In this document: in pieces, positions 1 to 64,000 of the stretch | How the letters are laid out: every line of letters starts with the position of its first letter | Numbering within the stretch: the stretch's first letter is position 1 | NCBI RefSeq assembly: GCF_006345805.1 | Contig: NC_043013.1 | Span: 51,274,001 to 51,338,000 of the forward strand | Direction: 5' to 3' | Length of the DNA: 64,000 nt | Source of the DNA: Octopus sinensis | Taxonomy: Eukaryota | The notes under the pieces: model-generated | The model's database searches: none | Seen by the model: the letters and a program-made list of their open reading frames with translations, nothing else | What the model was told of the DNA's origin: nothing | Position numbers and translations under genes: made by a program

Positions 1-625
1 GGTCGTCATTCAGTTCCATATTAATCTTGAATCGGCAGTTGTATGAGAAAAAAAAGATGTTCAAGCCGTGACCATCATGCAGATTCTTTACAAAGGCGTG
101 TACGAGTGTAACTACAACTATTCTATCTAAAATACCATTCCTTTACAAAAGGAGTGGATTGAAGATTCTGTTGCTATTTCCACTTCGTTTAGCAACAACA
201 TAGCTCTTATCTTCTTCGACTGGACAAGTAGCTCGATCTCCATCGATATCAGAAAGGTTATCACTTTTAATGGTCAGTCGCATACAATTGAAAATTGATC
301 GCCATGTCTTGTCGAAATGCATGAAATCGGTGTGGTATAAAGTCGCCCATTTTGGGCATTATAGAATGCAATGTATCGGACAAGTTATTTTATGTTACCG
401 TTGTAAATACATATTTATTTTAGGCGTTTAAATAAATACAAAGTATGCCATAAATTGTAAGATATCGCAATCTCCATCTAAAGCATCGCGTGAAAAATAA
501 ATAACATTAAACTGGCTGCGTATTTAGTGTTTGGGAATTGGGTAATTTAAGATACAAAGTGTTGGTTTAATAGGTTTATTTTTAAATATGAAATACTTAA
601 ATCAATAAGATCTGTACTTATATAC

Positions 626-740
626 GTAGATATGGTTTTTCACTTACCAATATGTGGTAGATATGGTTTCCACTTACCAATATATGTAGATATGGCTTTT
701 AGTTGTCAATGTGTGTAGATACGGTTTTTAGTTGCCAATA
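626..740. repeat. ~30-bp minisatellite, ~4 diverging copies
   Basis: gtagatatggttt(t/c)cacttaccaatat recurs at 626, 657, 686, 715. Confidence 0.8.
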
Positions 741-977
741 AAAGAGTGGCAGAACGTAAAATTTTTTAACAAATCTGCAAACTTGAGTGTATTAGACTTA
801 CAACTACATAATATGTGACAAGTAATTGATATCATTTCTACAGCCGTTAAACAGTGGACAAATTGTAAGGTGACATTTGACCTGAGCTCAGTGTCTGGGA
901 ACTGTGTAGGTCCTTGAAGACTTTTGCGACATATACATTTTATTGTGTCGTCAAATTTCTCGCCAAATGCTATGACG

Positions 978-982
978 CATAT

Positions 983-1013
<31 letters not shown>

Positions 1014-1072
1014 CGTGTGTGTGCGTACATGTGCTTGTAGGTTTGTGTGTGTGCTTATGTGTATGTGCGTGC

Positions 1073-1112
<40 letters not shown>

Positions 1113-1122
1113 CACACATACA
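978..1122. repeat. (TA)n/(TG)n compound microsatellite
   Basis: direct reading. Confidence 0.95.
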
Positions 1123-1940
1123 TACAGAGATGTATTCCATAGCAAATGACCTGATCTGAGGTTGTGTGCTAACACTGTAGATTTAGTTGCATTAATTACT
1201 ATCGAGGGAATTAGGTTGTGAGATTTACAAATGGTCAGAACGATGGTATGCAATCCTAAAAGCCGAAAGAGTAGGGATGGTACGTTTCTCCCCCAACAGC
1301 TCTGCGTTATTTACTGCAAATGTACTTACACATCTTGTACCGTACCATATTGCTGTATAAAGTCTGACCTGTCGGATGACCCCCATGCATTTTTCTGTAA
1401 ATAAGTACGACGCAAATATGTGAATCATTCTTGAAAAAAGAAAAGAGCCTTTGTATTTTAGAGTAACGTTTTACTAGCTTGTGGCGCTGATAGGATTTGT
1501 CCCATGAGCTTAAATAAAGGAAGTGCATGTTTATTTAGAAGCTTCTTTGTTAATGCCTTATTCACTAGCCAGGGTGAAAATATAGCGATTCAACCTAGGC
1601 TTCAGGTTAAAGATTTTTATCAAACAGATTTCCAGTTGATAAAGTCATACTTTCTCGATGCAAATATGGAATATCCCAGTATTCTTGTCTTTGGTAAACA
1701 ACAAATAAGAAAATACAAGTCTACTACAATGCTATGCTTCGAGAAAATCAATAACTTTGTTGCCGTACATACTCTATGGTGACACCGAGAAGAGCCTCTG
1801 TGCAAGTCAAACAGACTAAATGCCACACATTTTTGTATTTTATATTTATCTATCTACCTACCTACCCATCCATCCATCCACCTACCTACCTATCTGATTA
1901 TTCTATCTTTCCATGTAGTGTGTGTGTAAGTGTGTGTTTA

Positions 1941-2330
1941 CAGGTTGCAGTGAATAAACTGTCATCTAAATTACGCAAAAATGAAAAAAAAAAAAAAACA
2001 ATGACATCTCATTTTAACATATATTTACCAAAATTACATAAAAAATATCTTGAAATACTAAGAAGTAAATTTATTCAATAAAAGCGCTATTGGCTTCAGT
2101 CACAACCTCCAGGCGACTGGAATATCCTGCAACTCTTTTGGGCGGTATCCTTGTTTAAGTTAATGAATGCTGCCATAATCCTTGCCTTCAGTTCATCTTT
2201 GGTGTAACAAAGAGTTTTGTTGGTCTCACGCTCAATTGTGCCCCAGACATAATAATCAAGAAGGTTGCAGTCTGGGGAGTTAGGTGGCCAGATGTTAGGA
2301 GTGATGGCGTCACTGAAGATAGCGCTGTAT
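1941..2330 (-). mobile_element. Tc1/mariner-superfamily transposase C-terminal remnant with probable terminal end
   Basis: Minus frame gives WPPNSPDCNLLDYYVWG..ERETNK..KDELKARIMAAF; after a frameshift SRLEVVTEANSAFIE* ends at 2071; TA|CAGG end-like motif at 1939-1944. Confidence 0.8.
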
Positions 2331-2689
2331 TTAAAATCGATGCAATGATTGCATTGTTCAATTAAATGACACCGCTTGAAACGGCCGTACTGCATTACTA
2401 CTTGAAATACTGTTACTTATTTTTATATATATATAAATAAAAGAAAACTCGCTACCCGCACGACACACACTGATACCAACACACACATGTATGTATATGT
2501 AGTCAGATATTCCAGCATACTCATAGTCAACATTTGTTCGTGTCCTTTAAGAATTAAGTCCAAATTTCGACATATTTTTTTTTATCGGAAATACAACGCC
2601 GTTTATTTAGACATACGTCTATGTTACCAAAAACAGACAGCTCCACAAAATATGCACACCGACAGACTGACACACGCATTTATACATAT

Positions 2690-2810
2690 GTACTCATGTA
2701 TGCATGCTTGTATGTGTGTGTATATATTATACATATGTATATATATATATATACATTTACATATATGTGTATACATACACATGAATATAAATATGTATGT
2801 ATACACACAT

Positions 2811-2892
<82 letters not shown>

Positions 2893-2897
2893 ATACA
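2690..2897. repeat. (TA)n/(CA)n microsatellite
   Basis: direct reading. Confidence 0.95.
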
Positions 2898-3003
2898 TGA
2901 AGTCTGCAAGATAAAATTTTAAAATGGTTGCCATATTTAAAAACGAAACAAAATAGACCGACATTAAAATAAATACTTGTGTATGACCCATCCTTTTTCA
3001 TCG

Positions 3004-3044
3004 ATGTCATATGTTTCGGTCACTTACGGTCAGACCCCATCAGA
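3004..3044 (-). ncRNA. Degenerate hammerhead-like motif
   Basis: Minus: CTGATGG-GGTC-11 nt-GACC-GAAAC-ATATG; A9 is G and stem I is not recoverable. Confidence 0.25.
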
Positions 3045-4149
3045 GATATCAGTCCAACCCTTATCCTCTTCAAATGATAAAAACCCTTCCGATTTACCCC
3101 AGAAATTTTATTGAAATCTAACCTCGGTATAGCATTATCTGCGGTTGCACCTTTCTGTAAACATTCACAGACTGTCGACAACCCCTCGAAATTATTTACA
3201 ATGAGAGGCCCTATTATGCTACTCCTTGCTCATCACAGAATAGGTCCTGTACTAATCCTCTTTCTATTTAGCTTTCAGAGATTGTAAAACGTATTCACCG
3301 AAATATACATAAATTTATAGTTTTTAAGGACTGGGAAATCCTCTGCGATATACGCCGATGCGCTTTGCAATCCAAAGGTAACGTTATACCATTATATAAA
3401 GCGTTGTATATTAAAATATTTATCATCGAATTTCTGGGTGCTTAGTGTTCTTGAAGGAGAGTGTGATAAAAGATAGCAGTCTCTGTTTCTCTGTACAATT
3501 TGTGTAGTGTGGATATGTGGGTTGTACGCATTCTCGTTTAGTTGTCCGGACTGATACATTTTGCAGGTAGGGTGCGCATCGCGCAGGGTTTGAGGACACA
3601 GAGTATCTCATGTCTTAGAGAGAAACAAACTTTCAAGTACTCAGTGCATTTGTTTGGAAATCAGGAAACTGGATTGTAAGCAATACACTGAAAAGCCCAT
3701 CGTAGCAGACCACCATCCTCTGTTTATATCAACGATGGAATTGTAGAAACATAAACATTACACTAAATATCTTTAGTTTTGTAATATTTTAAACTTTGGG
3801 ACGGTCATACTGCAACTAAAAAGTACTGGGTGTAGATCACCTCAGGTTACCTGAATTATCAAAATAACAATAACTAAAGCTGAAGTGAACAACTGACAGT
3901 GCGTGTGTTAATTCTCATTAGGGACTTCCTAATCTATCAGAAAATAGGTGAAATGTACAGTCTCCAATCAAAATCTTGGAAAACAAACAAAAAAAAATCG
4001 AAGCATGTTATTATAAGCTTACGAAACAGGAGTGACTGATTGGCGTGATCGATTGAACAACGAAGAAACCATTTGTGATATTTTGCTAATGATATCTGAT
4101 ATCTATTGATATTAATGTGCCACGGTCGTTATAATTAAAAGCCTCGTTC

Positions 4150-4610
4150 TATAACTTGTTACTTTCTATGTTTGGACATCGCTGTTCACCTTGAATCACC
4201 TTGACCGACCAGTCTGCCGGGCGTCCATTTGACACCGCTGGTCACAGCACGCTGTCCACTCCTCTCTGGATCGCGCCTTTCTCATCCACGTGATCCCAAT
4301 CGTCCTCTTGAAATCGTAACTCCACCGTCGCGGAGGCCTTCCGGGTCGTCGTTTTCGCTCGCGCGGGTACCACTCGACAACTGTTTTAGCTTTCGAATGA
4401 GGTCACTCCGCTGGTTAGGCGAGCAGGTCAACATTTTCCCTGATCGGAAGGCTACTCCGTTGCAGGGTTAGCCGTTTACATCTGAGCCGAGTGGGGCAAC
4501 GTGAAATGATGTGTTTCGCTCAAGAACATAACGCGTTGCTCTGTCCAAGAATCAAGCCCACGATCTAGCAATCGTGGGTGCAACACCCTAACCACCAGGA
4601 CATGCCCTTT
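4150..4610 (-). mobile_element. tRNA-derived SINE, family C head/CORE-like body with a third (GC-rich) tail type
   Basis: Minus: tggtggttagg A-box, B-box-like gcttgattc, then gttcttgagcgaaacacatcatttcacgttg and aaccctgcaacggagtagc. Confidence 0.65.
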
Positions 4611-4769
4611 CACACTATGGAGAATACATTGCTGTTATTTGTACCAAATCAGATGACATAGCAAAAGGGTGTTTACATAGTATCTGACGAGAAAAAGGAA
4701 TGATATAATCATTATACGTAGCTTAAAAATACATCGGTAATACAATCACCCTGGTACTATATTACCAAC

Positions 4770-4975
4770 AAGGTCGCAAGCTGGCAGAGACGTTAGCATA
4801 CCGGGCGAAATGCTTAGCGGTATTTCGTCTGCCGCTACGTTCCGAGTTCAAATTTCGCCGAGGTCGACTTCACTTTTCATTCTTTCAGGGTCAATAAATT
4901 AAGTACCAGTGAAATGTAATCGACTTGTCCCCTCCCCACAAAGTTTCAAGGTCTTGTGCCTTCAGTAGAGGGGAT
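4770..4975 (+). mobile_element. SINE family B monomer
   Basis: gctggcagagacgttagca...gagttcaaatttcgccgaggtcgact...taagtaccagt, matching many other copies in the window. Confidence 0.9.
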
Positions 4976-5089
4976 TATATGGCCTCTATCTAAAACGAAT
5001 CAAGCATTACACATATTTAAGATCATCTGACCACCAAGAACCCCTTCCCAGCTGTTTCTCTCCCGCCTACAGGTAGCACATGCTCATTC

Positions 5090-5198
5090 AGATTTAATGC
5101 CACTGTGTGCTATCTTGGACAAGTCTCTTCCGCTATAGCCCAGACAGACCAATGCTTACTGATTGAATTTCGTAGACAGAAACTGTGTGGAAGCCCGG

Positions 5199-5233
<35 letters not shown>

Positions 5234-5445
5234 GTATTCATGTGTGTGTGTGCTAGTGCTTTCTCTCCACACCGCTTGATAACCGACATTGGTTTATTTA
5301 CGTCGTCGAAACTTACTGAAACTGCAAAAGGAACCGATAGAAAATCTAACAAATACTAAAGTCGATTTATTCGACCAATTCCTTTAAATCCATGCCCTAG
5401 CATGACCAGAGTACAACAACTGAAATAAGTAAAGATAAGAGATAA
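5090..5445 (+). mobile_element. SINE family A, degenerate
   Basis: cttggacaagtctcttc..atagccc, internal microsatellite, tail cgcttgataaccgacattgg. Confidence 0.75.
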
Positions 5446-6404
5446 AAAAAGCATATACATACATATATATATATATACATGTATATATATGTATATACAG
5501 ACACACACGTAATCAAATTACTAGACGAGTCAGCATTTCAATATTTTCGTTGAATAGTTGATGTCAGTTGTTTCACTGGTTGAAAATCAATTTTTTATTT
5601 ACATTATCCTGAATCTGTCAACTCTGCGATAAAAAAAAGATGAACATGAGAAGCTAGAGCGAGAGAAATCGTTTTCCTATTAGTGCAGATCTCACCATCT
5701 TCGCTGACATAAGACGCAAATAATACGTAGAATTATATAAACACACGTTTTACTCTATGTTATTATACAATCTACTTATGTAATCTCCTGTATAGACGTG
5801 ATTTAAAGAAGAATAACAAAACAGCTAAATACACAAGAAAGTAACAAATAGATATTAAAAAACAACTGATTCAACTTGTGTCTGAAACAAACCAATAAAT
5901 AAGTATAAAAGTATATATATATGTGAAATAAAAAAAAATGGAAGTCCGTGATATTATCATTGTTAAATTTACGGCTATCTCTGTTTCTCATAATGTAAAC
6001 ATCATCTTCAATGTATTTGTTGACAAGTAAGCAGCCCAATTTATAGACTGAAATATGAAGCCGATCGCTGTGCCGCTGTGATTACGGGAGAAAAAGTGAA
6101 GTTACGCATCTTGTACAATGCTAAGATTCAAGTCGAAGATCCATTAGAGAAAACTGATACAAAATTAACAATGGCTGCCAAAGATACGCGATATCAGACC
6201 GATTAAACGTTATAAAAGTGATATTTCTCTATTATGCCCCACAAGAATGGAAGCATTTTTCGTAACCGTTTCTCATTTTCTTTTCTGATCTTATAGATTC
6301 TAGAATATAAACAGTTCTTGAGATTCCACAATGAAACTAGTCTATTAGTATTCTGTAGAAAAAAGAAATTAATGACACCACTTCTACCACTGTTACCAGA
6401 AGTT

Positions 6405-6425
6405 ATATATATATAAATATATATA

Positions 6426-6493
<68 letters not shown>

Positions 6494-6500
6494 GCACATA
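6405..6500. repeat. (TA)n microsatellite
   Basis: direct reading. Confidence 0.95.
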
Positions 6501-6669
6501 TGTCAAATGTTTTGAAGTATTTGTAATATTCTTAAGGGCAAGAGAAATTTTAAGTTAGACTGTATCTCATAACTGGGGCCATGATAGCCTCACTGGGTGG
6601 TTTTACATAAACAATGGGGCCCCACATATTTCAGAAATACAAGGAACAAGGTGAGAGAAGCACAAAATA

Positions 6670-6797
6670 ATAGATAGACAGACAGACTGATAGATATGTA
6701 GATTGATAAAAAACAGACAGCTGATAGATAGATAGATAGATAGATAGAGAGAAAGAGAAGGGGCGAGAGAGAGAGAGAGAGGGAGGGAGAGAGACAG
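6670..6797. repeat. (GATA)n/(GACA)n/(GA)n microsatellite
   Basis: direct reading. Confidence 0.9.
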
Positions 6798-7274
6798 ATT
6801 GTTTGGTGCGACTGTCGCTCAGTTCAGTCTTGTGTTTTAAAAATCAATATTAATCATTAATTATTTATAGTTTCTGTCATCATGCAGATTTGGTGGGGTT
6901 TATGAAACCAGCAGAATATTAAACTAAACGTCTCATGATATTTAGCATCTTCTCTGCACGTCCTCACTCTGTACTCCACTCGCTTCATTCTTGCCTTCAT
7001 CAACCCCACCCACCCTGCTGGACAGAACGAGTGTCATGATTAGCGATAACTTTTCAAATTTTGGCACAGGGCCGGCTGCTTTTGAGGTAAAATGATAAGT
7101 CGACTACATAGACCCCAGAACATGACTGGTAGTTATTTTATCGATTTCCGAAGGCATGAGATGCATAATTGACCTTGGCGAAATTTGAACTCAGAACGTA
7201 GAGACAGAAGATTCTGAGTTCAAATTCACCCGAGATCGATTTTGCTTTTCATCGTTTTGATAAAGTAATTACCA

Positions 7275-7447
7275 GGCGCAGGAATGGCTGTGTGGTAAGT
7301 AGCTTGCTAACCAACCACATGGTTCCAGGTTCAGTCCCACTGCGTGGCATCTTGGGCAAGTGTCTTCTGCTATAGCCCCGGGCCGACCAATGCCTTGTGA
7401 GTGGATTTGGTAGACGGAAACCGAAAGAAGCCTGTCGAATATATGTG

Positions 7448-7500
<53 letters not shown>

Positions 7501-7724
7501 TTGTGTATGTATATATTTGTGTGTCTGTGTTTGTCCTCCTAGCAATGCTTGACAACCGATGCTGGTGTGTTTACGTCCCTGTCACTTAGCGGTTCGGCAA
7601 AAGAGACCGATAGAATAAGTACTGGGCTTACAAAGAATAAGTCCCGGGGTCGATTTGCTCGACTAAAGGCGGTGCTCCAGTATGGCCGCAGTCAAATGAC
7701 TGAAACAAGTAAAAGAGTAAAAGA
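7275..7724 (+). mobile_element. SINE family A (octopus OK/OR-type), full length with internal (TA)(TG) microsatellite
   Basis: ggcgcaggaatggctgtgtggtaag A-box, ggttcagtccc B-box, cttgggcaagt CORE-like start, tail ending gtaaaagagtaaaagag. Confidence 0.92.
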
Positions 7725-8222
7725 GAGAGAGAGTTCAGCACTGGAACCGATGTAAGGGACTAGCACTCCGCTCCCTTAAAATTACTTGCCTTGAGCCAAA
7801 ATTTGAAACGATCATTACTATAGCTTTATGGTTTAACGTCTCGTTTATTTTACTTATTAAAGGAAGACCACATAATAGCGATATTATTAGTACTCATTAT
7901 TATTTAGCAAAATATACGGCGATTGACTGTCTTTTCAGGTTTATGATCCAGCTAAATCAGAAAATTCGAGGATGTATTTATCTAGGAAGTGATTTGATCT
8001 AAAATCACAAGTTCAAACTGAAGCAGTTACATAGTGAAAGAAAAGTTCCAGTTATTCAATAATGCACAAAATGTTAAATTCACACTTTACTTAAATGTCG
8101 AAGATTTTAAAGATTCTGTCACACTACAGCTACCTGGTAACTGACAAATTTATGCTGAAAGAATTGTGCTTGTGATATTTAAGCCGGGGTGAAGGTAACC
8201 TAACATATACATGAGCTGCTAA

Positions 8223-8762
8223 GGCGGCGAGCTGGCAGAATCGTTAGCGCGCCGGACGAAATGCGTAGCCGTACTCCGTCTGCCGCTACGTTCTGCGTTC
8301 AAATTCCGCCGAGGTCGACTTTGCCTTTCATCCGTTCGGGGTCGATAAATTAAATACCAGTTACGAACTGGAGTCGATATAATCGACATAACCGTTTGTC
8401 TATCCTTGTTTGTCCTCCATGTATTTAGCCCCTTGTGGGTAGCAAAGAAATAGGTATTCCATCTGGCGCTACGTTCTGAGTTCAAATTCCGCCGAGGTCG
8501 ACTTCGCCTTTCATCCTTTCGGAGTCAATAAATTAAGTACCAGTTACGCACTGGGGTCGATATAATCGACTTAATCCGTTTGTCTGTCCTTGTTTGTCCC
8601 CTCTGTGTTTAGCCCCTTGTGGGTAGTAAAGAAATAGGTATTTCGTCTGTCCTTACGGTATGAGTTCGAATTCAGCCCAGGTCGATTTTTGCCTTTCATT
8701 CTTCCGAAGTCAGTAAAATAAATACCAGTCAATTTGCTGGTCCTGTGCCAAATTTTGAAATT
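8223..8762 (+). mobile_element. SINE family B concatemer: one head plus ~3 tandem ~183-bp modules
   Basis: Module starts at ~8272, 8455, 8638. Confidence 0.88.
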
Positions 8763-10069
8763 AATGTATGAGGAGTTTTTCAAAGGATTTAGCTTCACAA
8801 TGATCCCAACTAAGAATAAATTAAAAAAATTCATATCATCATGTATTTTGGGGCAAAATGCTTCCGCTTTGTAAAGAAATTGCATTCGACTTGATTCTCC
8901 CCTTCAACATTCTTCAATTGTTAATGTTTCTACTACACTATAGCAACCTGGTAAGTGTCTTAATTCCAATGATTTGTAATTATGACATCTACCAAGTCAA
9001 TATAATGTAGTAGTGAGTCAGTTAGCAGGACGCAGATGTGCGACGAAAATGTCACCGCGTGTAATAAATGGAAAGTGAATTTAAGAGCTCTTGAGAAGGC
9101 CCAAATCGCTTTCTTCTGAGGATATTGGTAACATCATATTTATTATCCTCGCTACTGAAACCTCTTTAAACACCAATGTCTGAGCAAAATTCACAGAACG
9201 GCAAATCATTATGTGGGCAATTAAACCATTATATTTCTATTAGAAATAAATTTAATTGTGGATTCACTGTTTATAAGTGATAACTTTTGGGGTAATTGAA
9301 TACATGAGAAGACGTTCCATTGTTATCGCAGTAAGAGTACACGACCGTGTAGAAAGTGTCACTACTGATTAACAAAGAATTAATATTGTTTCATATGTTA
9401 CGATGAAAGATTTTAGCTTTACTATTCTTATTTCTTGTAAAATAATAATTCTCAAATAAAATGCATACCTTTAAGAATAACAAGAACACTGACCGTAAAC
9501 GAGAGAGAGAGAGAGAGAGGGAGCTGGGAAGAAAACGAAAATTTCGTGTGAAGCAGAAATAATAATAATAATAATAATGATGATGATGATGATACTGCTG
9601 ATTATGATGATGATAATAAACAATATAGAATACAATGGACAATTAAAGACAAACGGTTTTGAGAGGCAGCATGGTGAGAGAACTGAGACAAATGGAGAAT
9701 GTTGAAATGTCAAATTGAATCAACGATGAGTCTTGGTTATTTTTTTCAGTCACGTATTGTAAAAATACTTTATTCTTTAATCCTGGTGATCTTTTATCAA
9801 GACATATTTTTCTTTGTTTGTCTGTTTATTTTGTTGTGGAGTTTACATCACGATAATTTAGTTTAATTTAATGTAATTCTTGTACTTGTTATTTCCTTAT
9901 TGAAATGGTAAACCATCGAAAAGTGAAGCTGCAACACTCCTCACGAGCGACACGTTGAGTCACTCAATCAACACAATTACCCAAACAAATTACTTACTTC
10001 TTCCAAGCAGTCTCGTAGAACCTGGAGATGGTCACGAAAGCTACTCTTCTGGCCATGACTGGTCTCAGA

Positions 10070-10455
10070 TTTTGGCACCAGGCCAGAAATTTCGGGGAAG
10101 GGGTTTAATAGATTACTTCGGCCCACTGTCCATCTGGTGCTTATATTATGGACCCCGAAATGATGTAAAGCAAAGTCGACCTCTTTGAACTCAGAACGTA
10201 AAGACGGACGAAATGCCGATAATCATATTTTATTTATTGCCCACAGGGGCTAAACACAGAGGGGACAAACAAGGATAGACAAGGAGATTAAGTCGATTAT
10301 ATCGACCCTAGTGCGTAACTGGCACTTTTTTAATCGACCCCGAAAGGATGAAAGGCAAAGTCGACCTCGGCGGAATTTGAACTCAGAACGTAGCGGCAGA
10401 CGAAATACCGCTAAGCATTTCGCCCGCGTTCTAACGATTCTGCCAGCTCGCCGCT

Positions 10456-10505
<50 letters not shown>

Positions 10506-10720
10506 TCAAGCTTCTGTGTGCACAAGACAAGAAATTGTGGGGAGGGAGCTAGTTGATTACATTGACCCCAGTACGCAACTGGTACTTACTCTATCGACGC
10601 CGAAAATATGAAAGGCAAAGTCGACCTCAACAGAATTTGAACTCAGAACATAAAGACGGACGAAATGCCGCTAAGTATTTTGCCCCGCTTGCTAACAATT
10701 CCGCCAGCTCGTCGCCATAA
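10070..10720 (-). mobile_element. Cluster of family B SINE copies/modules with (AAT)n at 10457-10503
   Basis: Three copies of gcaaagtcgacctc..gaatttgaactcagaac (one abbreviated). Confidence 0.85.
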
Positions 10721-11044
10721 TAATAATAAATGATAATAATAATAATAATAAAGTAGGAAGTTTAATTCTTGTAATTGAGTGTTTCCTTTTTGAAACTATG
10801 AGTTCACCAGAAATAGAATGTGCGACATTTCTCAAGAGAAATATGTAAGATTCAGTTGATGAACGCAATTAAGCAACGTAATTCTTCGCTTCCGTCAACC
10901 AGGCGTGAAGAACCTGGAGATGCTCATCAACGTCGCTCTTTCGTCTCTGACCAAAATATATAATTTCACAATTCCTTGTTGGTTCTAAAATGGCAGCAGG
11001 TACTGTAGAATCCGAAAACCTTAAGACAACTCGTCCAACCCATA

Positions 11045-11233
11045 GGCGCAGGAGTGGCTGTGTGGTAAGTAGCTTGCTTTCTAACCACATGGTTCCGGGT
11101 TCAGTCCCGCTGCGTGGCACCTTGGGCAAGTGTCTTCTACTATAGCCTCGCACCGACCAAAGCCTTGTGAGTGGATTTAGTAGACGAAAACTGAAAGAAG
11201 CCCGTCGTATGTATATATATATATATAATATAT

Positions 11234-11282
<49 letters not shown>

Positions 11283-12011
11283 AATAAAATAGAACATATG
11301 CATATATATAAACATATATGTACGTACCTACCTCTACATGTACATATACACGCATATATGTGTACAGGACACCAAAAAGACGTCGAACACATAGAGAGAC
11401 GAAACACATAGACACAAACCAAGGAACAAGACAAGCAAAAAAAGAGAGAGATACAGGACAATAAGCACAACGAAAAATCCCCTTCTTCAGTCGCTAAGGT
11501 TTCATCTACTAAACGTTTCGAAGGATAAAAGCGAGACGTATACTTCGAAGAAAACTTCCTTCCCGCGAAAAGTAAATCAATTAAAATTCTGAGATCTTTT
11601 CGCAGAGGGGTAAAAAAAGCAAGACGGTAACGACAGTACAAACATATAACAGTAAAAAATATATATATAAACAGTGGAAAAATAAATATATAACAGTGAG
11701 AGACAGGACAAGGAGAACAAGATAAGAAGGGCTGTTAACGCCAGACGAAAAAAGTATTGCAAACGCTGGATTATCGTGGACGACGAGAGAGAGAAAATGT
11801 GTCGACCAGTAGCCTTAGAAGGCGGGCGAGAAAAGACAGGATAGCAGTTACGACGGAAGGATCGTCGCAGATGGACGACGGGAATGGGGGAGGAGGAGCA
11901 AGAGGAAGAGAGAGAAGAAGGGGAATGGTGCGAGGAGACCATGAAGAATGGTGAAAGGGAGAGAGAGAATGAAGAATGAGAGAGAGAGAGGAAGAGACAA
12001 GTTAAGTGAGG

Positions 12012-12069
<58 letters not shown>

Positions 12070-12282
12070 ATGGGTGTGTACGTTTGTATCTGTGTTTGTC
12101 CCCCAACATCGCTTGACAACGGATGCTGGTGTGTTTACGCCCCCGTAACTTAGCGGTTCGGCAAAATAGACCGATAGAATAAGTACTAGGCTTACAAACA
12201 ATAAGTTCTGGAGTCGATTTGCTCGACTAAAGGCGGTGCTCCAGCATGGCCACAGTCAAATTACTGAAACAAGTAAAAGAGT
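11045..12282 (+). mobile_element. SINE family A interrupted within its internal (TA)n by a ~660-bp insert
   Basis: Head 11045-11207, tail ~12080-12282, insert ~11345-12010 flanked by (TA)n. Confidence 0.88.
11345..12010. mobile_element. Purine-rich insert of unknown class containing a degenerate hammerhead-like motif
   Basis: Bounded by (TA)n; minus strand 11509-11555 reads CTTCGAAG...CTTC-GAAAC-GTT. Confidence 0.45.
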
Positions 12283-12431
12283 ATCCTTATATCAGTTTAA
12301 TCTCTTCTCCCAGCACCCTCACCAAATCTCATAATGTAGAGTATCTCAGCGTTGTCAAATTCTATCCACACAAAATTGTTGCTGTCTAAATGTGCGAATG
12401 TTTGACTCGTTAATTCATGTTAATTAACATT

Positions 12432-12771
12432 TCAGGCATTAGACTGCGGCCATGAATCTTGTAGACGAATGAATCGATCGCAGTACGTTTTTATAGCCTG
12501 GTACTTATTCTATTGTTATGGGGTCATAAACACACCAGCACCGGTTGTCAAGCGATGGTGGAGGAAAAACACTCACACACACACGCGCGCGCGCGCGCGT
12601 GCGCTATATCACGGGCTTCTTTCAGTCCCTGTTTTTCAAATCCGCTAACAAGGCTGTGATTGGCCCGAGGCCATAGTAGAAGACACTTGCTCAAGTTGCT
12701 ACTCATTGAGACCGAACGCGGAACCATGTGGTTCGGAAGCAAACTTCTTACCACTACGCCACGCCCTGCCT
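12432..12771 (-). mobile_element. SINE family A, diverged
   Basis: Reverse complement of the family A head and tail. Confidence 0.8.
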
Positions 12772-13388
12772 AAACTTATTTGATCTCTCCATTTCGAATT
12801 CGGATAGCCTTTGAGTTTTCGATCTTTTGGAGACTGAGCAGAATAAACTGAAAACACTGGCTGCTGTCTTAGAAAAGCTGTTTTGAATAAAGAAAGCGTC
12901 GCGAGTCACTGATTAAAAGACTAGCCTGAAAAATGTTAGGTTGAAAGTAGCCGTCACAGACGTTTCTAGACTGACGACATCAAAGAACTGACTGGCATAG
13001 AACCTGGGTTAGTGTGATTATATGACAGAGTGCACTAGACTGTTTTGGCAACCCGGCCTCTAGTCAGAGAGAGAGAAAAAGAGAAAGAAACAGAGAGAGC
13101 ATCTGGCATATGGTTAATAATGGACACAGTAAATGCAATAGTCGCATTTATGCATTCGAACATAGATCTACGTCATCAGAGCTGTCAAGAGGTGAAGTAA
13201 CAAGAAAAACAGAAGCAACAGCAACCACAACATCTACGGGGTCAGCTTTTGCATTTTGTGGCTCATTATATAAAGGGCCTATGTCGGTAAATTTATCCAT
13301 GAAACTGATTATGAACCTGCTGACTCTCGCAAGATTTCTTTGTGGAAGCTTGACATTTGCCCGTGCTTGGCTGTCTACTTTCTCCACG

Positions 13389-13862
13389 ATGCCATTGTTT
13401 CTTCAAACAAAAAGCGGCCATCTTGGCCTGGCACAGACATTGTGGACAGAATGCAAAAATCCAGATTCCACAAAGCATCTTGTGTGACCCCTTAAAAGAT
13501 CCACCAACCCACAAATTTTTATTGGAATCTCTTTATAGGCCCGAAGGGAGGAAAAAGCAAAGGTGACCACGGTACGATTTGAACTTGAAAAGCGCAGTGT
13601 ATCGGGAAAAGAATACTGCCATTGTTTCTTCAAACAAAAGGCAGCCATCTTGGCCTGGCACAGCCCAACACAAATGTCGTCGCAGATATTGTGGACAGAA
13701 TGCAAAAATCCAGATTCCACAAAGCATCTTGTGTGACACCTTAAAAGATCCATCAACCCAGGACTTTTTATTGGAATCTCTTTACTGGCCCGAAGGGAGG
13801 GAAAAGCAAAGTTGACCACGGTACGATTTGAACTTGAAGAGCTCAGTGAATCGGGAAAAGAT
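13389..13862. repeat. Direct tandem duplication, 2 units of ~230-245 bp
   Basis: gccattgtttcttcaaacaaaa at 13389 and 13618; each unit ends in an old family-B-like segment. Confidence 0.88.
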
Positions 13863-13943
13863 TGACTGTGTGACATACAATCCAGCGCTTTAACAATGCC
13901 ACCAATTCAAACCATTTTATCTGACATATTGTACCAAATGCAA

Positions 13944-14166
13944 AAGCGGAGAGCTGGCAGAAACGTTAGCACGCCAAGCGAAATGTTTAGCAGTATTTCG
14001 CCTGCTCTGAGTTCAAATTCGGCCAAGGTCGACTTTGCCTTTCATCCTTTCGGGGTCGATTAAATAACTACCAGTTACGCACTGAGGTCGATGTAATCGA
14101 CTTAATCCGTTTGTCTTTCCTTGTTTGTCCTCTCTGTGTTTAGCCCCTTGTGGGTAGTAAAGAAAT
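13944..14166 (+). mobile_element. SINE family B monomer with 20-bp target-site duplication
   Basis: acatattgtaccaaatgcaa at 13924-13943 and 14167-14186. Confidence 0.92.
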
Positions 14167-14180
14167 ACATATTGTACCAA

Positions 14181-14425
14181 ATGCAACTACCTCAATATGT
14201 GAATGAAAACAGTTTAGTGTTTGTCTGACAGAAGAGATCGTAGGGTCTAACTGCGTGCATGCAAAACATTGAGCACATTTCCTGAGATAGGCTGAGATAA
14301 GGCCTCCGTGACATACCAAATGTCTAAAGCAAGTATACCATGTCAGCAGCAATATGAAATGCTTTTATAAATGGCGTCACATAATAAATGCTTAAAATAT
14401 ATACATTTGATATTTTTTTCATCTG
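14181..14425 (+). repeat. Left arm of a 245-bp perfect inverted repeat
   Basis: Exact reverse complement of 16283-16527 by reading; ORF translations agree. Confidence 0.92.
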
Positions 14426-15470
14426 CTTTTCATATGCGTTAAATGCAAACGACAATGTTGAATGTGAATATCTGAAATTAAATAAGCATAAAAACTCTGT
14501 TAAAATATTGTTTAAACACTTTGAACTATGGAAAAAATTAGATAAAAGATTGCATGAGAAACCTAGAAAATTAAAAGCATGGAGAGAAATGTTTAACAAC
14601 AACGCGAAACCCAGAAAAAATAGAATCCCGAAACAACTACAAGTCAGAATAAAACACTTTATAAAGAGCAATGTATAAAGAAAAATTCATTCTACAAGCG
14701 TTATCTTTAAAATAACAAACAACGAGTCAAGATATTTTGAAAGATAACCTACTTTATCTGAAGGATAATAAGCTTAGTAATGGTTGCCAGAGAACTGATA
14801 CGTATTTCAATAATATTCAGTAACGTTCGCAAAATTAAGAGAATGGGTAATACTACTACTACTACTAATAATAATAATAATTTCCTTTAGTTGCCACCAG
14901 AACGAAAGATAAGGTGGGGCAATATTAATAATAATAATAATACGGGTTGGGAGAATGAAGCATGCACGGACGAAGATGATAATGACATATGTATGTGTAT
15001 ATATATATATATATGTGTATATATATATATGTATATATATATATGTATGTATGTGTATGTGTATATATATATATATATATATATAGGTAAATATACGTGT
15101 GTGTATGTGTGTGCATATTGATACTCGCTTGTGTATGTAATGTATTCATGTAAATACGTATACAAATATGTATATCTTCCTATAAATTTATGAATATATA
15201 TTCGTTAGCGAAGTTGTATATATGTATGTGTGTGTGTATGCGCATGCGTGCGTGAGCGTATCTCTGGTATATCATGTATCATATTTATAAAGGTTACAAC
15301 GTTTCTATTATGTTATATTTTTAAGCTCAAACGATAACCATCATATTATTATATACATATAGTTATATATAAAATATATATATATATATATATATATATG
15401 AATATTTAAATACACATACACACACAGAGGTATACATATATATAAATATTTAAATACACATACACACACA

Positions 15471-15510
<40 letters not shown>

Positions 15511-15646
15511 CATTTACACAGAGGTCATATTCATCAGTGTCGTTTGCATTTATCGCATATGAAAAACATATGAAAAGAAAATCAAATGTGTGTGTATATA
15601 TATGTATATATATATATATATATATAATATATATATATATATATAG

Positions 15647-15680
<34 letters not shown>

Positions 15681-16171
15681 TATATATATATGATAGCTGC
15701 AGGCTCGTATCGAGTATTGCCATCACCTGATCGAAAATCCCACACATTCGAAGGCTATGACCAGCCATTTTGCTGATAGGTCTTACTTTCCTATCCAAGC
15801 GATACCTGTACATGATGACTATTTATAGTGAGAAAAGGATTTGCACAAATCCAACCCTCTCTCTCAGCTTGAACAGCATAAACTCGAGAAGAAGAACTAA
15901 ACTGCATCATTGAATATTGTCAGTGTCGCAGGCTTTCTCCCAGTTTCCCTCTCCCAGAGAGATGTTGTGACAACAACAGAGGGGCTTCCCATTCCCAGGG
16001 GACCAACCGCGCGCCTGGACTACCTGGGTTGGTGTCCAGGTATTTCCACGTCCATGCGCATACATACATGTATAAATACACATGTACATATATCGTTGGA
16101 TGGACGTTGACTGCTCCTGAGATCTTGCTCCCTTTGATATATAGATATTAAATATTATATGTATATATTTA

Positions 16172-16680
16172 GGCGTAGGCATGGCTGTGTGGTAATAAGC
16201 TTACTTCCCAAACACGAGATTCTGGGTTCAGCTCCACTATGTGGCTTCTTGGATAAGTCTCTTATTCTAGTTTCGAGCCGACCAGATGAAAAAAATATCA
16301 AATGTATATATTTTAAGCATTTATTATGTGACGCCATTTATAAAAGCATTTCATATTGCTGCTGACATGGTATACTTGCTTTAGACATTTGGTATGTCAC
16401 GGAGGCCTTATCTCAGCCTATCTCAGGAAATGTGCTCAATGTTTTGCATGCACGCAGTTAGACCCTACGATCTCTTCTGTCAGACAAACACTAAACTGTT
16501 TTCATTCACATATTGAGGTAGTTGCATGGATTTGGTAGAAGGAAACAGAAAGAAACCCGTCCTGTGTGTGGCACGCGAGCGTCTTCATTTCTGTGTTTGT
16601 TTCCTACCAATAGGAACAGTGGGGTCGATATAATGGGTTTGCCCCTAACCGCAAACCTCTTGGCTTTTTGCCAAAAATTA
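16172..16680 (+). mobile_element. SINE family A split by the inverted 245-bp insertion (16283-16527)
   Basis: Head ends gagccgac(ca) and resumes at ggatttggtag. Confidence 0.85.
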
Positions 16681-17547
16681 GTAAGTATTATATTTCATTA
16701 CCACGATTTTTAAACTTTGTATAAATAAATCAAATCCAAAAATGTTTCCAGAATTGCGTGATCACATCTTCTGAATGAAGTGGTTAATATAAGTGTGTGT
16801 TGACGTATTGCATTAGAATCAAGCAGTTGTATTGTTATTGGTGCCGTTTGTTGGTGCTGCCATTACCTCGTAGGTTGAAAGATTTCATTGTTGTTTTGAT
16901 TCACTCGTCAACTGTTTTTGTTTGTTTGCGACAAGGGCATTCTTATCTGCGTGTTTATTTTGGAATTTTGCTGTCTTATTAAGATTTCTTTCAACATTGT
17001 TCGTCTCTGTCTTGTGGGAAATGTTACTTTTCAGGTTTATTTTATATTTTGTGGTGATAGTGCATTGCTATTGCTCATTATTGTTGTTGATGGTGATAAC
17101 GATAGTGATGCTGATGTGTTGCTCTAGTTCAGCTCTGATAGTCAGCCAAATAACAGTACGTAACTCACACTCACCTACTTACACAATGTCACCGTCTTGC
17201 CGAGTGCAACTATGAACACTAACGTACATTGAAGACCTCTAGGGATCCTTTTTCAATCTGTGCCTCCACAATATTACCGCGCCTCCACAACAGTGCCACG
17301 CCTCAACGAGAAACAAGTACGGACAACCTCATACACTGACATCACACTCTCTTCTCTTCACCATTTTCCGATTTAGGGTGGTATTTTTTCACCGACCCCG
17401 AAATAATGACAGAAAAAAGACCGCGATGCAATATGATCTCAAAATACCGATGTCGTAATAAATACTACAATGCATTCATTACTAACAACCCTGCCAATTC
17501 CGTAGTTTTCTAGTTTTGGGTAACTTATTTTGTTTAATACACTTCCA

Positions 17548-17814
17548 TATTTAAGACATGAGGAATTATGTAGATTATTTCTATTATTTACATAATGTAC
17601 ATTTGACAGATATTTGTCCTCATCTTGTTTGGTGTTAACACAACGTTTCAGCTGATATACTTTCCAGCCTTCATCAGGTGTCTTGGGGAGATTTCGAACC
17701 TGGGTTCTCATTCCTAAGGTATTTTTCGATATTATTATTCAGGTCACAGCCTGGAGTCGAACTCGGAATCTTGGGGTTAGTAGCCCGAGTTCTTAACCAC
17801 TACGCCATATGCCC
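17548..17814 (-). mobile_element. SINE family D: tRNA-Ser-like head plus hammerhead-containing tail
   Basis: A-box TGGCGTAGTGG (17797-17807), B-box GTTCGACTCC (17753-17762), GGG-CTACTAA-CCC anticodon-like arm, downstream hammerhead. Confidence 0.8.
17638..17681 (-). ncRNA. Minimal type-I hammerhead ribozyme, canonical core
   Basis: ACAC-CTGATGA-A-GGCTG...CAGCT-GAAAC-GT-T-GTGT; palindromic AACGTT stem III. Confidence 0.75.
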
Positions 17815-17858
17815 TTGATGAAGGCTGGAGGTGGGTATGTCAGCCGAAATGCTGTGTT
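17815..17858 (+). ncRNA. Inverted, degenerate second copy of the same hammerhead
   Basis: TTGATGAAGGCTGG...CAGCCGAAATGCTGTGTT; C3 is T, 5' stem I lost; downstream tail to 17906 mirrors 17585-17677. Confidence 0.55.
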
Positions 17859-17909
17859 AAACAAGATGAGGACAAATATCCGTCAAATGTAAATAATGTA
17901 AATAATACA

Positions 17910-18086
17910 GGCGCAGGAGTGGCTGTGTGGTAAGTAGCTTGCTAACCAACCATATGGTTCCGAGTTCAGTCCCACTGCGTGGCATCTTGGGCAAGTGTCT
18001 TCTGCTATAGCCCTGGGCCGACCAATGCCTTGTGAGTGGATTTGGTAGACGGAACCTGAAAGAAGCCTGTCGTATATATCTATCTA

Positions 18087-18153
<67 letters not shown>

Positions 18154-18395
18154 TGTGTGTTGTGTGTGTGTGTTTGTGTGTGTGTTTGTGTGTGTGTTTG
18201 ACCCCTTAGCATTGCTTGACAACCGATGCTGGTGTGTTTACGCCCCGTCACTTAGCGGTTCGGCAAAAGGAGACCGATAGAATAAGTACTGGACTTACAA
18301 AGAATAAGTCCCGGGGTCGATTTGCTCGACTAAAAGGCGGTGCTCCAGCATGGCCGCAGTCAAATGACTGAAACAAGTAAAAAAGTAAAGAGTAA
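17910..18395 (+). mobile_element. SINE family A, full length
   Basis: Near-identical to 7275-7724. Confidence 0.92.
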
Positions 18396-18683
18396 AACAA
18401 ATAATTTTATTTTGTTTATTTTTACTTTATATGTTTGGTGCAGTTTTGGTGCTTTGTGTTTGAGCTTCACAATCCATTCTGTGCAATCAAACTGACGTAT
18501 TTTATTTTACTGTGGAATTTATGGCTTATACGCATTTACGATTAGATTAATGCATGTAAGAATTTCTGATTATTTGTTTGGGATTGAAGAATTGTTTACG
18601 TTCTTAGAATCGTGGCTCTCTTTTCTTGGAAGAATTCTTTTTATATTGGTTTTCTGAAGTTTGTGAAAGGACTTTTGCCTTCT

Positions 18684-19067
18684 GGGAAGCACTCCGTCGG
18701 TTACGACGACGAGGGTTCCGGTTAATCCGATCAACAGAACAGCCTGCTCGTGAAATTAACGTGTAAGTGGCTGAGCACTCCACAGACACGTGTACCCTTA
18801 ACGTAGTTCTCGGGGATATTCAGCGTGACACAGAGAGTGACAAGGCCGGCCCTTTGAAATACAGGTACAACAGAAACAGGAAGTAAGAGTGAGAGAAAGT
18901 TGTGGTGAAAGAGTACAGCAGGGATCACCACCATCCCTGCCCGAGCCTCGTGAAGCTTTTAGGTGTTTTCGCTCAATAAACACTCACAACGCCCGGTCTG
19001 GGAATCGAAACCGCGATCCTACGACCGCGAGTCCGCTACCCTAACCACTGGGCCATTGCGCCTCCAC
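18684..19067 (-). mobile_element. SINE family C, head H2 + tail T1, 13-bp TSD
   Basis: TSD acttttgccttct at 18671-18683 and 19066-19078; A-box tggcccagtgg, B-box ggtttcgattcc. Confidence 0.9.
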
Positions 19068-19559
19068 TTTTGCCTTCTACAGTGATGTGAGAGCTCGTCA
19101 GACGATAACTGATATAATATCTGAAAAAAACCGAGGTACTGTTTGATAAATGATCCTCGAGCTAGGTGTGTCGGAGCAGAATGTTGATATTTGAAGAAAA
19201 AGCGGGTCATTCGGTCCTAAGATATTCCAGAGTTGACGAAAGAGCATCGGATGACCCCCTCCCCCAAGAAGCGGTGCTCTTCATGCCCCATATCCGTATC
19301 TCCGGATGATCCGATTCGACGGACGTGATCATTTATTCAGAAGCGAGAACAGTTTCCAGGGTTTCCACAAAGGTCTCCGGGCTCCTTTGCGCTTTCGCCG
19401 TTTCGCCTGACCACCACTACGATTATGATGCTGGAAACCCTTAGTGATGTGCATGAGTGATGGTTTGTGCTAATTAAGATATTAAAAGTTTTCGGATGTG
19501 GTAATATTTCACTCGCAGCTATTTATGGTTCATGTAGCATTTAAATAACCGGAAACGTG

Positions 19560-21592
19560 TAGATATGAATACTATACTCCAGAGTATCCTGGACTCAATA
19601 TGGGCAGCATGTGCAGCATCAGTGCCACGTAAACAAAAAAAGAAGAACCGCCCCAAAAGGGCAATTTGGGAAACTTCAGCGGTCCGACTTGCCAGGAAGG
19701 AACATCGGACTGCTGAACAGGAATACAAGTTGCATAAATCAGACACCAACAGGAAGAAGCGGAATAAATCCTCCAACCATCTCAAGCAAGTGACAAAAAA
19801 TGCAGTGCTTGAATTTGAACAGTGCATAGCAGCCAATCCTGACAGCAAGGTTTTCTGGAAATATGTGCATTCAAAGCAGAGACCTCACTCTCCAGTGGGC
19901 CCTCTTCGCAACCCTCACACGAACCAGATCACTGACGACCCCAAGGAATGCGCAGAACTCATTGCCGAGTGCTATGCAAACATATTCACTGTCGAAAGTC
20001 AAAATGTACCATCTTCACCATCACTAACAGCAAACTCCATAACAACTATGGAATTTACACTGCAATGCTGCGACGTCACCTTCAAAATAAGCACAACTAT
20101 GCCTCCCCTGGTCTCGATGGAGTTACATACCTGCTTCTCAAACGTGGCAGGCACTTCCTTTTACACTAGCTTTCTATTTTCTTCCAGTACTGTCTCAACA
20201 ATGGTGCTACTCCGGAGCAGTGGAAAACTGCCAGTGTCATTCCTCTGTTCAAAAAGGGTGACCGCACATCACCTGTCAACTATCGCCCAGTCAGTCTCAC
20301 TAGCTGTATTGCAAAACTGATGGAATCGTGTGTCAGAGAAACACTCTGGAACTTCTGGAGCTCTCACAGTCTCATCCGACCCTCACAATATGGATTTGTC
20401 CCTAACTCCAGCTGCAGTGACCAGCTTGTCGAGTTCCTTGAGGACATTACTCAAATCACTGACAGTGGCTCATGGGTGGATGTTGTCTACCTTGACTTTG
20501 CTAAGGCTTTCAACTCTGTGCCACACAAAAGGCTTATGGTGAAACTCTCTGCAATGGTGTGGGGGGATGACCTTTTTAACTGGTTGAAATCCTTCATCCT
20601 CAGCCGAAAGGAGGTAGTCACAGTTCTAGGACAGCACTCTACACCATATGAGATGTCATCGGGTGTACCACAGGGATCTGTCCTTGGTCCCCTCCTGTTT
20701 GTGGCATACATTAATGACATAGATGCCAATTTAAAGAATGCCACAGTATTGAAATATGCAGACGACATCAAGCTGTACCTTGAAATCAAGAGGACTGATC
20801 CTGATGTCTACAACTCTTTCCTGCAATCAGACCTAGACACAATGCAGCAATGGATCACAGACTGGCAACTGAAACTGGCTGTGGACAAGTGTACCACCAT
20901 GCATTTTGGGAGAAAAAACCCTGCGTCCACATACTCCCTCCACAACACTGATATCAAGAAATCCTCTTGCGAGCGTGATTTGCGTTGGACAAAGCATATC
21001 TCTAAAATTGTCAAGAAGGCCGAGGGTGTCTTGGCATCACTCAGCAAGACTTTTGTTAGCCGCTCTCCAGCCATCTATTTAAAACTGTATACAGCTATGG
21101 TCCGACCACACTTGGAATTCGCATCATCAGTTTGGAATCCCTATCTTGCTCAGAACATTGACCTCCTGGAATCTGTCCAGAGACGTGCAACCAAACGCAT
21201 ACCCTCCATCAGACACCTACCATATTCTGAGCGCCTTGTTTCCCTGGGCATGGATTCACTGAAGCTCCGGCGTCTGGCGACGGACTTGGTAAGCACCCAC
21301 AAGGTTATCAACCACCTCACCAACAACAACACTGAACACCTTTTTGATCTCCATGTGTCTAACACACGTGGACATGCCTACAAAGTCAGAAAACAGCACA
21401 GCTCCCATGACTTTCGGAAACATTTTTTCACGCTCAGGGTTGCTGAAGCGTGGAATAAACTGCCTGCATCAGTTGTTGACTGCCATGACACTGCATCCTT
21501 TAAGGCCCTCATGCTTCCCGAAACCCGTCGAAACTACACCTGATTATATATACACTTTAGATGAGTTGTAGTGCACCTGAGCACTGTACACA

Positions 21593-21631
<39 letters not shown>
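19560..21631 (+). mobile_element. 5'-truncated CR1-clade LINE with (ATT)n tail
   Basis: PGLDGV, W..A.VIPLFKKGDR...NYRPVSLTS, RT motifs, C-terminal TRGH..K..RKHFF..RV...WN.LP; frameshift near 20090 and stop at 20167. Confidence 0.93.
20320..21543 (+). pseudogene. CR1 reverse transcriptase open segment (407 aa), part of a disrupted ORF2
   Basis: QYGF, YLDFAKAFNSVPH, GVPQGSVLGPLLF, YADD at 20755-20766; small deletion after ERDL. Confidence 0.9.
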
Positions 21632-21632
<1 letters not shown>

Positions 21633-22083
21633 CATTGAAATGTCTGCCAATGATGAAGTTTGCTAGAGTTTAAAGTGTTGAAGTTATGGGACAATTGGAA
21701 GGGAATTGTGATCGGGTAATTAAAGGTAGTAATTAGATTGTCAATGTTTCCACCAAATGTTTACATTAAGTCGATCTTGTCTGTTTAATACTCAAGCAAT
21801 TAATGCTAATATAGAGGGGGGGGGGTTAGGTCAGTTGGACACGTGACTGCTAAAGATGGGAGGGTCATCTCTCGATTCTCTATCTTCACCGTTGTCATCG
21901 CTATCTTCATCATGGTAGTTGTAGTTGCCGTGGTAACAGCTGTGGCGCTGGTGGTTACGTTCGCGGTGATGCTGCAGATGGTGGTGATATTTCCCCACAC
22001 TGCCTTCAAAATAAATTCGTGCATACATGCATACACACATACACGCGCACACACACATATATGTATATGTATATATTTATGTA

Positions 22084-22126
<43 letters not shown>

Positions 22127-22133
22127 TATATAT

Positions 22134-23833
22134 AATAATAGAAATATTAAAATTACTAAGTCTCTCTAAAAGAGAACAACGGCAGCGTTCCCGGAAAATA
22201 TTAGTTATCGCCATACTAATATGGCATTCTTATAAAAATAAGAAAAAAGCTGACCGCTTATTAGCTCCATGAGGCCATCGCCTTAAGTTAGCTATTTGAT
22301 ACACAATCTGTATCCATATAACCTTTGAACAAGGGAGGTCAGTCGCTCCACACTACTTGGCCGGCAGCTACAGACGCGTTTCGGGGTATTGCCCCTTTTC
22401 AATGCAGCGTAGCCAAACCAGTAGGTGTCGCTTCCGACAATCTCTGTTCAAAGGTTTTATTTACCTAGCTTCGGTGGAATACATCCACTTGTTTTCAATA
22501 ATAGAAATATTAAAATTACTAAGTCTCTCTAAAAGAGAACAACGGCAGCGTTCCCGGAAAATATTAGTTATCGCCATACTAATATGGCATTCTTATAAAA
22601 ATAAGAAAAAAGCTGACCGCTTATTAGCTCCATGAGGCCATCGCCTTAAGTTAGCTATTTGATACACAATCTGTATCCATATAACCTTTGAACAAGGGAG
22701 GTCAGTCGCTCCACACTACTTGGCCGGCAGCTACAGACGCGTTTCGGGGTATTGCCCCTTTTCAATGCAGCGTAGCCAAACCAGTAGGTGTCGCTTCCGA
22801 CAATCTCTGTTCAAAGGTTTTATTTACCTAGCTTCGGTGGAATACATCCACTTGTTTTCAATAATAGAATATAAAATTACTAAGTCTCTCTAAAAGAGAA
22901 CAACGGCAGCGTTCCCGGAAAATATTAGTTATCGCCATACTAATATGGCATTCTTATAAAAATAAGAAAAAAGCTGACCGCTTATTAGCTCCATGAGGCC
23001 ATCGCCTTAAGTTAGCTATTTGATACACAATCTGTATCCATATAACCTTTGAACAAGGGAGGTCAGTCGCTCCACACTACTTGGCCGGCAGCTACAGACG
23101 CGTTTCGGGGTATTGCCCCTTTTCAATGCAGCGTAGAGAGACTTAGTAATTTTAATATTTCTATTATTGAAAACAAGTGGATGTATTCCACCGAAGCTAG
23201 GTAAATAAAACCTTTGAACAGAGATTGTCGGAAGCGACACCTACTGGTTTGGCTACGCTGCATTGAAAAGGGGCAATACCCCGAAACGCGTCTGTAGCTG
23301 CCGGCCAAGTAGTGTGGAGCGACTGACCTCCCTTGTTCAAAGGTTATATGGATACAGATTGTGTATCAAATAGCTAACTTAAGGCGATGGCCTCATGGAG
23401 CTAATAAGCGGTCAGCTTTTTTCTTATTTTTATAAGAATGCCATATTAGTATGGCGATAACTAATATTTTCCGGGAACGCTGCCGTTGTTCTCTTTTAGA
23501 GAGACTTAGTAATTTTAATATTTCTATTATTGAAAACAAGTGGATGTATTCCACCGAAGCTAGGTAAATAAAACCTTTGAACAGAGATTGTCGGAAGCGA
23601 CACCTACTGGTTTGGCTACGCTGCATTGAAAAGGGGCAATACCCCGAAACGCGTCTGTAGCTGCCGGCCAAGTAGTGTGGAGCGACTGACCTCCCTTGTT
23701 CAAAGGTTATATGGATACAGATTGTGTATCAAATAGCTAACTTAAGGCGATGGCCTCATGGAGCTAATAAGCGGTCAGCTTTTTTCTTATTTTTATAAGA
23801 ATGCCATATTAGTATGGCGATAACTAATATTTT
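22134..23833. mobile_element. Retrozyme/Penelope-like 363-bp tandem array with a central inversion, flanked by (TA)n
   Basis: Forward units start 22134, 22497, 22860; switch at 23134-23136; inverted units start 23169, 23532; near-identical copies. Confidence 0.85.
22368..22412 (-). ncRNA. Hammerhead-like motif with non-canonical core (copies: 22731-22775 and 23092-23136 minus; 23253-23297 and 23616-23660 plus)
   Basis: CTACG-CTGCATTGAAAA-GGGG-CAATA-CCCC-GAAAC-GC-GT-C-TGTAG. Confidence 0.6.
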
Positions 23834-23869
23834 ATATATATATATATGTATATATATGTATATATATGT

Positions 23870-24530
23870 ATGTTTATGTCAGGTCACTTTCGAGTGCTAC
23901 TGGTAACATGTAACCCAGTACAACCTGTTGTATGGTCGGGCTGTCGGCGACTAAACCGGCAGCCCCACCAAGCTTGCTTGGTGAGGAGGGGATGTATTGG
24001 ACACCCTGCGGGATAAAAAACAAAACCCATCAAAGAGCGGAGAAACTCTTGAGAGTGAACGGCCATCCAATAAATGTCTTAAGGCTGTATCATGCGCGGG
24101 AACATAGAAATAATCGGACTGAATAGCCGATCGCGCGGTTAAACCATTGGGAGTGAAGGACTCCTAGCCTTTGTTAGGGCATCCTTCTAGGAGAAGGTAA
24201 CTTAGGTAACTAGGATTACTCCGACATAAAACCTGCAGCTCAGTGGTTACCGATGATGTTGACTTGCTCTTCTTTTCGGATTATGGCTGCTGTTGGCTTA
24301 GTGAGTGAGATTGATTCAGTGCACAGCCTTTCCTCACTTTAAAACAATCTTCTTGCACAGGCATTGCACGATAACAACATTGTTCATGATTGTTGATGGT
24401 GCTGTGAGTCTCAACTGAATGGCTGGCTGTAGCCTTAAAAAGCAAATAAAAGTCACATTCGATCTCAGCACCAGTAACAGTTAAGCTTCGTGCAATGGCC
24501 ATACTCGATAACGAGGGGGCAGCCATCATC
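23870..24530 (+). mobile_element. Repeat resembling an RTE LINE 5' UTR, flanked by (TA)n
   Basis: agggcatccttctaggagaaggtaac resembles the RTE 5'-UTR motif ggcaaccagtctaggagaaggaaaac (recalled); several short hairpins. Confidence 0.45.
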
Positions 24531-24543
24531 ATATATATGTATG

Positions 24544-24593
<50 letters not shown>

Positions 24594-24814
24594 TATATTA
24601 TATATATATAATATATATGGATGTGTGCATGTGTGTGTGTGTGTATATATAAATGTGTGTGTGTGTATATATATATGAGTGTGTGTGTTTGTAGACGTTT
24701 GGCTATTAATGTATTCTACACGCAATATTGTACATGTAATATCCCATTCCAAACATATACATACGTATCTGTATGTTTTTATATATATATATATATATAT
24801 AATTATATATATAT

Positions 24815-25248
24815 ATAATTTCAACAATTGAGGGTAAAATTAATTAATTAATCAATTTCACCAAGTGTTCAGTATGCAAAGGGACCATTTAAGGCGAATT
24901 CAAATTATTACATTATATAAAAGGGCTTAGTAAAATAAATTACTTTGCCGCATACTGAACTCATTAGAAATAGCAGCTAAAAAAACATTTATAAAACTAT
25001 TTCTAATACTTAAAGAAAACCTCTCTCATATAGTGTTTGCTCAATTCAACTCACGAAAGTATGGGGGGTAGAGACATTAAAAAAATCAAATGCAAAGGTT
25101 ATTTGAGAACGTACGTTTCAAGATTAGTCAAACTCGACATTTCTATCATCAGCTCAGAACTCCCTGGTTTGGATTTGAAAACACTGAAAGTGGGAGCATA
25201 CCCCTTCGGCCTCTTATCGCTTCTGAAGATCCGCTCGTAACTAATATA

Positions 25249-25250
<2 letters not shown>
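24815..25250 (-). mobile_element. (TA)n-flanked ~435-bp element carrying a hammerhead motif
   Basis: Sharp (TA)n boundaries; 11-bp IR gttcagtatgc 24867-24877 / 24950-24960. Confidence 0.6.
25104..25156 (-). ncRNA. Minimal type-I hammerhead, canonical core
   Basis: TGAG-CTGATGA-(AGA..GTC/GAC..TCT imperfect stem II)-GAAAC-GTAC-GT-T-CTCA; palindromic ACGTACGT. Confidence 0.65.
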
Positions 25251-25287
<37 letters not shown>

Positions 25288-25315
25288 CACACACAGACAC
25301 ATATATATGCACGTG

Positions 25316-25370
<55 letters not shown>

Positions 25371-26134
25371 TGCATATATACATACACACACACAATATAT
25401 ATATATACCGTCATGTCTGCAGAATTCCTGTCTGTTAATGTATTCTGTAAATATATACATATATTATACTATCGCATGCTATAACAGCGTCATCGCCATG
25501 CAAAGTGACATCAATAAGTCCCTTATCAGAAACAACACTACGTCATGAATACATTCCCACCAATATGCAACTGTCTGTCTGTTAGTTGAAACTATGTAGT
25601 CTTGACTGACGTATATTCTTGTATTTTCTGATGTGGTGTGGTTCAAAAGACATTAGTAACATAAGCTTGTCTCTATATTTTTGTGGATTTTGTTTTATGT
25701 AAAGTATTAAACAATATCGCAATTTCAGTATCTGATATCGGTTTGTTAAGTCTGTCGTATACATTTACACAGTGAATATTAATAAATGATTGGGCGTCTA
25801 TATATTTTCAGAGGCGTCTTAAGAATATTAAAAGGCGATCTATATTTCAACACTAAATAATTTAGAAGCCAATAAATATAGAAATAAAAAACAGAAAAAC
25901 TATAAAGTAATTTCATTAAATATAAATCATATTTTTACCGAGATTGCTCAAATGGACTTTTTGGAACGTTAAAATTTTTTAAATGATGTAAAATTATAAG
26001 AATAAAAAATGGAAACTATTATTAATTTCCTTATTCGAATCGCCCTGTCTATTACCTAACTATACTTTCTTATGTTTTACGTTCCATCATCCATAAAAGA
26101 ATGCTTCTTAAGTTGTTTACATATTTGTGGGAAG

Positions 26135-26862
26135 GTGACTAGTCGATTATATCGACCCCAGTGTTTAACTGGTACTTTATTTCATCGACCCCAAAAAGAT
26201 GACTGGCAATGTCAACCGCGGTGGAATTTGAACTCAGAACGTAACGGCAGACGAAATACCTGTTTCTTTACTACCCACAAGAGGCTAAACACAGAGAGGA
26301 CAATCAAGGACAGACAACGGATTAAGTCGATTATATCGACCCCAGTGCGTAACTGGTACTTAATTTGTCGACCCCGAAAGGATGAAAGGCAAAGTCGACC
26401 TCGGTGGAATTTGAACTCAGAACGTGTCAGCAGACGAAATACCTATTTCTTTATTACCCACAAGGGGCTGAACCCAGAGGGGACGAACAAGGACAGACAA
26501 ACCGATTAAGTCGATTATATCGACCACAGTGCGTAACTAGTACTTATTTAATCGACCCCAAATGGCTGAAAGGGTAAAGTCGACCTCGGCGGAAATTGAA
26601 CTCAGAACATAGCGGCAGAATAAATACCTATTTCTTTACTGCCCACAAGGGGCTAAACACAGATGGGACAAACAAGGACAGACACACGGATTAGGTCTAT
26701 TACATCGACCCCAGTGCGTAACTGGTAATTATTTAATCGACCCCGAAAGGATGAAGGGCAAAGTCGACCTCGGCGGAATTTGAACTCAGAACGCAGCGGC
26801 GGACGAAATATCGCAAAGCATTTCGCCGGGCGTGCTAACGTTTCTGCCAGCTCGCCGCCTTA
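26135..26862 (-). mobile_element. SINE family B concatemer: head plus 4 modules, 185-bp period
   Basis: gtcgattatatcgacc-type motif recurs at ~26140, 26325, 26510, 26695. Confidence 0.9.
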
Positions 26863-27116
26863 AGTTGTTAACATATTCAGCAAGTTACTTGGCAGCCGAA
26901 ATTCCTTAATGAACTACAAGCGTCATTGCGTGTTCTGGGTGGCACCTGAGCTAGTTACGGAAGCAAAATTGATGAAGAATGTTGGTCTTATGGAAAAATA
27001 CATGTGAAATGTAGAGAATCATTAGTGGTTCCATGTAATAATATCGGTGGAATGTTACGAACGGATATACACAATGGCTACAGGGATTGCACAGTACTAG
27101 TTATTTATACATCATA

Positions 27117-27187
<71 letters not shown>

Positions 27188-27242
27188 CTCTCACATGCAC
27201 ACACACATATATATACACATGTATATGGATATATACATGTAA

Positions 27243-27292
<50 letters not shown>

Positions 27293-27494
27293 GATAGATA
27301 TACATGTATATATGCATATACGTACACACGTGTGTGTGTGCATGTATATAAATGTGTGTACATGCATATACCCCAAAACGCTTCGGACAGATGCAGACAA
27401 GATTAGCGATGAAATCAGTTATATACATATTAGTGCAACGTATGATTTTTTGCTATAACAACTGCTTGTCGATCTTTCATATATATATATATAT

Positions 27495-27660
27495 AACGGG
27501 AAAGTTTACGAAAATAAACAAAAGACGAAGGCAGGTGGAGTACAAACAAATGTATTAGTATAGCGCTCAGGAATAGAAATAGAAAAAGTCTTTTACGTTT
27601 CGAGCCTACGCTCTTCGACAGAAAGATACACAGAAAAAAACAAGGAGAGAAAAAAAAGGA
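27495..27660 (-). mobile_element. Short (TA)n-flanked element with a CUGUCGA hammerhead variant at 27590-27625
   Basis: Minus: CTTT-CTGTCGA-A-GAGC-GTAG-GCTC-GAAAC-GT-A-AAAG; second copy at 57323-57357. Confidence 0.65.
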
Positions 27661-28074
27661 TATATATATATATACATACATATATACAAAAGATCGACAG
27701 AAACAGCCTACATACAAAACATATGCGAACAAAATAAATTGATGCTACTCTAGACGTGCAGTCAAAATATTTATAAAAATAAAATATATAAAGTTCCGAA
27801 ATTCGAACTCAGAAACCCGATTTCAACAACTGTGATTCGTAACTCTGGATTCACAAATTCGGTTTTCGAACCTTCGATTTTGAAACTTGGATCTAAACAT
27901 AAATCTAATGTCAAAGCAACCAGTTAAACTAAAAGTACATGACAGAAAACGGCTGCCAAACTACATCAATAATTATAGTTAAAAAAGTTAAATAGTCAAA
28001 CAAAAAATTTTGTTTTTTACTTACTTTACTCTTTTACTTGTTTCAGTCATTAGACTGCGGCCATGCTGGAGAAA

Positions 28075-28460
28075 TCGGAAATGGATAGAATCGGAAACAT
28101 CTTTCATATGGCTATGGTCAGGTGGAGAAAACGGACAGCAGGGTAACATCACTGAAGCTAACAATGATATGCAATAAACGATGTGCTTGGTGGAAAGCTT
28201 TCAGATGCATTTATGAAAGATGGTCAACTATCCAAATCTATGATGAACATGTCCTGTGATGGTAGTGTCATCACTGACGCATAGTGGGTATACAACCAAC
28301 GAAACCCATATGGATTCATACGGTCAGTAATCTAATAGACAGCAATCTCGCACAAACAAGGTGATAATTATTTTTGAACCTCACTACTAGATGTTAGATT
28401 GATGCAAAAGGAGGACAATGGAACAATAGAAAATGCACGCTATCTCCGAGTGAAACTAAA
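28075..28460 (+). mobile_element. Very degenerate RTE endonuclease fragment
   Basis: SE..R..G-like start and ..SLLDVR..-like end, with multiple deletions. Confidence 0.4.
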
Positions 28461-28677
28461 CTTCAATCGGAATGATGCTTTTGAAAATAATAAAACTTTT
28501 AACCTTTGGAATAGTATATAAGACGTTGTTGAGTGGGTTTCTTTCTGAATAGCCTGATTTAGGAGTAATAGGTGAAAGAAAACCTTCAGCCGATGGCAGA
28601 ATACGGAATATATTAAGGGAATGTTTAAAGTAATGTATTACAACTATTGTATTCTTTGATAGATATGCAGCTACAGT

Positions 28678-29211
<534 letters not shown>

Positions 29212-29289
29212 ACAATTGCATTATTTATAATGCAACTGTTGAAATTCTTTCAAGCAATTTTTGCAAGAAGGTATTGAATGTATACGAAC

Positions 29290-30150
29290 TAGAGTTATGA
29301 AATCCTGTGATTGGGAATCTAAATACGAAAGCTGAAATAAAGCAGCGAAAGAATGGTCTACACAATGGACGTAATTTGTTTGTAGGGTTGGCAGGGTTAA
29401 TGAACGCGATCTATGATTGGTCAGCTACTTTGCTGCCTAAAAATCCATCATAGGAGGGTTTTTCATTAAACACAAGACTGTTTATAATCATAGTTAGGTA
29501 TTTTGAAGATCAAAAATACGATAAGCAATATCCGAGTTTGATAAACGAACATCTTAAAAGCTCCTCATTAGATGTTAGGTCATTACGAGGTCCAGATATC
29601 AGAGGCACTCTCAGTTAGTTGCTGGGAGAATTTGGTTAAAGAAAGGAAAGAAAGAAGAGGATACCGTATTTGATATCGAAATGTTTGATATCGAAATACC
29701 TGCCAGAATTATTGATGAATTATTGAATGAAGGAGGCAATTGATTTATGATGATTAAAGCTGTTGATGAAGAAAGTGTAGAAATCAATGGCGAATGTAAG
29801 AGTGTAAAAGAAGTGTATTCTATTGTAGTGAAAGATGTTCTGGGCAGGAGAATAGATAAAAAGAAGAAAATGGATTTCGGAACAAAACATGAGAAGATAT
29901 TGGGGTATAAAACCAACAAAAAGAGATTGTTGGAAGATGAAGAGGAAATAAGATGGGCCTTAAAATGGATATAATTAAATATGAGAGACAGAGGAGCAGA
30001 GAGGCGAAATGGTGTTTAAGAAGTAATAATAGAAGATTCGTGAAAGTAGAAGCTGAGGAAATAAAGAAATATTTCAATGTGAGAAACAGTGGTGGAAATA
30101 TGGTTTATGAAATAATAAACGAGATAACAGGGAAAAGAAATAGATGAAAA
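29290..30150 (+). mobile_element. Degenerate RTE LINE ORF (endonuclease C-half plus linker)
   Basis: VIGNLNTK, IIGG..KHKT, SSLDVRSLRGPDI, VKDVLGRR, SREAK..LRSNNRRF, VYEII..ITGKR in shifting frames. Confidence 0.65.
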
Positions 30151-30624
30151 GAGAGTAATTAAGATTGTTGAGGAATTAAAATTTCTTATAGGAAATTTAA
30201 ATTGGTGTTTGTGTTTTAAAGTAAGTTTAAGAATAGCAATGGGTCATTTAGTGTTAAGGGGACTCAATTCCGAGAGCAGAGTAATATTTATTGCAAAGTC
30301 TGTAGTGACCGGCAATTCATGATTGAATGAATAAGGCAAAGGGTGAAGTTCAAAGTCCCAATTAACAGGAACTTTACTCTAACATCTGATATATAAAGAT
30401 CTGTGTTGATGGAAGTAGCGTTTTAATACAGTGATGAATAAAGCATGCGATGGGAGAAATGTTCTGAGGATTTCTGAAGGCATTGAAGAGGCTGGAAATT
30501 GCTGTCCATAAAACATCTTTTGAAGGAATGATAAAAGATGTTTAGCAATAAAGAAACACAAGAATCTTGGGTTAGTTGGGAAGGAGCAATACTGAAATCA
30601 GGTAAATGCGTTATTGAAACTGTT

Positions 30625-30820
30625 TCTTGTCAGTAAAGAGGTCGCGGTCTCAAAGCGACGAAAATATTTTGACAAATTAAATTTAATGTTGAAGTGAATC
30701 GAACGGTTTTGTGTGTCTCTTAAATGGCTTACAAACACCTCCCACGCTGCAATTGTTTTCGTTTCAGCACACAATCTCAGATCAACTCACTTGCTATGCA
30801 AGTACATCTCCGTAAAAAAA
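30625..30820 (+). mobile_element. Fragment of the hAT-type MITE seen at 55008-55533
   Basis: Matches 55237-55430 (ggtcgcggtctcaaagcgacgaaaatatt...). Confidence 0.8.
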
Positions 30821-30989
30821 AATATATATATATGAAATGAACAAACTCAAAATTTTGATGTCGGTGTAGAAAGACTGGATTTTCGTATTATAGCAGGGAG
30901 TGTATAATTCTAAGCTGCCTATTTATTATTGAAATTATTCAGTTTCTTCATTATTGAGAGGAATATGATTTTGGAGAGAACAAACAGGA

Positions 30990-31140
30990 TTCCCATGGTC
31001 GCGATGTTTCGATGACTAAATCATACTGCAATTCTTCGACTTCCAACAGTCTTTGGTAATCTTCTGTAGAATCTGAAAACGCTTTGGCAGCGTACATGGG
31101 AGTTAGGTTATTAGGGGTTTGTGAGAAAACTGAATTGAAC
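30990..31140 (-). mobile_element. Possible RTE endonuclease N-terminal remnant
   Basis: MYAAKAFSDSTEDYQRLLEVEELQYDLVIETSRPW resembles the TYNARTL...LL.E.....YD.I..SETR motif. Confidence 0.35.
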
Positions 31141-31996
31141 GAGGGAACGCAACGAATAAGCATATACTGACGAGGCACCCCAGGATAAATTAAAACTTTG
31201 GAGAAGAGAATTATTTTATTGCCTCTTCCCTATTTGCTGTTTGCTCCTCTAATACGCTAAGAAGCGAAGGAAACAATTAAAAACTAAAAGTAATTGTATT
31301 TATGGTTAGATTTTTAGGAAGAATTCAGACAATTTGGATTATGTTGGTAGAATTGTTTGCTATTTAATGAAACATCAACAACAGAAAAAATTACAATTTT
31401 AATGAAATAGGCGACGGCGTAGTATTTAAGATACATACATACGTATGTACATATGTGTGCATGCATATATATATATATATGTATACCAGCGTTGACCATG
31501 GATCGCCACATGTATGTGCAGACCAGAATAAGATGTTTTGAGGAAGACTGAATGTTGACTGTGCATAGAAGACACCTTTCACAACGCCTTCAATGTTTTT
31601 CCTAGACAGGTAAGGCCATTGATTTTGGCAGTTGAAGCATGCTATTAGTATGGCCGCAGGCGTTGTGGTCAGAATCCAAATTCTGGATCAGATAACGTAA
31701 AGCCTTTCGCCGGACCTGTTACAGTTCCACCACCGTACAGAGCTAGATTGAAACTTTTTTTTTTATCGACACCCCACCCCAAAAAAAACAGAATTTAAGG
31801 CAGTTAATCTTAGCAGGATTTGAACTCATAACAAAGAAGATCTAAAAAGGTGCGGGGAGTAACCAGCAGTCTAGCGCAATCATAATTTAGGATAAACATT
31901 CATTAAATTAAAATTTGATTGTTGCGATTGTAGCGATAGAATATGTCACCCACGAGAATAGTCAATATTAAATATCATCATACGTTTATGGAATGG

Positions 31997-32048
<52 letters not shown>

Positions 32049-32189
32049 GCGTGGGTTGTTGAAGAAGTGTGATATTTTGTCATTGGAGATCTCCCCTTTT
32101 TGGATTAACCACGTTTGTTTCCTGTTTAAAATTGCTGTTTGGTCTCACGAGTATTTGTTGAATTGTTTTTCTCTTTCCATTTATGGGAG

Positions 32190-33480
32190 AACCAACGCCA
32201 AGCACGATGGAATGTGAACCAGCCAAGAGCCATAGTTGTGCGCCTGCAGCTGGAAAAGTTATCGAAGTCCAAGATTTGGAGGTGCGAGAAATAAAAATCG
32301 AGCCGGAAATGTTCAAGGAATGCGGCAACCTTTTAGAAAAAGAAGGCCACAATCTAAAGTTGACGCCTTCGCTCGAATTGAGTCATAGTGTAAAGAGGAA
32401 AACGATAATTTATATAACTCTGAAAATATCAACGAAGAAAATTGAAGTAGCATCAATTGAAGAAGTTGAGAAACGTTTACAAGTAATTAAAAGGAAGAAA
32501 ATATGGCAGAGTGGAGTTGCGTTTCGGTAGCGAGGTGGATGCGATATTGCACTCCACTGATGCAATAGAATCGGAAGAGTGGGTTTTCCTACCAACTTAC
32601 TGCGGCAGAAGAGTTGTCCGAGTGCGGGTGGGAAAAATACCACCAGAATTAGACGAAACATGGCAGGTTGTAGCGATAATATACAACATGGAGATGATGC
32701 CAGGATCCTAAGAGTGATAAGAATGAGAATGATGGACTGGTGGGGTTACGGGATCGAGATATCAATTCAGACAACTGATAGTGATATGATAAAGATTCCA
32801 GAAGAAATCATTATACCTGAAGATGTGAGATTGAGAGCAGTGGTGGAGAGCAGGCTTCCCAGATGTTATTTGTGTGACGAGAAAGATCACATGAAGGCGA
32901 GTTGCTCCCAGAGAGAAGAAAGAGAACAAGAAAAGGAACAGTCGGAGGAATAGGAGAAAGTGAATGATGAGGTACAGGAGGAGGAGAAAGAGGCAGAGGA
33001 GTGATTCGAAGTGGTTAAAAAAAGAAAAAGGAAGGGCACTCCGCCGGAGAGACAGAAAAAGGAAAAAGAAACAAAGGAAATAGAGGAAGCAGTCGTAAAG
33101 AAGGTTGAGAAAGAAGTTATGGAGGAGGAGAAGAGAGAAGAAAGCAGACTGCAGGGTTGTCTAACCCATGAAGTGGAACAGTAGCGAGAGGAAGAAGCGA
33201 CAACGACTGAAACGGATAAAATGACGTCAAGAACATTACACAGTAAACAAAAAATTGGTATTTTGTAAAATATGACAAAAATGTGCCAAAGGAAAAAATG
33301 ATTACCAAGATGAAATCGGTTATAAGGGTGAAGTTGCCAAAGGACAGTTACGCTGAGGATGTGAAGGCGATTCTAAAAGACAAGCAAGGGTACTGCAGGT
33401 GGAAGGAAATGCAGATTCGAACCACCAGCTTTCCAGGTAGAGTTCGACGAACTACCGTCATTGGTCGAACTAAATGAATT
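32190..33480 (+). pseudogene. LINE ORF1 (Tx1/L1-like gag-like) remnant with CCHC zinc knuckle
   Basis: CYLCDEKDHMKASC at 32864-32905; upstream RRM-like VRVRVGKIPPEL; E/K-rich tail; frameshifts and stops. Confidence 0.7.
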
Positions 33481-33814
33481 AAGGCCTTATAGAAAAAGGC
33501 TTTAAAATATAAAACGAAAAGAGAGTAACTTGTGTTTACAAAAAGGAATAAAACAAAAGATGTAAAGGGAGGAAAAACTGATTATAAACGGACAGTGAGA
33601 ACGTTTCAATGGTACGGCATGTGAGTGGGGCGCATGCAGCCATTTCATCTCCATCAATTCCATTGTACGTATTACCATCTTTCATTCGTTTTATGTTTTC
33701 GTCTCCACTATGCTGTTCTATCTGTATTTGTACTGTCCCCTTTGTGAATAGGCTTTTGTGGCTGTAATAAAAATCCTTATATGCGCGTGTGCATATTGTA
33801 TATATATATACATG

Positions 33815-33887
<73 letters not shown>

Positions 33888-34054
33888 TATATATATATAA
33901 AACTTAGATAAAACTTAGATATGTTTCGACCAGAGATTGGTCCAGGCCATGTCTAACTTAATAGCACCATATATACATATATCTACATATATATACATAT
34001 ATCTACATCTATATCTATATATATATACATACATATATATATATATGCACCTAT

Positions 34055-34085
<31 letters not shown>

Positions 34086-34195
34086 CAAATTGAGATAGGG
34101 GTTGTAAATGCAACCCTCCATGGGATAACATATATCCAATATACTGCTAGTGAAGTACCCAACAAGGTTAATACATAAATGTTAAGGATTGCGCT

Positions 34196-34534
34196 GTGAG
34201 GGCGCGTGGCTTAGTGGTTAGGGCATTCGGCTCATGATTGTAAGGTTGTGAGTTCGATTCCCGGCGACGCGCTGTGTCCTTGAGCAAGACACTTTATTTC
34301 ACGTTGCTCCAGTCCACTCAGCTGGCAAAAATGAGTTGTACTTGTATTTCAAAGGGTCAGCCTTGTCATTCTCTGTGTCACGCTGATTATCCCCGAGAAC
34401 TACGTTAAGGGTACACGTGTCTGTGGAATGCTCAGCCATTTGCACGTTAATTTCATGAGCAAGCTGTTCCGTTGATCGTATCAGCTGGGACCCTCGTCGT
34501 CGTAACCGGCGAGTCTTTAAAAAAAAAAAAAAAA
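34196..34534 (+). mobile_element. SINE family C (CORE-SINE/OR2-like), head H1 + tail T1, poly-A, ~10-bp TSD
   Basis: tggcttagtgg, gttcgattcc, tgtgtccttgagcaagacactt..cagctggcaaaaatgag resembles the MIR CORE; TSD aaggattgcg at 34184 and 34533. Confidence 0.9.
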
Positions 34535-35426
34535 GGATTGCGTTGCAATCAATTCATTTACTGTATTATATGGGCAAAGGTAAAATGATTTACCACAAAT
34601 TACTAATACAAGATAAGAAAATGGAGAAATACATCTAAATCAAATATCAATTACCAGATAGTACTCAATCACATACTTTATTAAACCACCACATAAGAAA
34701 CTATAGGGTTAAACATAATAATGTAGAACAAAACAGTGTCTATATATAAGTTTAGTGTTGACTGTTGAATATCGGAAAGACGGGTACTGAATGATATTGT
34801 ACAGTTTAGAAATATATTTCATTTGGGTTGAGCCAGTTTCTGGCCCCTTTGATTCTCACCAAAGGGTGCACTGCATCTTCATTGTAATCGATGGCATATC
34901 GGAGGCACATTTTTCTAATAAAAGAAAAAATCTAAAAGTATCAAAAATGTAATGTCTAAAACAAATAAAAGATAAAAGATTAAAAAAAAACACCTGCATG
35001 AGCATAGTACATTGGTTCTTTTATTCTTTTATTCTGTTATTCTTTTAATCGTTTCACTCACGCACCTTTAAGTTTATATATAAATTAACTAATTAAACAC
35101 CGCATTTATTTGCCGCCATTGGAGAACCGTTCGTGCTTGACAGGAATGTGTGAGGTTGTAAACAATGGCTCACACTGTAACAACGACAAGGCATCAATAC
35201 TTGTCAAAATGATTTCTAACCGAAAGAAAGAAGGTTGTGTAGGACCCTGATTTCCCTACCTCTCACTCAGAGTTCCGTGCCATATTCCCTAAGGAAAATA
35301 TGGAGAAAACTGATCAGATTGCTGTCAAAATAGAATAATAATTAACGGAAACTGCTACAAATTCGTGTAACCCATATTGTGCGCGTGGGGGCACAAACAC
35401 ACACACACAAACATATATAGTATTTA

Positions 35427-35457
<31 letters not shown>

Positions 35458-35463
<6 letters not shown>

Positions 35464-36696
35464 CATCCCATAAATAATGCAGTTTATTCAATTGCATGAA
35501 GTAAAAGTCGGAAGGGGAGGGGGAAAATACCTGCATCGATTTGTTATAAAAGCAGGTAGTAATGTTACCTTGTACTTATTCCTAGTTTTGAAGATTCCAG
35601 TACGATTTTAACGGTTATTTTTCCAAAGCCATAATGGAAGTCACAAAGGGGCATATTCGGTATATTTTGCTTTATGAGTTCAATAAAGGCAAAAACGCAA
35701 CGGAAAGTACGAGGAATATTAATGCAGTATAAAGCGGATCGGACAGTAAGTGTAAACCAATGTCAACGATCCAGAAATTCCCAGCCGAAAACTACAGCCT
35801 AGAAGACGAGCCTCGTCCTGGAAGAGCTGTAGAGATAGACGAGGATGTTCTACCAACCCTGGTGGAACAAAATCCCACCGAAACTGTTGAGGAACTAGCA
35901 GACTGGCTTGGATTTGATTATTCAACCATTTATCAACACCTGCGTGCCATCGGAAAAGCCAGCAAATTAGGTCAGTGCGTTCCTCAAAAACTTTCCGGAT
36001 CTATTCGCGCTCAGAGAGTGAATGTGTGCTCTTCTTTGCTGCCACGTCTCACCAATGAACCCTTTTTGGACCGAAGAGTGATCGGTGACGATAAATGGGT
36101 TCTCTATAAAAATGTCAAGTGCCGAAGACAGTGGGTAGGGAAAGGAGAAAGACAAACACCCCAGGCTAATAAAGGTCTTCAACCACGTAAGCTGTTGTTA
36201 TCTGTTTGGTGGGATATAAAAGGTTTAGTCCACTTTGAATTTTCAAACCCAAACCAAATGATAACAAAGGAGATCTACTGCGAGCAACTTGAGCGGCTAG
36301 AAGAACAACCATCTTTGGTTTCAAAATGAAAGATGTTCTTCCATCAGGATAATACTCGGCCACGTACCTCAGGGAAGATATTCCAAAGGCTGGAGCAGTT
36401 TGAATGGGAAACGATGCCCCTACCTACCATATTAACCGGACATTGCCCCATCTCATTATGATTTATTCAACAGTCTTCAAAATGATTTGGACGGAAAAAA
36501 TATGAATTCTGTAGACGAGGTCAGAACAGTAGTGAAGGAGTATTTTTTGTCACGGACAAGTAAAATTTGGAAGAGGGGTCTTGCAAGTCTACCAGATAGA
36601 TGGAGAATATATATTTTAGATTAAAAAAGAAATCTGCTTATCTTAATTTTGAAAAGTAAAAGTATAAAAAACGTGTTATTTATGGGATGACTCAGT
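35458..36696 (+). mobile_element. Full-length defective mariner (DD34D) transposon
   Basis: TIRs ttggatcatcccataaataa / ttatttatgggatgactcag in TA context; ATG 35634; GDDKW (D 36087), HQDN (D 36348), PDIAPSH (third D to H, 36454); stops and frameshifts. Confidence 0.93.
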
Positions 36697-36715
36697 TTAT
36701 ATATAAATATATATA

Positions 36716-36965
36716 AAATGCGCCCTTCTAAAGCCTATCCAGGCTCATGGGCCCGGTTTCCCGGTTTCTGTGGCGTATGTGTTCCCCAGCTGGACGGGAC
36801 GCCAGTCCATCGCAGCGATATTCATTTTTGCCAGCTGAGTGGACTGGAACTACGTGAAATGAAGTGTTTTGCTCAAGGACACAACGCGTTGCCTGGTCCA
36901 GGAATCGGAATCACAATCTTACGATCATGATGCTGACACCCTAACCTCTAAGTCACGCGCCTCCA
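36716..36965 (-). mobile_element. SINE family C, head H1 + tail T2
   Basis: H1 head as at 34196; tail ctgcgatggactggcgtcccgtccagctgggg. Confidence 0.88.
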
Positions 36966-37319
36966 TATATATATAGAGAGAGAGATGTATGTGTGTGTGT
37001 GTGTGTGTGTATGGGTGTGCGCGCGTGTGTGTATGTGTGTGTTTGTGCGTGCGCGCACGGGTGTGTATATGTATGTATGTGTTCACACACTCGGGCGTAT
37101 TTTGAAAGAAATTAACAGAAATGGTTTTTCTGATGGCTTTTCTACTTTAATAATTTAGTGTTTATAAATCAATTAATGATTAATAAACATTAATCATTAA
37201 ATGATTTATGAACGTCTAATTATTAAAGTGGGAAAATCATCAGTAAATCCATTCCTGCTGAATTTTTTTCTAATACAAAACACCAAACCGAGAACTATTT
37301 TTATTTCAAATCCCCCAGC

Positions 37320-37365
<46 letters not shown>

Positions 37366-37385
37366 GCATGTACGAGTGTATACAC

Positions 37386-37439
<54 letters not shown>

Positions 37440-37446
37440 ATATATA

Positions 37447-37494
<48 letters not shown>

Positions 37495-37531
37495 ATATAT
37501 GTGTATAATATATATATATATATATTATATA

Positions 37532-37917
37532 GGCGAGGAGTGGCTGTGGTAAGTAGTTTGCTTACCACCACATGGTTCCGGGTTCAGTCCCACTGCGTGG
37601 CACCTTGGCAAGTGTCTTCTACTGTGCCTCGGGCCGACCAAAGCCTTGTGAGTGGATTTGGTAAACGAAAACTGAAAGAAGCCCGTCGTATATATGTATA
37701 CATATGTATGTGTGTTTGTGTTTGTCCCCCCAACATCGCTTGACAACCGATGCTGGTGTGTTTACGTCCCCGTAACTTAGCGGTTCGCCAAAAGAGTCCG
37801 ATTGAATAAGTACTAGGCTTACAAAGAATAAGTTCTGGGGGTCGATTAGCTCGACTAAAGGTGGTGCTCCATCACGGCCACAGTCAAATGACTGAAACAA
37901 GTAAAAGAGTAAAAGAG
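37532..37917 (+). mobile_element. SINE family A
   Basis: Matches family A head and tail. Confidence 0.9.
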
Positions 37918-38372
37918 TATATATATATATATATACACACATCTATGTGTGTGTTTATCCACACTAACGCACACACATGCACACACACATACATATATGC
38001 TTATGTATGTATATATAAATGTTTATTGGCGCCGGTATGAATGTGGGGTTAGAAACTTGCTTCCCAGCCATGTAGGTCTGGGTTCAGTCCCACTGTATGG
38101 CACGATGGGCAATAGAGTAGCGACTTTTTAATTTTTTTTTTTTCTGAAATTAAACATGGCCAGGGTTACTTGCTAGGATAAACGATGAGAAAACAGTGAC
38201 TAGCAGTTCATTGTCTTTTTTAACCTTCAATCCCCACCCCCACCAACTAATATTTCTATTTTCAAATGCGTCACACTTGCATCACTTTTGTGAAACTCAC
38301 ATTACGTTCGGCTTTTATGCTTCACACTATTTTGTTAGATTTCAAGGAGTTTATATATATATATGTGTATAT

Positions 38373-38582
38373 ACTCTTTTACTCTTTTACTTGTTTCAGT
38401 CATTTGACTGCGGCCATGCTGGAGCACCGCCTTTAGTCGAGCAAATCGACCCCGGGACTTATTCTTTGTAAGCCCAGTACTTATTCTATCGGTCTCTTTT
38501 GCCGACCCGCTAAGTGACGGGGACGTAAACACACCAGCATCGGTTGTCAAGCAATACTAGGGGGACAAACACAGACACACAA

Positions 38583-38623
<41 letters not shown>

Positions 38624-38788
38624 TACTACACGCTTCTTTCAGTTTCCGTCTACCAAATCCACTCACAAGGCATTGGTCGGCCAGGGGCTATAGCAGAAGA
38701 CACTTGCCCAAGATGCCACGTAGTGGGACTGAACCCGGAACCATGTGGTTGGTTAGCAAGCTACTTACCACACAGCCACTCCTGCGCC
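38373..38788 (-). mobile_element. SINE family A, full length
   Basis: Reverse complement of family A. Confidence 0.92.
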
Positions 38789-38804
38789 AAAATATATATA
38801 TAAA

Positions 38805-38863
38805 TTTGGAACCTGGGTTCTCATTCCTAAGGTAATTTTCGATATTGTTGTAATTATTATTAC

Positions 38864-38925
<62 letters not shown>

Positions 38926-38997
38926 TCACTGCCAGGAATCGAACTCGGAATCTTGGCGATAGTAGCCTGCGCTCTTAACCACTACGCCATATGCCCG
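38805..38997 (-). mobile_element. SINE family D head with expanded (AAT)n, truncated before the hammerhead
   Basis: gggcatatggcgtagtggttaagagcgc...gttcgattcc...ccttaggaatgagaacccaggttc as at 17695-17814. Confidence 0.85.
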
Positions 38998-39011
38998 TAT
39001 ACATGGGACGG

Positions 39012-39176
39012 GTGTCTTTCAGTTTCCGTCTACCGAATCCACCAAATCCGCTCAACGTCTTTGGTCAGCCCGACCCTATAGCAGAAGACACCTGTGCAAG
39101 GTGCCGCGCAGTAGGACTGAACCCAGAACCATGTGGTTGGGAGTCAAGTTTCTTACCACGAAGCTACGCCTGGGCC
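39012..39176 (-). mobile_element. SINE family A head, diverged
   Basis: Reverse complement of the A head. Confidence 0.7.
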
Positions 39177-39714
39177 TCTAGCAAACCTTACCACGCAGCC
39201 GTCTATATAAGATATACACACACATGTATATGTGTTTGTGAGTATGTGTGTGTATAGTAAGTATATATTGCATATACGTATATGCTTAGACATTCATGGG
39301 TTCACAGAGCATGATGGTATATAAATTAATCTGGTATATGTTATTCAGCATCAATAAATGATTGATGAGGCCCATGTGTATAGGCAGGATGTGATAGAGC
39401 TGTGCAGGCCGGGTCAAAGGTAAGTATGAGGAGCAAACAGATGTTTGTCAATCGGATATTCTCTCAAAACTAACAAGGAGTGTATGTGCCGTATTTACCT
39501 GCCCTTAGCTCTTACTTGAATTTCTTAAATTTAATCCCAAGGCAGAAAATCTGGTAAACCGATTAAGCATATTTGAAAATGGACTTTTTCATTACCGAAA
39601 TTTATATAAAAGAAAGTTATTTTCAATTACTTTGCGTGTACGTGTGTGTGTGTGTGTGTGGATGTGCAAGTGTGTTAGAGTTTGCACGTGAGGGTGTGTG
39701 TATAAATGTGTATG

Positions 39715-39760
<46 letters not shown>

Positions 39761-39849
39761 TATATATATATATACACATATATATATATGCATATATACA
39801 TATATACATATATACATACACATTTATATACATAAATATATATATACAT

Positions 39850-39880
<31 letters not shown>

Positions 39881-39929
39881 TATATATATATATGTAAGTA
39901 TATATACATATGTATATGCCCCAACTCTC

Positions 39930-41090
39930 TTTTCTTTGTACTTTGCTGCTGCTTTTACTCATGCTTTTGCTAAGGTTAGCTCTCTGGGAATATATGTCAG
40001 ATATCGATCTTCTGGCCGCCTCTTTAATCTTCGCCGATTTGCTGCCAATTCAAAGGTTTCCCAGTCTAATATTCGTGACCTCCTTTATGCAGATGACTGT
40101 GACTTAGTCACTCATACAGTGGATGACATGCAAATACTCATGAATTGCATTTCTGCTTCTTGCAGGGCATTTGGACTCAGCATTAGCCTGGGCAAGACTG
40201 TTGTAATGTTCTAGCCTGCACCAGGAAATCCATATATAGAACCAGCTATCTTGGTTGAAGGAACAATTCTGAAGGTAGTAGACAAGTTTGTCTACCTGGG
40301 CAGCACACTCAGCCGTTCTTACTCCCTGGATGAGGAAATATCTTTCAGGTTGCAGAGAGCAACTAATTCCTTCCGGTCTCTTCAGTTTCGTGTCTGGTTC
40401 CAACATGGCATCGCAAGGAGAACAAAAGTTGCTGTGTACCATGCTTGCGTACTGACATCGCTTCTCTACTCATGTGAGACATGGACTCCGTACAAACGTC
40501 AGGTAAGGGTACTTGAACGTTTTCATCAGAGATGTCTCAGACACATTCTCAATGTTGGCTGGACCTCAAAAATTCCAGACACACAGATCCTAAGGACAGC
40601 TGATATCTTGAGTATTGAGGCGATGGTGCACAAGCACCGGTTACGTTATTAGAATGAAGGATAGAAGAATTCCTAAGCAGATACTCTATGGAGAACTTGT
40701 GATTGGAAGGAGACTCCGGCAGAAACCAAGGCTGCGATTTAAGGACTGTGTCAAGTCCTCATTAAAGGCCTGTGATATGCAGAACACTGACTGGGAGAAC
40801 AATGCCTGTCATCGCCACAGATGGAGGAAGCAGGTTAAGGAGGGGATCGACACTTTTGAGAGAGCACGTATCCAGCATGAAGAACTTAAGCGAGCTGCGC
40901 GAAAGCGCACGGCTCGTATAGTGAATGGGGAAAGCTTGGTCTGCAATGTTTGCAGTCGTCTATGTTTGTCAAGTGCAGGGCTCATTAGCCACCAACGGAG
41001 CCGAAAATGCAAAATATAAGTTAGTCCTAGAGCGCACAATGTTCCTGAAGGTCGTTAATGGTCTTCCTCGGTCACGAGTGGACTGCCATC
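39930..41090 (+). mobile_element. 5'-truncated RTE (BovB-like) LINE: RT C-terminus plus C-terminal Cys/His motif
   Basis: [14 protein letters not shown] at 40086-40097, KFVYLGS, LLYSCETW, LRFKD, CNVC...SH; stop at 40212 and frameshift ~40650. Confidence 0.92.
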
Positions 41091-41164
41091 ATATATATAT
41101 ATATATAATTCAATTTGCAACAGTGGATCTCGAACCGCAGAAATCTATAAGTGTTACATATATA

Positions 41165-41410
41165 CATATATACATATATACGACGAACTACTTTCCGTTT
41201 CCGTCTATCTAATCCACTCACAAAGCTTTGGTCGGCCCAGGGATATAATAGATAACATTTACCCAAGGTGCCAGGCAGTGGGTCTGAACCCGGAACCCTG
41301 TGTTTGGGAAGCAAGCTTTTTACCACACAACGAGTATATTTTATTTATTTTATTTTATTTTATTTTATCTAGTTTCAGCTCACGAGCTGTGGCCATGCTG
41401 GGGCACCGCC
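41165..41410 (-). mobile_element. SINE family A head and separate tail fragments
   Basis: Reverse complement matches. Confidence 0.7.
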
Positions 41411-41839
41411 ATTCGGTGCTGCTACATGATTTTACTTCACGAATGCATTTTAGCAATTGACATTTGGTGCATGAGAGAGTTAGATGCAGCTTCCCTCGTC
41501 TGCACCTCCTGCCGTGAAGTTGGTTCATCTGGGACACCTGACAGGAAGAGGTCCAGCTTTATTTTAAATATATGTTTATTATTTGTAATGTATATTATTT
41601 GTAATTCCAAGATTTATATAATATATAAATCTCGGCTGAAGTGTATTTCTCCCTCTGTCTGTCTCCTTGTCTCTGTCCCACATATATGTGCACATACATC
41701 TACAGGTATTTATTATCATATTTATGCAATTAGGTGGGATTGAACTGAAAACTACATGGTTGAGAAGCTAGCTTTGTTACTGTCAGCGTATTGGTTTCCA
41801 TGTGAATTCAGAATAAAATCAGTGATTGTAAGGATACAT

Positions 41840-41967
41840 TCGAACCACACGGTTCTGGATTCAGTCCTACTGCGTGGCACCTTGAACAAGTTTCTTCTTC
41901 TATAGTCGCGGGCCAAACAAAGCCTTGTAAGTGGATTTGGTAGACGGAAACTAAAAGAAGCACATCG

Positions 41968-42033
<66 letters not shown>

Positions 42034-42230
42034 TATATCGGTGTGTTTGTGTTTGTCCCCACCTCACCGCCTGACAGTCGGTGTTGGTTCGTTTACGTCC
42101 CCGTAGCATAGAGGTTCGGCAAATGAGACATATAATAAGTACCAGAATTTCAAATAAAAGTAAGTATTGGGATCAATTCGTTCGATTAGAAAGCCCCAGC
42201 TTGCCGCGGTCAATGACTAACACAACTAGA
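41840..42230 (+). mobile_element. SINE family A, diverged
   Basis: ggattcagtcctactgcgtggcaccttgaacaag...; tail gtccccgtagc. Confidence 0.8.
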
Positions 42231-42325
42231 AGATGAGGATAATAGATTTCTCTGGGTAAAGTATTATTTTTAACCCCACAAACACACAAACAACACACAC
42301 ATATATATACATATGTCAGTATGTG

Positions 42326-42363
<38 letters not shown>

Positions 42364-42868
42364 ATTATATATATATATATATATATAATATATATGTGTG
42401 TGTGTGTGTGGTCTGTGTGTGTGTGTGTGTATGTATGTGTGTGTGTGTATGAATGTATATTCCACTTTTACACCGACCATGCGATCAGATGTTGTAACAC
42501 ATCGCTGATCAATGCGCTTTGCATCGTTTTAGCTTTCAAATGATGCTACCCTGCTGCTTAGGTAAGTCAATATATAATATATATATATATATATACTAAT
42601 ATATATATTATATATATATAAAATGTATATATATATATAATGTATATATATATATATATATAATATAAATATAATGTATATATATATATATATATATATA
42701 TAGATATATATATAGTATGTATGTATTTTTTATATATATATATATATGTATGTATGTTTTTTTATATATATATATATTTTTATATACTAATATATTTATG
42801 TATATATATATATGTACATATAGAAATATATAGATATATAGACACACACACACACACACACACACACC

Positions 42869-42968
42869 NNNNNNNNNNNNNNNNNNNNNNNNNNNNNNNN
42901 NNNNNNNNNNNNNNNNNNNNNNNNNNNNNNNNNNNNNNNNNNNNNNNNNNNNNNNNNNNNNNNNNNNN
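42869..42968. other. Assembly gap (100 N)
   Basis: N run. Confidence 0.99.
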
Positions 42969-43722
42969 TGGTCGCTTGACTGTGCAGGGGCGACCTAAGA
43001 GAGCAGTACGCTATGAAGTGTGGAAGTCCATTGTTGGTGACGTGCATGGAAAGGTAAACATGCAACGCTACGTCCAGAGACAATAAAAAATTGTCATGCA
43101 GATCTGATGACCATGGGCTCTGTAAACGATGCAAGAAATGGCCGTCCAACAACTCCTCGATCAGCGGAGACGTGGCAATAGTACAGGAAATGTTTAATCG
43201 CAGCCAGCAAAAATCAATAGGTCAAGCAGCTCATGATAGTGGACTAATAAGACACACAATACATACGGTTTTGCATAAAGAATTGAAATTTTGTCTGTAG
43301 AAACTCCATTACGTGATGGAGCTAAAACCTGAAGACTGTGGCCACAGAAGTCCAGAAGTCCAAGAAGTCCATAAGTCCAAGAAGTCCAGAAGTCCAAGAA
43401 GTCCAGATCTCACTCTATGTGATTTTTACGTGTGGGGTTACACAAAAGAAGAGGTGTACAAAACAAAATCCCGCACACTGGAGGACTTGGACAAACGGAT
43501 GCAGGATAAACTAGACGACGTCCTTCATAAGATCGTTCATTCCATCCTTGGCTGTTTGAGGAAACTTGTTGATGCCACCGGTGCTTACATTGAAATATGA
43601 AGATTTACTTTCATTTTGACATGTAATAAAGAACATATATCATTTGTTTGAATAAATTTGTAAAAGGAACATGGATTTTATTACTAATTTTTAATGCCTA
43701 CTTACATTTCACTCACACTGCA
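42969..43722 (+). mobile_element. Internally deleted Tc1/mariner element (rosa/DD41D-like)
   Basis: QEMFNRSQQKSIGQAA..SGL.RHTIHTVLHKELK joined to PRSPDLTLCDFYVWGY.KEEVY; end ...tcactcacactg. Confidence 0.75.
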
Positions 43723-44479
43723 TATACATATTACATATACATGAATAGAGAGAGAAAAAAATAAAGAGAGTGAGAGAGACGCGGAGATATATGTATATCT
43801 ATGCATGTATATATATATGAACATACATGCACGATGTTTAACTGAATATGATCGGGACTGTGTCTAAACTTCGCAGAGTAGCCGTTTGACACAGTTGACC
43901 TTGAACTCTGCTGCGCATACTCAGTAAGTTATGAGGCTGTTGCTCACTTTCGTTGTTTATTGTAGTGCTTGGAAGTAAAGTTTGTAGAGTGTGGTAGTCT
44001 CGACACACGGCAGGGGTTGCGTCAGTGACTATGGCGGAGAAATTGGATTGATGTATATTTTGTCCTACCTTCGATTTATCGATGCGGTGAGCGTATGCAT
44101 CCTTGAGGGTGGGTGCGGTCTCGCGTGCATCGGTCGTGTATGTGTGAAGTTGCGTACACGGGAGTGATGTGTGATCGGCTTGAATGTGCGGAGTTTGCTA
44201 CGAATCGTTGGTGGACCATCGTGATGAATGGGGCCCATATACGTGTAGTGATGGGGTTCCCTTCGCCATGCACGATTGTACCTGTGTGGCAGTCTCCATG
44301 TGTACATTCGCGCACGGGTATACATGCGTGGGGCACACGCGCACGGCATGTGCGTGTGCCCCCTCACATGTACATATGCATGCTTGCTGGGCTCGATAAG
44401 TGCAACAGTATGTTCGCGCCCGCACTCATGCAGATGGGTGAATTGCACAACTAAAATACGCACACGTGTGTGTGTTGCG

Positions 44480-45900
44480 TTTTTTGGTTGGTAGTTTGTT
44501 ATCTGTGTGAGAGGAGTGGGTGTGAGCGTATTGTTGTGTATGTCGGGTGTTGGTACGTATGTATATGGGTGTGTGTGGGGTGTACGTAGTGTTGTGTGTG
44601 TGTGTTTTGCGTATGTGTGTTTGTGTGTGGATGTAATGTGTGTGGATTACTATGTGGGTGTGTATTGTGTATGGTGGGGGGAGTTTTGTCATTGTATGTG
44701 TGTGGGTTTCATTTGTCATGGTGGTTTGTTGGTGATTTGTGGTAGGTCTGTATATTTGGGTTGATTATGTATTGTTCTGTGTGTGCAATTGTATACATGC
44801 ATGATTGGTGTGCGTGGGATTGCGCCCATTTTTGGGGATGTATGTGTTTATTTGTCTGTGTGGGGGGGAGTGGGTTTTTGGTGTATATATTGAGGTTTAT
44901 ACGTATGTATAGGTATGTGTGAGTGAGGTGGGGTATTTGTATATGTCGTGGGTGTGTGGTTTACGTGTGTGTATTGTTGTGTGAATGTATAGGTTAGGGG
45001 GATTGCTATATAGGTATGTTATAGAGTTTAGTAAAGGAGGTTTTATCATTATATGTATTTATGAGTTTAGTTTATCATGGTTGTTTATTAAAGAATTCGT
45101 AGTAATTTATGTCTATTTACGATGTTTGTTATTTTATTACATTATTCCATTCATAATTTTTAAGTAATGTTCGTTTACCACGTGAATATAATTTTTAATT
45201 CCATTTATTCCATTTCTCCATTCATAATTTTAAATGACGTTCGTTTCCAGAGCGCGAATACTTTTTATACATATGTTAGGTTCCTATGGTAACGTATTTT
45301 ATATATCGTATTATGTGTAGTAATGTTGTTTTTCTTTTGAGTGTTTATGTATGTGTGAATGTGTGTGTGTGTGCGTATTTTAGTTGTGTAATTTATTTAT
45401 CTGTATGAGTGTGGGTGTGAAAATATTGTTGTATATATCGAGTTTAGTAAGTATGTATTTGTATATGTGAGGGGGTATACGTATATGTTGTGTGTGTGTG
45501 TTTTACGTATGTATATTTGTGTGTGAATGTGTATATGGGATTGTGTATATGTGTAATTGTGTATGGTAGGGGGAGTTTTATCATTATATGTATGTGGGTT
45601 TCATTTATCATGATGGTTTATTGGTGTTTTGTAGTAGATTCTGTATATTTAAGTTGATTATATATTATTCCATTCATAATTTAAAAAAAAAAACGTTCGA
45701 TCACCACGTGCAAAGAATTGTTTATTTTGCTTTTGAGTGTTTATGTATGTGTGAATGTGTGTGTGTGTGTGTGTGGATTATTTGCGTAATTTATTTATCT
45801 GTATAGATGTGGGTGTGAATATATTGGTGTATATATCGAGTGCTGTATGTTTGTATATGTATGTGTGAGCGGGTATACGTATATTGTTTATGAATGTGGG
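44480..45900. repeat. Degenerate ~400-bp GT-rich tandem repeat, ~4 units
   Basis: ggagtttt(a/g)tcatt(a/g)tatgt and tt(a)tctgt..gtgggtgtga blocks recur at ~44500, 44850-45040, 45390-45580, 45790. Confidence 0.65.
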
Positions 45901-47540
45901 TTGTATGTGTGTGTGGGGAGTATGAATAAGTATTGTGTTGAAGTATTTGGCTATTTTATTTATTTATCGTTGCTTAGACATTTTTATGTGTATGTATAGG
46001 GATATATATATAGGTGTGTGACTTAGTGTATGTATTTAGATATGGTTATATATAATTAGTTATATGTGTATGGGTGTATATATAGTTTATTTTTATTTGT
46101 TTTATATTTAATTGTTGATAGGTTCATTTTAGTTTATATATTGATTTATATGGATTATATATAGGTATATATAGATTATATATTTATATTTTTTCATTGA
46201 TACTTTAATTATTTTAAAATTATTTTTTATACTTATATTTTAAAATATTGATATTTTAGATCGGAAATCCACCTGAATATTGTCGATCAAGACATGAAAC
46301 AATTGCAGTGGCGGTTTTTTTACTCTTTATTAAAATTTTATGTATTGATTAAGTCTTTCCTTGTGTTTTGCAAAATAGTGGTTTTGTCTCTAATTAATAT
46401 TATATAATATATATAGATATATATATAATATATATATGTACGCGTGTGTGAGTGCATTTGTGTGAGTGTGTGTGTGTTTTGTGTGTGTGTGTGTGTTGTG
46501 CATGTGTGTATGTATGTGTATGGGCACTTGCATATGGGGCTGTGTGTGTGTGAATGCAAGCGTGGAAAGATACATGGTGTAATGGTTATTACGGCCTAGA
46601 GTCTTTCCAAAACTGAAATCACACTTGAAAGGAACAAGATTTGAAGACAGGTATGGAATCCAAGAGAATGGAAAAGGACAGCTGCTCGTTAACCCCACCA
46701 AAAAGAAAAAAAAAGAAAGTTTCAGGAATATTTCCAACAATGGAAACGATGCTGGATACAATGTTTGGCGTCAGAAGAGGACCATTTCTTAGGCGATTAA
46801 ATCCCGAATTCGTTTGTGTGGTAGTTTTCTTTTGATAATACCAATCGAGATACATTTCGATCAAACCTCGTATACATATACATATATATTCACACATATA
46901 TCACACATACACATAAAATCATATTCCCAAGACTCTTTTTCAAATACGACCCGATACATATATCAACTTATGTAATGGAGACGGCGATCAGCATTTGACA
47001 CGACGCTATTAAAAATGTTTAAATTCCATATAGAATTAAAACACCACCAGCCTAACACCACACACATACACTCATCTTATATTAAGGACACAACAACGTT
47101 TATATTAATCACTATTTATCAAAATTTCTCATATATTCTTATTAGGCCGTTATGTTTAGTTGTGTGTTATTGCTAAATTCACTCGTTTGTTTGAAGACCT
47201 CCCAAGTCTCATCATCAGAGTGGCAATGTTGATGTATTGTTAATGTGTGTGGAGAACGACATGTGTGTGGGGACCAGCACGTCTGTGGGGTCTGGTATAT
47301 GTGTGTGTGTGTGTGGTGGGGTACCAGCGTGTCAAGGGACATACACAACATTTCCTCTGCGCGTCGTAAACATGAGACCAAATGAAGGAGGTTGAAGTAG
47401 GATTTGCCCTGCAACCTCGCAAAACCCTCGCTGGCAACGACTACCCAAAATAGACCCATACGTTGGAGGGTTGTCGCCTAAATGGTGCAAAGGCGCCCTA
47501 ATATGGTGGATGCAGCGACGCGATGTTACAGCTGATGGCC

Positions 47541-47690
<150 letters not shown>

Positions 47691-48909
47691 AAGATTATTA
47701 ACTTTCTAGAGTTAGACGTAATTGATAACAAGGCATATATGACAGTCGCATAATTTATATTGCCGAGGTATTTTCGCCAAAATTGAGACTACGGCATGAG
47801 TCGGATTCTATTATTGATCTCCGGGTATTTATAACAGCGTGTTACACATTCAGTAAAAACTGTCTCAACTCCTGTAGCTTTAGGTTAAGATCTGATTTGA
47901 TAGGTATATATAAATGATCGAACATGTACGTTGTTGATTCCAGGTGTGCCATCTGTTAATCAGATAATTTGGGATTGAGTACGTAGTACAGAAATCCATC
48001 ATGTGAGTGTAAGATGTAGAAAATATTGAATAGAACGTTAGGCTGGAATCGGTAGCTACTTGTGTACATACGAAGCGCAATAGATATATACCTCAATTTC
48101 GCCGAAGCCAAGAGCTAAAGGTTGGCTTGATAACTTAAGTCAAACGATGTTTCGGTAAGCATTCAACGATAGTAGTGCGGTGCTGTGGTAAGTAGAGACA
48201 CGTCTCAAACTAGTGTGCGGAATTAAATTATTCTGGACATCATTGTAAATGTACATTATGTAGGAGGAGTACAGGAGCGCAAGAAGAATACCCTGAACAC
48301 AATTTAGTAAGGAGAAAGTGGCTGATGGTTAGAAATGTCTGGGAAGCATTGAGGCAGAGAAAATATGACAGAAAATATGCGAAAGAGTGCGTGAGTTAGT
48401 ATTAAAATTATCTTCAAAGGCATTGATCATAAAACGCAGACTGACGAGCGGTTTTACCGTGGGAGCTATAACGAGACAAGGCTATGTTTTAAGATGTCTT
48501 AATGAAAAATATATTACTTAAGTAAGGAATCAACGTATGGCTTAGTCTAGTTCTAAATATAGCGCAGTCTGTGTCAGTCGCGTCGATTAAAGAATAAACC
48601 GCCCCACCTCATCTGTTTTGATTTCATTTTTCTAACCTCAAGGATATCCGTTGCTAAATACAGGATAAAAATAAAACGAAAAATATTATAAGAGAAAGAA
48701 AATAACAAAACTCAATAGATAAATACATGAGATTTTTTTTTCAAACTCGTAAATAAAATGCATAAAGTTGTAATTAAATATAGAAAAAAAAGAACAAGCT
48801 ATTTTTAAACAACCAAACAGACAGCATGACATACAAATGTGAATTGCTTCAACGAGTTGTTATTTTAGGGTCTGAATAAAGCTCGATGAAATGTTTACAA
48901 AATGTACGT

Positions 48910-48926
48910 GATTATTATTATTATTA

Positions 48927-48987
<61 letters not shown>

Positions 48988-49037
48988 CATCATTATTATT
49001 ATTATTATTATCATTATTATTATTATCATTATCATCA

Positions 49038-49092
<55 letters not shown>

Positions 49093-49267
49093 CATCATTA
49101 TTATTATTATCATTATCATCATTATTATTATTATCATTATCATCATTATTATTATTATTATTATATTATTATTATTATTTTCATTATTATTATTACTATT
49201 ATTATTATTATTATTATTATTATTATCATCATTATATTATTATTATTTATTATTATTATTATTATCA

Positions 49268-49302
<35 letters not shown>

Positions 49303-49323
49303 TATCATCATTATTATTATTAC

Positions 49324-49358
<35 letters not shown>

Positions 49359-49389
49359 CATATTATTATTATCATTATTATTATTATTA

Positions 49390-49421
<32 letters not shown>

Positions 49422-49438
49422 TTCATTATTATTATTAC

Positions 49439-49506
<68 letters not shown>

Positions 49507-49515
49507 TTGTTGTTG
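48910..49515. repeat. ~600-bp (ATT)n array flipping to (AAT)n at ~49467
   Basis: direct reading. Confidence 0.97.
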
Positions 49516-49681
49516 TTGTAGGTGGTGGTATTTGTAGTAGTAGTTGTTGTTGCTAACTAGAATATTCAGAAATGCATTTATAAGACTTGAAATATGCATG
49601 TATATGTATGTGAATGTATGCATGTAAGTTTAAAGACACATATATATGTGTATGCACATATACATACATATTTATATACAT

Positions 49682-49718
<37 letters not shown>

Positions 49719-50912
49719 GGTTTATACAGATATATATATATATACATGCATACATATACATATATATATAAGTTTATACATATATAGACATATATACATA
49801 CGTACACACACATATATATATATGTGTGTGTATATATATATATATATATATAATATTATATATATATATATGTGTGTGTGGTGTGTGTGTGTGTGTTTGT
49901 ATGTATCTATGTATATGTACTTGTACGTGGGCACAGAGTTCACACTCACGCAACCGCCCACACAAACACACACACAAGTTGCACACGTATTAAAGCTTGT
50001 CTGCATTTATACACATACGTGTAATAAGTTGGTACACATACTGAACACTATCTATTGATACATACACACGCACAAAAATAAACACACACACACACACGCA
50101 CATACACACACAAACTCACATTCACACACTCACACTCACACACTCACACACACACACTCACGCAGAAATACACACACACACACACATATATCTATTTATT
50201 CTCACACCCACAAAATCACGCACATACGTTTTATATTTCCAAATGTCTTATTTTTATTCTTATTTCATATTTTATTAAAACGTAGAAATTTCCAAAAATA
50301 CGGCAACGACTATCTGTCGTGTATGTTGTACAACTAATCTTGTTCTTGATGTTCTTGCTGTTGTTGTCATGATATTTGTTGGAAGACTGGTTGTAATTTT
50401 CACTGTTGTTACATGTTGTTGTTGCTGTTGTTGTTACTACGCAACACAACACTTGCTTTTGTTTCTTTGATGCAATGATTCTGAGATGAATGGGTGGAGC
50501 ACTAAATAAAACTCTGTCTTCCTGTTATTCTTACAGTTTGTAACACCTGACTTGCGTTCGCCATTCATTTCACCCTCCTCCCACTTCTCCTTCTCCTTTG
50601 CCTTTTCTTTACTTCCAATCTGCCTTCCTCTTCCTCTTTCTCCTCCAAATCTGTCTCTTCATAATTATGTTTGTCTTTTTCTTTCATCGTCTAAGGCAAT
50701 CTGTGCAAGTATACACATGTATATAAATATATAATATTATATACACATAATATAAATATATATACATATATATATATACATATATATATACAAATATATA
50801 TAAATATATATATATATACATATATATAAATATATATATAATATATATATTCATATATAGATACATACGTACATATATATATACACATATATCTATATGT
50901 ATCCATATACAT

Positions 50913-50960
<48 letters not shown>

Positions 50961-51978
50961 TTATATATATATATAACAAATGTATATATATATATGTATA
51001 TATAATATATATTATACTATATATGGATACGCATACATATATATATATATACACACAACATATATATAATATATATATATATATTATTATATATATATAT
51101 ATATAATACATGCATACAATCACGGACGCACACACGTGTACTCACACGTATACACAAGTATATATGATTACACATGGCTGTGGATGTGCGCGTGGCCGCG
51201 AGATCGTGGGTTCGTTTCCTCGGCGTGTTGTCTTCTTGAGCAAAACACCTCGTTTCATATTATTGCACCACCGGTAGGAGAGTAGCAGTCGTTCACGCAT
51301 CGGCAAACATGCTTTCCGGTATACCTCTACATTCTGAGTTCAAATCGCACTTGGCTGGAATAGACAACGGGAAACCAGTACACATTCGACTGTAGTCATA
51401 GTAGCCCAAGTTCAGTTCCTGTAATTCACAGGGGATGGTACGGATCTTCCTTTGGTCGTCGTATCGAACCAGTTCAAGGGTAGATCACAGCTAAACATGG
51501 AAAATGATTTTCATGTCAAAATGTCAAAGCATGTTACTTCTTAATCCTATTTTGAGAATGAAGGTAGGCTGAAATGCAATACCAGGATAATCAAATGGTA
51601 TATAGATATACACACTCCCCCTCATCTATATATAGATATACACATCTCCCCCTCTCCCTCCCCCCTCTCTGTATAAATTGACAATTTTATATAGATTTTT
51701 CTTTCTTGAAACTGTTACTTTCATGTTGGCAGTATATATAAACGTATATGTATGTATGTATATATATATATATATATAGATTATATATATTATTATGAAT
51801 TATTATATATATATATAAATATGTATGTATATGTATATATATACATATATGTTGTATATATATACATGTATATATATATACATGTATATATATATATGTT
51901 ATATATATGTTTATGAATATATATTGTATATATATATGTTATATATGTATATATATATGCATATGTATATGTATATAT

Positions 51979-52033
<55 letters not shown>

Positions 52034-53074
52034 CACATGTATGTATGTATGTATGTGTAATATAAATGTGGATCCATTGAGAAAAGCGTTTTTCACTGGG
52101 TGAAGCTAACAAGATAGATAATTTCCGGTAGGATTAATTTGAAGACATAATTTGTTAAGCTAAACGTTGAATATGTTTGCTAATATAATTTTCTTGATCA
52201 GCCTTTGGTTAATATTTGAACAGATTTCCTCTCCATGTAAGGTAAACAACTTGTAGATTTTGCGAATATGTTGAGATTTCATTTCATATTTGAATGCTTG
52301 TTGCCGAAATTTGCGGTTATATTTTCTAAATATTTTCCTCTAATATGAGAACCCTCTATTTTATATAAATATGGTAAGCCATGTGTTATTTTTCCTTAAT
52401 AGTTCAATAACTTTCAAACCTTAATAATAGAAACCTGAAAATATCGATGGCAGAATAAAAACAGGAATTGCAACAAATATAATCTGAAATGAAATCAATA
52501 TCTGAAAAATAGAAGGAGGAGGGGACACATCGAAAATTTAGAAAGGAAGGGGATAGAAAAAAGAAAGAAAGAGAAAGGCACAAAGGAAAAAAGATAAGGA
52601 AAGAAACGTAAGTTTATAAATATTTGAAACGCAGAGATGTGTGAATTACGTACACATGTGTCTAAATATGCATAAACCAAATGCCTATCAGATGCTTCAT
52701 ATAGCGTTTGCCTTTCACATTAGTCTCTGATTTAGTATCCAATTTGAGACTAATTTTATATAGCTTTTTTATTATACTTCTTTGGGTTCCTGCTTGTAAC
52801 GTCTGTTTCCTTACTTGAATGTCTTAGTATTTTCAATAATTCTGTAAAAGAGCAATTCTATTACTCTTTTTTAGAGCTACTCTGACATTGACGAGAGGTC
52901 AAAGTTTCCCCCAGAAGGATTTTGGCCTGAACATTTACATAAGAGTTAATTCTGTTAAAATCTGTTAGGAGACAGGTGTGGGGTCAAATCGGTCGATGTG
53001 TTAAATCTAACTACTCGAGTTCATAAAAAATGTTAGAAATAATTAAGAAAAAAAAACAATAGAATAATCTTTTA

Positions 53075-53460
53075 TTTGCTTCAGTTATTAGAATGCGGCC
53101 ATGCTGCAGCACCACATAGGAAGTATTTTCGTCGATTGAATAGACCCCAGTACTTATTATTTTTGTAAAGATTGATACTTATTCTATCGCAGACCCTTTT
53201 GCTGAGTGACGTAAACACACCAACACCGGTTGTCAAACAGTGCAGAGGACAAACAATCGTGTGTACGTGTGTGTGTGTGCGTGCATGCATGTATGTATTC
53301 GACGGTCTCCTTTCAGTTCCCGTCCACCAAATCTACTCACAAGACTTTGGTCAGCCCGAGGCTATAGTAGAAGACAATTGCCCAAGGTACCACGCAGTGG
53401 GATTGAACCCGGAACCATGTGGTTGGGAAGCAAACATCTTGCCAACAGTCACACCAGCGC
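53075..53460 (-). mobile_element. SINE family A whose head is interrupted by a family C insertion
   Basis: Reverse complement of A; nested element at 53463-53770. Confidence 0.8.
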
Positions 53461-53462
53461 AT

Positions 53463-53770
53463 TTTTTGTCGCTCTTTTCAAGCCTAGCCAGGCTCATGGG
53501 CCTGGTTTCCCGGTTTCTGTGGAATATGTGTTCCCCCCCCCCCCAGCTGGACGGGACGCCAGTCCATCGCAGTGTTACTCAAGAAACATGAAGAGAGTGT
53601 GAGAGAAAGTTGGGGCGAAAGAGTACAACAGTGGTCTCCATCACCCCCTGCCGGAGCCTCGTGGAGCTTTTAGGTGTTTTCCCTCAATAAACGCACACAA
53701 CGCCAGGTCTGGGAATCGAAACCGCGATCCTCCGACCGTGAGTCCACTGCCTGAACCATTGCGCCTCCAC
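53463..53770 (-). mobile_element. SINE family C, head H2 + tail T2, 14-bp TSD
   Basis: TSD tcacaccagcgcat at 53449-53462 and 53771-53784. Confidence 0.9.
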
Positions 53771-54060
53771 TCACACCAGCGCATATTGATGTATATGTTA
53801 TCCGATGTATATTTTATCTTTTGGCACGGTATATCAAATGATTTGCATATGAAGCATATTTTCTATATGAGGTTTTTTCTCTATCATATATACAGAATTA
53901 TATGCCAAGTCCTTAACAGGAGGATCCCAATTTCCAACTGATATCGGGAAGACCAAATACCCTATAGCCCTGCAACATTCGTGTAGAGAATTCCTCCATT
54001 TTATAGTATGTGTTGTTAACATTGTACTTCCTGTAACTCCCATTATTAGCATAACCACTA

Positions 54061-54600
54061 AGGCCGCAAGCTGGCAGAACCGTTAGCACGCCCGGCGAAA
54101 TGCGTAGCCGTATTTCGTCTACCGTTACGTTCTGAGTTCAAATTCCGCCGAGGTCGACTTTGCCTTTCATCCTTTCGCGGTCGATAAATTAAGTACCAGT
54201 TACGCACTGGGGGTCAATGTAATCGACTTAATCCGTTTGTCTGTCCTTGCTTGTCTCCTCTGTGTAGCCCCTTGTGGGTAGTAAAGAAATATGTATTTCG
54301 TCTGCCGTTACGTTGTGAGTTCAAATTCCGCCGAGGTCGACTTTGCCTTTCATCCTTTTGCGGTCGATAAATTAAGTACCAGTTACGCACTGGGGTCAAT
54401 GTAATCGACTTAATCCGTTTGTCTGTCCTTGCTTGTCTCCTCTGTGTAGCCCCTTGTGGATAGTAAAGAAATATGTATTTCGTCTGCCGTTACTTTCTGA
54501 GTTCAAATTCCGCCGAGGTCCACTTTGCCTTTCATCCTTTTGGGGTTGAGGAAATAAGTACCAGTTGAACAATGGGGGTAGATGTAATCGACAAACCCCG
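54061..54600 (+). mobile_element. SINE family B concatemer: head plus ~3 modules, ~182-bp period
   Basis: Modules at ~54110, 54293, 54474 sharing private variants. Confidence 0.9.
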
Positions 54601-55007
54601 CCACTTCTTCCAAGCTAGCAAACTATCAAAACTGAACTACTGCACATCAGAAGGCATTTAGAGAAGAGATCATTTATCTCGTAAAACTAGCGGATACTAA
54701 AAACTGCCACGAAGATGATCAGTCGTCTGTAGGTCTGAAATACATACAAGAACTGATGTCAGAGATAAATATGTTGCAGAATGTTATCTTAATGCATTAA
54801 TAAGATTGAACAGGTTATAACAAACTGAATACCTACTTCATAAAATATGCACGTAAAATTCAAAGCCATTGTAATACGCACACACCAAGTTGCTGGAAGT
54901 TAGGATTTAGGAGAAATAAATTCAGAATCATCATCATCATTTATTTATGGAAAATGTAATTTTCATATGAAAGATAATGAACAGTATCTGCATAGTAAAC
55001 TACGAAA

Positions 55008-55533
55008 CAGTGGTTCTCAACTGTGGTCCATATAGAATTTTGTTGAAAAAATTTATGTGCAATAAAGTAGTTATACTTCTACAAAACGCAAAATTTTGCA
55101 ACAGTTGTTTTTATACAATTCTTGATGATGTTAAATTATAAAAACTATAATACGAAAACAATTGCAGTGTGGAATATTTTAGTCGCTTTGAGACCGCGAC
55201 CTGTTCATTGACAAAATTCTATGCAGCACGGAATTGTGTCAGTGAACAGGTCGCGGTCTCAAAGCGACGAAAATATTCTGGCAAATTGAATTTAAATGTT
55301 GAAGTGAATCTAAGGGTTTTTGTGTGTTTCTTAAATGGCTTATAAACACCTTCCACGCTGCAATTGTTTTCGTTCCAGCACTTGATCTCAGATCAGGTCA
55401 CTTGTTATGCAAGTAAATCTCCGAAAAAAACTATAATAGGATTTTTATTAAGACATCGAATAGCTATGGCAGTGTACCTGAGTAAAATAGGAACGAAAGG
55501 GGTTCATAAGTGAAATATGGTAGGGAGACACTG
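55008..55533. mobile_element. hAT (Charlie-like) MITE with an internal 41-bp hairpin
   Basis: Ends cagtggttctcaac ... ggtagggagacactg; 8-bp flanks ctacgaaa / ctataaaa. Confidence 0.7.
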
Positions 55534-55899
55534 CTATAAAAGATGGATTTATTTTGTAAATATCTGAAGTCTATCTAGAGATTTCCATTAACTAAAAATG
55601 TCAATGCAGATCTTTCAGGATCGTTCCGCAGTGTAGCTTTCCTTCATTCTAATTCAGGGACTTGCAAATTAGCGTATATTGAGATTTGGGATTTTATATG
55701 GTTATCCAAGGTATCAATACACGCTTGAAATAGGAATGAGGTCTGAATTATTTGCAAATTGAACCTGGAAGGGCGCGTTAATTTAAGAGAGAAAAAAATC
55801 ATGAGTTTCCAATCAAACAACAATGCAATAACTAGAATTCACCAAACATATTTTACATGAAATATTCTGAGTATATCAATATAAGAGGAATGAAACCAA

Positions 55900-56115
55900 A
55901 GTAGCGAGCTGGCTGGATCCTTAGCACGCCGAACTAAATGCTTAACGAGATTTCGTCCGTCTTTATGTTCTATAGCTGAAATTTTACAGCGGTCGACTTT
56001 GCCTTTCATTCCTTCAGCTTCGATAAGATAGTACAAGTTGAGTACTGGGGCCATGGATAATCGACTTACCCCTCACCCGCGAACTTGCTGGCCTTGTCCC
56101 AAAATTTGAAACCAA
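55900..56115 (+). mobile_element. SINE family B, diverged
   Basis: gcgagctggctggatccttagcacgcc...gtcgactttgcctttcattcc. Confidence 0.75.
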
Positions 56116-56399
56116 TACTATAGAACTGAGTTTTTATGCATCTTTATCAATTTCGTCGAATATTTTCATTAAATTTCTTTAAATATTTCTTATTAAAAAA
56201 GGTGACGACACAAAAATAAAAGAAAAAAAATACTGTTTTTAAATTGAATTCTCGTAATTAATTATACTGTAAAATTTTATTTTAAAAATTTATTTGATAA
56301 GCGGGTGGCGATAAGCTATCAATGATTCCATGTAATGATATGCCTTGCAATATCTGCGCCAGCCCTTTTCGTTTTGCGAGCAAAACTTAGGAAGCCACT

Positions 56400-56650
56400 G
56401 GCGTCAAGCTGTATTTACTCATACGGAGGTGGGGTGGGGGCGAGACACTTTATTTCATGTTATTCTAGTCCACCCACCTGGCAAAAATGAGTCGACAAGA
56501 GCCAGCATTGTCATTCTGTGTCATGCTGAATCGCATTGGGACCTATATTAATTGCATTTGTGTCCGTTCTGTGCTCAGCCACTTGCACGTTAATGTCGCA
56601 AGCGGGCTGTTCCGTCAAACGGATCAACTGGAAACCTCGTTCGGAGAGTC
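56400..56650 (+). mobile_element. SINE family C (H1+T1), diverged
   Basis: gagacactttatttcatg...ggcaaaaatgagt...gctcagccacttgcacgttaat. Confidence 0.7.
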
Positions 56651-57234
56651 AATGGTCAGTATCACTGGGGCGTTGAGGAGATATTCGCATGCATGAAAAT
56701 CTGCCAGTCTTGCACGCACAAAAGAACAGCAAGTTACTCACAACTGCATATGTGTGTAGATGCAAGGTCAACCCTGGCAGACAAAGGTCCCTAGATTGGA
56801 ATTCTAGAAAATTTCCTAATTACAAAAAATCCTCAGATTTTACGCCAAAAGGACAAAATTGTTGCACATCATGCTGACAATAGAATCAGATTCAGCATAT
56901 GCATCGAATGTTCATATGTAGGGTGAACAGCGAAAAGTCAAATCGATGACTAACATTAATTTCTAATACGTTCCGGCTGACTCGAACGTGGGTATGCTAA
57001 TCGTTCTAGTTTTATTACAGGGAAACAATTTCTCCTCCACCACGAATGTTCAGTCATAGCACACTCGATTCATTAGCTCAAGGAATTCTGGTATATCCCA
57101 TGTTTTAACATTGTTGTGTCTCGTTGGCCAGACGCATCCGGGATTGCTGAATTGAACAAGAGTATATCTATTTCTTTATTGCCCACAGGGGCCTAAACAT
57201 AGAGGAGACAAACAAGGACAGACAAAGGGATAGT

Positions 57235-57410
57235 TCAAATTTATGAAAAAAACAAAGACGAATACAGGTGTAGAAACAACAAGAAGGTGTATTAGTTTGA
57301 CGCTCGAGAGAAATGGGAAAGACTTTTACGTTTCGAGCCTACGCTCTTCGACAGAAGGGGATAAGAGGAAATAAATAGAGAGAGAAGGAAAAAAAAAACC
57401 ATGTATAGTA
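57235..57410 (-). mobile_element. Second copy of the CUGUCGA-hammerhead element (motif 57323-57357)
   Basis: 34 nt identical to 27590-27623; flanks clearly diverged. Confidence 0.65.
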
Positions 57411-57979
57411 GAATAGGAAATAGAAAGTCCTTGGTACAGTAATATTTGTAAATGAACAGAAATGGTTTTTCTGATAATTTTACCACTTTAATAATTGGAC
57501 ATTTACAAAAGATGACTCTGAACGAAATTTTTTCCTTGAAAGCGGTCTTCTTTTGGTTTCTAATTGCCGAATTTACTCACAAGGATTTGGTCGGACCGGG
57601 GCTGTATTGGCACTCAGTGAAATCGAACTCAGTAACCAAAGAAATTGTATCGTAAGTATGGATGGTGTTAGACACAGTGCTAGATTTTGACCGTGTATTT
57701 GATTTAGCTCCCTTAAATATCATGGCCAGAAATCTAAGGGTAGCTATACATTTTCGGATGTTAAGTATTACAGGTTAATTAAACTTAATTGCACATATTT
57801 AATGTCGCAATGTGTAGATAAGGACACCAAAATAAAAGTGTGTAAAATCGTCAGATTTCAGCATTTAATCTTGAAGGAAAAGTAAACATATTAGGAGAGA
57901 ATCCGTATAAATATTGCTTCTGTTTGTTTTAGTAGATAAATATATAGTAAGAAATAAACAAGCTTTGTGCATGTGGAGG

Positions 57980-58052
<73 letters not shown>

Positions 58053-58107
58053 CGTATATATGTTATTATTTACATGTGCATATATATATGTGTATGTCTA
58101 TGGGGTG

Positions 58108-58152
<45 letters not shown>

Positions 58153-58284
58153 CAGTTGGTCCTTATTTGTATTTGTGTAGGTGTCCGAAATAAAAACTGT
58201 ATGTATATTGTTGCATCTAGGAAGCGCAGATGGTGTCTATCTATCTATCTATCTGTATCTACATACAAATATATAAATATATAT

Positions 58285-58342
<58 letters not shown>

Positions 58343-58343
58343 A

Positions 58344-58383
<40 letters not shown>

Positions 58384-58394
58384 TATATGTATAT

Positions 58395-58461
<67 letters not shown>

Positions 58462-58774
58462 ACATACACACATACAAACATAGATACATACGTACATACA
58501 TACATGCAATACACACACATATATACATATAAACCTTCATTTCTAATAATCGGTCCTTTCTCTATTATATACGTATGTATCTTACATGAAAGAGCCTGTC
58601 TGCACATATGCATGTTGTGTTCGTATTTGTTTAGGTGTTTAACCGAGAAATAAGCAGTAAATTTACAAATATAAAATTCACATTTGTTCATTTACAAACA
58701 GAGAGGCCTCTTTTGATAATTCCAAGCTGTATTTATATAATTCTTCATACAGGTGTGCATGTGCGTGTGCGTGC

Positions 58775-58825
<51 letters not shown>

Positions 58826-58874
58826 CAAGAATAAGATCGTGGTAACAAATATGCAATCACTGGTAAATTGAATC

Positions 58875-59300
58875 TTTTATCTTTTACTTGTTCCTCTCAC
58901 TGGACTGCGACCATGCTAGAGCACCACTTCGAATGGTTTTAGTCGAACCAATGGCCACCAGAGCGTATATTTCAGACTGGTACTTATTCGATCAGTCTCT
59001 GTGCCGAACGGTTAGCTTACAGGGATATAAACAAACCAATACCGTTGGTGAAGTGATGGCATGGTGATGGAGGTAGTAGTAGTGTGGGTAAGCACAAGAA
59101 CAAAGACGCACATATATATACATATATAAGCTTATACGAAGTTTCCGTCCATCATATTCCCTTATAGAGTATCGGTCAGCACGAAACTATAGTAAAAGAC
59201 ACTTGCCTAAGATGCCATGTAGTAGGACTGAACCTGGAACCACGTGGTTGTCAGGCGACCTTCTTAACCACACAACTGTGGTTGTGTCATATATTTAAGT
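58875..59300 (-). mobile_element. SINE family A, old
   Basis: gactgcgaccatgct..., gacacttgcctaagatgcc...gaacctggaaccacgtgg. Confidence 0.7.
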
Positions 59301-59384
59301 AAATGTAGAAGTGAGCAAAGACGTAGATATCATAGGAGGGACATATTTCCCGTTTAAGTTCTTAGCGTCTTCTTTTCCGGAATC

Positions 59385-59840
59385 TGTGCTGAGAGGAAAT
59401 AACCACTCCGAAATGCACGCTTCGAAATCCGGTTAAGGGGCGCTGTGAATTTGTCGACGACGAGATATTTTCTCTTTCACTAAATACAGTGAATGGCTTT
59501 CTTACGAGTTCGAATAGGCCTCAAGCGTATCTGAACTGGTAACAAGTTTGCATTTATAAATATCTCTGCCAAGCGCTGTCAGCATTTATCTTATTTACGG
59601 CGAGACGCTGAATAGCGCAACCAGTTATGGACGATGACGGAAATATCATCGGAGGAACCTGCCTCTCGTGTCAGTTCGTTGCGCCTGACTTACCGGTCTC
59701 TGTTGCTGAAGAGGAAATAACCACTCCGAAATGCATGTAACGAACAGTCTCGCTAGCGGGTGCTATGAATTTTCTGCTTAACAATATGCATTCAAAGGAT
59801 TTCTAGCGGGTTCGAACAAGTCTCAACGTCAGAAGCCCGA
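59385..59840 (+). repeat. Diverged ~317-bp tandem dimer, each unit beginning with a hammerhead-like core
   Basis: CTGA(A)GA-GGA-AATAACCAC-TCC-GAAA at 59389 and 59706; shared gttcgaa..ag.ctcaa downstream. Confidence 0.55.
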
Positions 59841-59924
59841 TTCGAACGTCATAAACCTTAGACCACGTTGTCTACGACTATAGGGGTAGGGTGGGTTTTT
59901 CATTCATTTCAGGCAGTAATGTAT

Positions 59925-60460
59925 GGCTGGATAAATGAAGGAGTGAATGAACTACTAAGTGTATGGATGCATGAATAAAAAAAACAACAGAATGAATGCG
60001 CTAATGAACGAATGGATCATTGATAGAATGAGCGGTGAATGAATGAATGAGTGAATGTGCGAATATATTAATGAGCGAATGAGCAAATGAATGAATGAGC
60101 GAATGTGTGAATTCCTAAATTAATGAATGAGCAAAAGAACGATTGAAAGAATGAGCAAATGAAAAACGATTGAGTGACTGTGCGAATAGATGGATGAGTG
60201 AATGAGCAAATGTGCGAATGGATGAATGAGTGAATAAGCATATGAACGAATAAGTGAATGAGTGAATGCACGTATGCACAGATGAGCGAAGGAACATATG
60301 AATAAATGAAATCATGAGTGAATGAAAGAATAAGCGAATGGAAACGCAAACAAATGAATGAATGAGTGAAAGAAGGAAAGTACGAGTATAAGAATGAGGG
60401 AATAGTTAAGAATACAAATGATTGAATAGGAGAATCGATGGACGAACGGAATCGATGAAT
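59925..60460. repeat. Degenerate (GAAT)n-derived satellite
   Basis: gaatgagtgaatgaatga motifs throughout. Confidence 0.85.
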
Positions 60461-60566
60461 CGGTCGTGGCACGACCAAATCAAGATTTGTGACAATCGGT
60501 CGCGAAGAAGAGCAGAGCGGAGACACGAAAGGAATGGTTTTGCGATTAAGTGTGGTGCGTGTGTGC

Positions 60567-61080
60567 GTGTGTATCTGTCTGTGTGTCTGTGGGTGTTGTT
60601 TTGTATATGGGAGTGTGTGTGGGGAGGTGGGGGGTGGATGTAGTTGTGTGTATGAAGATGTGTGCGTATATGTGTGTGTGTATCTGTCTGTGTGTCTGTG
60701 GGTGTTGTTTTGTATATGGGAGTGTGTGGGGTGTGTGGATGTAGTTGTGTGTATGAAGATGTGTGCGTATATGTGTTTGTGTATCTGTCTGTGTGTCTGT
60801 GGGTGTTGTTTTGTATATGGGAGTGTGTGGGGTGTGTGGATGTAGTTGTGTGTATGAAGATGTGTGCGTATATGTGTTTGTGTATCTGTCTGTGTGTCTG
60901 TGGGTGTTGTTTTGTATATGGGAGTGTGTGGGGTGTGTGGATGTAGTTGTGTGTATGAAGATGTGTGCGTATATGTGTGTGTGTATCTGTCTGTGTGTCT
61001 GTGGGTGTTGTTTTGTATATGGGAGTGTGTGGGGTGTGTGGATGTAGTTGTGTGTATGAAGATGTGTGCGTATATGTGCG
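60567..61080. repeat. 101-bp minisatellite, 5 near-identical copies
   Basis: gtatctgtctgtgtgtctgtgggtgttgttttgtatatgggag at 60571, 60680, 60781, 60882, 60983. Confidence 0.95.
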
Positions 61081-61329
61081 TGTGTGTGTGTGTGTGTATG
61101 CATCTCGATGTCATTGTGTGTTGTGTGTGTTTCTGTGTGTATATCTGCGCGTATAGTTGTGTGGATGTGTGCGCGCGCGCGTGTTTGTCTGAAAAGTCAT
61201 AAATTTTACACAATTGCAAAATCTGGCATTTTCATTGTAAAAGATAGGCAAAACAATATCAACAAATAATAAAAAAAACAAATGTGAGATAAATACAAAC
61301 AACGGCAGTAATGAGAAAACAGACTATAA

Positions 61330-61363
<34 letters not shown>

Positions 61364-61459
61364 TAATAATAATAATATGATAATAATAATAATAATAATA
61401 ATAATAAAATAATAATATATAATAATAATGATAATAATAATGATAATTAATAATGATAA

Positions 61460-61502
<43 letters not shown>

Positions 61503-61503
61503 A

Positions 61504-61553
<50 letters not shown>

Positions 61554-61713
61554 TAATGATAATTAATAATAATAATAATAATAATATAATAATTATAATA
61601 ATGATAATAATGATAATAAAAATAATAATAATAATAATAATAATAACGATAATAATAATAATATAATAATATAATATAATGATAATAATAATAATAATAA
61701 TAATAATAATATG

Positions 61714-61750
<37 letters not shown>

Positions 61751-61767
61751 TAATAATAATAATAATG

Positions 61768-61845
<78 letters not shown>

Positions 61846-61848
61846 TAA
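61330..61848. repeat. (AAT)n array
   Basis: direct reading. Confidence 0.97.
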
Positions 61849-61879
61849 AAAACAAAAAAAAACCCAAATATATGGCACA

Positions 61880-62200
61880 CGGAATACCTATTTCTATTTC
61901 TTTATTACCCACAAGGGGCTAAACACAGAGGAGACAAACAAGGACAGACATAGGTATTAAGTCGATTACATCGACCCCAGTGCGTAACTGGTACTTAATT
62001 TATCGACCCCGAAAGGATGGAATACCGCTAAGCATTTCGGCCGGCGTGCTAACGTCTCTGCCAGCTCGCCGCCTTGTTTTAACGATTCTGCCAGCTTGCA
62101 GCCTTTCATAAAATGCTTAACGGTATTTCGTCCGTCTTTACGTTCTCAGTTGAAAATTGCCTTTCATCTCTTCACGGTTGATAAATTAAGTACCAGTAGT
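61880..62200. mobile_element. Head-to-head family B SINE pieces (minus 61880-62075, plus ~62075-62200)
   Basis: Matches to family B on both strands. Confidence 0.75.
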
Positions 62201-62289
62201 GTATTGGTGTTAATCGTGGTTGTGGTTGGGGTAGGGGTAGGGCGATACAGACGACTTCCACACCGCCCAAATTTTCAGGCCTTCTGCTT

Positions 62290-62535
<246 letters not shown>

Positions 62536-63064
62536 GAATGAGAGAGCAGTGCATGCCATCAAAGTTATACTGAGTTACAAATATACGAAGCCCAGTATAC
62601 CCGTCATTTCTACCCGTCTGATAAGGGTACACAAGGCACATGCATCACAACCATATGTGCGCGACATGGTGATCTCATATCAAGATAAACAGCGCATAAC
62701 TTTACAGGTGGCGCCCAGTTAGAATTTTCTTCAGTTCGAGTAGCCCATCCTGCTCAAAAGATCCCTGAATAAGGGTTGTTTAAGGATGTCGAACAAAACA
62801 CCCCTATTTCCAAAGTTGAATTATCCAAACACCAAAGAATCCCTCTCAACACATGGCTATGATGCTCCCCCACTACTTCTGCTCATGATCAGAGATGCTC
62901 ATATCGTCAGCCACTAAGGAACATGCTCAACTGGTTAAGGTCAAACAACTGACAAGCAAATCTGTGGTATTGAGCAGAATATTTGCTGTAGCCCATCTTT
63001 TATACCAAGACAAAACAATGTACAATAAATTAAGATCAGAAGCCAAGAGAGCCACTGTCTTGTA
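62536..63064 (-). mobile_element. Probable non-LTR retroelement 3' end with (AAT)n tail
   Basis: Minus strand ends ...gcatgcactgctctctcattc followed directly by (AAT)n; bounded by trinucleotide arrays. Confidence 0.5.
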
Positions 63065-63124
<60 letters not shown>

Positions 63125-63127
63125 CAT

Positions 63128-63187
<60 letters not shown>

Positions 63188-63238
63188 CACTACTAATACT
63201 ACTACTACTACTACTACTCTTCTTATTATTATTATCAT

Positions 63239-63275
<37 letters not shown>

Positions 63276-63345
63276 TCTTCTTCTTCTTCTTTCTTCTTCT
63301 TCTTCTTATTATATTATTATTATTATTATTATTATTATTATCATC
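63065..63345. repeat. Compound trinucleotide ATT-ACT-ATT-ACT-TCT-ATT
   Basis: direct reading. Confidence 0.95.
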
Positions 63346-64000
63346 GTTATAGACTCAAGAGAGGAGGCAGCCGTGACAGTAGAAGGCACGTGACTTCAGT
63401 ATGTAATTGTTGTCTACTGTGTTTTCTCTTTGGAACATCTGTCTGACAAAGAAATAAAAACGAAATAGCGACAACGAGGGATGAATTCTCTCTAAATTTG
63501 TCATAACGTCTCAAAAGATATCAGTGCTTTGTAAAATATATCGCCGTTATGTTAAGGCATACCGAAAAGTCGTCCAATGTCATCCAAGGTCACGTCAACA
63601 CGAGAAAACAAATACATGCACACGTACACACAGATACAATCGCGCACCCATTTTTTATATTCACATATAAGGGGCGACTTTATATTTATGGCTTCTTGGG
63701 TTTTTTTTCTTTGGTTTTTTTTTTTCTCAAAGAGAAAGGGTTGGTTCCTAAGTGAAAAAACAAAGTGCTTTTCGTTGGAATTTAGACATCATCTACAGTT
63801 AACCGTATACAATTACATACTCAAGTCCCTACCACACCCTTAAGAAAGTGGAGAAAACCACCGGCCCTTAAAAAAGAAAAAGATGATAAAATCTAGTTGT
63901 TTGAAAGCTATTTAGAATTTTAACATTTGTAAATTCACAGAGCTGCTTACGCACATACATACACATGTATACAATCTCTCTCTGTCTCTCTATCTCTCTC

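What the first reader, a model, noticed from the sequence alone, without database searches (positions are those of the whole stretch)
22134..23833. Candidate new retrozyme: 363-bp tandem array with a non-canonical hammerhead in every unit
Seen: ~4.7 near-identical 363-bp units with no real ORF, bounded by (TA)n. Each unit holds GGCUACG-[CUGCAUUGAAAA]-GGGG-CAAUA-CCCC-GAAAC-GC-GU-C-UGUAGCU, i.e. a 7-bp stem I, a 4-bp stem II, a palindromic ACGCGU stem III and a GUC cleavage triplet. The core reads CUGCAUUGA instead of CUGANGA. The motif is enclosed by a perfect 12-bp inverted repeat (aacctttgaaca 22320-22331 / tgttcaaaggtt 22445-22456) and flanked by hairpins tgtcg-gaag-cgaca and gtgga-atac-atccac. 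Established: metazoan non-LTR retrozymes are tandem ~150-400-nt repeats with one minimal hammerhead per unit and yield abundant circRNAs. Inference: a cephalopod retrozyme whose catalytic core is either an undescribed expanded variant or a fixed inactive one; near-identity of the units implies recent amplification.
Basis: partly seen in the sequence, partly recalled or inferred. Interest (0 to 1): 0.92.

Follow-up and report, generated by a model that had tools for sequence, protein, structure and literature searches.

The report
Octopus retrozyme with U3-A8 hammerhead
This is a young insertion of a small non-coding mobile element (a "retrozyme") in an octopus-like genome: each 363-bp unit carries a complete self-cleaving hammerhead ribozyme of a known, rare core variant, so it is a new member of a known family and not a new kind of ribozyme.

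Summary
The quoted sequence is present, with a 363-bp period and (TA)n on both sides. It is not one 4.7-unit head-to-tail array. It is two opposed arrays: 2.76 units with the motif on the minus strand (22134-23136) and 1.93 units with it on the plus strand (23134-23833). They are joined head-to-head at a 3-nt microhomology.

The "expanded core CUGCAUUGA" is a mis-parse. With helix I read as GCUGCA/UGUAGC, the motif is a standard metazoan type I hammerhead: 6-bp helix I, core UUGAAAA, 4-bp helix II with a 5-nt loop, GAAA, one A-U pair closing a palindromic CGCG loop, and GUC cleavage. The only departure is the U3-A8 covariant of the C3-G8 pair. That variant is already described as natural and active.

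A covariance model built only from four experimentally used retrozyme hammerheads finds exactly these five motifs (32 bits, E about 6e-7; next hit 13 bits). The unit RNA folds far better than shuffles (z = -6.5). Two motifs are predicted to form the dimeric helix III.

The locus looks like twin-primed reverse transcription of a circular or multimeric RNA into a (TA)n target. No other family copies, cleavage or circular RNA could be tested. Verdict: new member of a known kind, moderate interest.

The parts
22057..22133 (.). Left flank: (TA)n / (TATG)n microsatellite, presumed target
   Evidence: TRF; sequence
22134..23136 (-). Left arm: 2.76 units of 363 bp, ribozyme (sense) polarity on the minus strand. 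The sense 3' end is at 22134, abutting (TA)n; the 5'-truncated end is at the centre. The innermost unit has two 1-nt homopolymer deletions.
23134..23136 (.). Head-to-head junction: the trinucleotide TAG is shared by both arms (3-nt microhomology)
23134..23833 (+). Right arm: 1.93 units, sense polarity on the plus strand. The sense 3' end is at 23833, abutting (TA)n. It is 100% identical to the left-arm units.
23834..23879 (.). Right flank: (TA)n / (TATG)n microsatellite
23257..23298 (+). Type I hammerhead: GCUGCA-UUGAAAA-GGGG-CAAUA-CCCC-GAA-A[CGCG]U-C|UGUAGC. Predicted cleavage between 23292 and 23293.
   Evidence: descriptor; CM R1 32.0 bits, E 6e-7; pair probabilities
23620..23661 (+). Type I hammerhead, identical copy. 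Predicted cleavage between 23655 and 23656.
23091..23132 (-). Type I hammerhead, identical copy, complete although only 4 nt from the junction. Predicted cleavage between 23097 and 23096.
22730..22771 (-). Type I hammerhead, identical copy. Predicted cleavage between 22736 and 22735.
22367..22408 (-). Type I hammerhead, identical copy. Predicted cleavage between 22373 and 22372.
23293..23655 (+). Predicted 363-nt monomer RNA (the circle after ligation). It forms a highly self-paired branched rod closed by the 16-nt inverted repeat at 23205-23220 / 23334-23349.
   Evidence: MFE -122.7 against -88.3 +/- 5.3 kcal/mol for shuffles, z -6.5; circular MFE -117.7, 63% paired
22373..22735 (-). Predicted 363-nt monomer from the left arm. 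A second monomer of 361 nt spans 22736-23096.
   Evidence: coordinates derived

Best explanation
The locus is a single, young insertion of a non-LTR retrozyme, a non-coding non-autonomous retroelement, in an octopod genome.

Shown from sequence:
- Each 363-bp unit encodes one complete type I hammerhead with the classic metazoan architecture. Only the tertiary C3-G8 pair is replaced, by its U3-A8 covariant.
- Helix III is a single A-U pair closing the palindromic loop CGCG, so one motif cannot form a stable helix III. Two motifs can pair ACGCGU with ACGCGU to form a double hammerhead.
- The rest of the unit folds into a stable branched rod.

Inferred from established retrozyme biology:
- A multimeric transcript self-cleaves after GUC through the dimeric form.
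- The 363-nt monomers are ligated by a host RNA ligase into circles, in which the lone ribozyme is held inactive.
- The circle (or a multimer) serves as template for a reverse transcriptase supplied in trans. The most likely source is a Penelope-like element; a LINE is not excluded.

Inferred from this locus:
- Both 3'-OH ends of a break in a (TA)n microsatellite primed cDNA synthesis at AU-rich sites of the template (unit positions 1 and 62).
- Each cDNA ran round the template more than once (2.76 and 1.93 units).
- The two cDNA ends were joined at a 3-nt microhomology, which gave the head-to-head inverted arrays.
For: 1. Hammerhead identity. A covariance model built only from four retrozyme hammerheads that were cloned and transcribed in vitro (mussel, coral, two axolotl; sequences from the supplement of PMC7229834) hits exactly the five motifs, full length, at 32.0 bits and E about 6e-7. 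The next best hit in 128 kb is 13 bits.
2. Descriptor test. A descriptor allowing C3-G8 or U3-A8 finds the five motifs. It gives no hit in 200 window shuffles or 5000 unit shuffles. It recovers three of those published hammerheads with the same layout: 6 bp, 7 nt, 4 bp with a 5-6 nt loop, GAA, A-[palindrome]-U, C, 6 bp.
3. Register. The re-parsed helix I has pair probability 0.93-0.98 and helix II 0.98 in the 700-nt arm transcript. The MFE of the monomer leaves UUGAAAA and GAAACGCGUC unpaired.
4. Dimer. A cofold of two ribozyme domains forms the intermolecular ACGCGU helix, at -61.7 against 2 x -27.8 kcal/mol.
5. Core variant. U3-A8 is a natural covariation, and such ribozymes are active in vitro (PMC3088659). 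It also occurs in S. mansoni PLE hammerheads (PMC4209133).
6. Retrozyme features. The 363-bp unit compares with 350-390 bp in mussel. GC is 41%, below the 45-50% limit. There is no ORF. At least two consecutive complete hammerheads lie on each arm, which is the working criterion of Li et al. 2026. Fold z-score is -6.5.
7. Architecture. Partial tandems with an adjacent inverted 5'-truncated copy and a microsatellite bias, including (TA)n, are hallmarks of PLE integration (Craig et al.). The outer ends here are asymmetric and both are sense 3' ends. The junction has TAG microhomology.
8. Partners. Recently active PLE families are reported in Octopus vulgaris (PMC13282606). A second, PLE-type minimal hammerhead lies at 17637-17682 in this window.
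Against: - Only one locus is available. All five ribozyme copies are identical, so there is no covariation or conservation evidence from this family.
- No other copy could be found. The unit ORF is absent from the protein collection, and a metagenome scan gave 0 hits.
- No Rfam hammerhead model reports the motif, even at E <= 10 on an 81-nt slice. Rfam also misses the canonical-core minimal hammerhead at 17.6 kb, so this is weak evidence.
- Self-cleavage of this U3-A8 ribozyme, a unit-length RNA and a circle are all untested. Related single-base-pair helix III ribozymes cleave poorly as monomers (axolotl 6% in 1 h), and PLE minimal hammerheads cleave weakly in vitro.
- No target-site duplication can be read in a microsatellite.
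- (TA)n covers about 4% of the window, so landing in it by chance is not negligible.
- There is no PLE coding sequence in the window. The only nearby reverse transcriptase is a CR1-like LINE.
- No promoter was identified. The sense strand has T6 and T5 runs that would stop RNA polymerase III.
- My descriptor was written after I had seen the motif. The covariance-model test does not share that weakness.
Confidence: 0.72

Rival explanations
1. It is an inert minisatellite or satellite that descends from a retrozyme or a PLE terminal repeat. The hammerhead is a fossil (U3-A8 or the weak helix III makes it inactive), and the inverted arrangement arose by replication template switching or local inversion, not by retrotransposition.
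For: - No expression or cleavage data exist.
- Rfam models do not detect the motif.
- PLE-associated hammerheads cleave poorly in vitro.
- Li et al. 2026 describe retrozyme arrays growing locally like satellites.
- There is only one locus in 64 kb.
Against: - All invariant positions except the covarying 3/8 pair are intact in all five copies.
- The motif scores 32 bits against a model of working retrozyme ribozymes.
- U3-A8 hammerheads are reported active.
- 1.7 kb without a single substitution and a 675-bp perfect palindrome argue for a very recent event, not a decaying fossil.
- Both outer ends are sense 3' ends lying in the same microsatellite, which retrotransposition explains directly.
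Confidence: 0.13
2. It is the pseudo-LTR part of an autonomous Penelope-like element, present as solo terminal repeats after 5' truncation, and not a separate non-autonomous family.
For: - PLE insertions are heavily 5'-truncated, form partial tandems with inverted copies, and carry hammerheads in their pLTRs.
- Retrozymes and pLTRs are phylogenetically intermixed in Xenopus.
Against: - The period is 363 bp with nearly three complete consecutive units. A partial tandem of a 3-4 kb PLE would repeat at the element's full length.
- The ribozyme has the canonical retrozyme layout (4-bp helix II, no extra base after A9). The PLE minimal layout is the one seen at 17637-17682, which scores only 8 bits with model R1.
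- No RT or GIY-YIG coding sequence adjoins it.
Confidence: 0.08
3. It is a foldback-type DNA transposon or MITE whose long terminal inverted repeats are built from tandem subrepeats. Alternatively, the palindrome is an assembly artefact.
For: - There are long, perfectly complementary arms built from subrepeats, flanked by TA-rich sequence.
- Palindromes are a known failure mode of long-read assembly, and PLE-type structures are noted to trouble assemblers.
Against: - The outer ends are not symmetric. The left arm ends at unit position 1 and the right arm at position 62, so 61 nt at the left end have no inverted partner. A transposase-recognised terminal inverted repeat would be symmetric.
- The arms differ in length and phase, and the two flanks are different unique sequences. 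That is not what a missed-adapter palindrome produces.
- Neither idea explains a complete hammerhead in every unit.
Confidence: 0.05

Closest known systems
Mytilus galloprovincialis non-LTR retrozyme (Mg353; Cervera & de la Pena 2020, PMC7229834)
   Same: - Mollusc host.
- Non-coding tandem unit of 350-390 bp, AT-rich and highly self-paired.
- Type I hammerhead with a 6-bp helix I, a 4-bp helix II with a 5-nt loop, GAAAC, a palindromic CG-only loop 3 (CGCGCG there, CGCG here), GUC cleavage and a U1.1-A2.1 pair.
   Different: - The core is CUGAUGA in mussel and UUGAAAA here (U3-A8).
- There is no detectable sequence similarity outside the ribozyme (blastn E > 0.3).
- Circular RNA and cleavage are shown for mussel and untested here.
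Axolotl HHR_Amex1 / newt satellite 2 hammerhead
   Same: Helix III is a single base pair capped by a palindromic tetraloop, so the ribozyme is expected to work as a dimer and to be nearly silent as a monomer. The unit is about 330 bp.
   Different: - Vertebrate host.
- Canonical C3-G8 core.
- Arrays of up to hundreds of units.
U3-A8 hammerhead variants (S. mansoni Cercyon PLE minimal hammerheads, PMC4209133; bacterial and phage examples, PMC3088659)
   Same: The same covariation of the tertiary 3-8 pair inside the catalytic core.
   Different: The Schistosoma examples have the PLE minimal architecture (long helix II, extra base after A9, mostly single copies). The architecture here is the canonical retrozyme type, in a tandem unit.
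Penelope-like element insertion structure, and L1 twin priming
   Same: - Partial tandem plus an adjacent inverted 5'-truncated copy.
- Both 3' ends at the target.
- Microhomology at the internal junction.
- Insertion into a microsatellite. The L1 twin-priming comparison rests on my own knowledge.
   Different: - No coding region.
- The repeated unit is a 363-nt template copied more than once per arm, which points to a circular or multimeric RNA template.

Membership tests
Hammerhead ribozyme, type I | Strict core consensus CUGANGA between helices I and II | tested here: not met
   The core reads UUGAAAA: positions 4-7 and 9 fit, position 3 is U and position 8 is A.
Hammerhead ribozyme, type I | Positions 3 and 8 able to form the Watson-Crick tertiary pair (C3-G8 or the documented U3-A8 covariant) | tested here: met
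   U3 and A8 are present in all five copies. The covariant is documented as natural and active.
Hammerhead ribozyme, type I | G12 A13 A14, the A15.1-U16.1 pair, H17 at the cleavage site, and G10.1-C11.1 | tested here: met
   CCCC-GAA-A[CGCG]U-C; the first helix II pair is G-C.
Hammerhead ribozyme, type I | Three helices round the core, with helix I open-ended | tested here: met
   Helix I pair probability 0.93-0.98 and helix II 0.98. Helix III forms only between two motifs, as in newt and axolotl ribozymes.
Hammerhead ribozyme, type I | Match to curated Rfam hammerhead models | tested here: not met
   No hammerhead family is reported at gathering score or at E <= 10. The models also miss the canonical-core minimal hammerhead at 17.6 kb.
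Hammerhead ribozyme, type I | Site-specific self-cleavage | not testable with these tools
   Needs in vitro transcription.
Metazoan non-LTR retrozyme | Tandem repeat unit of about 150-450 bp with low GC (<45-50%) | tested here: met
   363 bp, 41% GC; criteria.
Metazoan non-LTR retrozyme | [quoted passage not shown] | tested here: met
   Three on the left arm and two on the right arm; criterion.
Metazoan non-LTR retrozyme | No coding capacity, no LTR, PBS or PPT | tested here: met
   The longest ORF is 92 aa with no homologue. No LTR-like structure is present. PBS and PPT were not searched formally.
Metazoan non-LTR retrozyme | Unit RNA predicted to be highly self-paired | tested here: met
   z = -6.5; 63% of bases paired in the circular fold.
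Metazoan non-LTR retrozyme | Abundant unit-length circular RNA in vivo | not testable with these tools
   No transcriptome is accessible.
Metazoan non-LTR retrozyme | Multicopy dispersed family coexisting with PLEs | tested here: inconclusive
   No second copy lies in the window and none could be retrieved. PLEs are reported in O. vulgaris, and a PLE-type hammerhead lies at 17637-17682.
Autonomous Penelope-like element | ORF with RT and GIY-YIG endonuclease between pseudo-LTRs | tested here: not met
   There is no such ORF in or next to the array.
Foldback DNA transposon | Symmetric terminal inverted repeats at the outermost ends | tested here: not met
   The outer ends fall at unit positions 1 and 62; 61 nt on the left are unpaired.

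The most novel reading that the evidence does not exclude
This is a currently active cephalopod retrozyme family whose ribozyme carries the U3-A8 core, which would make it invisible to searches that require CUGANGA. Under this reading cephalopods, and perhaps other animals, hold an uncounted set of ribozyme-processed circular RNAs. This perfect, asymmetric head-to-head multi-unit insertion would then be a direct footprint of rolling-circle reverse transcription of a circular RNA primed from both strands of a (TA)n break.
Probability: 0.3. Interest if true: 0.6.

Novelty: new member of a known kind. Interest (0 to 1): 0.4.

Why it matters
Retrozymes are known in cnidarians, a mussel, amphibians, fish, reptiles and insects. 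I found no report of one in a cephalopod in the searchable literature.

Two points go beyond adding a host. First, the core variant would be filtered out where hammerheads are required to match CUGANGA / GAAAY / RUH, as was done for the published coral hammerhead family alignments. Surveys with that requirement may therefore undercount retrozymes. Second, the insertion has no substitutions and has readable ends and a readable junction. That gives a clean natural example for working out how these elements are reverse-transcribed and integrated, a step the field still describes as unresolved.

It is not a new ribozyme class and not a new core.

Tried and rejected
- Rfam at gathering score on the whole window, at E <= 10 on 3 kb, and on an 81-nt slice: no hammerhead. 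I judged this uninformative because the canonical-core minimal hammerhead at 17.6 kb is missed as well.
- tRNA search: none.
- Other copies in the window: none.
- Exact look-up of the 92-aa unit ORF and of the LINE RT: not on record.
- Homology search with the unit ORF: no hit.
- Metagenome scan with the ribozyme pattern: 0 hits.
- A 20.7-kb Octopus sinensis locus fetched through the LINE homologue shares the LINE and SINEs but not the 363-bp unit.
- Similarity of the unit to the mussel, coral and axolotl retrozymes outside the ribozyme: none.
- Pol III box A, box B and TATA scans: nothing convincing.
- I ran no further search on the shorter unit ORFs, because the longest ORF had already found nothing.
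- Rejected: the foldback transposon and PLE pseudo-LTR readings, for the reasons given under the rival explanations.
Full report
**What is in the sequence**

The interval 22134-23833 holds a 363-bp repeat between two (TA)n/(TATG)n microsatellites. It is not one head-to-tail array. TRF reports 2.8 copies at 22134-23136 and 1.9 copies at 23134-23833. The repeat finder and blastn show the second block is the reverse complement of the first, with 675-nt arms that are 100% complementary.

Two full units on the left, the full unit on the right and both partial units are identical base for base. The only differences are two 1-nt homopolymer deletions in the innermost left unit.

The quoted 49-nt motif, the 12-bp inverted repeat (16 nt with one mismatch) and the two small hairpins are all present. 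The longest ORF in the unit is 92 aa with a TTG start, and it has no relative among 5.8 billion proteins.

**Re-reading the ribozyme**

That left a 12-nt "core" of CUGCAUUGAAAA. The same 3' strand pairs equally well with the hexamer that directly precedes UUGAAAA, giving GCUGCA/UGUAGC. The motif then reads:

helix I GCUGCA - U3 U4 G5 A6 A7 A8 A9 - helix II GGGG/CCCC with loop CAAUA - G12 A13 A14 - A15.1 [CGCG] U16.1 - C17 | UGUAGC

Thermodynamics favours this register. It is the one present in the minimum-free-energy fold of the 363-nt monomer, where UUGAAAA and GAAACGCGUC stay unpaired.

Every invariant hammerhead position is then canonical except positions 3 and 8. These form a Watson-Crick tertiary pair in the active structure, and here they are U and A instead of C and G. 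Perreault et al. state that C3 and G8 covary to U3 and A8 in several natural hammerheads, and that such ribozymes had already been shown active in vitro (PMC3088659). Cervera and de la Pena found the same covariation about 1,300 times in Schistosoma mansoni Penelope-like-element hammerheads (PMC4209133). The core is therefore a known variant. It is neither an expanded core nor necessarily a dead one.

**Is it more than chance, and does it resemble working retrozyme ribozymes?**

I ran two tests.

- Descriptor test. I wrote a descriptor with these terms: helix I of at least 5 bp next to the core; core YUGANRA with a pairing 3/8; an optional extra base; helix II of at least 4 bp; GAAA; a palindromic loop 3; U; H. 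It finds the five array motifs and one other site in the window. It finds nothing in 200 dinucleotide shuffles of the window or 5000 shuffles of the unit. Applied to the retrozyme constructs that Cervera and de la Pena transcribed in vitro (supplement of PMC7229834), it recovers the mussel, coral and axolotl ribozymes with the same layout as the octopus motif. That layout is a 6-bp helix I, a 7-nt core, a 4-bp helix II with a 5-6 nt loop, GAA, A-[palindrome]-U, C, and a 6-bp strand.
- Covariance-model test. The descriptor was written after I had seen the motif, so I also built a covariance model from four published ribozymes only and searched the whole window with filters off. The five octopus motifs are the top hits: full length, in the re-parsed register, 32.0 bits, E about 6e-7. 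The next hit scores 13 bits.

Rfam's own hammerhead models report nothing, even at E <= 10 on an 81-nt slice. They also miss a canonical-core minimal hammerhead elsewhere in the window. I therefore treat that negative as a limit of those models for ribozymes without a real helix III.

**Predicted RNA behaviour**

Helix III is one A-U pair closing the self-complementary tetraloop CGCG. This is the arrangement described for axolotl HHR_Amex1 and newt satellite 2. Those ribozymes cleave poorly as monomers (6% in an hour) and efficiently as dimers.

A cofold of two 75-nt ribozyme domains forms the intermolecular 6-bp ACGCGU helix while keeping helices I and II. The energy is -61.7 kcal/mol against 2 x -27.8 for separate monomers.

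The monomer between cleavage sites (23293-23655) folds at -122.7 kcal/mol, against -88.3 +/- 5.3 for shuffles (z = -6.5). As a circle it folds at -117.7 kcal/mol with 63% of bases paired. That is the "highly self-paired" character reported for retrozyme circles.

Only one polarity carries a ribozyme. This fits a DNA-encoded retrozyme and not a replicon with ribozymes in both polarities.

From memory, and not tested here: the UAC bulge just 5' of the 6-bp helix I and the CAAUA loop 2 resemble the UAC bulge and CAAAUA loop that make the tertiary contact in the Schistosoma ribozyme.

**Locus architecture and how it probably arose**

The ribozyme polarity is the minus strand in the left arm and the plus strand in the right arm. 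Both sense strands therefore start at the centre and end at the outer (TA)n.

The outer ends fall at different unit positions (1 and 62). Each lies at an AU-rich stretch...CUAUUAUU and ...AAUAUUUU, both followed by (AU)n. The inner ends are cut at arbitrary positions and share the trinucleotide TAG.

This matches what Craig et al. describe for Penelope-like-element insertions: partial tandems, an inverted 5'-truncated copy next to the 5' end, and a bias for microsatellites, including (TA)n.

My inference has four steps. Both 3'-OH ends of a break in the microsatellite primed cDNA synthesis on retrozyme RNA. Each cDNA passed unit length (2.76 and 1.93 units), which needs a circular or multimeric template. 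The two cDNA 3' ends then annealed at TAG/CTA. Finally each was filled in on the other.

On this reading the identity of the units reflects repeated copying of one template in one event. The absence of any substitution in 1.7 kb, and the survival of a 675-bp perfect palindrome, indicate that the event is recent.

A foldback DNA transposon is unlikely because the outermost 61 nt on the left have no inverted partner. An assembly artefact is unlikely because the arms differ in length and phase and the two flanks are different unique sequences. Long reads should still confirm the junction.

(TA)n occupies about 4% of this window, so a chance landing in it cannot be dismissed.

**Host and neighbourhood**

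- Just upstream (19565-21543, plus strand) lies a 5'-truncated CR1-like LINE (RVT_1, E = 2.4e-30).
- Its closest named relative is Octopus sinensis LOC118762190, at 73% amino-acid identity.
- The fetched O. sinensis locus shares this LINE at 80.6% nucleotide identity and several SINE families at 70-90%, but not the 363-bp unit. The window is therefore from an octopod or a close relative.
- Octopus vulgaris is reported to hold 31 recently active Penelope-like families (PMC13282606), so plausible helpers exist in the group.
- The window has no PLE coding sequence.
- It does contain a second hammerhead with a canonical core and the PLE minimal layout at 17637-17682 (see the items noticed in passing).

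**Comparison and membership**

The element meets every sequence-level criterion for a metazoan non-LTR retrozyme:

- unit size;
- low GC;
- no coding capacity;
- at least two consecutive complete type I hammerheads per array (criterion of Li et al. 2026);
- a strongly structured unit RNA.

It fails the literal CUGANGA consensus and the Rfam thresholds. It meets the pair-preserving form of the core.

Three features could not be tested with these tools: self-cleavage, the circular RNA, and a multicopy family with covariation. I file it as a new member of a known kind. It is the first cephalopod example I could find in the searchable literature, and it combines the canonical retrozyme ribozyme architecture with the U3-A8 core.

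**Limits**

All family-level tests failed for lack of accessible cephalopod sequence. The assignment of the helper enzyme (PLE or LINE), the promoter and the activity of the ribozyme remain inferences.

Noticed in passing
window 17582-17907 (hammerhead at 17637-17682, minus strand): A second, unrelated hammerhead with a canonical core and the PLE minimal layout: GACAC-CUGAUGA-A-GGCUGG-AAAGUAUA-UCAGCU-GAAA-[CG]-U-U|GUGUU. It sits in one arm of a ~95-nt inverted repeat whose other arm holds a decayed antisense copy. The whole 316 nt folds as a long hairpin (z = -13.9). Between the arms is a tRNA-like, SINE-like segment that recurs at 38804-38996 (90-93% identity). It looks like head-to-head PLE terminal fragments. 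Rfam misses it.
   Followed up: partly
window 19565-21630: A 5'-truncated CR1-like LINE. Two adjoining ORFs carry an RVT_1 domain, followed by an (ATT)n tail at 21593-21630. It is 80.6% nt identical to a copy on Octopus sinensis chromosome CM016860.1.
   Followed up: partly
window 17920-18067, 11055-11209, 7285-7448, 12094-12753, 37541-38778, 53067-53445 and others: Many copies of SINE-like families shared with the O. sinensis locus L001 at 69-86% identity. They produce the recurring spurious peptide ...[15 protein letters not shown]... in ORF lists.
   Followed up: no
window 35760-36329 and 39573-41019: A mariner-type transposase fragment (Transposase_1, E = 6e-20) and a second degraded LINE reverse-transcriptase fragment.
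   Followed up: no
window 42869-42968: A run of 100 N: an assembly gap next to a (CA)n/(TA)n tract.
   Followed up: no
window 21900-21990: A GTN-rich imperfect minisatellite (GGTGGT/GTTGTA-like) between the LINE tail and the left (TA)n. It gives a low-complexity ORF rich in Val and Ala, at 21843-22169.
   Followed up: no
window 48886-49521 and 61259-63446: Long trinucleotide (ATT/TAT-type) low-complexity tracts that create poly-Tyr, poly-Ile and poly-Leu pseudo-ORFs on both strands.
   Followed up: no
window 23293-23655 (sense strand of the unit): The sense RNA contains U6 and U5 runs (from GCTTTTTTCTTATTTTTATAAG). These would terminate RNA polymerase III, and no box A or box B is present. If the element is transcribed, Pol II or read-through is more likely.
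   Followed up: partly

Follow-up and report, generated by a model that had tools for sequence, protein, structure and literature searches.

An inverted repeat in octopus genomic DNA carrying an A-to-G footprint like that of RNA editing on a hairpin transcript

A roughly 400-bp inverted repeat in the Octopus sinensis assembly (GCF_006345805.1, contig NC_043013.1) has over half of its adenines changed to guanine on one strand of both arms. This pattern is the mark of ADAR editing of a hairpin RNA, but here it is found in DNA; if confirmed by sequencing reads, it would mean that edited RNA, or the editing enzyme, has rewritten the genome. The stretch analysed, hereafter the window, comprises the 64,000 nucleotides from position 51,274,001 to 51,338,000 of the contig, and all coordinates below are counted from its first base. 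Five copies of a TG/TA-rich unit of about 370–400 bp lie at 44063–46010: four direct copies (A–D) and one inverted copy (I) directly abutting A (Table 1). A profile search with nhmmer on the actual bases found no further copies in the window.

Table 1. Coordinates of the repeat units and of other features of the window
Feature	Position	Strand	Description
Left hairpin arm (copy I)	44063–44468 (to 44476 as a repeat copy; nhmmer hit 44061–44475, minus strand)	+	Inverted copy of unit A plus the first ~50 nt of unit B; G on the + strand where the reverse complement of units A, B, C and D has A (about 74 sites in the part alignable with unit C, about 101 G:T pairs overall)
Hairpin apex	44465–44472	+	(CA)n/(TG)n centre of the palindrome with essentially no spacer; A-to-G change low in the ~40 adjacent columns (4 of 18 A's)
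Right hairpin arm (unit A)	44469–44869 (unit A as a repeat copy, 44455–44830)	+	Unit A plus the start of unit B; G where I (reverse complement), B, C and D have A (30–41 sites in the alignable part, about 59 T:G pairs overall)
Unit B	44812–45293	+	Diverged direct copy with an internal 71-bp duplication
Unit C	45358–45735	+	Unchanged direct copy closest to the inferred ancestor of both arms; serves as outgroup
Unit D	45754–46010	+	Partial, decayed direct copy sharing the A/T states of unit C
LINE reverse transcriptase ORF	20320–21543		RVT_1, E = 2.4e-30
Second LINE fragment	around 39.9–41.0 kb
Palindromic 363-bp satellite	22134–23833		675-nt arms, 100% complementary (perfect inverted repeat at 22195–23833); no G:T mismatch
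Perfect inverted repeat	14181/16283		245 nt; no G:T mismatch
Scaffold gap	1.1 kb upstream of the hairpin		100 N

A preliminary description of the locus had reported that one tandem unit differs from its siblings almost only by A-to-G, with 13 A/G differences among 25 A positions between 44665–44777 and 45557–45670. This observation is confirmed, and its extent is larger than first described. Realignment of exactly these stretches gives 12–13 differences (A in unit C, G in unit A) out of 25 A positions, the count depending on where the single gap is placed, with 1 indel, 1–2 other substitutions, no G-to-A in the opposite direction, and all three CA sites unchanged. The bias is not confined to that stretch, since the whole of unit A (44455–44830) aligned with unit C (45351–45682) shows it as well. 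The inverted copy I, which had been overlooked, carries even more A-to-G on the same (+) strand.

Copies I and A, together with the first ~50 nt of B, form an almost spacer-less palindrome. In a global alignment of reverse-complemented 44063–44468 with 44469–44869, scoring both transition directions equally, there are 224 Watson–Crick pairs, 160 G:T pairs on the + strand, 1 A:C pair, 9 transversion mismatches, and 19 gap columns; the binomial p for 160:1 is 1e-46. Every systematic difference between the arms is therefore a purine transition on the + strand. A more lenient hairpin alignment ran into noise beyond about 400 nt, and the bounded global alignment and the minimum free energy fold were used in its place. 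As RNA, the + strand folds into a single 371-pair hairpin (44063–44869) with 147 G.U pairs at -469.9 kcal/mol (z = -39 against shuffles), whereas the - strand reaches only -176 kcal/mol and forms no long hairpin. With the changes reverted, the hairpin folds at -556 kcal/mol.

The polarity of the changes rests on the relationships among the copies. The unit is alternating purine–pyrimidine low complexity, which makes transition-tolerant alignments permissive: a purine/pyrimidine (R/Y)-collapsed BLAST of unit C against the window matched every (TA)n, (TG)n and (CA)n tract and was uninformative. Homology is nonetheless secure, as I and C agree at 129 of 147 purine positions (odds ratio 130, p = 1e-23). 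I and A share a private 90-nt tail, with an R/Y-collapsed alignment score of 71 against 32 +/- 3.3 for shuffles, and neither arm's tail matches the tails of B or C. The arms also differ by few transversions, about 2.5%, compared with about 15% between B and the consensus. I is therefore the inverted duplicate of A, and B, C, and D are outgroups. Over 300 columns, the site patterns (I reverse complement, A, C) are (C,T,T) at 70 sites, (A,G,A) at 30, and (A,G,G) at 11, the last being ambiguous, while the reverse patterns (T,C,C) and (G,A,G) are absent. Hence A-to-G is derived in arm A, and T-to-C in unit orientation, which is A-to-G on the + strand of the window, is derived in arm I. Counted by arm in the three-way alignment, A has 30 A>G against 1 G>A, and I has 74 T>C against 0 C>T. 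Reverting the G of each G.U pair to A raises identity to unit C from 68.5% to 91.4% in the left arm and from 80.3% to 86.5% in the right arm.

The changes reach saturation. In the three-way alignable part, 104 of 198 ancestral + strand adenines are now G (53%), with 30/64 in A and 74/134 in I; in the folded hairpin, 147 G.U pairs against 114 A-U pairs give 147 of 261 paired adenines (56%). In an ADAR-edited inverted repeat of avian retroviruses, “nearly 50%” of adenosines were substituted (PMC12925331). The rate is even along both arms, at about 50–60% per 40-column bin (about 55–60% along the arms), and is reduced next to the apex. On the right-hand side, the only side with an outgroup for comparison, it falls in unit B beyond 44870 to a background of about 10% (A>G 1/15, 2/10, 2/13 and 2/10 per 60-nt bin), balanced by G>A. 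At 40 of 42 TA steps, at least one of the two staggered adenines is changed.

The 5′ neighbour order also matches ADAR. The changed fraction by 5′ neighbour is T 0.64 > A 0.56 > C 0.38 > G 0.31, and T/A versus C/G gives p = 0.001, although only 16 sites have a 5′ G. Upstream G depletion is universal for metazoan ADARs (PMC5625713). By 3′ neighbour the fractions are G 0.70 (only 10 sites), A 0.61, C 0.56, and T 0.45, with p = 0.06 for T against the rest; downstream, invertebrates favour A and mammals favour G (PMC5625713). Octopus has the highest hyper-editing rate and double-stranded RNA load among 19 species surveyed (PMC5625713).

The pattern is unique in the window. Self-BLAST and an anti-diagonal scan of all 64 kb found no other non-microsatellite repeat pair with strand-asymmetric transitions and few transversions, and the two perfect inverted repeats in Table 1 act as internal controls from the same assembly.

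These features together match saturating ADAR hyper-editing of a long hairpin RNA, and the following model is favoured, although only tentatively. In this view, a tandem array A-B-C-D acquired an inverted duplication of its first unit, which created the palindrome. A + strand transcript through it would have folded into a long, near-perfect hairpin, which ADAR deaminated to saturation in both arms. The edited sequence, with inosine read as G, would then have been copied back into germline DNA at the same locus, most likely through reverse transcription by one of the LINE enzymes of the genome, followed by cDNA- or RNA-templated conversion or repair of the fragile palindrome. What the sequence itself establishes is the hairpin, the exclusive + strand A-to-G polarity in both arms, the saturation, the coincidence with the duplex at its right-hand end, and the neighbour preference. 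That ADAR was the agent, that RNA was the substrate, that the locus is transcribed in a host with ADAR and inosine in its RNA, and the whole route back into DNA are inferred.

The interpretation in the preliminary description, that reverse transcription of, or repair templated by, an edited transcript wrote editing into the genome, is partly supported. The G-rich unit is indeed the derived one and its signature is ADAR-like, and two of the alternatives offered, CpA-to-TpA decay and TA/TG drift, are rejected by outgroup logic and by the 160:1 strand asymmetry. The RNA-to-DNA step remains inference, and the third alternative, consensus error, is not excluded. A reverse transcriptase source is present, but no poly(A) tail, target-site duplication or other retrocopy mark flanks the hairpin at 44063 or 44869, and the changed block continues in register into unit B. 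It is therefore not an ordinary retrocopy inserted by target-primed reverse transcription, and an in-situ conversion has to be invoked; no such event is known to have been documented for an animal nuclear locus. The evidence also comes from a single locus.

Among the rival explanations, an assembly or sequencing artefact is unlikely but the most serious. RNA-derived reads used in polishing or gap filling could have written genuine RNA hyper-editing into the reference only, which would explain the footprint with no RNA-to-DNA step, or a strand-specific base-calling error might have occurred on a fold-back palindromic read. The window is a scaffolded assembly with a gap close by, the locus is palindromic, of low complexity and hard to assemble, and the perfect palindrome at 22–24 kb might itself indicate fold-back artefacts. 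No independent copy of the locus was found by exact look-up of the I-arm, reverse transcriptase or mariner ORFs, by a homology search with the I-arm ORF, or by a degenerate 40-mer scan of metagenome contigs. However, unit C, with nearly the same sequence context on the same strand, is unaffected, and the perfect palindrome has no G:T mismatches, making a context-driven base-calling error unlikely; the 9 transversions and 19 indel columns between the arms are as expected for an aged genomic palindrome, and the changed block joins unit B in register. Direct deamination of deoxyadenosines in a DNA/RNA hybrid with antisense RNA, by ADAR or another adenosine deaminase, with dI fixed as G by replication, is less likely still. 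ADARs do deaminate dA in such hybrids in vitro with their usual sequence preferences (PMC5389660), and this route would give the same change type, single-strand pattern and neighbour order, in situ and without retrocopy marks. Yet efficient deamination in vitro needed dA-C mismatches or hyperactive mutant enzymes (PMC5389660), against about 55% of A's changed here, and a hybrid has no reason to end exactly where the inverted repeat ends or to spare the region next to the apex.

Strand-specific misincorporation is similarly improbable. A polymerase preferring G opposite template T, as Pol iota does and Pol eta does more weakly, might have resynthesised the + strand once during repair or replication restart, giving a high fraction of A-to-G in one contiguous ~800-nt tract centred on a breakage-prone structure. 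Such polymerases are distributive and are not known to synthesise ~800 nt, the tract end coincides with the duplex end and the change is reduced at the apex, the 5′ neighbour order matches ADAR, and the G:T mismatches would have to escape mismatch repair at about 160 sites. The mirror polarity, in which a GC-rich ancestral palindrome suffered C-to-T deamination (APOBEC/AID-like, RIP-like or 5mC decay) while B, C, and D lost the same bases independently, is very unlikely. One-strand G:T mismatches are equally produced by C-to-T, and TG-to-TA is the RIP dinucleotide on the opposite strand, but no rooting of the I/A/C tree makes all the changes C-to-T or G-to-A. The same 30 G's would have to be lost in both I and C while 65 others are kept in both (odds ratio 89, p = 2.6e-15; Mantel–Haenszel chi-square 50.6 when stratified by trinucleotide context), whereas under A-to-G the coincidences between changes in arm A and private changes in C are as expected by chance (p = 0.39). 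CpG decay cannot produce the TA state of B, C, and D from CG, these units are older than the I/A split by transversions, and RIP is not known in animals. Ordinary TA/TG drift, or a transcription- or replication-associated bias, is effectively refuted: the unit is TG/TA-rich and B, C, and D show scattered A<->G differences among themselves, but drift is symmetric (A>G 14 against G>A 12 in unit B), and known strand biases are far weaker than 160:1 and would not switch with arm orientation, saturate at about 55%, or stop at the duplex end. Snap-back cDNA synthesis as the origin of the palindrome was also rejected, since it would give perfectly complementary arms rather than G:T mismatches.

Several known systems share parts of this pattern. 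In ADAR-edited avian retroviruses, change that is A-to-G only, within an inverted-repeat region, is recovered as DNA because the edited RNA was reverse transcribed (PMC12925331), but that RNA is an obligate retro-element genome with its own reverse transcription and integration cycle, while the substrate here is a cellular tandem-repeat palindrome with no retro-element features, changed in place in a nuclear genome. ADAR hyper-editing of inverted-repeat transcripts in Metazoa, especially octopus, likewise involves long, near-perfect intramolecular duplexes, dense A-to-G clusters on both arms and upstream G depletion (PMC5625713, PMC4365171), but is defined as an RNA-versus-DNA difference, whereas here the G's are in the genomic sequence itself. 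Retroprocessing in plant mitochondria (PMC4987113) is analogous to the proposed route, but involves C-to-U editing, organellar genomes and coding genes, and is recognised through joint loss of introns and edit sites; no animal nuclear ADAR counterpart is known to be established. Models of deaminase-driven reverse-transcriptase mutagenesis and of ADAR as a DNA mutator (PMC11817618; bioRxiv 10.1101/2020.02.11.943845; in vitro basis PMC5389660) also propose that A-to-G changes reach DNA, through reverse transcription of edited RNA or editing of DNA/RNA hybrids, but are contested and based on sparse somatic mutations, whereas this locus would be a dense germline footprint of about 160 sites with an explicit double-stranded structure.

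Whether RNA edits can become heritable DNA changes is an old and contested question, as in reverse-transcriptase models of somatic hypermutation, the “hard-wiring” of editing sites, and the trade-off between editing and genome evolution in cephalopods. With about 160 diagnostic sites, a built-in outgroup (B, C, and D) and an explicit duplex, this locus is a clean test case, and it provides a simple genome-wide search criterion: inverted repeats whose arm mismatches are almost all G:T on one strand. It is possible, though still tentative, that a hyper-edited hairpin transcript in a cephalopod germline served, through cDNA or directly as RNA, as template for converting its own palindromic locus, hard-wiring about 160 edits into nuclear DNA in one event. 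This would be an animal nuclear counterpart of plant-organelle retroprocessing and direct evidence that RNA editing can feed back into the genome and defuse long palindromes and dsRNA sources. If real, it also suggests how genomes neutralise long perfect palindromes and immunogenic dsRNA sources in one step, since the DNA arms are now only about 57% complementary, yet the + strand RNA can still fold through G.U pairs. The lower complementarity should stabilise the palindrome, so edited palindromes may be the ones that persist, although this is inference.

The window is eukaryotic and repeat-rich, with about 36% GC, very long microsatellites, and a mariner transposase remnant; with its LINE reverse transcriptase and mariner remnant it is metazoan in content. 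Rfam and tRNA scans of the window found nothing, and Pfam searches of the flanking ORFs at 43058–43597, 46622–47477, and 41059–41740 gave no significant match, although 43410–43598 might encode a Tc1/mariner-type transposase C-terminus. The best named match of the LINE reverse transcriptase is an Octopus sinensis protein, at 73% identity over 57% of the query; the other named hits are CR1-type elements of birds and turtles at 33–38% identity, apart from one crayfish and one fish protein.

The 363-bp satellite is arranged as a perfect palindrome, in which about three direct copies are followed by about two inverted copies, and its inverted-repeat arms are 675 nt long, 100% complementary, and 289 nt apart. 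It lies just downstream of the first pair of LINE ORFs and represents either a very young fold-back duplication or an assembly artefact; it was used here as an unedited control. A further inverted repeat, perfect over 245 nt, flanks about 1.86 kb of largely microsatellite sequence and could correspond to the terminal inverted repeats of a DNA transposon or foldback element.

Sequences related to mobile elements occur at several positions. Two adjoining ORFs (251 and 407 aa) belong to a CR1-like LINE; the second carries an RVT_1 domain (E = 2.4e-30), and its best named relative is an Octopus sinensis protein at 73% identity, making this element a possible source of reverse transcriptase. A second LINE fragment shows a weak RVT_1 match (YADD motif region) followed by two overlapping C-terminal ORFs, and it ends about 3 kb upstream of the hairpin formed by the G-rich repeat unit and its inverted copy, in the same orientation. 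A mariner-type transposase remnant was identified by its Pfam Transposase_1 match (E = 6e-20). Other ORF fragments, interrupted by a (CAGAAGTC)n microsatellite, might resemble the C-terminus of a Tc1/mariner-type transposase, although a Pfam search of these fragments gave no significant hit.

Coordinates of additional features in the window
Feature	Position	Strand
Perfect 245-nt inverted repeat	14181-14425 and 16283-16527	
CR1-like LINE, two adjoining ORFs	19565-21543	+
Palindromic 363-bp satellite	22134-23833	
Inverted-repeat arms of the satellite	22195-22869 and 23159-23833	
Mariner-type transposase remnant	35760-36329	+
Second LINE fragment	39573-41019	+
(AT)138	42570-42840	
Run of 100 N	42869-42968	
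ORF fragments, possibly Tc1/mariner-type	43058-43598	+
(CAGAAGTC)n microsatellite	43345-43407	
(ATT)187 followed by (TAA)14	48911-49506	
G/T-rich tandem repeat	60562-61097	
(ATA)176	61326-61845	

The run of N is exactly 100 long, marks a scaffold gap 1.1 kb upstream of the hairpin, and sits next to the (AT)138 tract and (AC)13. The (ATT)187 tract followed by (TAA)14, and the (ATA)176 tract, are very long trinucleotide microsatellites. The G/T-rich, C-poor tandem repeat has a period of 101/202 bp, with copies 94-97% identical, in a block with a GC skew of +0.54; the self-comparison flagged no strand-asymmetric transitions among its copies.
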